Shown here piece after piece: positions 1 through 64,000 of a stretch of DNA of 64,000 nt. The DNA lies in NCBI GenBank assembly GCA_001244265.2, contig CDLV01000011.1, forward strand, positions 744,001 through 808,000, read 5' to 3'. Positions within the stretch are counted from its first letter, which is position 1, and each line of letters starts with the position of its first letter. The stretch comes from Microbotryum violaceum. Lineage: Eukaryota. The position numbers and the translations under genes were made by a program. The notes under the pieces were generated by a model. That model saw nothing but the letters and a program-made list of their open reading frames with translations, made no database searches and had not been told where the DNA came from.

Positions 1-14
1 TAAGATATACTCAC

Positions 15-180
15 TTGACCTTCCCGTTAGGTCGAGGAATACTCATATCGTCTTTGATCGAGACGACCGGTGGAGAGCGGTAGTAGTGCCGTAGACCGTA
101 GGCCAGGAGCAACGGCAGAGCGAGATAGAAGACGAGTCGCTTCGACCTGGACACGATCGTGTCAACGACGCGTGCGACGC
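15..180 (-). CDS. Partial 5' exon of an unidentified gene that runs off the left edge
   Basis: Minus-strand frame ...RLVFYLALPLLLAYGLRHYYRSPPVVSIKDDMSIPRPNGKVK ends at a GTGAGT donor near position 14. A possible ATG is at 46 and a hydrophobic stretch lies upstream. Product not recognisable. Confidence 0.35.
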
Positions 181-496
181 CGGACTGGGGAGGGAACAGC
201 AGAGGCACGATGCGAGTGGACTGGACTGCAGCTCCGACGAGGTGGGAGCAGAAAGGGAAGCGCAGATGGAAGAGCAGAGACACTCGATTGCCGACTTTAC
301 ACCCGGGTTTTCGCACAGACCTCAGCTCCCTCGGCCGCGTACGGAGCACGGACCGCTACTGCTAGCTACCGCTTGGAATGGCGCTACGTCAACGCGCCAC
401 ATCGCTGACCACGCGCTTCGCAAGCTCCTGCCATGCACCCGTAGCCCACCCCGGCAATTGTGGTGGCACCCAGCCAGGATAAGACCAGAGAGAAAA

Positions 497-1307
497 ATGG
501 ACTGCCGGGATGACCTCACCTCGGTCGACCTGGATCATTCGGTCGTGACGGAATCGCTCGCGTCGGCGACGTCGTCCTCGACCATCTCGCTGTACCCCTT
601 CATCGACCACCATGGCTGCTACGGTACCAACCTCGCCCTTCCCGACTCGTTGCCGCGTGTGCTGAGACCATTGGACAGCAAGGACGTGTGTACCGCGAAC
701 GACGAGCTGGGCGAACCGGACGATGCGTTGAACCCGAGTAGGGGGGGGCCTTGGACCGGAGGCTCGATCGATAGTCAGGACGACGATGATGAACTCTTGG
801 TCCATGTCAAGTTTACTGAATTGGTCAAGATCAAGTCCGTGCTCATTGGTGAGTTTGTTATGACCTCGCTCGGATTCATTACGACGAGAAGCTGACTCAT
901 CCCGATCATAACGATGTACAGGCACCGGCGGTGGGCGAGCTTCGAATGCGCCTCGTCTCCTCAAATGCTGGGTCAACCGAGTCGACGGTCTCACCTTTTC
1001 GGACGTCAACTCGACCGCGACCTCGCAAGAGTTTGAACTGCTCGAGTCGACGTCAGGATCGCACGATTCGCTCGAATATCCCGTCCGATTGGCACGGTTT
1101 TCCAACGTATCTACCATCGATCTCTACTTTGCCAATACGAGAGGTGGGGAGAGCTCGAGGCTGTACTATTTGGGTTTTATGGGCGAGTCGAGACGGATCA
1201 AGAAGGAGGAGAACTCGGGCATGACCGTCGGCGCAGAGACGGGGGTGGATACCATGATTGATCGTATGAAGGAGTCCAAACCGAGTGGGGGAGCATCCGT
1301 GAGGTAG
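497..1307 (+). CDS. PITH-domain (proteasome-interacting thioredoxin-like, PITHD1-family) protein, 2 exons
   Basis: SLYPFID...SQDDDDELLVHVKFTELVKIKSVLIG, intron ~849-921, then NAPRLLKCWVNR..LTFSDV...EYPVRLARFSNVSTIDLYF...SRLYYLGFMGE. These are typical PITH motifs. Confidence 0.88.
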
Positions 1308-1694
1308 AGATCTATTGATGCGCTCGTTCTTGTACTGTTGCGGCACTGTTGTATACGTACCTCTCATAGCGCGAAAAGGTCGGTGGAATGTGATGCATCT
1401 TTTATGGGCCCTCAGAAAAGAAGGTACTACGAGAGCGAGTGCAAACAAAAGGGCACAGTTATATAATGAAAGTTTCGCTGCGATTTTTTGCATACCGGGT
1501 CAGTCATCAAATGCAGCCATTCAGAGTTGAACGTTGGTCGGCCGGTTCGAGCGTTCGGCCTTCGGCGATTCGGAGATCAACGTTCATAGATTCATCGCCC
1601 TTCAACGCGCGCTGACGAAGCCTCACTCGCATTAACTCTCTTTGACGATTCCCCTTTCCCACCGGTCTTGGCCTACACAACCCTGTTTTCGAGC

Positions 1695-3015
1695 ATGGAA
1701 GAGACGGATGCGATCATGTCAACGTCACCCGAACTCACCCTGAGCATCTCGTACTCGGGTCAATCGCACCTTGTGACGATGACGACATCCTCGACCCTCT
1801 CCTCGCTCCAAGCTGAACTCGAACAGCACTTCAACGTACCCGTGTCGGCTCAAAAGCTCTTGATGAAAGGCCGCAAACTGGATACCACCAACCAAGACAT
1901 ACCACTCTGCACCTTCATTGGCACCTCTTTATTGTCGTCGAGCTCGAGTTCAGCTTCATCAGCGATCAAGCTGCTCTTGATTGGACCTCAATCCGACTCA
2001 CTCAAGCAACTCCAACAACGTGACGAGCTTCAAGCATCCAAACGAGCCGCATTCGAATACCACAAGGCCCACAGACCACGTCCTGTAGTCAAAACGGGTT
2101 CCGCAAAATTCGCCAGTCTCGGCACGATCGAGGATCATGGGGACATGTACAAGTTCCATAATATTGCACCCTTCCCACCGCAGGTCCCGTCGGAGCAGGC
2201 GAGGAAGAAGATGTTGGACAAGTTGGATCAGGATCCGGGGGTCAAGTGGTTGATGAAGCAGCATCGATTTGTGGTGGGAACGCTGTGAGTAGTATGGCTA
2301 CCGAAGCGGAGCAGGCGGTGGTGCAAGCCTTGGTCGAAGAATTGGCTACTGAGAGGACTCCATACAACTCCACCAGTACTGAGCTACATCCCCTCAAGGA
2401 CCCGACTATCTTGGGCTTGAACAAGAACGCAGGACAAGAAATTTGCTTGCGATTGTTGACCGACGACCTGTCAGGTCTGTGCCAGTCCTCTCCTCGTCTC
2501 GTGCGGAGACATATTGGGAAAGAGCACGACTTGACGAAACTCTTTTTTGATATACTCTATACAGGTACACGGGCTTATCTGGATGTTCGAAAAGTGTTGC
2601 TGCACGAACTAGCGCATAATCGGTTCGGTCCTCAGTACGCAATCGCATACGTTTTCGACTGTCCTCTCAAGGCAATGCACTGATGACTCGTTCCTTCCTT
2701 CTCTACAGCGACAATGATTTCAAAGAGCTCAATTCGTTACTCAATCGCGAACTGAATGAATACGAAACCAAACACGGCCTGATCACGCCGGAAGGACTGA
2801 TCGCTCGTTCACGAGCCTGGGAACCCGATCCTTCTCAACAAGAGAAGGAGGAACCCAAGCGGACTGCGAGGAGGTTGGACGAAGAGGAGGAGGAGAAGAA
2901 TCTGGCGTCGAGGGTGAGGGATCTGAAGTGGATAGAGGAGGAGGAAGTGGAGATGAAAAGGGAGAGGGTCAGGATTGCTGCGGAGGAGAGGAGGAGTCGG
3001 CAGGCGCAGGAATGA
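1695..3015 (+). CDS. Ubiquitin-like + WLM-domain metalloprotease (Wss1/Wss2 family), 4 exons
   Basis: N-terminal UBL (LQAELEQHFNVPVSAQKLLMKGRKL). WLM motifs ELHP...LGLNKNAGQEICLRL and VLLHELAHNRFGPH|DNDF; the HExxH...H zinc motif is intact across an intron. Confidence 0.9.
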
Positions 3016-3401
3016 GACTGCACAGGAGTCGAAGAAGGAATCGCAACTGGGAGCTGTTGTTGTAGCACGTATGGCTGGAATGCACCGAGCACTACCAACG
3101 AAGACATTGTCAATGACAAGCACTGAAGCGATATGCATTTTCCCTGAGCTCTCCGAGTCGGGTAATTCTTGGGAATGAAAATTGAGCCGAGCGGTTGTGA
3201 TGACGCGGGCCGCCGGTCTCTTACAGCGCTCGGCCCCATCCCAGCGACCCACACCGTCCTCGTCGCCGATCACCCCGGCTGGCTCTCAGCTCCATCCACC
3301 ACTTTGTCGCTCTGCGCGAGCGCGCTGGCGCACGTTCGCCTCTCCAGGGGAAACACCCTCATCCCTCCTGCGGGTCGTGTCCGCATCAAGGCCAAAGCAA
3401 C

Positions 3402-6400
3402 ATGACCGATGACTCGAGCAGTTCGCGAGCGCCGACGCCCTTGGCCATCTTGAAGCGACAAGCCGACGTCACACCCTTCACCTCGCAGCCGCACACCGTC
3501 AAAGCATGGCTGACGAAAGCAAAACAGGCGTTTGATACGAGTCACCAGCAATGGAGGGTGGGGAAACCGCCTAGGTCGGATGCGAGACAAATCGAGGCGG
3601 CGTATGTCGCGGCCAGGCTGGGAGCCGAGTGAGTGTCTTGGTCAGCTTTGGGGAATCTGCTATCGGGATAGGAGGTCCTCTTGAAAGACGGTCAAGGGAT
3701 GAGATAAGGATTGTGTTCGAGGTGAATGTGGAGTGCCAAGAGGTTCTAGTATTCGACGGAGAATCCGCGATGTGATGACAATGACGACCCACACGACCTC
3801 CGACCATGACGACGGCGGCTAACTCGGCTCTTCTCACTCGGTTACAGGTTCTCTAAACTAGCACGAGCACATCCAGGATACAAAAATATGACAATCGCCG
3901 ACAAGGCTCTATTCGGAGAGGTCGAGCAGGTTAGTGCTAGTCCACTTCAAACGCCCTCAAACGCCCTGCTGCCCAAAGCTGTGTCTCACCCCCACCCCCC
4001 ACCTTGAGCTGACACGAGTTCACACCTCCACACTTCCGCGCGCCTCCGTACAGCAACTGTCGCGCATGTCGAGCGTACAGCCCGAGATGGTCGCATGGCT
4101 CGAACAGAGGGAACGGGAATGGAACGATCGATTTGGCGCTCTGGGCCAGAAAACGTTGCATCGGAGCGACGCGACCGCGAGCACCTCTAGAGCTTCGACA
4201 TCTCGCGACACCATTGACTCGTCTGTTCACGCCAGCGGGTGAGCAGTGAATGCTAGATCTGGGCTGCATAAGCAAGTTGTCGGATTTCTGACCCTTCGAG
4301 GTCGCGTTGTGGTGCAGATCATCCTCTGGAGCCGGGCCCACCCCTGCTCCGGTCATTTCCATCACGGAGCGACTAGCCAACTTGCGAGCATCTGGAATGG
4401 CCATGAACAACGCGAGGCCGACGAATGGCGCAGGTCAAACCTCAATACCACGTCCGGTTCCTTTACCAATGGCTCTGCGGCATGCTGCCGCACCGAAAGC
4501 ACTGCAGACTCTCGATCTCGACGGATTCGATCCGTCCTCTTCGACGTTGAGGAGAGTCGACTTCGTCTCGGGCAAAGCTGTCGAGCGAACAGGAAGCGCG
4601 CCACCTGTCATTCCACAGTTCAAGAATTGGAACGAGCTCTACAATGATGGAATAGCAGCGGGAAACGGCTCTGGGCCCAGTTCGAGCGCTCGGTCCAATG
4701 ACGCGTCGCCGTCCCCGACAGGTGCGACTTTCGACAGTCGCTTCCCCGGCCTCGACGATTTCGAAAAGCTGAGCGGTTCCAGCTACTCTTTCCCGCCTGT
4801 ACCGTCCTTCGAGCCCGGGGCAAAAGCCGGTGGGGGTTCGGTTGTTTCCAGCGGTTTCTTAGCTCCACTACGGCCCTCGACCTCGGCATCCACATCGGGT
4901 TATCCCTCCACACCGCCTCCCCGACCCGATCTACCTTCCGCACTCGTCCCCGGGGGTCGAAGAGCGGCACCACCACCTCCATTACCATCTTCTTCATCCT
5001 CTTCACAACCGAGCTCGCGCGCTCGCTCCGGCTCTTCCGACTCGACCTCTTTGCTCTCTCGACCCCCTCCTGCTCCGCCGTCATCGGGCGCGACACGGCA
5101 TTTCGACATCCCCTTCACAAATGAGGTCACACCGATGGCCCTGCATCACTACCTTCACCAAGCGCTCGCCGAGTCGGATCGAGGTCCTCGGGTTCTGCTC
5201 CTCGACGTTCGGAGTCGAGAAGAGTATTCTCGAGGTCGAATCATGGGCGAAAGCGTTTGTCTCGAACCGATCATCTTGCGGAACGGAATATCGTCGAGCG
5301 ACCTCGAGTCGGCTTTGACCCTTTCGCCGAATCACGAGCAACGCCTGTTCGCTGCAAGGAACTGCTATGATGTCGTCATCATCTACGATCGAGCATCCAC
5401 GACGTTGCCGACCCTTGCACCGCATTCGACCTCGTCGGAAGCTCAGAGGGTGCTGTGGAACCTCGTCGCCGCGATTTACGAGAGGGAGTTTCAAAAGAGC
5501 CTCAAGCGGCAACCGGTGTTGCTCAAGGGTGGGTGGGAGGCTTGGGAAATGCACGTTAGCAGCAAAGAGGCAGAAGGGGATGGACTTCGCGCTGCAACGG
5601 GCCCGAGCGAGCGGAGAGGGAGCGCAGGGAGCGAAAGCAATCTGAATCGAGACGAGCTGAAGAGGGCCAATCGCAAGACATCCATTGTCACCAACCCGGG
5701 GGGGACGACGGTGATGAGGAACGGGGCTGGAACGCCCAGTTTCAACGCTGGCTCGCCGAGGTTCTCGTCGAATGGCTTCTTCAGTGCGCCCTCGTCGAGC
5801 TTTGCGAGCTCTTCATTGATGCCTTCGTCTGCGGGGGCACTCGGCTCGGGTCTCATACCACCGCGATTGACGATGCCACCTCAGGCTGCGCAGCCATCGA
5901 CCGTGCGGCCCTCTTTCGACTCGGGATACGTCAGCTCGGGCTACAACCCCTCTTCATCGACAACAGCCTACTCCCCTCACCCTCCGCAACCTTACCTCAA
6001 CGGAATGTCTTCCTCACAATCGCTCTCCTACCCTAGTCCGTCCCTGAATGGGTCGCCAAGAATGAGTCAAACGTTCGACAGCTACGGCGATCTACACTCG
6101 CAAAGCTCGAGGTTGTTCAACCCTCGAGGGTCGATCGACTATCCTCAATTGCACGGGAAAGTGCTTCCCAGCCTTCCGCCTCCAACGGGTAGCATGCGAC
6201 CCTCGGGCGCTCCGGCCTTGCCCCCCACGCCTTTGACTCGGCCACCTGCGGTTCGCGCCGCGCCTCAGCGGTCCAATTCGTCCTACACGGGCGTTTCGAT
6301 CAACTCGTATTCGTCGAACCACTCCAACTTCCCAAGCAACTTCTCGTTCGACAACAACGCGGTTGGGCTCACGGGGCTTAGGAATCTTGGCAACACTTGT

Positions 6401-7654
6401 TACATGAACTCGACCATACAGTGCCTCTCGGCCGCGATCCCTTTTGCGCGCTACTTCAAGGACCGATCTTATCAACGCGACATTAACTTTACGAACCCTC
6501 TAGGGACCCGAGGTGCCCTGGCCGATGCGGTGTCGGAGTTGATCCGCGCCATCTGGGCCCAGCAATACATGTTCTTGTCCCCCGTCACCTTCCGGGAAAA
6601 CATCTGTCGGTTCGCCCCCCAATTTCGAGGATCGGATCAGCACGACGCGCAAGAGTTCCTCGGTTTCCTCCTCGACGGCTTGCACGAGGACCTCAACTAT
6701 GTGACCAACAAACCCGCACCGATCGAGATGACCCCTGATCGGGAACATGACCTCGAGACGCTGCCGCCGCAGTTGATGAGTGATCGCGAGTGGGACATTT
6801 ACAAGATGAGGAACGATAGTTTCGTCGTGCAGTGCTTCCAGGGCCAGTTTAGGAATCAGCTCAAGTGCTTGACCTGTGGCAAGACGTCGACGACATATAA
6901 TGTGAGCTAAACTCTCAGCTTGAAACTTAAGGCGATCTTTCGTTACTTACAAACACGCTCTCAACAGACCTTTATGCCCCTCTCGATCCCGATCCCTTCC
7001 GGTCGGGGTATTACGAAAACGACGCTCTATGAATGCATTCAAGGCTTCGTACGGGAAGAGATTCTCGACAAGGACGATGCATGGTTCTGCCCACGCTGCA
7101 AGACGAACCGCAAGGCGACCAAAAAGCTGTCGCTGTCGAGGTTACCGCCGATCCTCGTCATTCACCTCAAGAGGTTCTCGTTCCATGGGCCGTTCAGTGA
7201 TAAGGTTCGTAACCCGATCCGAATATATGGGAGGAAGGAAAAGCAAGCTGACGTATCCCGCGATGATGTACAGATTGAAACGTTTGTTCAATACCCCTTA
7301 TTTGGACTGGACCTCACGACCTTAATCCCACCACCGTTGATGGATATGCGATCGAACGCCTCGAGCAGCAAGGTGCCTCCTAAAGGCTACGTGTACGATT
7401 TGTTTGGCGTGACAAACCATTATGGCAACCTCAGTTCGGGTCACTAGTCAGTCACCTTCGCCATTTAACATACGCTGAGGCGGAAATGTTGCTCACCTAT
7501 CCTTTGTTGGCTTGTTTAACCATACAGCACGGCCTACGTGCGCAACGGCCGCGACTGGTACAACATCGGCGATTCCAAGGTCACGCCTGTGGACCCTCGG
7601 ATCGTCGAAGGCAACAAGTCGGCGTACATACTTTACTTGGCTCTTCGGCAGTAG
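3402..7654 (+). CDS. DOA4: Ubiquitin C-terminal hydrolase, Doa4/USP8 type (N-terminal helical domain, rhodanese-like domain, C19 peptidase)
   Basis: Rhodanese-like VLLLDVRSREEYSRGRI...PVLLKGGWEAW. Cys box GLRNLGNTCYMNSTIQCL, QHDAQEFL, and His box HYGNLSSGHY|TAYVR..WYNIGDS. Stop TAG at 7652-7654. Confidence 0.92.
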
Positions 7655-8328
7655 GAGCCGTGAGATTGACGATGGGATTGAATTTATCTGGTGTTCGATT
7701 GTTCTACTTGCAATGCAGGTTCTGGGGCACCTTTCTGGTCCCTTGCTCTGCGAAGATTTCGTCCTCCTCGGTCGCACCACTCTTAGGGGCCCGTCTCGAG
7801 CTCGGTCGTCCATTACTTTATCTCCCTCTTATCTCTCATCATGCCCAACTTTCCGAGATCATCAGCATCACTGCCCCCTCGCCCACGACGACGATCGAAC
7901 TCCCGCGTCCGTCAAAAACAAGTCGCACCAACGATGTCCTAGCCCAAGACTCCAAAGAGTGAGTGAGCATGCCCAGCTCGGCTCAACTTACGAATGAAAA
8001 CGTTTCATTTCTAGGTGCTATCGTGGGAGCCTTGTTTCAAGGGGGTTGATTCACTTTTGTGTTTGCAATCGAATCACACGATATCCCTATCGAAGATCAT
8101 CTTGTTCACATTTTTTATCAGGTTCCGAAAGGACTGCTAAAGATGAAGATCACGAAAAGAGCCATCACAATCGTCGAGACGGTCGCGTATGCTACGCCTC
8201 AAGCGAATGGGTTGTTCTCGTTAGGAACAACCCAAAAAAAAAACCCCCAAAAAAACCCCAAAAAAACCCCAGTTTGAACAGGACTGAAAGAAAGGGAGAA
8301 TGGAAGAAATGGTCTTGGTTCGATTCGT

Positions 8329-9374
8329 TCATTTGGGTACGTTTTCCCTCGCCTGTTGTCGAATGCGTTTCCTATTGGGTGAAGCGTTAGGCGATCAGTC
8401 GTGTTCTTCCGAAGTGGGACGAAGCATCGCTCTCGACTCACTCATAGGCTACTCGGTCCTTCCTAAAGTACGTCGAGACCATAGTAAAGCAAACGTCAGT
8501 GCTCCCGGATCATATTTGTCGCGGGATTCAAAGATTCGGGGCCTCAGCAACGTACTTGAATAACTGGTACGCATCCAATTGGGCCGGGTCATCCGCGTTC
8601 GGCGCATCAAGCAAGTCTTGAATCCCGAGCAGGATCTGCTTGACCGTCAAAGCCGGCTTCCAGGCTTTTTCTTCGTTGAGGATCGAGACTGTGAGTGCGA
8701 GGATTGGGATGCGGGTCGGTGAGTTTGTCAAGAGATTGGAGGGAGAGAGAAAAGGGACTAGACGTACGACAAACGGTTCCGGAGGGGTAGACATTGGGGT
8801 GGAAGAGCGGGGGAACGAATTTGCCTGTATAATCGAGAATGCGAGGTTGGGTATGAGCACCTCAGAGGGATTTTGCCAGTATGAGCGATCACATCGCGCT
8901 GGCCTGAGACGAACACTTGGGAGGCTTGGAGGGGTAGTCTGGGGGTGAGGTCGCAAGCTTATATCAGTACCTGCTGGGACTGATTCGGAAGCCACGCACC
9001 TTCGGGAAAGATCATCTGCAGCTTGAACACGCCATCGGCCCAAATCGTCTGTGCGGCAGGGACATCGCCGAAAGTCAGAGGTCGATCGCAGACAACGTAA
9101 AGTTCTGTAACTCACGCCATCCTTGCCGGGAATTCCGACGTCCCAGGTCATGAGGTCCAACTCATTGCCTTTTTTTTGAGGACGAGCCCAGAAACCCTGT
9201 GAGCTCCGGATAGCACAAGACAGAGAGGCGATGAGGTCAGAGTTTTTTTTTTTGAAATCAGGAAAGAGGAGAGCCGAGGGATTCGCCGAATCGACTACGC
9301 ACGTAGGGGTGGTCCTTGCGCCATTGTTTTCGTTCTTCTTGGAGACGGATTTGGCAGATGCCGTTCGCGGCCAT
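8329..9374 (-). CDS. UBC9: SUMO-conjugating E2 enzyme Ubc9, multi-exon
   Basis: [84 protein letters not shown]-terminus [13 protein letters not shown]. Confidence 0.96.
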
Positions 9375-10105
9375 GTTGGAGTTGAGGGTGATTGCGCTCA
9401 AGGTGAAGCTGAGGCGACAGAGTTTGGAGTTGGGCGATCGAGGCCACGGCGTACGATGGAAAGGAGAGGAACGATGCCGATCTGTGTACAGCGCAGGATC
9501 GCAAAGATGAGCTTGGTGGTCAGCTTTCACAAGGTTCGAACAGGAACTGGTGGCATGGCTCGTGATGGGCGGTTGTCCGTACGAGCCAGTGTCCCTGATG
9601 AGGAGAGGCGAGCGGCGACAAGCGTGCAGTCGATCATGCTCGGATGTGAGCTAGTGCGTGATCCAGGAACCGATGATGATCATGTGTCATCCACGACAAG
9701 CTTTCCCTGCTGGCGCCAAGTATCGTGCAGGTGGCGGCACACGCGGAGCCTCACATACGCGTCGTCGCCGCTCGCTCGATCATTTATTCGGTCGGTCGGA
9801 CGCTGCACAAGACTTGATCGCGAAGGGACGTAGTGCTACGATGATCGCGTACTCACCCTGGTTGCGTGTGGCGTCGGAGAGCCGTCCGATGGCTCGAACA
9901 CGGGGGGAGGGAGAAGCGGAATCGGACGAGAGTCGAGATCGCCGTGTGTCGCGTGAGCGGGGGGTGACATTTGCTCGTTATGACCTCCAAGGATAGAAAT
10001 TCTCAATGCTCTCAATCTTGGACGCGGCACATCGCATCGAGACGTGTGCCGAGTTGGGGATGCGATACATTGCTACACTCGATGCACATCTACTAGATCG
10101 AGCGA

Positions 10106-11107
10106 TCATACCTGTCTTTCCTGTACCCATTTCATCAGTGTCGGTGCTTGCTCCAGTTGGTTCTTGAGCGACCTCGTCGTCTCGTTCCTGGGCAGGTCCA
10201 ACACGATCGACAAGCAGGTGTACAGCCATGCGTCGAGGTCCGTTGCTGATCTGAGAGCAGCAGATTTGTTGGGCGTAGTGTGAGCATATACGACTTGAGA
10301 GCTCTACCCCTCGGAGACCATCCCAGAAAAAGCCACCTACTCGCTCCCATCCCACCACGAACTCTTCTTCATCGACGCCATCTTGACCTCGACCGCTTCG
10401 ATCGTCTCCTTGGCGCCCAACTCGACCTTTTCAACGTCCAAGCCGGCCTCGAATCCGACATCGTGACGTGCGTGCAATGCCTTGATCTGCTTGATCCGTT
10501 CGGTCCTTTCGAAGCGGCTCGAGAGGCTTTGTACGAGCGAGGTTAGGTACGGCGCTGGGGTCGCAGGGACGAGGCGGACGGGTTTCGAAGAGAGGTACAG
10601 AGATGATAGGAGGGCGGGTAAGAGGGTCGATTGGATCAGGGACAGGTACGCCAATCGGCTCGCCTCGACGTCACCGCCACTCGGTGCACTCGAGCTGGAA
10701 GTAGGGGAAGACGAGCGCGAATGCTTTGCCTTGTGCTGCTGCTGTTGAAACCAGTTGGGAATCTCATCCCGTGATAGAAGATCGCCGTTGGGGAGGTGCA
10801 ATGCGGGCAGTCGGCCTTGGGGCGCTCCCAACGGACTCGAACACCACCTCACCTTGTTGACCGAGTCGAGCTGCGAAAAACGGGCCAACGTCGCAGCGTA
10901 GCGACTGTAAGGGTCCAGTGACTGAGGTTCAGAGGTGGGATCGGTTGACGAGGACGAGGAAGACGCTGGTGGTGGCCCGAGTAGCCAGAGAGTGGGCTTG
11001 CTCGGTGCCGGTGTCGCGGTCGGTGGAGCATCGTAGACGACGAGCGGGAAGTGCGAGAAAAAGGACCCGACGAAGCCCGGCATCGGGATCGAAGGCAGAC
11101 CTGGCAT
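10106..11107 (-). CDS. Metaxin-family mitochondrial SAM complex subunit (Sam35/metaxin-2-like), 2 exons
   Basis: FFSHFPLVVY, PTLWLLGPP, SLDPYS, APQGRLPALHLPNGDLL. The GST-C-like end ATDLDAWLYTCLSIVL follows an intron at ~10339. Confidence 0.75.
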
Positions 11108-11384
11108 ATTGACTGAGAAGAGAGGTCAGGTGCGGCGTGGTTGTGCGTGTACGTCCCCGTGAAGACGTGAACGGCAAGGCGCGATGACGAGTTGACCCGG
11201 CTCGATTCGTTATGTTTCGTTTCGTTTCGTTTTCGTTTCGCCGGCTGGCCAATTACAATTACAATTTCGGCCGTGTTTGTTGCTCCCCGAATAACTAATC
11301 AAGCTGCCCCGTTGACATCACGCTCGACGACGCGCCGCTCTGCTTCACCCGCCTGTGCACTCGCAGCGCACACCACTTGGCACC

Positions 11385-14300
11385 ATGTCCATGACCATCG
11401 TAAGTGCCTCCTACCGCCGTGACCTCCATCGCCGTGGCCCCCCATCCGCCATACCTGATACGACTTGCCTTTCAAACGCGCAGAACCCGCGATCGGCGGC
11501 GTTGTTCGTCGTCGATTGTTCATCGACCATGGCCAGCCTCCAGCCGACGGTGCTCGAGCCCAACTCGTCGCCCCTACAGCTCGTACCGCTCGACTTGGCC
11601 AAGAGGATCATCAAGGCCAAGATCGTGCAGCGCGTAGGTTCTGCTCCTGGTATTGACCCGTGCATCGCTTCGTCGGGCATGGTCCTGGGCTCGAAGCAAC
11701 GCCGCACACTCGACGATTCACGTCAACTCATCCTCTGGCCTTGCCCGCACAGATCATGCGAACACTCAAAACAACTCCCATCTCGATCCTTGCCTACGCG
11801 GCCCCGAAAACCAAGAACGTCCTCTTTGCGCAAGAAAAGCTCAAGGCCGCAGACGAGGGCATCCCCTTTGACAAGAGCGCTTCTCTTTATCGACACATGT
11901 ACATACAGCAACCATTCACCACCGACATGCACTTGGGACTGTTGGACGTCGTCGATCAACTACAAGGCGATCAACCGGAACAAGGCGAAGATCCTTATCC
12001 GGCTGATGGTAGGTCACCAGTCGAACCGACTACCGGAACCAAGCGGTGTGGTGTGGTGTGGGGCCCCAGCTGTGAACTCGAACCGCTGATCATTGCTCTC
12101 CGCACCTGTTACTTCCACCCTTTAGCACACTCGGCGCTCATCCTCGCTTTGGAGGAGATACGACGCATGGACAAGTTTGCGACCTACACGCATCGCGAGA
12201 TCTGTTTCTTCACCGATGCCGAGTCAACATCCGACTGGGATCGCTGCCGCGAAACGGTCGAAGCACTCAAACAGGAGGGCGTCGCCGTGCACGTCATGCA
12301 AGTCCCATCCATTCAGCTGGCGCAAATCGTACCATGAAATCATAAGAACCCCTTTCTCATGCTGACCTCTTCTCCCAAGTTGACTCTGCAGCGGCTTCAA
12401 CTTTCAAATCGATGATCCTAGCCTCGTACCGGCCAACGCCACTCGGTCCACGACGAAGGTGAGGAGGGCAAGCCATGATCCTCAGCTTCCTGTGGGCTAC
12501 TGACCAAGGCTCCGAATGAAACGCCATAGACCGAAAATGAGACCCACTGGCGCCAGATTGTGGAAGACCTCAACACTCCTCTAGAGTCGAAAAACTCTGT
12601 GCCTCCTCCTTCGACCCTCGTTTCCTTTTCGCGTTACCTTGAGATTCTTTCTCGCCCTATGGTATCCGACACGAGATCAGTTGACGTCAACATGACATTG
12701 ACACTGGGGGACGTCAAGGAGCACCCCGACGAATCGATCCGTCTGCACGTCGTCGTCAAGAAAGCCATCACGGCAGGCAAGACGCCTTCGATGAAGCAAA
12801 TGTCGATCAAGTCGTTTCTAAAGGCCAAGGCATCTTACGGATACGATGCCAGCGCTAAAGCAAGCCCGGTCGCTTCGACTTCGAAATTGGGGCCGGCGGT
12901 CGACATGTCAACGACAGCGTTGAGCTCGAACGGAAGCGCGAGCAAGTATCGACTGGGAGATTTGGGCAAGTCGTTGAAGAGGTGCCTCTCGGAGGAAGGG
13001 CTCGAACTTCCCCCGGAAGACGATTTGGGGAGCCACAGCGTCAATCGTGAGAAGCGATTCTACTACCTCCGGCAAGCTAATCCCGAAGAAGCGCTCGAGA
13101 TCTCGCAAGCCGACCAAGCTGCTATGGGCAAGGCGAAGGAGTTCGTCCATGGAAGGGGAGGGCAACCTTCGCTAGATGAGCTGCGGGATGCCACGGACGC
13201 GGACTTGACGGATGCTTATGCGTTCGGTGGTACGCTTGTACCTGTGACTTCGATGGATGAGGCGAGGGGGAAACTTAAATATCTCGAGATGGGCATGGAG
13301 ATTGTCGGTTTCATGAAGCAGAAGCAGGTAGGTGGACAGCCCTCCGCAACGGCCCGAGAGACGGTGCTGATTGCGATCGTGCTCTCCACCTAGATCCGCT
13401 ACGACTGGCGCCTCGAGGATGTTCGCTACGTGCACGCTCAAGTTGGCCAAACTGGTTCAGGAAAGTTGTTTTCGGCCTTCATCAACGCCATGGTCGAGAA
13501 CAAATCGTCCGCGATCGTGCGCTTTGTGGGAAGGGGGACTAGGAACAGTGCGACGCACGAGATGAACTTTCCTGATCCGCAAATGGGCGTGATGGTTCCT
13601 GTTATTAGGCAGGGGCTGGAATACTGCTATTGGTGCCGCGTACGTACCGCTACTCTCCCCGTCGCACGCTTTGGTACCACATGCTGACGGCACGTCCACC
13701 GAGCACACAGATGCCGTTCGCCGAGGACATGCGGCTCTTCTACTTCCCCTCCTTGACCGAGTTCCGAAACCAGAAAGGAAGGATCGTTAAGGAGCACAAG
13801 TACCTCGCCACACAGGAACAAAAGGAGACGATGGATCAGTTCGTCGATTCGATGAACCTTGAAGAAGGTACCGGTCCGGACGGGTGAGTCGAAACACAGG
13901 AAACCAAGTTGGAACCGTTTCGCTCAGTCGGCGCCTTTTTCCTCCAACTTTCTTCGCTCAGCGAACCCAAATCATGGTTCAACATCCAGGATTCGTATTC
14001 ACCCGCGACGCACAATATCAACAATACGCTCATGTTCCGATTGGCTAACCCGGAAGGCGAGTTGCCACCTGTCCATCCGGCTTTGACAAAGTACCTCGAC
14101 CCTCCGACCCATCTTGTGGAGGCGAATCGTGATTTGATCAAACAGTTGGGGAAGGTGATGGACACCAAACTCAGTGAGTTGGGTTCCTGGGTCTAGCTTG
14201 GCCGGAAAGAAGGACCGGAGGCTTACCTAACGTTTCCGGTTTGCAGTACCTCCCAAACCAAAACGCATCGCTCGTGGTAGAGTGCCTTTGACGGTACAAG

Positions 14301-14644
14301 ACGATCATAGTGCGAATCCGAACGATCTATTCGCAGACGAGGGAGAGGATGTCGAGATGGGTAAAACGGGGGCGAACAAGACTTCGGCGTTGGCGATGCC
14401 TGTGCCACAAGGGTTTGGTGCGGAACCGATGGAGACGGATGAGGATGGGGAGGGGAAAGTGGAGAAGCGGTCTACGCAGGTCAAGGAAGAAGAGAAATCG
14501 CAGAGGGATGAGAAAATGTTAGTGGTTGATGATGAGAAAGGGGTTAAGGGCGAGACGAAGGAAGAGGCGATCGATGAAGAGCCGGTCACGGACGATGAGG
14601 GGCCGGTCACTGAGGATGATGAGCCTGTGACAGAGGAGGAATGA
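11385..14644 (+). CDS. KU80: Ku80 DNA end-binding NHEJ subunit, multi-exon
   Basis: vWA start AALFVVDCSSTM, HSALILALEEI..REICFFTDAES. Ku core AYAFGGTLVP, GMEIVGF, FSAFINAM, AIVRFV, MPFAEDMRLFYFPSL, MDQFVDSMNL, SYSPATHNI, LPPVHPALTKYLDPP. Confidence 0.9.
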
Positions 14645-15189
14645 ACGTGGATGGGGTTTCAGGTGTTCATCTTGGTTCGTCTTGGAGAAGGATGTAGTAA
14701 ATTCATTATTTTGGCAGCTTGAGGACTCGCGTACTATTCGGCACAGGCATATGGGAGGGTGCAGTGCTCGTTTGCCATGCCAATGTCAGACGCAATGGTC
14801 GCTCTATTATACAAGCTTCAAGGAGAACAGATTGAACTGACCCAGTATAGATCTTTATACTCGACAAAGGAGTCGATACTCGGTCAGTTAATTTGAGAAA
14901 GTATTAAGTCTGTCTGGGCGGAAGCGGTGCAACGACCTTAGTTTGAAGGAAGAACTGCAGACGCGACGAGTTCCTAAATGCCAGCGGGGGCCCGGGACGC
15001 GGTTCCACGTGACCTAAAGTGCAAGGTGGGGGGCCCGAGCGCAGTGGGTCGGTTCGCAATCGGATACCTTAACGAACATTTCCACGCAACGGTCCTTACA
15101 CTCTCCCTTCTCGCCTTCCTTCAGTCTTTCGTTGCCCTCCGTCTCTTTCACCTCACCCCGATAAGGGAACGGTATCGCCTGGTATCACC

Positions 15190-18100
15190 ATGCGAATCAC
15201 CGCCTGTGGGCTCGTCGTCGCTGTGGCCAGGCTCGTCGTAGCCGGATCTACGTCGACCTCCGATCTCAGAGTGACCCTGTCGTCATCTGACTCCTCTCCC
15301 CCTTCGCTCGTCGCACGATACATGTAAGGCGATGTTCTGGTATATGATACTCAAGTAGAGCTGATGTTCTTTTCCTTCTTCGGCTGGCTGCTCCCAGTGA
15401 ATGCCTCGGCATCGAGGATCCCTCCGCGTACTATCCCTTCATCTCGTGGCTAACGGCGAATCGACCCGAGACTGCTTCTCTTCGAGATGCGAAGTTCAAC
15501 CCGGATGATGAAGCACCCAAGCTTCCACCCCGATCGAGCGAGCCGAATCTTCTGTTCACACGCCAGTTAAGCCCTTTGGAGAGCTGGCGAACGCTCGAGT
15601 CGAATCGTTTCAGGGGTCGGTTCCTGAACGAACGTGGAGAAAAGGAGCTGTTTCACATGGCGATCGCGAACGGGCAAGCCGATGGGTTATTGGAAGAGAT
15701 GTACAAGGCGTGGGAAAAGAGGGAAAAGCTTGTTCCTGTCACAGAAGGGGTAGAGCGGTGCGAGAGTTGGATTGATGTCCGAGGGCACCGAGCTTGCTCG
15801 GTGAAACAGTTTTGGGATTTGGTGGGCCCCCAGCAGAGCAAGGGCGACAAGCCATTAGAGGTTCTAGCTACTGGGTGAGTTTTCAGCTTGATAATTTCCG
15901 GACCATGAAACTACTGACACATGATGTTGACGTCTTTCCCCATCGAAGTGACAAACTTGCTCCCGAACCATTCGATCGACTTGAACCCCCGATGCCCGAC
16001 GATTCGCTTCCCTTCTTTGTCCTGTACGGCTCAACCGACGACGAGACATTTGCGAAGCTGTTTGATGAGCTCAATCGACTTGCGGGCGGGGATGATGATG
16101 GAGCAGAGGATGCGGTCCGGCTCCAGTTTACGATTCGGTGGAAGCCCGACTCGCGCACCTCGAAAGCTGGGGATGCAGCGCTGAGCGCCTTTGGAGTCAA
16201 GCTGTCGTTGAAAGACGTGACTTCCCTCGATGAAGAACATAGAGCAGGTGAGAGCTTCCTCGCGTAGACAGGGGGAATGGGAACGGCCCACCGAATTTTC
16301 AAAATTTGCTGCGCAGATATTCGTCGCCGAGCCATCAACACTGTCCTGGTACACAACAAGGTCGAGCTGCTGGCGTCTTTCGTGGCTCAGTCGCCCCTTG
16401 TCGGCCCTTCTCTGTCAGGGACGAGTGATGCGGCAGCAGGTGGCCCGATTAGTGACGACGTCTACGAGGAGTCGATCACCATCAACGGGCTCTCCCTCGA
16501 TATCGACCACGCCGACCCTGTCGATCTCATCCACTTTCTCCGCCAAGAACGGGCTTTTATCGCTGACATCGTCAGCTTGCATCCCGACTTGACCTTTGCC
16601 CACGCTCGCGAGATCCTCATCGGTTCCAGCGTCTCTCCGGCTGAGGAGGTGTCGGGACGATCGGCGAGTAACGTTATCAAACCGAGCAAGCACCATCCGC
16701 TCAAAGTCGTCAATCTCGTACAGGCGATGCACGACCTCCCATCCGTATTCAACGAGGCGGCATTCCTGGAATCAGGTAAGTTCTAACTCTCATACTGTGG
16801 ACTGTCCAGTGCATCTCGCATCCTGAACAAGACTGAAAGGGCAACTCGACCTTGCAACAGTTGAAAGTGATGGGAATGAGGTTCCGGAGGGTCAAGAGGC
16901 TCCACCAGACAAGGCGGCGACCACGACCATTTATGTCATTACGGATCTCGACTCGCCACAAGGATTGGAAATTGCTCAAGAAGCGTTGATCTATATCGTG
17001 GGTTCCACTTGGTCTTGAGGCTCTCGCAGTGGACGTTCAGAACTACGCAGCTGACCATGGATGTTTGAAATTCGCTCACTAGGACTCAACCCCCGAAGTC
17101 CGAATCAACTTTGTCCACAACCCGGTCGCGGTCGATGTGGCAGAGCATGCGTTCACCTTCTCGAACCTGCTGTATCTTATCACCGAGTCGGGCAACATGC
17201 GAGAAGTGTTCCCCGCCGAGCTGTTGACGTGGCTTGCGTACGAAGTGACCAAGGACGGGATGGAGACTCCTATTCCCGATATCTGGGACGAAGAGAACCC
17301 TATGACCCCTTTCGTTACCTTGGGAGCCGACGAAGCCGATGCTGAAGCGGCAAAGGAGTACTGGCAAGCCGTGCAAGAGTTCGCCGCGCGCGTAGGGGTC
17401 GAACCGGGTGCTTCGGCGATCGTCATCAACGGTAGGGTCGTCGCGCTCCCCGGCAACAAGTTCAGCGCGAATCAGTTCCAGCAGATCGTCGATTACGAAT
17501 ACGAGGTCAGGATCGGAGCAGTCGTGGCTATGGTCGACGAGACGATCCCCGCTACGATCAGGGAGGACCGCGTCGCCGTTGCGAACCTCTACAACGCCGC
17601 GTCGTCGATAGTTGCGTCGTCGTTGATGCCGCCAGGAACACCTATTCGGGCCCGAGCTTCTCTCCCTTTTGCCTCCGATTACCCGTGAGTAGTACTAGCT
17701 GTGTGCCTGGGACTGACCGGTCAACTGATATCTGTCCCATCTACCGTCCTGAGGCGCACCGTCGTACAACGTCTGCCACAAGACGCTCTGTGGGATATTG
17801 ACGCTGTCCTCGATCCCCTGAGCGCACGCTCCCAGCGCTGGGTTCCGCTTCTACAAAGCCTCAGTCAGCTGGAGCACACCAATCTGCGACTATATCCGAT
17901 CGCGGCGAATTCGCCTGTGGCGTCGACTTTGTACGGCGTTGCATTCCCTCGGGCGCCGGTTTTCGACGACAAGACTCAGGAACCACTTCGACCGAGCGTG
18001 ATCTTCTCCGACCTTGCTCATGACAACGTCGTGTCATCGGTTGAGATCGAGAAACGAGGAATCGTCCACATCGAAGGAGGTAAAAGTTTGTCAGGAAAGA

Positions 18101-18216
18101 CAATCAAGGAGATCCCAGAGGGGCGCATCGAGTTGAGGGCACAAAAAAGGGCTGCCGACGGGCTGGCTGCCGAGCAGGCTTCCGAGTCTTCGCGAACGCC
18201 CAGAGATGAGCTATGA
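15190..18216 (+). CDS. ER-resident UGGT/Kre5-like protein with thioredoxin-like sensor domains only and no GT24 catalytic domain
   Basis: Signal peptide MRITACGLVVAVARLVVAG. UGGT-like segments: LRVTLSS..PPSLVARYIECLGIEDPSAYYPFI, CESWIDVRGHRACS, FFVLYGSTDDETF, LQFTIRWKP, LSAFGVKLSLK, ITINGL, VRINFVHNP, AIVINGRVV, IDAVLDPLSARSQRWVPLLQSLS. Ends in RDEL*. Confidence 0.75.
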
Positions 18217-18565
18217 TTTGGATACTACATTCCTGACTTTGCATACTCTTTAGTACAACGTAATGCACGAACACCTTTAGTCCCTACCAAGTCTTTGGCC
18301 CTAGGTTTTTCTTCGATGTCTACATTGTGGGAGAAGTCACATGAATAATTGCGCTCCCTTCGCTCATGAGCATGGCTGACAAAGCCAACCCGTGCCGGAT
18401 CTCGGCATCAAGTTGAATCCCGGCGCTTAGGCACGAACCGGGCATTGTTGCGGACGCTAAAGCCTTCCTGCCAACATCCTACGACGGTTGTCACTTGTTT
18501 CGACCTTAACCCATGTGCATTACGACCGTGGTAGATTTCGTCCTTGTTACCGCCCACCAACAGTG

Positions 18566-20914
18566 ATGCTGCCACCTCAACACGACTTGGAGTCTGCTTC
18601 CTCATCTCGTACCGCGACGCTTGTCGCGCTCGACGGCGCCTCGATGGACGATGTCTCTCAGGCCACGCGGAATCCGACCGATGATGGTTCGCACTTTATG
18701 AGCCAGTCCTCGGCATCAGCGCCTACAAGAGCATCCCAGGCCTCAATTCATTCAACAGCCCAAGTCGAAGAAGACTTGAACGTGTCCAAGGCTCGACCAC
18801 GCCCCTCTACCGCTGCAACGAGCGTCGGTCAGGGGCCTCCCGGGAGTGACGCCAAATTCTACGAGGGGCACGGCACGGTCGCCTCGCCTTACGTCGTCGA
18901 CTACGGGGTCGACGACCCTGAGAATCCATTCGAATGGACCACGCTCAAGCGATGGTACATCACAGGCGTAGTCGTGAGTCTTCGATCCCTTTGTTGTTCT
19001 GCACTCTTTTCGTCGCCAAATGGCGTTGGCCTCCGCCGAATCTCCGTTCGGACGCGTCAAAGTTGCTTTCGGCGACAAGGAGCGGGGCCGGGTATTGACT
19101 TGCCGGGTTGGTAAGGCCGGCGAGGCCCCGACGGGGAGCAGTGGAAAACACGCGAATCTCTTGCCTATCATAATTTGGCTGACTTCTTTGGATTTGTGAA
19201 TGGGGCACACCAGTCGATGGGAACACTTGTCGTTGCGTTTGGGTCGAGCGTATACGCGGGCGCGATTCCGCAAATGATCATGTATTTTGACAAGACACAA
19301 ACCTTATTGACGCTGGGGTTGACTTTTTGTAAGTGAAACGGCATGGTCCGGTTTATCCTTCGCTTGCTCAAAGTCTGGACTGAAGTTTACGATTAATGTC
19401 TTGTGACCCTTTCAGATGTTCTTGGCTTTGCGTAAGTCCTCTTGTCGAGTTGGGGGGAACGAGTGGGGTCGGCTGGCTTCCAGGGATCCAGGGAGCCGGG
19501 AGCTCGCGCGTCGCCGACTCCGTCCCTGCTCAACCCCGGAATCTTGCTTAGCGATGTTGGCTCGGAGATAATACAGGAGCTGAAGAAACATTTTGTCCCC
19601 CTGTTCAGCATGGGCCCCCTGCTCTGGGCCCCTTTCAGCGAGCTGTACGGACGGCGTATCGTCCTTTTGCCGACCTACACCCTATTCACCGTCTTTCACA
19701 TCGGATGCGCGCTAGCGCAGAACTATGAGACGTTGATGGTCATGCGATTCCTCACTGGCTTCTTTGGCTCGAGCCCTCTCACAAACGCCGGCGGTGTGGT
19801 CAGTGACATCTGGGACAGCAAGACGCGCGCGCTTGCTTTGGCGTGGTACAGTTTGGCCCCTTTCGCGGGTCCGGTGCTCGGCCCAATTTGCGGCGGTTTT
19901 CTCGGTATAAACGAGGACTGGCGGATAGTATTTTGGCTTTGCTTTGCCTTCTCTGCAGTACTCCTCGGATTCAGCTGCACAGTGCCCGAGACGTACACCC
20001 CGGTGCTGCTGCGTCGCCGGGCCGCACGCTTGTCCAAGGAAACGGGCGATCACTACGTCTCGAGGCACGACCTCAACATCAAGGCGGACGAAACGTTGGC
20101 GCACAAGCTCCGAATCAACGTGTCGAGACCGTTCATTTTTCTCGTTTACGAACCTATTGTGCTCGCGATGGCCATCTACGCTGCCATCATCTACGCGACG
20201 CTCTACTTGATGTTTCCCGCGTTCCCCATCGTCTTTGTCGAGAAGCGGGGCTGGAATCTTGGAGAGGCGGGTCTGCCCTTCATTGGCGTCGGGCTAGGTA
20301 TGCTGCTCGGGATCCTCTTCAACATCGTCTATATCAACCCGAAATACATCCGCGACCTCGACGCGGCTGGCGGCCACTTGCCGCCAGAAGCCCGTCTTCC
20401 CGCGTGCTGTCTCGGCGGGGTGTCCCTTCCCATCGGCTTGTTCTGGTTCGCATGGACGGCGCAACCTTCGGTGCACTGGGTCGTGCCATGCCTTGCTTCG
20501 ATACCGTTCGGCTTCGGCATGGTCATCGTGTTCCTCTCAATGATGTCGTATCTTGTCGACTCCTATCTATGGTTATGCGCGTCCGCTTTGGCGGCGAACG
20601 CGGTCCTGCGAAGCTGTCTCGGTGCGACGTTCCCGCTGTTTGTCAAGGGGATGTTTGAAAAGCTCGGCGTCAACTGGGCCTTGACGTTGGTCGCGTTCCT
20701 GTCGCTCACACTCACGCCGATTCCGTTCGTATTCCTGCGGTACGGTGCCCGAATCCGCGCGCACTCCAAGTACGCCCCGGATCATGAGCATGCGAGTGGG
20801 TCCACGCCGGAGACGATCGTCGAGGACGTTGCCGAGATGGAACTGCAACAGAAGGAGATGAAGGAAATGGACGAGAGGGCCGCTCACCAGGACGCCGCCG
20901 CTCGCAACGCCTGA
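18566..20914 (+). CDS. MFS drug:H+ antiporter DHA1 family (Tpo/Flr/Qdr-like)
   Basis: DDPENPFEWTTLKRW, GPLLWAPFSELYGRR, RFLTGFFGSSPLTNAGGVVSD, GPVLGPICGGF, PETYTPVLL, PPEARL; about 12 hydrophobic segments. Confidence 0.93.
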
Positions 20915-21444
20915 GACAAGAAGGATCTGAACGATCATAGGCGAATGACAGCACTCGGAGACGGCTTCAGCGGAGGATTGTCCCAGGTTTGCATTATAAC
21001 GACTTGTATTCGCAGTAAATGTTTAAATTATTGTATACCTAATATCTTGTGTACTGCTATTGGATGAGCCTTCCAGGACTTGTTGAATGTTCAAGCTGAC
21101 AGACCCGGCCCCCGTGGCCTAATTCCGAGCGAGTCCCATGAGGGTCCGTGCGCCGGCCAGGTTTCGGATTCGTCATTAACGACGTCCGCGGCACTCTGTG
21201 GCCACTCCCCCCTCTTCACAGCCAGGGTGCCTTGGCGCAGCGCCAGCTGAAAGCACTTTACACTGTGAGTGTGCCCGACTTGCTAGCACTCCTGCCCCAT
21301 CGAGACTCTGCAGCTCTTTGTATGGTCCGTAGTCAAGGATCCTGTCCATGGCACGGGCCGAATGAGCTGCTCCGTTTCGCAGGTTCGAGTCCGCTGGGCA
21401 TCGCTGACCCTGCCCGTCCTCAACGCCGCCGCGCAATCCACCAG

Positions 21445-24327
21445 ATGTCGTTCACCCAAATCCCTTTTCTGCCCTTGGTCGAGGCTACTCCGGATGCCGC
21501 TACGCAACAGACGCTCTTGTCGGCGATCGCTCGCATCGCGCCCTTCCTGATCGTCAGCTCCGCGCTCGAGTCAACGCTGCCGCTGCTGCCGACCTCGGCC
21601 GAGTACTACGTCCTGCAGGACCAGTCTCTCACTGACGACGAGGTCTACGCCTTGCTCGACGCTGGTGCGCGCAAGATCATCTCTAAGGACCTGCAACTGC
21701 TTGGCAAGGTGCCCGCGAGCCGCTTCGTGCTGCACATTGAGCATGCAACCGCCTTCTCTCTCAACGATCCCAACGTCCTCAACGGCATCTCGGGTGCTCT
21801 CCTTGATACAACGACTTTCAACGAGAATTCACTCAAATCTTTCCGTACCGCACTCGACAAGGCCGATTCGGAGCAGCGACGCAAGGATCTATTTGTCTTG
21901 TCAATGAGCCGAGACACGACCTCGATTCTGCACGAACCGGCCTCGCTCAAGCTTATGTCCAAGACCGTTAAAGGAGTTTCCGTGCTTCCCCTGAACTTGC
22001 TTTCGACGACTCTCAACACGACTGCTGCACCCCGAGCGGAGAATGGCAAGTTGAGCGTCACGAACCTTTTCACGAGCTTTCTGCGCACCGACCGAGAGGA
22101 CGGGCTCTACCCGACCGTTCCCGTCTCGACGGCTTCGGTCCCTTCTAGCTTGGGTCTCGTCTACTCCTCGGCCGCCTCGATCGCCAATACGATCATCTCC
22201 GGCAACGCCGTCTACTACTCTCGATCTCGCCAGGGGCTATGGAAGAAGGGCGAGACCTCGGGCGCGATGCAGATGGTCGAGCGAATCCGACTCGACTGCG
22301 ACGCCGATGCGCTCGAATTCCAGGTGCTCGAAACCGGTCCTGCCGGCGAAAAGGACGGCTTCTGCCACATTCCCGACCAAACCTCCTGCTTTGGGTTGAC
22401 GAATGGGCTGTTCAGCCTCGAAGCGGCGCTCAAGAACCGCGTCAAGGATGCTCCGCAGGGGTCCTATACTGTCCGGTTGTTCGCCGAGCCGGCTTTGCTC
22501 AAGGCCAAAATCATGGAGGAAGCCGGCGAGCTGTGCGCCGCGGAGTCTAAGGAGGACATCGCGGCCGAGGCGGCGGATTTGCTCTACTTTGCTCTGGCCA
22601 AGTGTGTCGGTGCTGGTATTGGACTGCGGGAGATCAGCAAGGTGCTCGACCAGAGGAGTCTCAAGGTCACGCGGCGAAAGGGCGATGCGAAGAAGGAGTG
22701 GGTCGACAAGCTCGGTCTCGACGGGGAGCAGGCCAAGGGCGTCGATGGCGGTGTTGCTGCCGTGGAGCCCGCAGCCAAGGCGGCCACGAATGGAGTACCC
22801 AAAGCTGTGAACGGAGATGCGCCGACCGCCGAGAAGGAGGACTTGCGGTGTCAGACCTTCGACCTCGCGCAGGTTGATACAGAGGGCAAGGGCAAGCTGC
22901 TCAAGCGACCACTTGCTTCTTCGGCTGACATGTTCTCGCTCGTTGCCCCCATCCTCGACACGGTCCGCAAGGGCGGCGACGACGGCTTGCGGTCCCTCGT
23001 CGTCAAGTTCGATCGATGCGCTCCGGCAGAGGACAAGGCATTCCCACTCGTGCTCAAGGCGCCGTTCGCCGAGGAATTGATGCAGCTCGACCCCAATGTC
23101 AAATCTGCGATCGACCAGGCCCACCACAACATCAAGGCGTTCCACCAAGCTCAGATGGATAAGGAGGCTCCGACACTCAAGGTCGAGACGATGCCTGGAA
23201 TCGTTTGCTCCCGCTTCGCTCGACCAATCGAGCGCGTCGGTCTTTACGTCCCCGGTGGAACGGCGATCTTGCCCTCGACGGCTTTAATGCTGGCCACCCC
23301 TGCTCAGGTCGCGAACTGCTCTCTCGCGGTCATTGCGACCCCGCCACGACCAGATGGTAGCGTTTCGCCTGAGATCGTCTACATCGCTTCATTGACTGGC
23401 GTCGATGCCATCGTCAAGGCCGGAGGTGCCCACGCTGTCGCTTCGATGGCGTACGGCACCGAGTCCGTGCCCAAGGTAGACAAGATCTTTGGTCCGGGCA
23501 ACCAGTTCGTCACCGCGGCCAAGATGTCGGTCTCGATGGACTCTGAAGCCTGCTGCGCGATCGACATGCCCGCCGGCCCGTCCGAGGTGCTCGTCATCGC
23601 CGACAAGCACGCCAACCCCGTCTTTGTCGCTTCGGACCTCTTGTCACAAGCCGAGCACGGTGCGGATTCGCAGGTCATTCTCCTCGCCATCGATATCGAC
23701 GACAAGGGTTTGGCTGCAATCGAGAGCGAGATCAAGGCGCAGGCGTTGGCTCTTCCTCGCGTCGACATTATCCGCAAGAGTATCGCCCACTCGCTCATCA
23801 TCAAGTGTCGCGATGTCGAGGAGGCGTTCAACTTTTCCAACGCCTACGCTCCTGAACATCTCATCTTGCAGATCGAGAACGCGAGCCAGTATGTTGACAA
23901 GGTCAACAATGCTGGATCCGTCTTTGTCGGTGCTTACAGCCCCGAGAGGTAAGTCGTGAATCTAATCGACGTTCACTTCCAAGGCTCCTCTTACTGATAT
24001 GTTGCTCGCTCTGCAGTTGCGGTGACTATGCTTCCGGCACGAACCACACTCTGCCCACTGCCGGATGGTAAGTCGAACAATGAGGCACCGAGTTCACTGT
24101 CACCGATTCGCTAACGCAGCAGTGCATCCACCCCACACCACAGGGCCAAGCAATACTCTGGTGTTTCGACGCTCTCGTTTCTCAAGCACATCACGACACA
24201 AGAATTGACGCGCGAAGGTTTGGCCAAGCTCGGTCCTGTTGTCGAGACCTTGGCCGCGGCAGAAGGGTTGGACGCGCACAAGATGGCGGTCACATTACGA
24301 CTGCGTGTGATGCAGGAATCTGCTTAG
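21445..24327 (+). CDS. HIS4: Trifunctional histidine biosynthesis protein (PR-AMP cyclohydrolase, PR-ATP pyrophosphohydrolase, histidinol dehydrogenase)
   Basis: [98 protein letters not shown]; stop TAG at 24325-24327. Confidence 0.97.
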
Positions 24328-24486
24328 ATCTAGTTTTTGGCCGTTGGTTTTGCTCGGGTCTCGTGTATAATGTTATGCTGTACCCCCCTCCCGTTTCTTG
24401 TTCATGCTCGCGCAGATTGATACATGACAGCTTATCCTTACAAGTGAACTCAAAAAAATAAAAGGCGTGAAGACAGGACACCGAGC

Positions 24487-26975
24487 TCAAGCTTTGCTCG
24501 GCTTCCCATTCAGAGCTTTGGGGTTAACCCCCTTCTTCTTCAAATACCGTTTCTGCGACTCCATGATCAGAGCCTCGTCCTGCTCATCATCGAACTTGGG
24601 CTCTCCCTTGCCATCCTCATCCTCGTCCTCTTCTTCTCCCAAAGGCTTGTACTCGCTCACTTCATTCTCCTCCTGTTCGGCCAAAGCGATCGCCTTCTTG
24701 TCCGGTTTGCCGACTTTGAACTTGGCGACGTAGAAACCGTCCATGTTGTGAACATGGGGGTAGAATCTTCTCGTGAGATGCATATTCTTGCCGAATACTT
24801 TGCCCTTGTACGACTTGAAGCCTTCTTTACCGAACTGAAGACCCGTTTCCACCAATTTGACGTGGGGACGTTTACGCAAGGCGTAAGAAACGACGGCTTC
24901 GTTCTCTTCCGTCGTGACGGAGCAAGTCGAGTAGACGACGTAGCCTCCCTTTTCGGAATTGGGGGAAACGGAATCGATCGCGCACAATACGAGTTGTTTT
25001 TGGAGATGCGACAAGAGCGTAAAGTCCCTTTCAGTCTTGTTGATCTTGACCGATTGATCCTTGGAGATCACACCCGTTCCCGAACAAGGCGCATCGAGCA
25101 AAACCCGATCGAATCCACCGATGATGCGTGGGAATTCACGACCGTCGACGTTGGTAATGACGACGTTACGGCAACCCAATCGAGCGACGTTACCACCGAG
25201 ACCCTTGATGCGACCTCGACTCGAATCATTGGCCCAGACTTCTCCCGTGTTGCCCATCAAAGCGGACATGTACGTCGTCTTACCACCCGGTGCGGCAGAC
25301 ATATCGAGCACGCGTTCGTGGGGTTGGGGATCGAGAGAGATGACGGGGAGGAAGGACGAAGCGGATTGGAGGATGTATTGACCCGAGAGGTATTCGGGCG
25401 TCGCTCCTACGGGAACTCCTCCGCCGGAGAAGACTTGAAGACCGACTTTTGACCACCCGCCTTCGAGCGGCTCAAGGTTAACTCCGCGGTTGATCAGGGC
25501 TTGGGCGAGGTCACGTCGCCGGGTCTTCAGGGTGTTGACTCGGATCGTCAGAGGTCGAGGGGTGTCGGAAGTGTTGAAGAATTCGAGCGCCTAGAGGGTG
25601 CGTCAGAACCTGGTGAGCTGGAAACCGAGGAGCACAAGTGGCAATCGCTTGACTTACCTCGTCGACGGGGAAGATCTCGAAAAGCTTTTCAGCAAGGTAC
25701 GGGGTGTACCCGTGGTACTGACAAATGTCGCCGATGATCTGCTCGACTAGATCTGACCGGGACCTGTTCGATGTTTGGAGACAGCCTCAGGGCAGGTTTC
25801 GACCTTGTCGAGATAGGAGAAAGCAAAAGGACTCACTTTCCAGTCGCCTTGCCCAACTCCTTCCAATTGCCCAACACTCGAGCAGCACTCCTCATCCTCC
25901 GCTCAACCGCTCGCAGATCCTCCAACGGGCCTCCCTTGAGCGCCGAAGGCCCAGTCTCGTCCTCGTCATCCTCATCCTCGAACTCGTCGGCATCATCCTC
26001 GTCCTCGCCCTCAGGTGCGGGGCGCTGTGCCGAAATTTTGGGCCCGGTTCGGTAGACGGGCTCGACGATGGGTGTCTCGTCGTCCGAGTTGTATTCGGCT
26101 GCTTTTTGAGCACGCTTGAGGGCTTTTTTGCCACTCGGTGCGATCTGCTCGGCCCTGAGTGAAATGAGCAGCAGCTTCGGGTTAATTTCTTGACGGTTCC
26201 AGAACGGAGATCTTTGGCCAAGGCTCACTCTTCGGCGGTCATCTGGTAGTCATCGAGCGTGACGCCGTTACCCTCGCCATCATCCTGGTCGCCTTCGTCC
26301 GATCCGAGTTCAAACTCGTCAAGTGCTCCGTCCTCGCCATCGTCGGTGTCGTCGGCTCGGTCCGCATCGAACTCTTCGTCGTCGTCTTCGGTTTGGTCGA
26401 CTTCCATACCGGGTTGGTTCAAATCCTCGTCGTTGAAGAGGGCACTGTGAGAACGCAAAGGGACCAATCAGCTCTTAGGAGGTTTGTCTCGCCGAGTCAC
26501 TCTCAAAAGCCAACCAGCCAACTGACGATCGAGCGGCTGCGAGCCCTTTGGCTTCCTCGACGTCCTCTCGGTCGTCGTCGTCCTCTTCGACCTCCTCGTC
26601 CTGCATTCCCCTAATGTCATCATCGTCGTCATCGCTCTCGCCCGCCTGTTGTTGCTGCTTCCTGCCCGTCCCGGTGCGGCTCTGGTTACCCGAAGCAGCC
26701 GAAGCCTTCTTCTTCGCTGCGACTTTGGCAAGCTTGGCAGGCGAGTCGACCTTGGCCCTCTTACTCGACGTGGGTTCCCCTCGTGCTGCTTTGGCTTCGA
26801 GGAAAGCCTTGCGCTTGCCCTTGTGCGCGCCGGAATGAGGATGAGCGGAAGAGCCTGCGAGAGGCGTCGGATCGGCTTGCTTCGTTCGTGCTTGACGACC
26901 CTGGAGGAGTGAGGAGCATGTTTTCATCGTCAGAACGAGGTTCATCGGGCAGAACAATGCTCGGCTACTGACCAT
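24487..26975 (-). CDS. NOP2: 25S rRNA m5C methyltransferase Nop2
   Basis: M|GRQARTKQADPTP start, acidic N-terminus, GATPEYLSGQYILQSASS, LDMSAAPGGKT, FDRVLLDAPCSGTG, VYSTCS, RRFYPHVHNMDGFYVAKF. Confidence 0.96.
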
Positions 26976-27475
26976 GATGTCTGAAATTGATGGGGTAGAG
27001 CAAGAGACGAGAGATAAAAGAGGTCGACTTGATCGCCGACGACGAGTCGGTCTGGTTCTGGTCTGCGAAGCTCCCAAGTCGCCACAGCTGGCAGGCGTTG
27101 CGCGCGCGTGCGAAGTCGGGGCAATTCCCATTTGACCGGACATTTGTAACTCACATTTGTTGCTAGTGCTCAGTTTCTCACCGATCTCACCGGCCCCACC
27201 GGCATCACTCGCCTTGACTCGCCCCCGCTCGTCTCCGCTCGTCATCCCAGCGCCTTGGCACGCCTTCGGACGCCGCTGCGCACTCGGTGGCACATCTCTC
27301 ATCCCACACGTGTCGTCACGTTCACCACCTCTGCTTAGCTTGATCCCAGAGCACCTGTGACGCGCTCCTGGGTGTTGGGCGTCCAGATCCGCAACGTTGA
27401 CAACTTGACAAGGCTCTGGGGCCGGTTCGTCACGTGAATTCATACTGAACCGAAAGGGGCAAGTTCTTGTCGACG

Positions 27476-29510
27476 ATGGCCCGCGATGCGACGCGACACC
27501 GGGCTCGGATCCTATGTGCGACTGCGGTCATACTCAACTGCTTGACCGCTGGATGTAAGTCCAGTCTTCGATCTATTCAGCATCGTACCGATCGGATCGG
27601 TGATTGGGCGGCGCGAGCTGACCTTTCCCCCACTTGCCACTTCGAACGTGTACCTCCCCCCTCCTGCGCTCATCTGTACCCTCAAAGCCATCTTTACCTT
27701 CCCATTGTTCGCCCCACCCCTCGCGCGTACCTTAGGTCTCACAGGGGCCCAAACGAACGCGCTCGCATCAGCCTCGATCCTCGGTGAATACGTCAGCGCC
27801 GGTCTGTTCGGCGCCTTGACGGACCGGGAAGGCCCCGGCGCGACCTCATTCGCCGCGGCGTGCTTGTTCGGATTGGGTTATGGATTGTTGGGATCGAGAT
27901 ACCTCGTTTCGGCCAAGATGGCCAGAGAGGGGATCGAGTTGCCTCAAGGCCAATGGATCGTGCGTTTCCTTCCTCACTCGAGGTATACAAGATCCTGAAA
28001 AAGTTGCGCAGACTTTGACCTGCTCATTCCTTTGTCGTCGCGGCGCAGTTCCTTTGCGCTTACTACTTCTTGGCAGGAGCTGGAACCGCAGCATCCTACT
28101 TTTCCGCCATCATAGCAGCGACCAAGTCGACTCCATCTCGGCACTCTGGTCTAGGTCCGATCTTTCGCGCCGTCCCCTTCCCCCTCGCGCCAGCACTGAC
28201 TATGTGACTTTTCCAACACAGCCATCGGACTGCCGTGTTCGATCTTTGGACTATCGCCTCTTTTCCTCTCGAGCTTGGCCCCTTACTTCACATCTCGAGC
28301 CTCCGAGCTGACCCGTGTCAAAGGCGTCAATGAAGAACTCGATCCTGGCAAATGGCTGCTTTTTCTTGCTGGCTTCCTCTTCCTCGTCAACCTCTACAGC
28401 TCGTTCACGTTGAAAGAGATCCCCTGCGAAGAAGAATTCGATCTTGCCGTGCAAGACTCGGGAACGGGCTCGATCGAAGCGGACTCGGGCGATACGCCGA
28501 GCGAACGTACTCGATTGCTCCCGTCGACGGTCGTAGATCTCGTGAGGAACGACGAGGACGACAAAGCCCCCACGCGTCAGTCGTTCAGCACTCTGTTGAG
28601 TACACCCACCTTTTGGCTCTTCGGAGCGGTCATATTCTTGGCAACTGTAAGTCGAGTATTCATGTTTTATCCAAGTCGAACTCTTACTGATCCGATTAGA
28701 GCAACCCTTTAGGGCCCTTGTGAAATGGTCATGGCGTCCTTGGGCGGAATCGTCGAGTCGCTGCTGGGCGTCCACACGCTTGGTGAGGAATCGTCGTCGA
28801 GCTCGCGCTCCAAGGCTTCGACAATCTTGGTCGCGCTCGTCTCGTCCCCGGTACTCAAGGGTGCCAGCGACATTCGAGCCCTAGCGTTGCGCAGACTGCA
28901 CGTCCAGATCTTGTCGGCGGCCAATACCATCTCGCGGCTCTTGATTGGATTTTTGTCGGACTGGCTGTCGTACGCCGCTGCGCCGCTCGTAGCGGACGAC
29001 GATTCGCCTCCCGGCTCCCCTCGACCTGCTTCGTCGATCCATCCTCGATCATGGAAGCGTCGGGTCCAGCTGTTGTTCCACGACCGACCACCACCTCGGG
29101 TCTCGCGACTCTTCTTCCTCGTCCTATCCTGCGTCGTGCTCGCTTTGTCCTTCTTCTACGCCTCTTCATCGCTGTCGGAACCTTCGGGTCTGTGGATCCT
29201 GACCATCTCGGTAGGATCGTGCTACGGACTCGTTTTCACCCTCGCACCGGCGATCGTCCGAGCGGTCTACCCCATCTCGGATTTTGGACGCAACTGGGGC
29301 GTGCTGTCGTTGTTCTCGGCCTGCGGTGCGAGCTTGTTCACGCCTCTGTTTGGGGTACTATTGGATCTGCAGAGGGAAAAAGAAGGGATTGCCGTGTGCG
29401 TGGGTACGGAATGCTTTGAAAAGATCTTTGTCCTGAGTGGGGTTAGTGAGGTGTTGGCGTTGGCGATCACGTTCGTGTTGTGGAAAGGATGGTGGAAGGG
29501 GATCGTGTGA
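27476..29510 (+). CDS. Mch1-like / nodulin-like MFS transporter
   Basis: IFTFPLFAPPL..TLGLTGAQTN, GEYVSAGLFGALTDREGP, LAIGLPCSIFGLSPL, ISRLLIGFLSD, GSCYGLVFTLAP, FGRNWG, CVGTECF. Confidence 0.85.
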
Positions 29511-29992
29511 AGAGGTGACCGCCTGAATAGATTTCGTATCGTGTACCTTCTTGTAGCTAGTGTTTACACACCGTTTAGCGGGGTCACAATTTTGCTTGTC
29601 TCATCGTTTTTGTAATCATCTTGGTCGATTTCGACATGCATAGAAGTCTGCTGTTCTGATCCCACTATGACCCGTGCGACATTGCTGCGCTTACGACCTC
29701 GAACGCGATTGAGCAGCTCTGCCGTGCTTCATATTACCCTACTGTACAGAGATCGCTGTCCATCGAGCAACACAGTTCATTCTCGACAGTCCGAGTATCC
29801 GAATCCGATCAGCTAGCTAGTTCCAGCAATCCTTCAACGCTCGATCGTTTCTTTTCAACTTAGGGTTCCTTAGTACTCGATTATGCCATCTCATCCATCG
29901 CTCCGGTTGTTCCTCGGGGAACCAAACTGAAATTCTTCATTCGATGATGGTTACATCCTATCGAACCCCGTCTCTACCCAACACCCCAACAC

Positions 29993-31536
29993 CTATGCGC
30001 CGACCGCGCCGACCTCCGCCTGCGTCTTCTTCTCCTCCTTGGCCAATCGTTCCTTCTCAATCCTCGGTCCATAACCATAACCCCTATCATAATGCAACTC
30101 ATTGATATCAACATTCTCCACGAATTCCCACCCATTCTCCTTGACGTGGAATAGGTTCACCGTGTTCCCTGAAAAGGCATCGCGATGACCGGCGGCGTAG
30201 ATCGAACGAAGGCCTAATTCGCGCGCGTCTTCGTCCGAAAGATCGTAGTGATACCCTTGATCGAGCACACCGTCTGGGTTGAAAAGAGAGGATCAGTTTC
30301 GATGGGGGTTCGTTTGGACCAGCACTCTTTCAAAGAAACAGGTGTACTGACAAGCGAACGTAGAACCGGAACCGACGGAGAAGAGATCGCCCTTCAACCT
30401 TGTCCCATCCGAATCGACGTAGAACAACGCCGGGCCGGTCTTGTCCCATCCGCAAATCATAGTACCCTACGTACGCCCACAAAGTTCAACCTTTCGCATA
30501 AGCGATCTAGTAACTCTTTTTTGAATGTGCATTTCACATAAAGGCGGGCGACTGACCATGCTGAGGCCCATGCCTTTGTAGCTGTAGACGAGGTTGCTGA
30601 GGTATTTGCTCGCGGCGGCGACCGAGATACGTTCCCGATTACGGAGTTCGTGTAGGCGGCATTGAATACCGAGGTATGTCTCCCAGTATTGGCAGTCGGC
30701 TGGGTTGAGAGGGGACATGAGGGAAAGAGAGGTCAGCAGATCGACAAGGGGTGTGATCAGCTGTCGATTGAACTGACCTGCACCGCCGGCCATTGTTCCC
30801 AACAGGTAAGGGTTGATCTCGATCACCTTCTTGACCGTTCCCGAAGCTATTATGGGTGCAAATGAGAAACGTGTTCAGATTGAAGCCTACCCCGCGTCCG
30901 AGAGATGTGCCAAAGAACTGACCGATGTAAGACCCAGCCGTTGCCCTCGAATCAACCGCAACGATAATCCCCCCCTTGAACCTGAACGCCAAGGTTGTGG
31001 TACCGTGGTTGATCTTGATTCGGCAGGAAGGGTCGGACGAGTCATCGGTGTGTAATTGGAGGAAAGCGGTTGGCTGAGGGTAGGGAGAGAGAGAGAGAGA
31101 GGGAAGATGACAAGTGTCGCGCGAGGCAAGGCGGGGTAGGGACGGACGCCGCGTCAGCTCTACACGCCATTCCGAGCTCGTCAAGCGGACCAGCAAACCC
31201 ACATCTTGCAAAGTCGGCAGATCGAACGAGGGCATAGGCATCTTCTCGATCCCTCGACCCATCGGCAACGCGTAACCGCCGTTGACGGGCAGAGTCTCTT
31301 GCTCCAACGCTGCCGCCGCTCGAGAGGTCGCAGTGGGCAGGCGGGAGAATTGGTCGACGAATTTGTTCTGTCCAGATTTGAGGGAGTAGATGGTGCGAGA
31401 TGTGGAACAGAGGTGCGGTGGGCGAGGACGAACGTTGTGAGCAGTTGATGACGCGGCGTGCCCAACAGGGTGTGGGGTACTTGTCAGCGCTGAGCGGTCA
31501 CAATCTGCTGTACCGAGACGGCCAAGAGCTTACCAT
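29993..31536 (-). CDS. PRE2: 20S proteasome beta5 (chymotrypsin-like) subunit precursor
   Basis: [29 protein letters not shown] processing site, [37 protein letters not shown]. The first coding exon appears to be ATG alone at 31534-31536. Confidence 0.96.
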
Positions 31537-31785
31537 TGTGAGGTAGGTTCGAGGCGGTGCACAGCGGCAGGGTGGTGTGTCAGAGACAAGGATGTGGCAG
31601 CGGGCAAAGTGGGGGCGCAGTCTAATGTAGGGCCGCGCGTCGTCGCAATTGAGCTCGGACCCATGCCCAGGCTGCAGTCTCAGCGCTCGGTTTGCAGTCA
31701 AAGCGATCGAGCACAAACATAGTCACACAATCGTACTTCAAAGAGCGTCATTGCCCTGCCTATGCTACAGGCACTATATCACCTC

Positions 31786-34700
31786 TCAATCCCTCCCCCT
31801 TCCCCTCCCTCTTATCCCTCTCGGCACCCACACCTGACCACCTCGACCTCTCGATCCACCACGGGAGAGATTAAAACCGCCACCGCCTCCACCTCGTCCC
31901 CTATACCCACCACCATAAGGTACTCCTGAATCTCCCGTCGACGAAGAAGTCAAAGTCGCTGCCCACGTCGGACCATTGACTCGTCTATCACTTGACCCCG
32001 ACCCGGATCCTGATCCTGCAACGGGAGGAGGGTGAAGAGGAGCTTCCCTCGCTGCGGGGGAGATGGACCAACCTCGCGTATGGGAGGAGCTGCCATTGTT
32101 GTTCATCGCTCGCGGGCCGGTGGGTACGGAATCGAGGTCGAAGGGACGAGTGGGTGGGGCAGGGCGAGATGAGCTGGGAGCATCTCGTGACGAGAGTGGG
32201 AAATTCGATGAGCTTGACGGCGATCGTTGTGGCGGCGACGGAGGCGATCGCGCACTCGTTGTGATGCTGGGTCGGGATCGATGACTCGACAAAGGAGGCG
32301 GCGGCGGCGGAGGTGGTGGAGGAGGACCTGGTGTCGAGCTTGACGCCGTGGCAGGTCCCCAGCGGGACGTCGTCGAAGGTACATCAAAGCGCGAATACCG
32401 CGATGATTCGAACGAGGCAGGCGTCGAAATGTCGAATCCTAATGCTGCACCACCTGAGGCCCCTACGACGGGTGAAGATGGATCAACGGCCGAGCTCACA
32501 CCAATGCTCGTTCGCCAACTCGGCATCGGTCGCTCTGGTGTGGGCGATCGACGAGGAGGCGACACATATGGAGCCGGAGGAGCAGGCGGTGACGGAAGAA
32601 CAGCAAGAGGCCTTGGTGGTGGCGGGGGAGGCGAAGGGGACACAGCTGCCGTGACTCGAAGAAGCGACTGCTGTGCCACCAAAGCAGGTGACCTCGATGC
32701 GAATGCAGGCGCAGGAGCGTTCGATTTGCTAAAGTAGTCGCCGATGCTCTTGAGGATGTCCTCTGCCGACGTGAACGATGGTCGAGAAGCTGGGGTCAAG
32801 GTAGCGAGGGTAGTAGCCGGCTCAGCACCTGCTGGGAGCGAAGGCGAGAAGACGGGCGCGGGCGCGTTTGAGATTGCCAACTCGGAGTTGCCGACCGAGT
32901 AAGGAGCAGGAGGCGGCGGCGGCGGTGGTAGCCTCGTCGTCGGGCTCGGCGCATCTTGCTCTTCCCCAGCTCCCGAAGAGCGACGCAAGGAATTGAACGC
33001 GGCGGCGACCGCGGCAGGCACACCCGTAGTCGAGCTCATGCCTGGGTTCAGCTCCCCCTCCTCGGTAGCGTGCACCGCTGCGCCAACCTCAGAAAGCGGC
33101 TGTACCACCACGGCAGGGAAAAGCAACGGGACCGTCTCTACAGCCGGACTCGAAACCAGTGGGACCGTTGCTGTCGAAGGCGTTGAGACTGCATTCTCGA
33201 CAGGCGTTACTGGCTCCGTCTGCTTCTGTGCCAATCGCTGACGATACGCGGCGAGGGACAAGCGCGCTCGCGGGACGGGAGGCGGCGGAGCCGGGTCTTT
33301 GGGCGGCGGTGTAGGCTCCTTGGGAGGTGGTGGCGTTGCTTCCTTGATCGGATCGACCTGCATCGTCGATTCAGCGGACTCTGAGGTGCCGGACCAGCGA
33401 GCCGGCGGTGGAGGTGGGGGCGGTAGTCGAGCTGGGCGGAGTCAAACAATACGGATGAGTCAGTGATGTGCTCTCTTCACAACAATGATGTTGATTGCTC
33501 TTACATAACTGGCCTTGCTCCGTCGGTAGAGGTGCATCCCGAGCCGAGTAAACCTCGACATCTTGATCGAACAACGGCAGTGGCTCCGAAGCCTTGGCGA
33601 TTCTGCCTTGGTCTCGTGGCTCGTCAGGGAGCGAAGGCGAAAGCTGACGACCTTGCTTCTTGTCCTGTTTCTCGTCCTTCTTCTTGCGCTCGACCTCTTT
33701 CGAAGACGAAACCTTTCGTTCGACTTCCTTTGCGGATCCACGCTTGGATTTCGTCAAAAGTTTATCGACGCCTTTCTTGGTTTCACGCTTATCGGCCACT
33801 ACCTGCTTCTCAACGCGTTTGCCCTCCGGTCGTCGTTTCTCGGGCTTCGATGGCCAGCTCTCGCGGATGATTTTGGTCTTGCGGCTGGGTACTCGAATCG
33901 GTTCGTCTTCCTCTTCGTCTTCCTCCTGATCATCGTCGAGATCATTGTTGGATTCATCGGACGAAAGGTTCGATAGAGGTTCTGTCAGGTCAGAGTCGTC
34001 GGTCAGATCGCCGTCCAGTGGGTCCGGCTTGCGATTGAGAGTTGCTTTGATTGAGGCGGGAGAATTGTCGATATCCATCGAGCCTGTAATTATACGAAAT
34101 GAGGATCTCAACGACCCGATAATTCAGATAACTTCTCGACAGCAACCAGCTGAACTCACAATTATGGGCCGTGACGAACGAATCATTCGCATCCTCGTCA
34201 TCTTCCTCTTCCTCCTCCACACTCCCCATCTCCACATCCCCCTCCTCGGCGCTCAATTCCGATTTCGTCCCACTGTCCAACTCTGACTCGTGCGTCAAAT
34301 CCGACAAAGCCTCGATCGACTCCCTCTCTCCCCGATCCCTCTCTTCATCTTGATCCTCATCTTCGTACACCGTAAGTGATTGAGGCATAGGAGGTGGTGG
34401 AGGGAAATCCGAGATGGAACTCTTGTTCGAGGAGGCTCGACCATATCGATTTGTCGTAGGGTAATGAGCAGGTCGTACGATCCATCCTCGTACTAGACCT
34501 AACAAAGGTCCAACATCGGGTTTCTTCATCCTTCGTCCCGGCTTCCCTGGGCCCATCACCAAGTCTCCCCCTACTGCATTCGCACCATACCCTGCCCCAC
34601 CAGCTCCAACCACTGCGAGTTTTCCATTAGGTTGTTGCTGAAATGCCTGCCCGCTCCCTAAAGCATTGAGCAAAATCATCGCGAACGGTTCACGCGGTTT

Positions 34701-37700
34701 GGCTAACGCCGCTTTGCTCAAAGGTAAAGACGCCGCTGCGCCTCGACACATCCAATGAAGAGCGCAATCCCGCTTCTTCTCGCAGGCGCAATGCGTCGTA
34801 CCCAAAATCGTATTGGTCACTTGGACCATCTTGCGTGAAAGAGGTTCTAGATCTCGTTCGTTCAATCCGGATGGGAGGGGAGGGGCTGACATGAGAGGAG
34901 GTAGAGCGTGTACGATATGCGAATCGTCCCAATCCCACGGGAGGACAATCTCTTCACGTCGGCCAATGTCGGCGGTCGCGAAGATACCAAAGATGAGCGT
35001 CGTCGAGAGGTCGCTGCATCTCTTTTGGTCCGTCCAAGGCGTCGATGCTCGCGTCGATCTACCGATACCGTTCAAAGCTGCGGCGGTTTCTTCGGCTCCC
35101 GCTTTGGAATCGCCATTCGTCGTCGTCGCTGAAGGTGACCCAGGCTGCATCGGTCCACCAGTATCCGGTGCGGGTACGATCTTGATCGCTTGTAAGACCG
35201 CATTCGGATGACACCCACTCCTCGCGAAACGGATTTCGTTACCGAACATCCTCGAGTCGATCGCCACACTCCAGGGGTAAGGTAAGCACCGTACACCTTG
35301 CTTCGGTACGCCCAAGGTGTCGTATTGATTGATGGGGTCGCTGCGGTACTGATCGAGGGAAACAATTTGGCCTCGAATGGGGGCGATGAAGGAGCCGGAC
35401 GAGATCGCGTTGACGGCGAAAAGGCCGTGCATCGTTGGGCGTGGGTAGGGACATGTCGGTGTTTGCGACGAGGTGGTAGCGTACGCTGCGACGGCGGGTG
35501 GATTAAGATGGAACGAGCTGGGAGGCAAGACCTTGACGGCGACTGAAGACGGATCGGGCAGTTCATCCAAGACGACGAAAGGGGTCGGATCGTAGAGCAA
35601 CGGTACGAGCGGGTCTTTAGAGTTAGGCCCATGCCGCGGTCGACTCGCCTCCTGCCTTTCACGCAACAACTCCAGTTGGGGCCGAAGCTCCTCCGGAACG
35701 GTTTCAAGTTCCTCGGACCCATCCATCATCGTGGCGTCAAGAGCGACGATCTCTTGCAGCCTTTGCACCAACGTATCATCCCTGATCAAGTCTCTTTCGA
35801 TCGGCGTGTATTCGTATCGCCATGCCTCGTATCGGTTTTCCTCTCCTTTCCCTCCCGTCGAGGAAAGGAAATCCTCGTCGTCTGAATTAGCAGCCGGCGT
35901 CTTGGTTCCGTTCGCCGTCGAGGGTCGAGGAGTGACGATCGAACTCCCATCAACGTACGAGAACGGTTCGCCGAAATAACCTGCATTCGGGCCGGACAAG
36001 ACGCCTGGGGTAGGTGGTGCCGAGACGTTCGGGGTCGATCCTGCTGAGGCTCGAGGTCCTCGCGTCGAACTACCTATCGGTGTCCCCGATGCCGAGTTCA
36101 AGCCGGATTGCTTCGTCTGACGCCGTTTTCGACCGATCGCATCGCGAGGCACCTGCCCTGGGGTGCTGGGGATCGAGGGCGTCGCTGCAGCTGCAGCCAC
36201 GGCCGCTGCTCTGGGTGGTCGAGAGGTCGAAGGGCCAGCGGGAGCAGAGGCGCCTTCGGTCATGGACGCAGCGGCATTGGGCTCGTACATCCGCATCGAA
36301 GCATCTGTCGTTGCGTTTGTACCGGTTGGTGCGGGAGGTATGGAATGCATTGAACCTCCCGATCTTCGAGGCTTGCCTCGTCCACCCCCTCCACCGCCAG
36401 TCGTTGCCGCCGTCGGTGCTGCAGCTGGTGTGACCACCGCGAAAGTAGGTTTCGACGGCTCCTCCTTTGTCATCGCCGGTAAAGGCGGCAACAGCTCTTT
36501 GGACCCAAAGAACTCGTCGAGGATTTGTTCGCTAGGTGTCATGGCCGTCAACGAGTTCAACAAGGCGTTGATGCCCGAGGGCGCTCTCGAAGGATCCATC
36601 GAGACCCTCCTTCCACCTCGATGTCCACCCCTTCCTCGGCCACCTCCTCCAACTCCATCACTCCAAGCAGGTGCATTCGCAATAGCAGCCGAAGGGTTCT
36701 GGGCCTCGTTCTCCAGCGTCTCCAATCGCTTCCTCATCCCTTCTTGGGCTTTGGCTCGATCGACGCCTCTGGATTCAGCGCCGAGGGGATCGCATCGCTC
36801 GCATCGGTACTCTTCGGGAACGTCATCCATCGAAATGATGACGCATGCGGCGTGTTGCCATACGTTGCAAGTGTCGCATTGAATCGTGAAGCCATCGTCG
36901 GCAGTATAGGGGCAAACGCAACGAATCACTGTGGGACACACGCATGTCAGGAGTGAGTCGTTAGCTTAGCTCGACCCCGAAGCGGTCTCAAAACCACTGC
37001 GTGACGACTGACGGCCACTGTCTTCGTTGACGGCCCAACTTGGGGGTCGTTTGGACCGCTTGGTGCCGCCGAGAGCAGCAGGGTTGGGCAAGACGACCTT
37101 GTTGGAAGGGAATTTGTTCGTCGGCGGGGTCGGGTTCCTCTGAGGTAGCGTCGGAAGCGGGGGCAACATGGGCAAAGTGGCACTGGCTCCTATCGGGCCA
37201 CCCAACAAGGACGTCAAACTGGCCTGTCCGGAACTGTCGGTATAGAGTTGCATCCCCGTAGAGGAGGCGGCGGCGACGGCTGCTTGTCCATAGCCAGCGA
37301 ACGACGAGGATAAGGTCCGCTTTCTTGCGGAGGGCCCGATGGACGAATTGGCAAAGGGCGAGTCGGAAGCATCGGACGTGTTGGAGGTGCGTGCCCGAGA
37401 CCGTTTGCCTAGTGTCGATTGGGATGGATTGGGGTCGGAGGGGAGCCATGATGCAGAGCTGCGGTGGGAGCTCGAGCTCGAAGGGAAGCCCCGGAGGTCG
37501 AACGAGCGCTGCGATGCGGCTGTGGCTGCCGTCGATGTCGAGGCTTGAGGTGAGGCAACGACATGGTCGAGCAAGGGCGGAAGTTGAGGTGGTGGTATCG
37601 AGGTAGCGTTGGCAGGGACGGTCGATACCAGAGACGACGAGTCCGAGTCCGAGGGGTGCGACTGAGGTGAGCCCGCGCGTGCGACCGCATCAAACAGGGC

Positions 37701-37871
37701 TGGGTCGAGTTGAATGTCGCCGGTGCCGGAATCTACAGCCTCGAATTGTACGTGGGTGTTTGAGGCGTCGTGTGCCGTTGATGTACGCGCTTCGAGGGTG
37801 GGATGTGCCGGCTCAGGAGCGTCGTCCTGGCGCAGAAAGGCGGCTTGCGACAAGAGATCCAACGCCGACAT
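31786..37871 (-). CDS. Set3/MLL5-like PHD finger + SET domain chromatin protein with long disordered regions
   Basis: PHD VIRCVCPYTADDGFTIQCDTCNVWQHAAC..EYRCERC. SET-like GLFA, IDSRMFGNEIRFARSGCHPNA, FGIFATADIGRREEIVLPWDWD; lacks the canonical NHS motif, as Set3 does. Pro-rich/RGG C-terminus. Confidence 0.85.
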
Positions 37872-38093
37872 GGCGACTGGCCCACCCTGCTATACTATGC
37901 TGACAGTGCATGAATCGTTGAGTCTCAGTACAGCTGGACCGCGTAGGAGAGGGCGACCGGGGTGGATGCGACGTGTGACTCACCTTGGCCTGGGCCGAGC
38001 TGGATCTATGCTCCAAACAAGAGGGCGAACTAAAGCCCAGAGGGTGCTCGACGGGTGACCACGCAAGCCTGAGCTGGATACGGTGGGGATGAG

Positions 38094-38135
38094 GAGCTGA
38101 GCTGCACGAGCTGAGCTGCACGAGCTGAGCTGCAC
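38094..38135. repeat. Perfect 14-bp tandem repeat (GAGCTGAGCTGCAC)x3
   Basis: Read directly; lies between the divergent Set3-like and PPR genes. Confidence 0.9.
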
Positions 38136-38493
38136 TGCCGTCGTCGTCAATTACCTGACTTGGCCCACCTCGGCGACGAAGGCGCGTGAGCAAGCGTTGT
38201 ACACCCGGTCGTCGACGGGAACGGGAAGCTGAGACGAGCGTCCAGGCCAGGCACGGCGAGCACTAACTCTTATAAGGCGCGCTCGGCGACCATTAATACC
38301 CGCGGGTTATTACAAATGCCGCGCTGATAATCGCACACCGTTGCTGGCCGACCTTCGCACGCGCTTCGCACGGGAGCGGCCGTCGTTCGTCGTCATCCCT
38401 GTCCCTTCCTCTACGCGTCGCTGGTTGGATCTCACCCGCACCGATTGCCGCAACTCGGTTCAGGCTACTGTCTCGAGACGTTCGCTTCCCACG

Positions 38494-41489
38494 ATGCTGT
38501 GGAGGACATGTCGACGCCTACTCCACGTCGTCGGTCCGACTCCATCGACGACGACGTCGAGTCCATCAACTCGAGCAGCCGCAGCATCATCTCCTTGTCG
38601 TTGCCTGGTCCCCTCCCCACGCCTCACCATCGGTCCCTCCTCCCAGCTTTTCTCAACATCCCAGCCCTCGCAAAAGTACGAAAAGAAATCGACGCCACAA
38701 CTCGACAAGCTCGCTCAGAAACGAGCGATCAGGGCCAAGCGTAGTCTCGTGCTCGTCGACAAGGAGAAGAAGCGTAGGGAGCAGGAGATCCAGAGGTTGC
38801 AGGAGAGAGAGCAGAAGAGGGTGCAGGTTGATGTGCGTACTTTTACAACCCGAAAGAGCTCGAGCAAGCGCTGACCTATGCTGTTCATTCTCTCGCCGCG
38901 CCCCCCTCCCTCGACTCTCATCAGGAATGGACCTCCGACCTACCCCCGCTCGAAGAAGCTGAACTCGAATCGATATACCAACAACTCATAACAGCCACAC
39001 CCGGACAACTCTTGCCCCCGCTGGAAACGCGTCCGGCCATCGCAGCTCCCAAGCCACCCCAATTGCTCTTGTATGATCCTTCGAGGGATAGAGCCCAAGG
39101 ATTGCTGAACCTTGCGGAGCGGTTGGAAGCTTTCGACGCCGACGAGGACGTGGACGCGCCCGAAACAGATCACGATCCTGCATCTACCATAATCTCGGAC
39201 TTGGCGGAGAAGCTCAGACGAAAGCGCAGCGAAGTGGGCTTACCGCGAGAACCGGAGGAGAACGCGCGAGAGGGAGCACAGGAGCTCGTGGAGATTCCAA
39301 AATCGGCCCCACAAGTCCTGCTCGATCGACTGGAGTCTTTGTTGCACGTCGGCGAACTCGCTTCCCTCCCGAGCACCGCCATAGATCTCGATCATGTTCA
39401 ACCTTCGATAGGGTTGATACACCAATCGGAATGGACTGATCTGATCATCACTGCCGTGAGTACTCCCTCGAAATCCACATTGAGCAGCCAATTGAATCTA
39501 TGACGAGATCTTTCACAGGCCCAGAGCCAAGACCTAGAAAGCGTCAAGCGTGGATTAATCCTGATGCAACGCATGGCACCTCAACACGACGCACGAGCGA
39601 TGAACGAGTTGATGAGCCTCTTCGCCGTCGAGCGTAGGCCGCGCGATGCCCTCGAACTGGCCAACTTCGCTAAAGAGCGTGAGTCATTCGAGCTCACCTA
39701 CCCCGCAACTAACCCACGAACTGATGATATCCTCCGCACAGGCTCACTGCCATTTTCACTCGAGTCGCACCACCACCTACTCGCCTCCCTTGCCCCCTCC
39801 CACCCCGAGCTCGCAATCCAACATCTCTACTCGCTCGAAGCCTCCAACTACACCCCCTTACTCGCAACATACACACTCCTCATCAACCGACTCCTTTCAC
39901 CCATCTCACCACCCCATCTCATCGCACGAGGATGGGATCTCTACGCCCACTGTCGACTCGTCGCTCACCCCATCCCCGACGTCGATCTTTACAACACCAT
40001 GATCGCCGCTTGTTCGCGAGGCGCTTACCCTTCCCCTGAACGCGCCGTCGACCTCTTCCTCGAGATGACGGAAACGAACTTGATCGCTCCTACACCCACG
40101 ACTTACAATGCCCTCATCCGATCCTGCGCAAGAGAAGGTAGTCAACCATCTTACTTTGAAGCGTTGCGCTACCTCAAAAAGATGTTGGACGTCAACTTGC
40201 TTCCTAACCGAGGGACGTTCCATGCGATTTTGGAGGGGGCGAGGAGACAGGGGGATTTGTTGAGGAGTAGATGGGTGTTGGTTAAGATGGTGCAGATTGG
40301 GGGGGAGTGTAGGCCTAACGCGGATACGTTGGCGCTGGTGTTTAGGAGTTGTAAAGGGTATGAACCAGAGGTCAAGGAGAAGAGAGGGATCGTTATTGGG
40401 GGATCAAAGCGGGCTGCAGTGGCGAGTGAGGAGAAGGGTAAGGAGTCGATTATCATCAGTCCCGACGTTGGACCGAACAAAGGGACCGACGAGACACGCA
40501 AGGTCGACACGCAACCCACCGCAACTGCAGCAGAAGAGCAACCCCTCGAGGACTCGAACGTGATCGAACTCCTTGGCGAATCGTCCCTCTTCTACCCCGG
40601 CCCGATCCCAACAACGCCAGATGAGCTCGTCCTCGAAGCCCAAACCCTGTTGCTCCAAATTGTTGATCCTAGCGTTCTCGGGCTCTCTGCGTCACCTCGA
40701 TCAACACCTTCCTCCTTCCCCGATGTTCGACCCACGGCGTTCCTCCTCAACTCGTATCTTGAACTGCTCACAGCTCATGCTCCCCTCCCAGCCTCGGTCG
40801 ACTTCTTCAACTCGGCCTATGGACCGTCCACAGGCGTCGACAAGAACGGCTATACGTTCGAAGTAATGATCAAGCGATGTGAAACGGCGAAGAAGAGAGA
40901 GGTCGGATTGGAAATGGCGAGGAAGGTGTGGGGGGAATGGAAGCTTTGGTCCGAGGAGGATCAGGAGCGATTAAGTGGGAGGAACATCTCCCTTATGTGG
41001 GGGAGTATGATTCGCGTTTTAGCTAGGTGGGTTTTTTTTCTAACCGGAAAAATTGGTCGTTCGGGTCATGTACTGATATTTTGTGTCGATCACTCCAGAT
41101 CGTTCAAGCACGTCGAGGGTTTAGACCTCTTACAACGTTTCATATCGACCTACCCACCCCTAGCGCTCGTCGCCTCCGCGCGTTCCAGAGCACACCAACG
41201 ACACTCACTCCCTCCCAATCCAAACAAGATCCAACTCTCCTCCCTCCAATTCCCCGAAACGACCCATCCTGCAACGAGGCACGATCTCCCCCCTCATTTG
41301 TTGGCCGAAGATGTCAAGTTGCTGTATTTGAGGTTTAGGAATGTCGAAGATATGGAAGGGCTGAAAAAGATTCAGGGGGTCGTAAAGGCTTATAAGGAGG
41401 CGAGGCAGGAGGCGAAGAGGATTGAGGAGGAGAGGCCGAGGAAGAAGGGGTTGAAGGAGAAAGGGAAGGGGAAAGAGCGGACGCAGTAG
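38494..41489 (+). CDS. Mitochondrial pentatricopeptide-repeat (PPR) protein
   Basis: Arg/Ser-rich presequence MLWRTCRRLL. PPR motifs PDVDLYNTMIAACSRG, PTPTTYNALIRSCAREG, PNRGTFHAILEGARRQGD, PTAFLLNSYL. Confidence 0.88.
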
Positions 41490-41571
41490 TGCGATAAATC
41501 GAGAGAAGCCAAATTTGATGACGATTTGCCCTTGGAACAGGGCAGAATCAAATTGTTTCCCCAATGCACTC

Positions 41572-42248
41572 TGTAGTATAAACTTGTATGTACTAGACCG
41601 TACTAAACCGTGGTGCCATACTCCCCGGGCCCAGCCCCCCACCTGTCTCAACCCATCTTGTTGGTGAACGTCGGATCGTACTCCTGAATCGACCCCCAAG
41701 TCAGCCTTGAAGAAACGCCTTCCCAAACAGTTTAGCCCAAGTCTCCTGAGCCGCCAAAACCTGTTCCAAATGAGTCACGTCCTTAATAGGGGCCGATAAA
41801 GGCGAGGACTCGGAGGGAAACGTCCACTCGTGACAACATATTTGCTACGCTGGGACCGGGCGTAGAGGATGGGACAAAAACAGGGGTGGGCAAGTCGCCA
41901 TTGGGTGAAACTGGAGGAGACAGTTGTAAGGAGCCCAGATTACTCAGCGGGCAATAAGAGTAAGTAAAGGCGGGTTCCTCGGGAGTACTTGAATAGACAG
42001 CCCCAAGACCAGTCGTTGGTCGGGTGAGGAGAGTGGGGTCCAGTGAAGGATAAGAAAAGAGGAAAAGAAAAAAGAGAGCTACGGATCGCCGGCTGTTTAA
42101 GGAGATCGGGGGATGTGAAAGGGTAAACTCCGAGCCCTAGTAGCTGAGAAGTACTTCTGGGTTTCCACTAAAGACCTGACAACTGCTCCCTTCAGAGCCA
42201 GAGAATGGTGCCCCTTGTTCATGGGGCCCTATAAATGTCTAGACTACA
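41572..42248. mobile_element. Probable solo LTR (~677 bp)
   Basis: TG...CA termini with imperfect inverted ends (TGTAGTATAAAC / GTCTAGACTACA). Flanks ACTC/GCTC are a possible 4-bp TSD with one mismatch. No ORF inside. Confidence 0.55.
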
Positions 42249-43371
42249 GCTCAACTTACGTTCTCGACATCCCGGCTCGCCTACTCTCCGAGTCCCGACG
42301 CATCTCACCGCGCTTCCACGCTTCTCAGCTACAACAACACTGTGATTCAGACGACTCTCTCTGGCCCATGCGCATTTGTTGAAACACAGTGCCTGTCTTC
42401 CTCATTGAGCCTAGAAATGACTATCACTAAAGTCCTGTCACACATCACCGTTATTAGCGTCAACGCGCCAATTCATGATCACAAGTTCCTCGTTGAGGAT
42501 TCCAACACAAAGTTCGAAGTGGTTCATCAAAGAAACCCACGACGACTCCAAAAAAGACACGCCTGCGATTCAAGCGTACCTCAAGAAGCGCCATGACAGC
42601 AAAGCTCGCGACTTGTGGGCCATCAGTGTACGTGATATGCCATTGCGCACCTCGCGCAGATACCACTGCACTGCATGACAGGCACAGACACACATCAAAT
42701 AACAGGAACGCCTCGTAGATAGCAAAATCCGACCTGGGTATGACACTGTGTCTGGCTGCTCTCCTTGCTGACTCATGTCAACAACTTCAATGATAGGCTG
42801 CTTTCCCTTTTCACCGATATCGGACGTCTGGGCGTCCATGCGCGTAGATCTTCGTTGTCCATGGGACTTCTATCGATTGCAATCTTTGAAACTTTTCGGC
42901 GACCAGCGCTTCAAGTTCCCGGGTGCAAGAGGTAGCTAGGCTCGTCACAAATGAAGCGGTAGGAAGGTGGGTCTGTCCTTCTTCTAACAGTTACAGAAGC
43001 TGAATCCGATCGAAGCCATTTGACTGCGGTGGGTCTCTGCACGACGGTAATGTCAGATCATAGACACCGCGTGATGGATTCAACGAGGTGAAGCCAGTTC
43101 TTGGGATCGGGGGACCATTCGCGCACATCCACTGATCTCGTCATAATTGGCAGCACGTGAGAGGTCGGTCTACTACTCGGCCTCGGCGCTACGAAGTGGA
43201 GTGTGGTAGTGAAGGAAAGTTCCCCAGGATCAGCGCTGCGGCACTATCAAATCGGATTGCCTAAAGATTTTCAAAGAAGGTATATCAAAGAGTGACAGTT
43301 ATCAACATGAGAAGAAATTAGGTGTTTGTCATGTGCAGCTTCATGGTCCTTGCCGTGGGCTAAGTTGTGAG

Positions 43372-45370
43372 CTAGGTCCTAGTCGTCCCGTTCGTGCCAC
43401 TGCCGGATCTCAAAGCATAGTCGGGATCGACCCAACCGATGTCCCCATGGAACATGAAGGGGAAAGTGATCCTGCTAGCCTCATTCGAATCCAGGATGTG
43501 CTCCATTTGCTTGACGTCCGTCACAGGCGTATCGAATGGAGTACCAGGGGGAAACGCGGATCGAGCGGCCATACTCCCGCCGGGCCCAAACGAACCGTAT
43601 TCGGCGAAGAAAAGGCTGCCAAGGTTTGGGTTATCCGGTAACCATGGAGCAAAACCACTAGGGGAAATATGGGTGTCCATAAAATTGCTTAGGTAGACCG
43701 TGCGTGACTGGTTACCCCATGGCCGGCCAAGTGAGCTGGGTTGGTGGCAAGACAATCGGCCAGCTCAGCGGTCGGCCCGAAAAGCCGTGTGTCGTTGCAC
43801 TCTCCCAGGGAAGCCAAGCCAACGCTGCCTGATTGACTCACACCCTACCGGTTATATTGTAGGCTAAGTCGATGTCATCCGACTTTAACAACAAGAGCAG
43901 TCAAGTGGTGTCGGATAGAGGAGTTTGTCAGCGATGTCACTGAATGCAGGGAGGCCAGGGTTCGGCCTACCTGGACGAGACGCGAGTTTGCGATGTAACT
44001 GCGACGATGATCATTTTTTGCGGGCTGGTGTGAGCTCGCGCTTCCTTCCGATGGTCTACAGTTCCACAAAATTGACACTTACGCCCCGTTTAAGTCGTTG
44101 TCAGTCACCTTGCTCTTCTTCCATGCCGTGATCGATCCTGATGAGCCGGCTGCGGACCTGCTCGCCAAGGTGCATTCGGAGAAGACGGCAGTACCGGCCC
44201 CTAACATTTTGAGTGCGAATTTAAGCAAATCTAGTCCAAAGAGTATTTCCGTGGTCTTTGGACCGTTAACCCGCCGATACGAGGTACAAAATCGGCTCAC
44301 CGTACAAGAAGTCTACAGTGCCTTTGATCGTCGTGAGCCAGAACAGGGCGTAGGCGCCGTGGCCGATAAAGACCGTATCTTGGAAACCTGATTTGAGCAC
44401 AAAGACGTAAGGAGATATAACCTGATTTGAGCACAAAGACGTAAGGAGATATTATTGGAACCGTAGGGCCGCAGAAGGAAGTGATCAGTGTCGCAGGCCT
44501 TGCGCCTCGCGATGACTCACCAAATATTCCGCAACCATAAAAGGACGCTTTACTGTTGAGGACCGCGAGAGCGAGCGCAACCCCATGCGGTCCGAACCGT
44601 TGATCGAGATCCACATCGTACAGGCGAAAATCGACACAGCCGGTTCGTTTGGGTTTCTCCGGCTCGATTGGCGGCGTGAGAACAATCGCCCGGCGTCGCC
44701 CGCGATAATCCGCCGATGGAGGCTGCGACACATTTTTGTGTCCGGCGTGAGGGGCGATCAAAACGACAGCCGTGTCAATGTTGTGAATAGAGGTAGTTTC
44801 TCCCGTAATTGGGTCTTTAGGTGCGGGAGCCGTTACATTGTGACCCATCGACCAATATATAGTTGCGCGCTGCGTGCACCCAGCTCCATTTTGACCCTGC
44901 GCTCGGACCCGCCGGTTTGCAGTCGTCGACTTCTTTTTAGTTGACTGAGACCCTCATCACGACAGATCAAGAGCGAGACGACGAGAGACTTACGAACATG
45001 TAAAGCGGACCTTGGCCTGTGACGGTGTGATGAACGCCAGGATTAGATCAGCGGTCTGTCGAGGCGCGTTCTGATTGTCTCACTTACGAGTGATGATGAG
45101 CTGCTCTTCATACTCGCCTCCCCCGACGAGAATGGTCTGGGGCGACATGTCGTCCGGCAAGCTATTCAGTGCGGCTTGAATGGAGAAGAACGAGGCCGCC
45201 GAATCCGTGGCAGAGACGAAAATCGTTCCAGGTGGACAGTTTGCGGCATCGAATGGGCGATCGCAGGCCTGGCATCGGATCCGCAGCTCGCTCGGCGAGA
45301 GCGACTCGGCGACGACGGCTCTCGTGAACAGGAGCAAGTCGGCGCAGACTACGAAGGAAACCAACTTCAT
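43372..45370 (-). CDS. Secreted pectin methylesterase (CE8, PmeB-like), copy 1; divergent, with a duplicated splice acceptor
   Basis: Signal peptide MKLVSFVVCADLLLFTRAVVA, CPPGTIFVS, SIQAALNSLP, GEYEEQL, GFQDTVFIG, TVDFLYG, SITAWK, LGRPW, FAEYGSFGPG. Confidence 0.85.
44385..44452. repeat. Perfect 34-bp tandem duplication (AACCTGATTTGAGCACAAAGACGTAAGGAGATAT)x2 spanning a 3' splice site
   Basis: Read directly; on the minus strand each unit ends ...CAAATCAG|GTT. Confidence 0.92.
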
Positions 45371-45702
45371 GCTCGATACCGGCTTCTAGGGTTCGAGGCT
45401 GAAGACTGATGCGGTCAACGGAGTGAAGAGAGTAGGTAGGGTACATGTATAAAGCTGGAAACAGGAGTCGAAAGGGAAACTGGGAGTGGGACGTGGGTGC
45501 GTGCACACCACTTGCACACCAGTGCTCCGTAGGTGGCGATGCTCCGAACCTGTATGTCAGACACCTACGTGACATACACCTCAGCACATGCCTGACCTGA
45601 GCGCGCGCACTCCTTACCATGTGGAACTTGTGTGGGCTCTCTGAGCATCGGAAGTTGGACGTAAGCTTGCGAGGCGGTGAAGGGGGGGGGGGGCGGGAGG
45701 GG

Positions 45703-46068
45703 TGAGACAAAGTCAGGTACAGGAACTAGAAGGAAAGGGGGTTCAGAGCGGCACGAGACCCGGCCCGGACAGGTGACCTCTCGCAACCGGCGGCTACAGT
45801 GGGTACTTTGAACGTCAAAAGCTCCCTGTACTCCCTGTAGCATAGGTGGATAAAGACGCCTCGACTCTCTAGCACAGATACCTACCATACTCAGCGAGGG
45901 CTGTGTAAGGGTTTGGGTCGCGAGAACTGCTACAATCGACTGTTGACGTGTTCGGTTCGTTTCAGGTTGATCTCGTCTAAGTCGTCTAAGTTCTCTAATA
46001 AAGGAAAGAAGACTATCCAAAGGTACTGTGACAAATCTGTTCAAACGAGAGGAGAGCAAGTTGTCTCA
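45703..46068 (+). mobile_element. LTR relic (~366 bp) preceded by a polypurine tract; probable 3' LTR of a truncated retrotransposon
   Basis: Perfect 8-bp inverted termini TGAGACAA...TTGTCTCA, internal AATAAA near 45996, and a G/A-rich tract abutting the TG. No TSD. Confidence 0.6.
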
Positions 46069-46236
46069 GTTGTGTGCAAGGCCCGTGGGAGGGGCGCACC
46101 CATCACAGGCTGTGTCGACTTCGTTTTCCGTGAGTTTTGTGCGATGCTTTGAGCACCGCTTCGCAGGGAGCTGGTTACCCTAACTAGTAAAAAAAAAGTG
46201 TGAGTTAAGGAATGTACCTAAAATCGCTGTTTTTAA

Positions 46237-48770
46237 CTAGGTTGCGGCCCTCCGGGCCGCCTGTGGTGGATGTACCAGCATACTGTTGTGTCTGCCGCAC
46301 CTGCCTGTGGTGTCCATGTTCCGATCAGAAGTCATGTACAAGCGCTGTGGTGACTTTTGTATTTTCCGCGCCGTTCCAACGAAGCTACAGCGCTCCCAGT
46401 ATTTTCCTTCATTTTTTCGCTCACATAAAACAATGCTTCCACTCATATTGCATTTAATGAACCGCAAGCGCGTGGCTTGCATGATACTGCTTCTACAGCA
46501 GAGCTCTGCCTGACGTGCGAGGCGAGGGCCGGCGTTTGTCACGTGATGCGGTGCGTCGGCGGTGTCAGTGTCATTCCGGCAGTCGACCAGCGGCATTAGG
46601 GGCTGAACAACCAATTTGCCCGTATGGCATTCGACCAGCGGCATTAGGGGCTGAACAACAAATCAAACCACGTAAATAATCCTGCGCCACTCCCTCCAAC
46701 CTTTCCTTTCTCCCTCCCACTCTCATCCAATTTTAGTGACACTCATTCAAGAACAAACCCTCGCTGCTATGTCCCGGTCCCAAGGTCGCCAGGGACTCAG
46801 GGAGGGCCATCGCAACCTCGCCAAGTCTTGGGCGCGAGGGTAGCGCCGTACCATGGGCTACCATGGGCCTGCTCGAGCGCTCGCTGCTGGGCGCCCCGCG
46901 GCTCGACCCTCCTCTTCGTCCCGCTCCGATCAACAGAATCAGCCCCCGCGCGTCATGACAACAATGCAACCGATCTTGGCATTGCGACACGTATACGAGC
47001 CCGCCGTGCAGCTGTGCAGAACGGACAGCGTGGTCAGCGCGATGGCCAACTCGACGCTGGGCTCGCCCCACCACCACCTCCTCCGCAAAGGCGAGTGCGC
47101 CGGGCTCGAATCGCGCTCAACCCCCTCAAGCCCCACGTTTCGATCCGCGACGACCTCGGCCCGCAGACGGCCGTGTGCACCCACTGCAAGGCTCGGCACT
47201 GGGAGTGCGAAAGGTCCAAGTCGACCAGACACTTCGGCGCGTGCTGCTCGCAGGGCAAGGTGCGGCTACCTCCCCCTCCCCAGCCCAATCTCGAGTATCG
47301 GCAGCTTCTTCAAGGCTCGGATAGCGGTCAGTTGCTCCGTCCAACAACGTTCGTCTGCAGTAGACCCACATGCTGAATTGTTCTACCCACCCACACATAA
47401 GCGGTTGCATTCCGCGAGAATGCCCGGTCGTACAACAACGCGTTGTCGTTCACTTCGCTCGCTGCCCTCTGGGACCAAACTCAAGTGGGCACGCTAGGAC
47501 CCCCGTGTTTCGCGTGTTTGGTCGCCTCTACCATCGACTCGGCGCCCTGATCCCTGCCGTGACTCAACGCCCAACCTTTGCTCAAACATGGCTGATCGAC
47601 CCGGCCGAGGCCACCGACACTCGACTTGGACCCGACGGCGCAGACAGTCGCATGCAACGATCTACTTTGACCAAGCTTGAGTCCATTCTGCGCACCGGCA
47701 ATCGCTTTGTGAGGGAGTTCGCATCGGCCAAAGCTCGCGCAGGTTGGGATACGGCCAAAGAGTGGATCCTGCGCCTCTGCCTCCCGCCAGGCCGGGACCG
47801 ACGTACCCACAACCTTCCTACGTCAAGCACGGAAATGGCGATGCTTATCTGCGATTCCGACACCAACATGGGAGATCGTGGACCTCAAGACCGTATTCTC
47901 CAGGTGCACGGTGATCGATGTCCCGATGGTCGGCCCCAAGTACCAAGTCATCAGCTCGCTCCATCCGTCTGCGTTGCCTCTCCGGTAGCCACTACTATTT
48001 CCTGCAGGGGAAGATGGCTTCCACCCCAACATTTCTCTTTGCGGGTTTCGCCAAGCTGGGCTGCCAATCACCAGAAACCGAGAGCAGATCGACAATGGTG
48101 TCCAACCGCGCGAGGTACTTGCGGGTCTCAGTCTTGATGACGGAGGCGAAGAGGAGGACGAAGACCGCGACGATGAGGATGAAGACGGCGAGGAAGGGGA
48201 CGAAGAGGATGGTGATGGCGAACGTACGCTTCTTCAGCTCTTTCTCTGATGTTCCATTCTGTCTAAGGCGCAAGCACAGACTGACATTGAACTTTTTGAA
48301 CACCTAGGACGAAGGTCAAGTAAAGGGGTCGAGGTGGCGAGTCTCGCGTTCACCATTCTTTGTGCACTACTTGCCAAACGCGACGAGTACTTCTCAATCC
48401 CGCTTTGCACCCAACGTCCCATCCTGGAGTTTGTGATTTACGGATATCCTCCCAAGTCGAGACCGATCGACTCAACACATCCGATTGCATCAAGGGAACC
48501 TACGCCTCACCACGACCCAAGGCATCAACGGCTTGACCCCGAACCAATTCGCGACATCACGCAGCAATACCAGGATGCGATGGCGTGTTGTCAAAGAGGA
48601 AAAGCCTCCGCTGCTGATCACGATGACGTACGACCCCGACTCACCGGAAACCAAGGCTGCACTGGGGCCGATAGCGCATGCAACCGTCCGGATCTCATCG
48701 CACGAGTGTTTGAAGCCAAGTTTGGCAACAAGCGACACGCAGGCTGTTTCGGCGATGAATGTAAGATGAA
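46237..48770 (+). mobile_element. Decayed Helitron (N-terminal Rep region with frameshifts and a stop; helicase part not seen)
   Basis: LGPQTAVCTHCKARHWECE..FGACCSQGKVRL zinc motif, FRENARSYNNALSFTS, VFRVFGRLYHRLG, PTFAQ, RRTHNLPT, HPSALPLR*PLLFPAGEDG, QQYQDAMA, LITMT, RPDLIARVFEAK. Element boundaries uncertain. Confidence 0.88.
46583..46659. repeat. 29-bp direct repeat TCGACCAGCGGCATTAGGGGCTGAACAAC at 46583 and 46631
   Basis: Read directly; upstream of the Helitron ORF. Confidence 0.9.
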
Positions 48771-49411
48771 TAGATTTTGTTTCTTTGCTGTACTTCGGGT
48801 TTAACCTCTGCGCTAATATCATGTAGACTGTTCGATTATCCTGCTATTTTTTGAATTTCATCCTCCGTTAATTTAACGGGTTCCCATTGGTGTACACAAT
48901 TTTAGAGTCTATATATCTCAACCGGTGGAGATTCCTCTTGATCCGATTAAGTCCGAGATCATGGACACACTTGCGGCCCGAGTCAGATGTTTAGCCACCA
49001 CGCATCGACGGCGCATTTCCCTGTGCAGAGGTCTAGTGTAGGGCACCGCCTGCCGTTGCACATGGTTCAACATTCGGTAAAGAAGCATGGCCGAGACAGA
49101 CGAGGCACTCACCCCATGGTGTTCGATTGCACTTGGTCTTCCCGGAGGAAAGAGTGCGGCGGCGCTCGGTATTGCATCCAGTTTCTTGACTTGGGGAGTT
49201 TGCCGTCTTTTTTGAGGTAAATTTTTGGAACCTTACTTGGGGAATGTAGAATATTTGCTGGCTCAGAAGACAGGAATAGTCCTCGAAGAGACGACAATGC
49301 AACATTGCAAGTCGCCGTCCGACGGATTCTCTCTGTGCCGGATTGGTTGAACTCCGACCGAGCTCATAGTTCCGAGACATGAGGCGGCAATGTGGCTGTG
49401 TTGACTGACCA

Positions 49412-49465
49412 ATGCAGTGAGCCAAATATATAAAAATATGCAGTGAGCCAAATATATAAAAATAT
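49412..49465. repeat. 26-bp tandem duplication ATGCAGTGAGCCAAATATATAAAAAT x2 in the 3' flank of PME copy 2
   Basis: Read directly. Confidence 0.9.
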
Positions 49466-49509
49466 AAAAGCATGAACAAGTGAAGCAAAAGGAGATTATG
49501 ATGAGTAAT

Positions 49510-51390
49510 CTAGTGTTTCGAATGACGTGTACGCTTGGCCATCTTGCCGCTGTCTGGCTGTTTCGGCTGGCCATGGCGGTGGTGGTGATGGATACCGGCG
49601 TCACGGGGCGGGAAGTTGGAGTCGTAGAAGGAGTCGACCCAGTCGAGTTTATTTTTGAAAACCTTATGAATGCTGAACATTTCCGCTTGATCCGGTGTCA
49701 AGATGTGCTCGATCTGCTGAACGTTCGGTGCGGCGGTGAGAGGGGTTCCCGCGGGCAGAGCGGCTCGGGCCGTTGCGTTAAAACCCGGGCCCTGCGATCT
49801 GTATTCGGCGAAGAAGAGGGTCGAATTGATGCGAGGATCGCTGGAACTCCATTCGACAAAGCCAGCAGGGAGGATGTGGTCTTCCATTTCGGTGTGTAAG
49901 TAGACGGCGCGGGCAGCGCTGTTCCAGGGACGCGCAAGAGCCCTGCGAATATGAAACAGCGTTTAAAAACCATTTACGATCAACGATCATTCTGTAAAAC
50001 TCCTTAGTATGCTGTGGAGGGCATTTACACTTGGCGTGTGATGTTAAATTCGAGGTCGGGCGACTGCGCACATTGGCGTTATGCAGGGTCAGTGCCGACC
50101 ATGAACAGGATGCCTGAAGATGTAGAAGCTCACGGAAACTAGGTGGGAGTTGGAGATGTATCTGTATCGAAAGTACCAAAACAGGTTCAGCAACAATCTG
50201 CTGTTCAACTCGTGCAAGGGACGCACGCTCCGTATAGATTATCGACGGGCTGCAGCGATCCCTTCCAGGCGACAATTCCTCCGCCAGCACCCCTGCTACC
50301 GATTTGTGACTTCTCGACCCAGAGCGTGCCAAACCCTGTTTATTCAGGTTTTCAGCTTCATCGGCCTCAAAGAGACGTCACAAAAACAGCATGCGTGAGA
50401 ACTGACCGTAAAGGATGTCGGTCGCGCCGAGGATATTCGAGTCCAAGAACAAGACGGAAGCATTATGACCAACGTAAACCGTATCTTGGAAGCCTTGTCA
50501 GCAGCAGGGAGGAGAGGAGAGGATAAGCATCATATGGGCTTCATGTGTTCAGGGATGGTAGCCTACCAAAGGCACCGACGCCGTAGAAGGAGGCTTGGGC
50601 ATAAGAAACCGAAACGGCCAGGGCAGGACCGACGCGGGTAGGACCCCACCGCTGGTCGAGGTTGATGTTGTACATGCGGAAATCGGAGCAACCGAATTGT
50701 GACGGGTCGGTGATGAGAGGAGCTCCGGCGTATCCCGAGCCGGTGAGCGAGGCCTCGTACGACGGAGCGACCGAAAGCACGGCCGTCACCGCATTGTCAA
50801 AGTTGGACCCTTGAAAGTGCCCACCGGTGTTGTTTTGAGTGACTCCTGAAGAAAAGTAAACGGTGACTTGGTTCGCGCCCGATTCTTCCGTTTGACCCTG
50901 TGCCGAGCGGAGGAACCGGCGCGCTGACGAGCGTCAGTGCTCGTTCCACGGAGACGCTGGCCCCCGAGCCGCCTTCGGCAACAGATGATGACTTACAAGA
51001 ATGTACAATGGGCCTTTGCCTGTGACACAGACGTTCGATTTCAATGTTAGACTTGTATATCAGAAGATAGTGTAGGGTTCCGGGCTTACGAGTGACGTTG
51101 AGTTGTTCCTGGTAGCTACCCGCGCCAACGAGGATCGTCTGCGGCGACGTGTCTTTGGGCAAGCTATCGATTGCCTCTTGAATTCTATTGAATGAAGCCT
51201 TTGAGTCGTGGCCGGAGACGTAGATGGTGCCCTCGGGGCAGTTTTGGCGCTCAAACCCCGTGAAGGATTGGCATGCCTTTCGCTTATCGTTATTAGCGTG
51301 CTTGGCGGTGATCGAGGGGAGGACCGAGAGCGCGGCACTGGCGAACAGGAGCAGGCCCGCACTGGACGGCGCGAGGTTGAGCAGCTTCAT
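49510..51390 (-). CDS. Secreted pectin methylesterase (CE8, PmeB-like), copy 2; apparently intact, 8 exons, His/basic tail
   Basis: Signal peptide MKLLNLAPSSAGLLLFASAALS, CPEGTIYVS, AVLSVAPSYEASLTGSG, FGCSDFRMYNI, GPALAVSVSYA, GFQDTVYVG, TDILYGFG, IVAWKG, LARPWN, FAEYRSQGPG. Manual splicing gives an uninterrupted frame. Confidence 0.92.
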
Positions 51391-53207
51391 GATGGATTGG
51401 ACTGGGTGAGATACACCGTACCGGACAGTGTAGTGATAAGTAGGGAAGTGTGGATATGTAGATTGAAGCACAAATGTGGTGGAAAGGAAGAAGACCAAGG
51501 AGACAGATCTCGAGCCCAATATACGCTGCACGGGGTACGAGACTACTAGAGACTACTACGAAACTGTCAGTAGACTGCCCCTCTCGATACGACCGAGATC
51601 CGCCGAAACCCCTGACCGAGACGAACTTGAAGGTGAGACTAATAGCCGTTGGCGCAACGCCGCAGCGCCAACGGCTGACAATTACACGCGCAACCCTCAA
51701 TCGCACGAAACTCATGGGGCTGTAATCCACAATGTGGCAATAAACTTGACCAATTGCCAAGCTCGGTGTTTTCCAGCTGCAAGACATGACAACCTCAAAT
51801 TGTCAGCAATTGCCAGGGACGATATCGGCGGGCAGAACCGCCGACTCGCGTGCGAAGGGCCGAAACGCACAGGCTAGCGGGTCCATAATTTCCGACCTCT
51901 TCACGCCGAATGCCATACTCTGTATACCATGTCATGATGTTGTGATGTATTCCATCCCCTAAAGTAATCCAGGGGGAAAACATCGAGCTTTGCAGATAGT
52001 CAAATGGGCCTGTTGCGAATTGTAGCCACATGATTTCCATGCAGTTGCCAAGGGTTGTCGTCGATTCTCGTCGGATCTTTTAGAACCGATCACCGAAACG
52101 GAGTTCGAGGGGCTTCGAGCCTCTATCCAGGAGTCCAAGGGTCGCCTAGTGTCTCTGTAAGACACCAAAGGGGGTTTTAGTGGGTCTGGTTCAGGGTCAA
52201 TGAGTCCTACACTACTGGCTTCTGCCAGTGTGCGTAACAGCATTCCCTCCGACTTTTCCGAAGATTTCTAGGCATCAATATAATTATGCTATTAATGAAG
52301 TCTATCAAATAAATAAATAAAAGGGTTGCGCGCTAGTACGCATGCCGTACGGGGTCTCGCAATGAAAAGGTGAGCTGAGGTCTGACAGGGTCTGACCGCG
52401 ATCGGCGCTGGCCTCCCCATCCATTTGAAAGGGAAAGAAAAAACTTGGAAGAAATCATCACTGTACACACACAACTTGTAGATAACCGTACACACCCCGA
52501 ATTGCTCCCGCTTCAGTACGTGCCGCTTGAGAGATCGTGGCCGGTGAGAGGAGCACTTTCTGTTAAGGTTTTTTTGAGGGTAAAAACAGTCATCGTATTG
52601 CCCCTGATTGGCCTACGGAAAAGCTATAAGGAAGTCAACAATGATAGCGCAAACCGGGCCGGTGTCCACGAAACCAATAACGGGGTTCAAGTGCCCCAGC
52701 CAAGCGGTTGCCCGGTTGCTCGCCCCCAGGAAAGGGGATGCCTTGAAGGAACAGTCCCATAAGTAACCTCTGAGATCTGAGTAGCTAGAAGTATCGAGTT
52801 CTAGTTACGAATTGCTTCTAGCCTAGCGTTCAAGAACGACAGATTGTATTTTATGCACATCAGAGGCGCATAGCTTAGACTTTCCGAGATTGCCCGACGA
52901 CTTAAGACCGAGCGCGACCTAGTACTAGCCCTTTATGAGACGTAACCCCAAAGCTACTCCGAGAATCTGTGAGCTCTGGGAAGGGTTGTGGTGCTCAAGC
53001 GAATGTCGGAAACTGTTCGACAGCGAGTGCAAGTCTCTCTCTGGAAGCTTTTTGCAAGTGATCAAACTCAGCACTGAATCGTTCGCCGGCGAAGGGACTG
53101 CCGAGGTGGACGTAATTACTTTTGATCATCTTGTGCATTACTTTGGACCCTTGAAAATATGATAATTAAAACAGGGCTGGAGCTGTGTAGACTTTTGGTC
53201 CCTTCAC

Positions 53208-55081
53208 TTAGAATAGCACTCGACGTGATCCCTTGACCTTCCTGGTGTGACTGTCCCTCTTGTGGCCATGGCTGCGGTGCTGGCGATCGCCAACCGAAGC
53301 CGCAAAGCTTCCGTCGTCATAGAAGAAGTCGACCCAGCCGAGATTGCTACCAAAGACCTTGCTGAAGCTGGACATGTTCGCTTGAGGCGCGGTCAAGATG
53401 TGCTCAATGTGCTGAGCGTCCGTTGCGGGGGCGGTGAGAGGGGTTCCCGCGGTCAGAGCGGCTCGGGCCGTTGCGTTGAAGCCCGGGCCGCTCGAGTTGT
53501 ATTCGGCGTAGAAGAGGGTGAAATTGAGTCGGGGATCAGTGGCGCTCCATTCGATGAAACCGGCGGGGAGGATATGGTCGTCCATGTAGGTGTCTAAGTA
53601 GATGGTGCGGGAAGCGTTGTTCCAGGGGCGACCTAGGGCACTAGAGAAGGGCAGATAGCACTCGGTGGTCAGACGATGCGTACGTTCTAGATCGCAAGAA
53701 TTTTTTTCGGAGACTCACACTTTGTGGGTGATGTTAAGGGTAGCGTTGAGATCGGGCGCCTGCGCAGTCACGACGGAGTAGTAGATTGGGGTTTTAGTGC
53801 AGTTCCGTTACACTGCAGCCTGGAAAGTTGCGATGGCTCACTCAGATTAAGCGCGAGTTAGAGATGTAACTATATAAAGAAGCACCGGATAATATCAATT
53901 ACAATCCTTTGAGCCCTTGCACTTCGCTTCGTGACTAACGCTCCGTAGAGATTCCCTGCCGGCTGCACCGATCCTTTCCACGCGACAATGCCTCCACCGG
54001 CACCCCTGCTGCCTAGAGTTGAGCTCTCGATCCAGAGCGAGCCGAAACCTGTTCATATTTCAACTTTATTCAGTCTTCCTTGAGGCGCCCGGTAAACCTC
54101 GTGCATGAAGTTACTGACCGTAAAGGAAGTCGGTTGCTCCGCGGATGTCCGAGTCTAAGAACAGGACGGAGGCGTTGTGACCCGCGTAGACGGTATCCTG
54201 GTAGCCTGTCAAGCACAACAGAAGAAGAAAGGATCAGGTTCGTGGTGACTTGTTGAGACTGGAAGTGCGACGTACCGAAGACGCCGACACCGTAGAAGGA
54301 GGCGTTGGCGTAAGAAACCGAAACGGCAAGGGCAGGCCCGGTGTTGACAGGGCCCCACTCTTGGTCGAGGTCCATGTTGTACATGCGGAAATCGGAGCAG
54401 CCGGACTGAGAGGTATCCGTGATGAGGGGATCTCCGGTGTATCCCGCGCCGGTGAGCGAGGCATTGTATGAAGGGGCGACGGAGAGGACGGCGGTCGCGC
54501 CGTTGTCGATGTTGGAAGATTGGAAGACGCCACCGACGCTGACTTGAGTGGTACCCTTGGAGAAGAAGGCGGTGACTTGGTTCGTGGTGGAGCCACCAGT
54601 TTGGCCCTGTTTTGGGTCAGGCGTAAATTTGGTCGTCAGTACCCAAGGTTGATGTGCTCCCGAGCGCGAGGTCTGAAGCTTTAACTCACGTAAAGGTACA
54701 ACGGCCCCTTACCTGTTCGGCAGAAAGTGATCGCAGATTAGAGTCTGCTATATTGTTCACTTAGACGAAAAGATCACAGTTACGGGTGACATTGAGTTGT
54801 TCCTGGTAGTGGCCAGCGCCGACGACGATCGTCTTCGCGGAGGTATCGCTTGGCAAGCTTGCGATGGCGGCCGAGATGGTCTTGAAGTGAGCGTTGGAAT
54901 CCGTGCGGGAAACATAGAGGGTACCTGGGGGGCAGTTCTTGGGCTCAAAGCACTTGGTGAAACCTTGGCATGCGAGACGCTTGTCGTTGGGATGCTTGGC
55001 GGCGATCGAGGGGAGGAGCGAGAGGGCGGCGTTCGTGAATAGGAGTAGCGCCGAACTGAAGGGTGCGACGGGGAGGAGCAT
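53208..55081 (-). pseudogene. Pectin methylesterase (CE8, PmeB-like), copy 3, with a premature in-frame TGA (probable pseudogene or null allele)
   Basis: Same exon structure as copy 2 (GYQDTVYAG, TDFLYGFG, LGRPWN). Exon 6 reads YISNSRLI-TGA (53844-53842) immediately before the GTGAGC donor. Confidence 0.8.
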
Positions 55082-56583
55082 CGTGGTCGAATGCCGGCCG
55101 AGAACGAGGTCGGGCTGGTGGTGTGGGGGGGTTCCGGTATCGAGCCAGAAAAAGCTCGAGGTTTCAAAGGGGTGTGTAGATGTAGACGGAAGGAAAGAGA
55201 AAGAGATCGTACGTAGCATCTGCCGCTCAAATGACCTAACCAACCGGAGACGGAATGGAACGGTCGTTGATCACACTAAACGGAGGACATGGCGAAAGGG
55301 GGGCACCGATCACTCGCTTTCCTCGTGGGACACGGGCAGGCTCGCCGTCCATCCCAACCTCACCTTCTCATGGAACTATGTTTAGGACCCCCGGAAACAA
55401 GGGAGAGGTACACAAATGGACTACAGAAGCTGGGAACGGGTCTCATTTCGCGCTACTGATGCTACGGTATTTGGTTCCGGTCACTGGAAGTAGGTGGGAG
55501 AAGGTTGGTGGTGGAATTGCACCTTGAGCGAGGTGCTACTAGCGGGTCTCCGGAGTCCGGAGATGACGGCCCGCAAGCCGCAAGGCTATTAGTACGTGGC
55601 CCCGCATCTTTCTCCACAGATGATCGGGGGACTGCACGTTCGCAGGATTCGAGTGTAGCGATATATTTAGGCGGGATACACTTAGGTGCACTATCCAAAA
55701 GTCAAGACACCATCTTATTCGGCCGCGATGGGTGCTACCTGAGAAAAGGCTCACATCGATCGCCCGACAACAGCTCCGTACAAAACTGGGCCGACGACGG
55801 ACGACCTTGCCCGAGGATATACCTTAGACGGGGTCTCGGGATTCCTTCGTGGTAAGACATCTGCGTGGAAGAAGAGCGTGGCCGGGAATTTTTACTCGAG
55901 CGATCACCGTGAATATGCTAGGGTCCAAGAGGGTTGTGCGAAATGCGGCGAATGTCGAGTAGCATGACGACGAAATTCGGTGCCCGCTGAGACCCAATCA
56001 AGCCCCTGGCAGTCGCTGGGCTCGTTCATATGGTAGTATTTGGTGATAGTCCTGGCATCCCCTTAAGTATCAGAGGATCAATATTCTTAAGTAATGCTTG
56101 GGTCAATCTGCAGCCTCTTACACATGTGGTTTCACCGGGCTCAAGCGGGATCGAAATCTGTTGCCGGTCAATGGCCTTCGATGTGGCGACTCCTCGAGGC
56201 GACGGAACAGAGGGAGGCATCGAATGATCCAACAAGACCGAAATGTGTCAGCTGTAGGAGACGGTCAGTTATGGTGGTCAGAGTTCTACACCTGCGCTTT
56301 CAGCGCGAAGAATTGTTGGGCTTCGCAAACTTCGCAAACTTGGCAAAGTCGGGCCGATGAGTCGCCAGCGGAGTGCTTTTCATTTTGTGAGGTTTTGGGC
56401 GAGTTTTGCGACGCGTATGAAGGCGCGGTGGGGAACGGGTGGCCGACGACGACACGTTTAAAGCGCGTCAGCGTGTCGCCCTCACCAGCTCTCCCCAGGA
56501 TCCACCGACAGAGACCGCCGTACTCCTTTCATCACCCAGCATCCTAGACACGAGTGTTCATAACTGACGGGGCCCAATGAACC

Positions 56584-58807
56584 ATGTCGTCGGACCGGGT
56601 CCTCTTCCACTGCCCCTGCTGCGAGCCCGTCTCCGTCAAACGACCTCCTCCGTCCGAAGCGCCCCTATCGACGTTTGGGCACCACGAGCTATCGTCCCTA
56701 CTCTTTTGCGAGGAATGCGATGCGATTAGATGCTCGACCTGCGTCGCTTTCGAGATTGCGTGTTGGTACTGTCCGACGTGCTTGTTCGAAGTGCCGTCGG
56801 CTTCGGTGCGAGGGGAGAAGAACAGGTCGGTTTGCGGAACTGAGCTCACTTGGAAGGTCGCCTCGGGACCAGAGCACACGAGATAACCGCCTGCATATTT
56901 TTACCTGATGCATCAGATGTGCGCGCAACTGTTTTCAATGCCCACAATGCTCGCACTCTCTCTCGGCGGTCCCGTCCGACCCAGACCCTTCACACCCTCC
57001 AGCCTCAGCTGCCGCCTCGATCGGTGAAGCACCTTACTTCCTTGCGTGCACCGTCTGTCGATGGGATTCAAAGTCCGTTGGAATCATTTTTGATAAGCCG
57101 ACCGGTCTAGCGCGTGAGTTTACTGGATGGTGCTTTGGACTCTGTAAACACTCGGGGCCCGACCCGCTGAATATTGTTCCCGAATATCGTCATTCCCGGG
57201 CTCCAACAGAACAACTGCAGAAACTCGACGACGGTTCATCCGAGCTGACCGAATTCGATCGGCTCAAAGATCATTTCGAGCCCTACATCCGACGAGGACA
57301 AGCCCACGCCTCAGCCTCGACCACCACGGGAGCTCTGGCCCCCAGCACGATGCCTGCTTCGACCTCGTCGACGATCGCTTCTTCAGTCCTCAAGGATATT
57401 CCAGGATTGGGGAATCGCTATGCTCATCTTCTTGGTGGGATGGGGACGAGAAGTGGGAAAGGTGCTGAAGCGGTCAATGGTGCAAGGGACGAGTTGGAGC
57501 CTTATGAAGCTCTTGTCCCGGCCAACGGGTCGGTGGAGAAAGGGAAGGGAGTAGAGCGGGACGATGAGCTCGTACGCGAGATGGAGAGCTTGCAGGACTT
57601 TGAGCAGGTCGCTGCGCTTGAGAAGAGGTGGACGAATAGCTGGGACGCGTTGGAGTTGAGAGGGGTCATGACTGAGTGAGTTCCTTCCATCTCTGGACGC
57701 GAGGCTACAAGTACTGATATCACATTCCCCGACGGGTCGCCAATCCACAGCTCACTTCGACCTCTCCGAACGCTACTTCAAGCCAAACGATCCAAACGCT
57801 GCCCGATCTGCAAGCACATCTTGATCAAGCCTGAACAGAAAGCCGCGTCGACCCGCTTCAAGATCAAGCTCGTCGCGTCCAACTACCTCCCTTCCATCGA
57901 CGTGTACCGTCGACCCCCCGCAACGATCGGAAGTCGACTGAGCGCGATTGCGGCGGGTACGGCTTCGCTACGTCGTGCTGGTCCGAGGGGGAGTGGGATT
58001 GGAGCTTCGATTAGTGGCCCGAAGGGGATGGTGGAGATGGATGAGGAACCGCTCAGACCGGGGAGGACGTATACATACGAATTGTCGTTCACGAATCCGC
58101 TGTACGAATCTATTCAAGTGCGGTTGGCTGTAGCTCGTCCGACGGCTTCGACCAAGGCAGTGGGAGCGGCGAGGACGGATACAGGGGCCGATCCAGGTGT
58201 ATCGACGCTAGCTACGGCTCCCCCTCCTTATGCAGTCAATCTACCCTCGGGCTACTTCCCCATCTCGGCTTACGCGGAAGAATGGGAATTCGAAGACGAC
58301 GACCAAAGGATGGACTCGGACGACGAAGATTCCGAGGAGAGTGCGGGTGGTGGAGGGGGTGGGGAGGGAGGGGACGCGCCGAAGAGTAAAAGGGCGAGGA
58401 ACGCGGCGATGGGGATTGTTGAGAGGAAGATGAATAGGACGACGGTGGCGATGGAGGTTGCTGTAGGTAGGGAAACGGTTGGGCCTATTAAGGTGGGGTT
58501 GAACCGGTCTATGGGGTCGACGTGTGGTGCGGCTTACTGACGGCACTCTTGGGCTCTCGGATAGGCGAACATGCTCGTCACTTACGTCTACCACAACGGC
58601 GAATCAACGTCTGCACCACCCGGGTCACCCCTCCTGTCCCCCGTCAAAGGCGGGATGGGGACGGGTGGGGGAACCAAGTCGGCGTCTTCGGATGTCAAGA
58701 CGTTCACTTTCTGGACATTGTTCAACCTCGGGACGGTAACGCCGCGAACAACGGCTGGGTCGAGCGAGGCGAGGAAGAGTATCATAGTTCCCAATTCGAG
58801 TGGTTGA
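56584..58807 (+). CDS. Dynactin subunit 4 (p62) family protein
   Basis: LLFCEECDAIRC..C..EIACWYCPTCLFEVPSASVRGEKNRCARNCFQCPQC, LRPLRTLLQAKRSKRCPICKHILIKPEQKAASTRFKIKLVASNYLP, FTNPLYESIQVRL. Confidence 0.92.
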
Positions 58808-59261
58808 TAGGGGTATACTTTTCGTAAGGTTTTTAAGGGTTTGCAATTTGTTCGCTGGGTCGGGGCGAGTGAGCCTTGGGATGGAGTCAGAAGAGCCCTC
58901 GACTCAGTGTACTCAGTGCCGTTGAGCATGTAAGCCGAGGAAGCGCGTGCGCCCGGGCCTTAGCGCATTTCGCAATGCGCCATTATTACTAGCCGATGAT
59001 AAATTAATTTCTGTCGCCTGCCCATAGGATGCCCTCGCACGGAGCCCTGCCAGCTGCTGTTGCTGCTGCCCCAAATCGCACCGTTCCCAGCTCGCCCAGC
59101 AAGCTAGCATTGGCACTGTAAGTCCACCACAACAGCTGCGTCGCTCTGTTGGACCGTACTCAAGCGTCTCATTCTACCGACAGTCCTCGCTCAGCCCTTC
59201 TTCACACGGCCGATCCCTTTTCCTCTTCGTGCGAGCTACCCACCACGCGACGCCCACCAGA

Positions 59262-60320
59262 ATGGTCGTCGTCTCCTCCACTACAGCGACTCAACGACTG
59301 CTCGTGCGTTCGTTGACGACCTCGACGAGGATACTCAACCCAGTCGCTGGTGCTTCACCTTCGTCTGCACCGTCGCCGTCTTCTTCCTCTTCGACGAGCC
59401 CGTCGATCCACGAACGACAATCGCGCCAACGACAACCGCAATCGATCCTCCACGTCGCCGATGCAGGAGGTGCCACCATGGCAGCGACGTTGCGAGCGAT
59501 CGAGTTGACCAAAGCGAGGAAGGAGAGTGCCTCCCCTTCATCTACGACTACGCAACCCGCGCGAGGAGCTCGTCAACCCCCCGCCTTCATTGGTGAAGGT
59601 GGTCTAGGCAGTCTCTTGAGCCGTCGGCGAAGAGCCCAAGGTGTTGTCTACGATCAAGATGCCCAAGAAATCGGAGCGCTCGCTTCTTCAGCGCCTAGCC
59701 CTACAGCACGGCTATCGAACACGGGAGCTTCACCTCGTTTCCCCCGCGCGACTACGCCTTTGCCAAGCTCGAATGAACGTCGTTCTGAACGTCTTCAATC
59801 GTCCTCGGGTGATCCGTCCTCCGCTTCCGTTTTCACCCCTCGCGAACGAAGAGAATCTCGACCTCCTTCCTCCTCATCCTCATCCGGACTGCGCCCACCG
59901 CGATCTGGCCCTCCTTCCCAAGCTCGAGGAGGACCTCAACCCCCGCCGCCCACAGCTAGACGACCCCAGGCCTCTTCTCGTTCCTCTTCCCCGCGCGAAA
60001 GGAAACCTTTCAACAAACAAGAAGAATCCCATCCTTTACCTCCGTTGGTCATTCCCAAATACGTCCAAATCCCAACTCTGGATCTCTCCGCCTTACCTTC
60101 CTCCACTCCCGCTCCAACAAAGACGACCAAACCTTCGGCGGCTAAGAAAGCTTACGATGCCTATTTGGGCGTTAGGACGATGGATGAAGCAACGACCTTG
60201 GGCGAACGACAACGGGGCGTTTTATTGCATGCCAACGGGTTGTTGAGTAGGAACCCTAGTGTAGGGTTGAAGGGGAGGCAAGTGGTGTTGAAAAAGGTGG
60301 AGGAGGCGCTGATGAGGTAG
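59262..60320 (+). CDS. Hypothetical protein, possibly mitochondrion-targeted; largely disordered with a short helical C-terminus
   Basis: Single ORF of about 352 codons. N-terminus QRLLVRSLTTSTRIL resembles a presequence; C-terminus LLSRNPSVGLKGRQVVLKKVEEALMR. Confidence 0.65.
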   Translation: MVVVSSTTATQRLLVRSLTTSTRILNPVAGASPSSAPSPSSSSSTSPSIHERQSRQRQPQSILHVADAGGATMAATLRAIELTKARKESASPSSTTTQPARGARQPPAFIGEGGLGSLLSRRRRAQGVVYDQDAQEIGALASSAPSPTARLSNTGASPRFPRATTPLPSSNERRSERLQSSSGDPSSASVFTPRERRESRPPSSSSSSGLRPPRSGPPSQARGGPQPPPPTARRPQASSRSSSPRERKPFNKQEESHPLPPLVIPKYVQIPTLDLSALPSSTPAPTKTTKPSAAKKAYDAYLGVRTMDEATTLGERQRGVLLHANGLLSRNPSVGLKGRQVVLKKVEEALMR

Positions 60321-61318
60321 ATGGAGATGGGGGTGTGAAAAGAGGGTAAAAGTGATGGGTATGAGTAGACTACTATGCTTTGTATTGTGACGATGATGAT
60401 GATAATGCCAATAGCTGCATTGAACTGAGGATCATGCAATTCGTGAAACCCCGGACATGCTTTCAAAAGGCGAGGAAATTGCAAAACTTCTCGCGGCGCG
60501 GAAGGAGAAAAATTGTAACTTGAGATGGGGTCAAAGACTGGAGCAAGGTTGAAAGATCGAGGGTAAAGGGCAACTGGGGTCTGGAGAAAAGGGCTGTTGA
60601 AAGCCCTCATTCGGAAGCGAGACGGGGAAGCTAGAAAAGGCCAAAGTAGGAGCGCGGGAGAAAGAGAACGAAGGGACTGTTGAGAATCCGACTATAGAGG
60701 GGAATGGGAAGAAACATGGGGAAGAGACTGTTGAAAGTCTTGGAATTTGTCACGAGGACGATGGAAATCTTGGGGTGGAGAAAGGAAGAAGGGCGAAGGG
60801 CAAAGATGGGGGCAGAGGGCGCGGATCGCAGTTGATTACGAGTGCGGCAGAAGAGGGAACTTTGACGGGCGATGCGATTGAACATTACCGGCCAAGAGGA
60901 AGAGGATGACGTACGAGTACAGTGCTGGACGAGACGAGGGATGAAAGTCGACCGACAAGGAACCCAATTTTGTTTGAACTTTGTCGAAGAACTTGTTTGA
61001 GGGTATGATACGATGAGAAGACTGACGATACTGAACGCTGTTTCGGTCGTTCGCACTCATACAGAGAATGCATTGCTCCAGTCAGAAATGTGCCGCACAC
61101 GGTCGAGTCGAAAATTGGAATGGGAACCGAGGTTGACGAAGGCGGCCCCGTGCGAAAATGGTGGTACATCATACAGACGATGTCGACATCCCAAGGCACG
61201 AGACCAAACTAAAAAGAGACCGATCATGACCGGCATGAATGTACACGAGAAAGGAAGGTGAAATCCGTATGTCGCACGATAAATAGGCGACCGCACACCC
61301 GAAGAACCTCGAGCCATA

Positions 61319-62563
61319 TTATTGCTGCTGCTGTTGCTGCAATTGTTGCTGTTGTTGCTGTTGCTTCCTCAGGATGAAACTGGGCGTAGGGAGACTGCTC
61401 GGTAAAGGCGAATTGTGGAACGTCGGGCCGGCGTATCGAGGTTCGGCGGATGGGGAAAAGGCGATGGGTGGCGAAGCTTCCTTCTTGGACGAGGTTCGAT
61501 CAGATCGACGTTGGGGCGTGCGAGGGGCATGCGTCCCGTTGGTGTGATGGTGGTGATAGCCGTTCGCAGCGTCGGAATCGGGTTGATCGATCGCGAGCGT
61601 GCCGATCCCAAAGGTTTCATTGTCCTTTTGCTGTTGTCGACGCAGCTTGGCTGGTGTCGCGTTCGCTGCCGATTGACTCGTCTGCATCGACGAGATCGAG
61701 TTCGTACCACCTCCACCGGAACTCTGCAACAGTTGTTGTTGCCAGGTCAACCCACTTGGTGTTCCTTCCGATTGAGATGCTGTCAATGCCGGTCGAGCAC
61801 CCTGGCCTTGTTGCTTGTTGCCACCACCCTTTGCAGGGCGGGGAGAGATTTCGTGGGTCGAGTGGTTCGCGTTCGTCGGCGTTGTGCGTTGGCCTCGGGT
61901 CGTGTTGGAGTTGTTCTTCTTGGGTCGGATGGTCTTTTCAGACGAAGACTGGGTCAGCAGCTCCTGCTGCCAACTGAGCGGCTGGCAAGACACGGCGTTT
62001 GTTGTCGAGTCACCGTTCGAGGGGGTGGGCATATCCCATTCGTCAGAGGATGACGAAGGCTGCGCTGCTTGACGACTGGTGCGATTCTTGTTGGTGTTGC
62101 GGCGGGCGTTGCTCCGATCATGGTGTTGCTCCAGATGATGACGGGAAGGCTGGGGTGCCGAGCGGGACAGGGGCGATGGTGAAGCCGAGTCGGACTCTCT
62201 CGACGGCTGTTCGAGGTTGTAGTCATAGGTCGATACATCCTGTTGTGTCCCTTGCTGGGGTCGAATTCGTTGTGCTTTTGTCCTTGATCTTGTTCCAGCA
62301 CTCGGAGGCCCCGTCGCGAGGGAGACGAACAAAGGCTCATCGTCGGTCGTCGTCATCTCATCCGCCGTGCTGGTCGCAGCTCTGGACCGAGGTGTAGCCT
62401 TGTTGTTCTGCTTGGGGGAATCCGATGGGTGGTTGTTGTGTGGTTGGTGTCGGTGCTTGCGGGTTGTGTTGTGACGAGGCGAGCTGCGCGTCGGCGTCGA
62501 GATGCTTGGCCGCGGGAGACTCGAGATATGGATCAGGCCTGGTGTTGAAGAGGCGCCTGGCAT
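61319..62563 (-). CDS. PNRC/Edc1-like proline-rich mRNA-decapping enhancer
   Basis: C-terminal YAGPTFHNSPLPSSLPTPSF motif (YAGxxF + LPxP), repeated LSWQQELL/LTWQQQLL motifs and a poly-Q end. The start codon is uncertain. Confidence 0.78.
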   Translation of the reverse strand: MPGASSTPGLIHISSLPRPSISTPTRSSPRHNTTRKHRHQPHNNHPSDSPKQNNKATPRSRAATSTADEMTTTDDEPLFVSLATGPPSAGTRSRTKAQRIRPQQGTQQDVSTYDYNLEQPSRESDSASPSPLSRSAPQPSRHHLEQHHDRSNARRNTNKNRTSRQAAQPSSSSDEWDMPTPSNGDSTTNAVSCQPLSWQQELLTQSSSEKTIRPKKNNSNTTRGQRTTPTNANHSTHEISPRPAKGGGNKQQGQGARPALTASQSEGTPSGLTWQQQLLQSSGGGGTNSISSMQTSQSAANATPAKLRRQQQKDNETFGIGTLAIDQPDSDAANGYHHHHTNGTHAPRTPQRRSDRTSSKKEASPPIAFSPSAEPRYAGPTFHNSPLPSSLPTPSFILRKQQQQQQQLQQQQQQ

Positions 62564-62973
62564 CGTGCGAGAGTGTTAGAGTTGTCAGTATGGGAGCTGC
62601 AATGGTGTATCGAGCGCGGTGATGGCTTCTCCGAGGCGCGGAGTAGCGCGTTCGTCGTCGAGTGGCAAACGCGAGCGATCGACTACAGCAGCCAGGAGGA
62701 GGTAAGGCTCACCTATGGCACCTGGGCTTCTCAAAGCCATGAGGAAGAAGAGGGTAGAGGGTAGAGGGGAGGGGGAGGGGAAGATGTGGTGAAGCGTGTT
62801 TGGTGGGTGTTCTGTGAATGATGTGATACGTAACCAGCCAAGCCGAAATCGGAACGGGCAGCCGACCGGCACGGTCTCAGCGCGGGCTTGATCATTTTCG
62901 AAAATGAGAATACCACTCGCGTCATAGGTATGTTCACATCCATATGCTTCCTCTACACAAGACCGAGTTCAAA

Positions 62974-63945
62974 TTATTGCACCACCTTGCCGACAATGTT
63001 GTACCTCTGCTCGGGGATTTTTTAAAAAAGGCCGAGCCGAGTAATCAGCGATTTAACTCCGGCGAGCGTATACCAACACCAGCCCTAGACCGACCTTGGC
63101 AAAGTACTTGAACCAGTCATCCAACACCTTCATCTCCTCCTCGTTCAACTTGGAGTAATCCGGATCGGCATCCTCTATCTTGAGCGACGACTTGCCAAGT
63201 GCGCACGACGCGTCTTTACCCGTGAAGATCTGGTGCGCGAGACAGTGACACGATAAACAGATCGGTTCACGCAGAAATACACCCCTCAAGTATCAGGGTC
63301 ACCCACATGGTAGCCACACCCAGGGCCATACATGTCCTTTTTGGCCGAGACTGTGCGAACGCTCCTTGCCCCACATTAGCAAGCTTTTCCCGATGATCAT
63401 CTCCCTTCTTGCAGTCCCTAGATCAGAGTCACTGACCATCAAACACGGTCCCCTTGATCGCCACGTAGATCCCCTTATCGGCATGCGTACCATCGTACTG
63501 TTTCAACTCTTCAACGGTGATGGGGTCATCCTTGGGGGGATCGAGCTTGATGTCGTCGGTGGAAAAGGGCTTGACGGCGGCGGCCATCTTGGTTCCTGGG
63601 TCGACGTCAGAGAGGTCGGGGATCGGGGTAGGTTCGACGGGGAGGGTGATGTACCAGAAGAAGAGGCCGGAGAGGACCTGGGCGGAGTGGGGCAAGGGTG
63701 GCAACGACACGGTGGAGAGGAGAAACGGAGCGGGGATCAGAATACGAGGTCAGTGCATGGAAACACCAAGGGTCTAATATCATCAAGTTCACAAGACGTA
63801 CAACTATTTGAATAGCAACAAAGAGCTGATGGTCGACGAGCCAGGCGTTGAAGTTGTCGGCGAGGCGAGCGAGCGTGCGTTGCACGGGGTGGGACAAGTT
63901 CGACAAATTCTGGGTCACGGGTGAAGCTTGCTGCAGGAAGCTGCA
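62974..63945 (-). CDS. MAPR / cytochrome b5-like heme-steroid binding protein; 5' end probably beyond the window
   Basis: PPKDDPITVEELKQYDG..IYVAIKGTVFD|VSAKKDMYGPGCGYH|IFTGKDASCALGKSSLK..LDDWFKYFAK|RYNIVGKV, preceded by a hydrophobic segment. Confidence 0.9.
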
Positions 63946-64000
63946 CAGGACGAAGAGACGATCTCAGTTCTGTTTCACCGGCCAGCAGAAAGCTCTCAGG

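What the first reader, a model, noticed from the sequence alone, without database searches (positions are those of the whole stretch)
15190..18216. 'Sensor-only' UGGT paralog: ER-retained misfold-recognition domains with no glucosyltransferase domain
Seen: a spliced ORF with a signal peptide, motifs matching the UGGT thioredoxin-like and first beta-sandwich regions, and a clean ...TPRDEL* end. The next gene starts about 350 bp later, leaving no room for a GT24 domain. Known: UGGT and Kre5 are roughly 1400-1600 aa and end in a GT24 domain (INIFSVASGHLYER, DAD motifs); none of this is visible here, and the protein is only about 850 aa by rough intron subtraction. Inference: an ER retrieval signal placed exactly at the truncation point suggests a selected non-catalytic protein (a chaperone/holdase, adaptor or regulator of glycoprotein quality control or beta-1,6-glucan synthesis) rather than a broken gene.
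Basis: partly seen in the sequence, partly recalled or inferred. Interest (0 to 1): 0.72.

Follow-up and report, generated by a model that had tools for sequence, protein, structure and literature searches.

The report
Catalytic-domain-less UGGT paralog in Microbotryomycetes
An anther-smut fungus carries, beside its normal glycoprotein folding-checkpoint enzyme (UGGT), a second, expressed and conserved ER-resident copy that has lost both the enzyme domain and one sensor domain, so part of the UGGT scaffold seems to have a job of its own.

Summary
Window 15190-18216 (+) is a 7-exon gene encoding 856 aa. It is identical to Microbotryum lychnidis-dioicae MVLG_04083 and ends in RDEL. Spliced contigs in two runs remove all six introns and keep the stop codon.

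The protein hits the UGGT families PF18400, PF18401 and PF18403, but not PF18402, PF06427 or PF18404 (GT24). An AlphaFold2 model of the 92%-identical M. saponariae ortholog (pLDDT 86) best matches the engineered CtUGGT-deltaTRXL2 (6TS2) and the GT24-less sensor fragment 5Y7O. Homology ends inside beta-sandwich 1.

Current literature ties TRXL2 most closely to client capture, so "sensor-only" overstates the case.

The short form occurs in 12 Microbotryomycetes taxa, and all 15 sequences end in xDEL. It forms one clade nested among that class's full-length UGGTs. A canonical 1720-aa UGGT (MVLG_01438) coexists with it. Partial dN/dS is about 0.27.

Best reading: a selected, non-catalytic, redox-inactive ER-lumenal binding protein built on the TRXL1/TRXL3/TRXL4 scaffold. 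Its biochemical role is inferred, not shown. I found no paper describing it. It is a new variant of a known kind and moderately interesting.

The parts
15075..18284 (+). Minimum extent of the mature transcript (5' UTR from at least 15075, 3' UTR to at least 18284)
   Evidence: X10 contig of 2754 nt, no differing letters, all six introns absent (tables 5 and 8)
15190..18216 (+). Coding region. Seven exons: 15190-15323, 15398-15874, 15949-16247, 16317-16775, 16861-16997, 17083-17684, 17754-18216. Encodes 856 aa plus a TGA stop
   Evidence: Translation matches P0268 (MVLG_04083) at 856 of 856 residues
15190..15246 (+). Putative signal peptide (aa 1 to about 19, MRITACGLVVAVARLVVAG)
   Evidence: Hydrophobic core, 12-residue hydropathy 2.48. 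14 of 15 family sequences have one; the exception is an N-terminally partial model. The cleavage site was not predicted with a dedicated tool
15298..16162 (+). TRXL1 (aa about 37-275), interrupted by introns 1 and 2. Includes the conserved Cys166/Cys178 pair (15759-15761 and 15795-15797)
   Evidence: PF18400 hits. C166 and C178 are nearly invariant in the 75-sequence alignment. 24 residues are invariant in the 9 short members
16163..16645 (+). N-terminal half of TRXL4 (aa about 276-413), interrupted by intron 3
   Evidence: PF18401 hits. Domain naming follows the CtUGGT boundaries in PMC8024514, transferred by alignment order (inference)
16646..16660 (+). TRXL2 deletion scar (aa 414-418, VAGRS), standing in place of about 240-300 residues in full-length UGGTs
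   Evidence: Alignment A1, block printed. All 9 short members shown have 4-5 residues here. No PF18402 hit reaches its cut-off. pLDDT is below 50 at 416-418
16661..17676 (+). TRXL3 (aa about 419-700), interrupted by introns 4 and 5. Includes the NGR strand and the following F..F..I/V helix
   Evidence: PF18403, E 8.6e-25 on exon 6 and 3.3e-34 on P0001. VIA match to the isolated Trx3 domain 3WZT, Z 11.2. 26 invariant residues. Alignment block
17677..17961 (+). C-terminal half of TRXL4 (aa about 701-772), interrupted by intron 6
   Evidence: phmmer alignment to 5Y7O and 5MU1 over query 587-796. Alignment block
17962..18081 (+). Shortened beta-sandwich 1 (aa about 773-812). Homology to full-length UGGT ends here
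   Evidence: Model strands 784-787, 796-801 and 806-810. VIA maps model 21-810 to 5Y7O 29-1032. Alignment
18082..18213 (+). Disordered tail (aa 813-852) and the ER-retrieval tetrapeptide RDEL (18202-18213); stop codon at 18214-18216
   Evidence: pLDDT below 50 for 813-856. 15 of 15 family sequences end in RDEL, KDEL or HDEL

Best explanation
The locus is MVLG_04083 of Microbotryum lychnidis-dioicae. It is a paralog of UDP-glucose:glycoprotein glucosyltransferase (UGGT) restricted, as far as these searches show, to the class Microbotryomycetes.

Origin and structure. It arose by duplication of the canonical gene early in that class. It then lost three modules: TRXL2 (excised at its domain borders, leaving 4-5 residues), beta-sandwich 2 and the GT24 catalytic domain. 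It kept a signal peptide, TRXL1, the split TRXL4, TRXL3, a shortened beta-sandwich 1 and an xDEL ER-retrieval end.

What is shown. It is transcribed and correctly spliced. It is under purifying selection. It coexists with an intact 1720-aa UGGT (MVLG_01438).

What follows from the missing parts. Without a GT24 domain it cannot glucosylate anything. Without any CxxC motif it is not an oxidoreductase.

Inferred mechanism (about 0.4 on its own). It is a soluble ER-lumenal binding protein, a holdase or adaptor. It would use the cleft between TRXL1 and TRXL3, where family-specific conservation is concentrated, and the retained hydrophobic patch and lid helix of TRXL3 to hold non-native proteins or a partner. 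This would work much like the redox-inactive thioredoxin-fold ER chaperones.

The confidence figure refers to the part about what it is: a selected, non-catalytic, ER-resident UGGT-derived protein.
For: Gene and transcript.

Architecture:
- 9 of 9 short-family proteins scanned carry PF18400, PF18401 and PF18403. None of the 9 carries PF06427 or PF18404. All 3 full-length controls carry all six families.
- TRXL2 is replaced by 4-5 residues in all 9 short members shown.
- Homology stops within beta-sandwich 1.

Fold:
- AlphaFold2 model of the 92%-identical ortholog P0001: pLDDT 86, pTM 0.86.
- Foldseek top hit 6TS2, the engineered CtUGGT-deltaTRXL2: E 4e-30, TMq 0.64.
- VIA: 5Y7O Z 26.4 (rmsd 3.5 over 605 residues) and 6TS2 Z 24.7.

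ER residence: 15 of 15 sequences end in xDEL, and 14 of 15 have a hydrophobic N-terminus.

Paralogy:
- Full-length UGGTs exist in M. lychnidis-dioicae, M. saponariae, M. intermedium, S. salmonicolor, R. nylandii, S. blumeae, R. toruloides, JL201 and JL221.
- The short clade is monophyletic (SH-aLRT 100) inside the Microbotryomycetes UGGT clade (99).

Constraint:
- 18 synonymous versus 16 non-synonymous changes in the first 185 codons against a relative, dN/dS 0.27.
- Between M. saponariae and M. intermedium the short form is 82.3% identical, versus 77.0% for the full-length copy on the same columns.
- 24 invariant residues lie in TRXL1 and 26 in TRXL3, many of them specific to the short family.

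Other points:
- No CxxC motif in any of the 15 sequences; the TRXL1 cysteine pair is kept.
- TRXL3 patch segments are kept. The patch is described in PMC4255179 (passages).
- The published CAZyme table passage for this genome shows a single GT24 entry, MVLG_01438 (PMC4469406 supplement file 10).
Against: No binding, localisation or phenotype data exist for this protein.

The two elements that current work ties to client capture, TRXL2 and GT24 (PMC13732062 section 8), are both absent. CtUGGT-deltaTRXL2 is inactive on misfolded thyroglobulin (PMC8024514). A client-binding role is therefore not a simple inheritance from UGGT.

Over long distances the short form evolves faster than the same domains of the canonical copy: 31.7% versus 39.6% identity, and 42.5% versus 60.3%.

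In R. toruloides, a 2979-bp gene carrying only an InterPro UGGT label (RTO4_9128) tolerated 13 barcoded insertions. Fitness was +0.2 to +0.5, and the three T-like values I could see were 2.0 or below. I presume this gene is the ortholog from its length and label only. So there is no growth phenotype under those conditions (PMC5922974 supplement 2).

dN/dS rests on 34 listed changes in 185 of 856 codons.

The signal peptide was judged by eye and hydropathy only.
Confidence: 0.8

Rival explanations
1. Regulator or decoy of the canonical UGGT. The short protein would compete with UGGT for the same clients without reglucosylating them, shortening their stay in the calnexin cycle. Alternatively it would bind UGGT itself, for example with its TRXL4 occluding the glycan site on GT24, as TRXL4 of one protomer does in the human UGGT1 dimer.
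For: It coexists with full-length UGGT in every taxon where both were looked for. It shares the same compartment signals. TRXL4 is retained. In the human UGGT1 dimer, a TRXL4 loop and helix contact the GT24 alpha45 helix of the partner (PMC13732062 section 9). Insertions in the presumed R. toruloides ortholog gave slightly positive fitness.
Against: The other dimer interface is TRXL2 to TRXL2, which is absent here. Residues strongly conserved in full-length UGGT around the TRXL4b/beta-sandwich 1 junction (the K-R-F-Y stretch) are not conserved in the short family. No interaction test was run. The three T-like statistics I could see for the positive fitness values were 2.0 or below.
Confidence: 0.2
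2. Cell-wall role in the manner of Kre5. A UGGT-derived ER protein would have been recruited to beta-1,6-glucan or another wall polysaccharide pathway rather than to protein folding control.
For: S. cerevisiae Kre5p is a UGGT-like ER protein without UGGT activity that gained a new function (PMC7003075, passages). Several database entries for the short family are auto-named "killer toxin resistant protein".
Against: Kre5p has the size of a canonical UGGT (PMC7003075), so it is not a GT24-less protein. The database names are automatic transfers. In the tree the short clade derives from the Microbotryomycetes UGGT lineage. No Kre5 sequence was included in that tree. No wall phenotype is known.
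Confidence: 0.08
3. One half of a split enzyme. The short protein would supply the N-terminal scaffold for a separately encoded beta-sandwich 2 plus GT24 protein.
For: The N-terminal and catalytic portions of UGGT have been expressed and studied as separate fragments, namely 5Y7O and N-truncated catalytic fragments (PMC7003075 passage).
Against: No GT24-like sequence lies in the 64-kb window. The CAZyme table passage for this genome shows one GT24 entry, the full-length MVLG_01438. Beta-sandwich 2 is gone and beta-sandwich 1 is shortened, yet together they form the interface with GT24. Conserved full-length residues there are lost.
Confidence: 0.03
4. Functionless remnant of a partial duplication that is transcribed but decaying.
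For: No growth phenotype in the presumed R. toruloides ortholog. It evolves faster than the canonical copy over long distances.
Against: The frame is intact and the xDEL end is kept in 15 of 15 sequences across at least three lineages of the class. There are 71 invariant positions among 9 members at 30-40% overall identity. Partial dN/dS is 0.27. The domain excision is clean, and the fold is predicted with high confidence.
Confidence: 0.04

Closest known systems
Canonical UGGT (for example Chaetomium thermophilum UGGT, PDB 5MZO/5N2J; in this organism MVLG_01438, 1720 aa)
   Same: Homologous TRXL1, TRXL4, TRXL3 and part of beta-sandwich 1. Same signal peptide plus xDEL logic. The conserved TRXL1 cysteine pair is kept. 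It branches inside the UGGT tree.
   Different: Lacks TRXL2, beta-sandwich 2, the linker and the GT24 catalytic domain, so it cannot be a glucosyltransferase. Only 26% identical to its own genome's UGGT on shared columns, measured on the M. saponariae pair.
Engineered CtUGGT-deltaTRXL2 (PDB 6TS2)
   Same: Best Foldseek match (E 4e-30). The natural deletion sits at the same domain borders as the engineered one. The natural gap corresponds to about residues 411-652 of a Chaetomiaceae UGGT, versus engineered 417-650 (PMC8024514).
   Different: 6TS2 still carries beta-sandwich 2 and GT24 and is a laboratory construct. It was inactive on misfolded thyroglobulin (PMC8024514). The natural protein is a conserved gene product.
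Recombinant folding-sensor region of Thermomyces dupontii UGGT (PDB 5Y7O)
   Same: A GT24-less N-terminal UGGT fragment. Best VIA match: Z 26.4, model 21-810 onto chain 29-1032. Best sequence match in the PDB, E 1.7e-14.
   Different: 5Y7O is a truncated construct of a full-length enzyme. By homology to CtUGGT it should retain TRXL2; I did not check this in the chain. It is not a natural protein.
Kre5p of Saccharomyces cerevisiae
   Same: A UGGT-derived ER protein without UGGT activity that took on another function (PMC7003075, passages).
   Different: Kre5p has the size of a canonical UGGT. The protein here is half that size and has no GT24-like region.
Redox-inactive thioredoxin-fold ER chaperones (ERp29, ERp27, PDILT)
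   Same: What it may work like: ER-retained, thioredoxin-type folds without a CxxC motif, used for protein binding (PMC7687155 table passage).
   Different: Not the same family. UGGT TRXL domains are DsbA-like (PMC7687155). Binding by this protein is untested.

Membership tests
UGGT (CAZy GT24 enzymes) | C-terminal GT24 catalytic domain (PF18404) | tested here: not met
   No hit on any exon translation or in 9 of 9 short-family proteins, while 3 of 3 full-length controls score above 460 bits. No tblastn match to the GT24 part anywhere in the window.
UGGT (CAZy GT24 enzymes) | TRXL1 (PF18400), first half of TRXL4 (PF18401) and TRXL3 (PF18403) | tested here: met
   All three families hit in 9 of 9 short proteins. 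Eight of the 9 reach the curated cut-off for all three; P0007 scores 24.3 bits against 26.1 for PF18400. The fold matches UGGT structures at Z 19-26.
UGGT (CAZy GT24 enzymes) | TRXL2 (PF18402) | tested here: not met
   No hit reaches the cut-off of 30 bits. Three of 9 have sub-threshold hits (22-28 bits) lying on the TRXL3 residues. The alignment shows a 4-5 residue scar.
UGGT (CAZy GT24 enzymes) | Beta-sandwich 1 and beta-sandwich 2 (PF06427) forming the rigid core with GT24 | tested here: not met
   PF06427 is absent in 9 of 9. Only a shortened beta-sandwich 1 remains, and homology ends at about aa 805-812.
UGGT (CAZy GT24 enzymes) | ER targeting: signal peptide and C-terminal xDEL | tested here: met
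   RDEL at 18202-18213. 15 of 15 family sequences end in xDEL and 14 of 15 have a hydrophobic N-terminus. No signal-peptide predictor was available.
UGGT (CAZy GT24 enzymes) | Descent from the UGGT lineage | tested here: met
   Short clade (SH-aLRT 100) nested in the Microbotryomycetes UGGT clade (99). Quick tree, 42 rows by 742 columns.
UGGT (CAZy GT24 enzymes) | Reglucosylation of misfolded glycoproteins | not testable with these tools
   Excluded in principle by the absence of GT24. Needs an enzyme assay to be formally shown.
Kre5-type inactive UGGT homologs | Full UGGT-size architecture including a GT24-like C-terminal region | tested here: not met
   856 aa with no GT24-like region. The feature is taken from PMC7003075 (passage: same size as canonical UGGTs).
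Redox-inactive thioredoxin-fold ER chaperones (functional class, not a homology family) | Thioredoxin-type domains without a CxxC motif, plus an ER retention signal | tested here: met
   No CxxC in 15 of 15 sequences. The TRXL3 region matches DsbA-, ScsC- and PDILT-type folds at Z 8-10.
Redox-inactive thioredoxin-fold ER chaperones (functional class, not a homology family) | Binding of non-native client proteins | not testable with these tools
   Inference only. The hydrophobic patch positions of TRXL3 stay hydrophobic (PMC4255179).

The most novel reading that the evidence does not exclude
The short protein would be a natural counter-weight to UGGT. It would be a catalytically empty copy of the UGGT scaffold that engages the same folding intermediates, or UGGT's own GT24 domain, and so tunes how long glycoproteins stay in the calnexin cycle. 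That would be a previously unrecognised layer of ER quality control. It would also show that the TRXL1/TRXL3/TRXL4 scaffold has a binding function independent of TRXL2 and of catalysis.
Probability: 0.2. Interest if true: 0.75.

Novelty: new variant of a known kind. Interest (0 to 1): 0.55.

Why it matters
How UGGT's large N-terminal region recognises misfolded proteins is still debated (PMC7687155, PMC13732062). Here evolution has kept TRXL1, TRXL3, TRXL4 and a stub of beta-sandwich 1 as a free-standing ER protein across the sampled lineages of a fungal class. It has discarded TRXL2 and the enzyme domain. This argues that the scaffold has a selectable activity of its own. It also offers a small, natural, soluble object on which to test that activity.

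It qualifies a published statement that only vertebrates and Caenorhabditis carry two UGGT-derived genes. That survey excluded truncated sequences (PMC7003075, passages).

Rhodotorula toruloides carries the family and has barcoded mutant libraries, so the question is experimentally tractable. The finding also corrects database names such as "UDP-glucose:glycoprotein glucosyltransferase" or "killer toxin resistant protein" for proteins that cannot be transferases.

Tried and rejected
- **Whole-genome search of the window's assembly:** no genome is held.
- **Word-indexed search with the whole ortholog at similar lengths:** returned only 2 proteins because 8000 chance candidates crowded it. The exhaustive representative search replaced it.
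- **The look-up of sequencing runs:** no RNA holder listed. Two of the four runs laid nevertheless held spliced contigs. Run X1 gave only low-depth pieces that include intron sequence, so it says nothing on expression.
- **AU test** of whether the full-length Microbotryomycetes UGGTs can form one clade, with the short clade as their sister: did not finish in two 300-s runs. The exact branching point of the duplication is therefore left open.
- **Atlas search excluding GT24-bearing clusters:** most of the GT24-less clusters listed (7 of 10 rows) carry PF18402, and all look like fragments of full-length UGGTs. None shows the PF18400-PF18401-PF18403 architecture. The Atlas only searches clusters of 50 or more members, so this is no evidence of absence.
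- **Short metagenomic or Logan fragments ending in xDEL after beta-sandwich 1 (P0094, P0097, P0116, P0120):** they carry no organism names, so they do not extend the taxonomic range.
- **Stand-alone short GT24 proteins:** I relied on the window tblastn and the published CAZyme table passage.
- **Complex prediction:** not used. The only partner I could name (GT24 of the canonical UGGT) would tend to dock by likeness to solved full-length structures, so neither outcome would have moved the odds much.
- **Literature searches:**
  - Searches found no paper describing a GT24-less UGGT paralog or naming MVLG_04083.
  - Perlin 2015 supplements: 12 of 24 files were not searched.
  - Toh 2017 supplements: all 8 files were searched and MVLG_04083 was not found, so I have no condition-specific expression data.
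Full report
**What is there.**
- Reading 14500-19500 and assembling the frames gives a seven-exon gene on the + strand. The exons are 15190-15323, 15398-15874, 15949-16247, 16317-16775, 16861-16997, 17083-17684 and 17754-18216.
- It has six GT..AG introns of 69-85 nt. The CDS is 2571 nt and encodes 856 aa ending ...TPRDEL.
- The translation matches the public protein MVLG_04083 of Microbotryum lychnidis-dioicae p1A1 Lamole at 856 of 856 residues. The window therefore matches that organism.
- The next gene starts at 18566, 349 nt downstream. It is an MFS transporter, followed by a HIS4-type gene. This order matches the published gene table (PMC4469406 supplement file 2).

**Transcript evidence.**
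- I laid four public runs on 14900-19400. Run X10 holds a 2754-nt contig with no differing letters. It covers 15075-18284 with exactly the six predicted introns removed and ends 68 nt after the stop.
- Run X2, from a relative, holds a 4555-nt contig with the same introns removed. That contig continues colinearly into the neighbouring gene.
- Run X6 holds the unspliced locus in one piece and may be the source DNA.
- The runs are not on record as RNA. The inference that X10 and X2 are cDNA-derived rests on the precise intron removal, here and in the neighbouring gene.

**Family and architecture.**
- Exon translations hit PF18400 (exons 2 and 3), PF18401 (exon 4) and PF18403 (exons 5 and 6; E 8.6e-25 on exon 6). 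The last exon hits nothing.
- On whole proteins, 9 of 9 short-family members carry PF18400, PF18401 and PF18403. None carries PF06427 or PF18404. Three full-length controls carry all six families.
- Three of the 9 have sub-threshold PF18402 hits. These sit on the TRXL3 residues and look like cross-matches between related domains.
- In a 75-sequence alignment, the region that forms TRXL2 in full-length proteins is replaced by 4-5 residues in every short member shown. In a Chaetomiaceae UGGT that region is about residues 411-652. CtUGGT TRXL2 is 414-656 and the engineered deletion is 417-650 (PMC8024514).
- Homology to full-length UGGT ends at about aa 805-812, inside beta-sandwich 1. Beta-sandwich 2, the linker and GT24 have no counterpart.
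- tblastn of the organism's own 1720-aa UGGT against the whole window matches only residues 75-1172, all within this locus.

**Fold.**
- The model was made for the M. saponariae ortholog P0001, which is 92.4% identical to the window protein, using the 75-sequence alignment. It has mean pLDDT 86 and pTM 0.86. The tail 813-856 is disordered and there is a weak spot at 416-418, the scar.
- Foldseek ranks the engineered CtUGGT-deltaTRXL2 (6TS2) first (E 4e-30, TMq 0.64), followed by full-length CtUGGT entries.
- VIA-align gives 5Y7O, the GT24-less sensor fragment of T. dupontii UGGT, Z 26.4 with rmsd 3.5 over 605 residues. Model residues 21-810 map onto chain residues 29-1032. 6TS2 gives Z 24.7.
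- By sequence alone, the PDB search finds 6 distinct UGGT chains, the best at E 1.7e-14.

**Distribution and origin.**
- The exhaustive representative search returned 166 proteins at E of 0.001 or better. The seven best after the query itself are 649-854 aa proteins aligned end to end.
- All seven named ones are Microbotryomycetes: Sporobolomyces, Rhodosporidiobolus, Rhodotorula and two unclassified isolates.
- With Microbotryum (4 species) and Leucosporidium, the family is seen in 12 taxa.
- All 15 sequences examined, which include alternative gene models, end in RDEL (13), KDEL (1) or HDEL (1). Fourteen have a hydrophobic N-terminus; the exception is an N-terminally partial model.
- The same organisms have a canonical UGGT of 1550-1743 aa, including MVLG_01438 in M. 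lychnidis-dioicae.
- In a quick maximum-likelihood tree (42 rows, 742 shared columns), the 11 short sequences form one clade (SH-aLRT 100). It lies inside the Microbotryomycetes UGGT clade (99), and the other basidiomycete, ascomycete and early-diverging fungal UGGTs lie outside.
- The exact attachment point is unresolved (support 86 or lower), and a topology test did not finish.
- Because the short form is present in Microbotryum, Leucosporidium and the red yeasts, the duplication most likely predates their divergence. This is inference.

**Selection.**
- Of the differences that one search lists for the relative X2, 34 fall in the first 185 codons. They split 18 synonymous to 16 non-synonymous, giving dN/dS of about 0.27. 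This is a partial sample and covers the least conserved part of the protein.
- On shared alignment columns, M. saponariae versus M. intermedium is 82.3% identical for the short form and 77.0% for the canonical copy. Over larger distances the short form is the more divergent: 31.7% versus 39.6%, and 42.5% versus 60.3%.
- Among 9 non-redundant short members, 71 positions between residues 26 and 852 are invariant. Of these, 24 lie in TRXL1 and 26 in TRXL3, and many are not shared with full-length UGGTs.
- In contrast, a K-R-F-Y stretch that is strongly conserved in full-length UGGT at the TRXL4b/beta-sandwich 1 junction is not kept.
- None of the 15 sequences has a CxxC motif. The TRXL1 cysteine pair (C166/C178) is retained.

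**How it most likely works.**
- Shown: it is an expressed, conserved gene with ER-targeting and ER-retrieval signals, and it lacks any catalytic domain.
- From established knowledge: without GT24 it cannot transfer glucose.
- The literature ties client capture most closely to TRXL2 and GT24. Deleting TRXL2 abolished activity on misfolded thyroglobulin (PMC8024514, passages). In human UGGT1 an extra density bridges TRXL2 and GT24 (PMC13732062, section 8). Both elements are missing here, so this is not simply "the sensor without the enzyme".
- What is kept is the part described as the rigid scaffold (TRXL1, TRXL4, beta-sandwich) plus the mobile TRXL3 (PMC7687155, passages).
- TRXL3 carries a hydrophobic patch masked by a lid helix, which has been proposed as a binding site (PMC4255179, passages). 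The corresponding strand and F...F..I/V helix positions remain hydrophobic in the short family. The mapping to Ct residue numbers is by pattern and is inferred.
- Conservation concentrates in TRXL1 and TRXL3, the two jaws of the "clamp" (PMC8024514). I therefore favour a redox-inactive ER-lumenal binding protein, a holdase or adaptor, at about 0.4 for this mechanism.
- A decoy or regulator of UGGT comes next at about 0.2.
- In the human UGGT1 dimer, TRXL4 of one protomer covers the glycan site of the other's GT24 (PMC13732062, section 9). This makes a trans-inhibitory role conceivable, but it is untested.

**Functional data from a relative.**
- In the R. toruloides barcoded insertion data set (PMC5922974, supplementary file 2: key sheet and two rows read), two genes are relevant.
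- RTO4_9128 has a gene length of 2979 bp, only an InterPro UGGT description and no human ortholog call. It has 13 counted barcodes and fitness of +0.2 to +0.5 in most growth conditions. The three T-like values visible in the passage are 0.37, 1.62 and 2.02.
- RTO4_11881 is 6151 bp, is called an ortholog of UGGT1/UGGT2, has 21 barcodes and shows fitness near 0.
- I equate RTO4_9128 with the short paralog only by its length and label. If that is right, the gene is dispensable for growth under those conditions.

**Comparison with what is known, and novelty.**
- It is a descendant of UGGT but fails the family's defining test (GT24), so it should not be filed as a glucosyltransferase.
- It is not Kre5-like in architecture, because Kre5p has canonical size (PMC7003075).
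- Its nearest structural analogues are laboratory constructs (6TS2, 5Y7O).
- A survey of 195 UGGT sequences states that only vertebrates and Caenorhabditis have two copies, and it excluded truncated sequences (PMC7003075, passages).
- Full-text searches for truncated or paralogous fungal UGGTs, for UGGT/KRE5 together with these taxa, and for the locus tags found no description of this family.
- Databases name the members hypothetical protein, UGGT or "killer toxin resistant protein".
- I rate it a new variant of a known kind.

**Limits.**
- There is no localisation, binding or phenotype evidence for the protein itself.
- No dedicated signal-peptide predictor was available.
- dN/dS is partial.
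- The tree is a quick search.
- A stand-alone GT24 gene elsewhere in the genome is excluded only by a published CAZyme table passage, not by a search of my own.
- 12 of the 24 supplementary files of PMC4469406 were not searched.

Noticed in passing
window 18566-20914 (+): Downstream neighbour is an MFS transporter (PF07690, E 7.9e-34). Both spliced runs support a 240-nt GT..AG intron at 18974-19213. The X2 contig runs colinearly from the UGGT-like gene into this gene, which could mean overlapping UTRs, read-through or an assembly merge.
   Followed up: partly
window 21142-23952 (+), continuing beyond: HIS4-type trifunctional histidine biosynthesis gene (PRA-CH, PRA-PH and histidinol dehydrogenase domains). 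It corresponds to MVLG_04081 in the published table.
   Followed up: partly
window 14231-14644 (+): The upstream gene ends here with an acidic tail (...DDEGPVTEDDEPVTEEE). This last exon has no Pfam hit. The published table lists the adjacent gene MVLG_04084 as Ku70/Ku80.
   Followed up: no
window 18423-18455 (intergenic): A relative's contig (X2) lacks 31 nt here with non-canonical ends (CG..GA). It looks like an indel between species rather than an intron.
   Followed up: no
It may be an independent partial duplication or a split gene model in an agaricomycete.
   Followed up: no
PMC4469406 supplement file 2: The 2015 annotation gave MVLG_04083 the Pfam label PF06427.4 (UDP-g_GGTase). The current PF06427 model does not hit the protein. 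The family was evidently redefined when the TRXL domains were split off.
   Followed up: no
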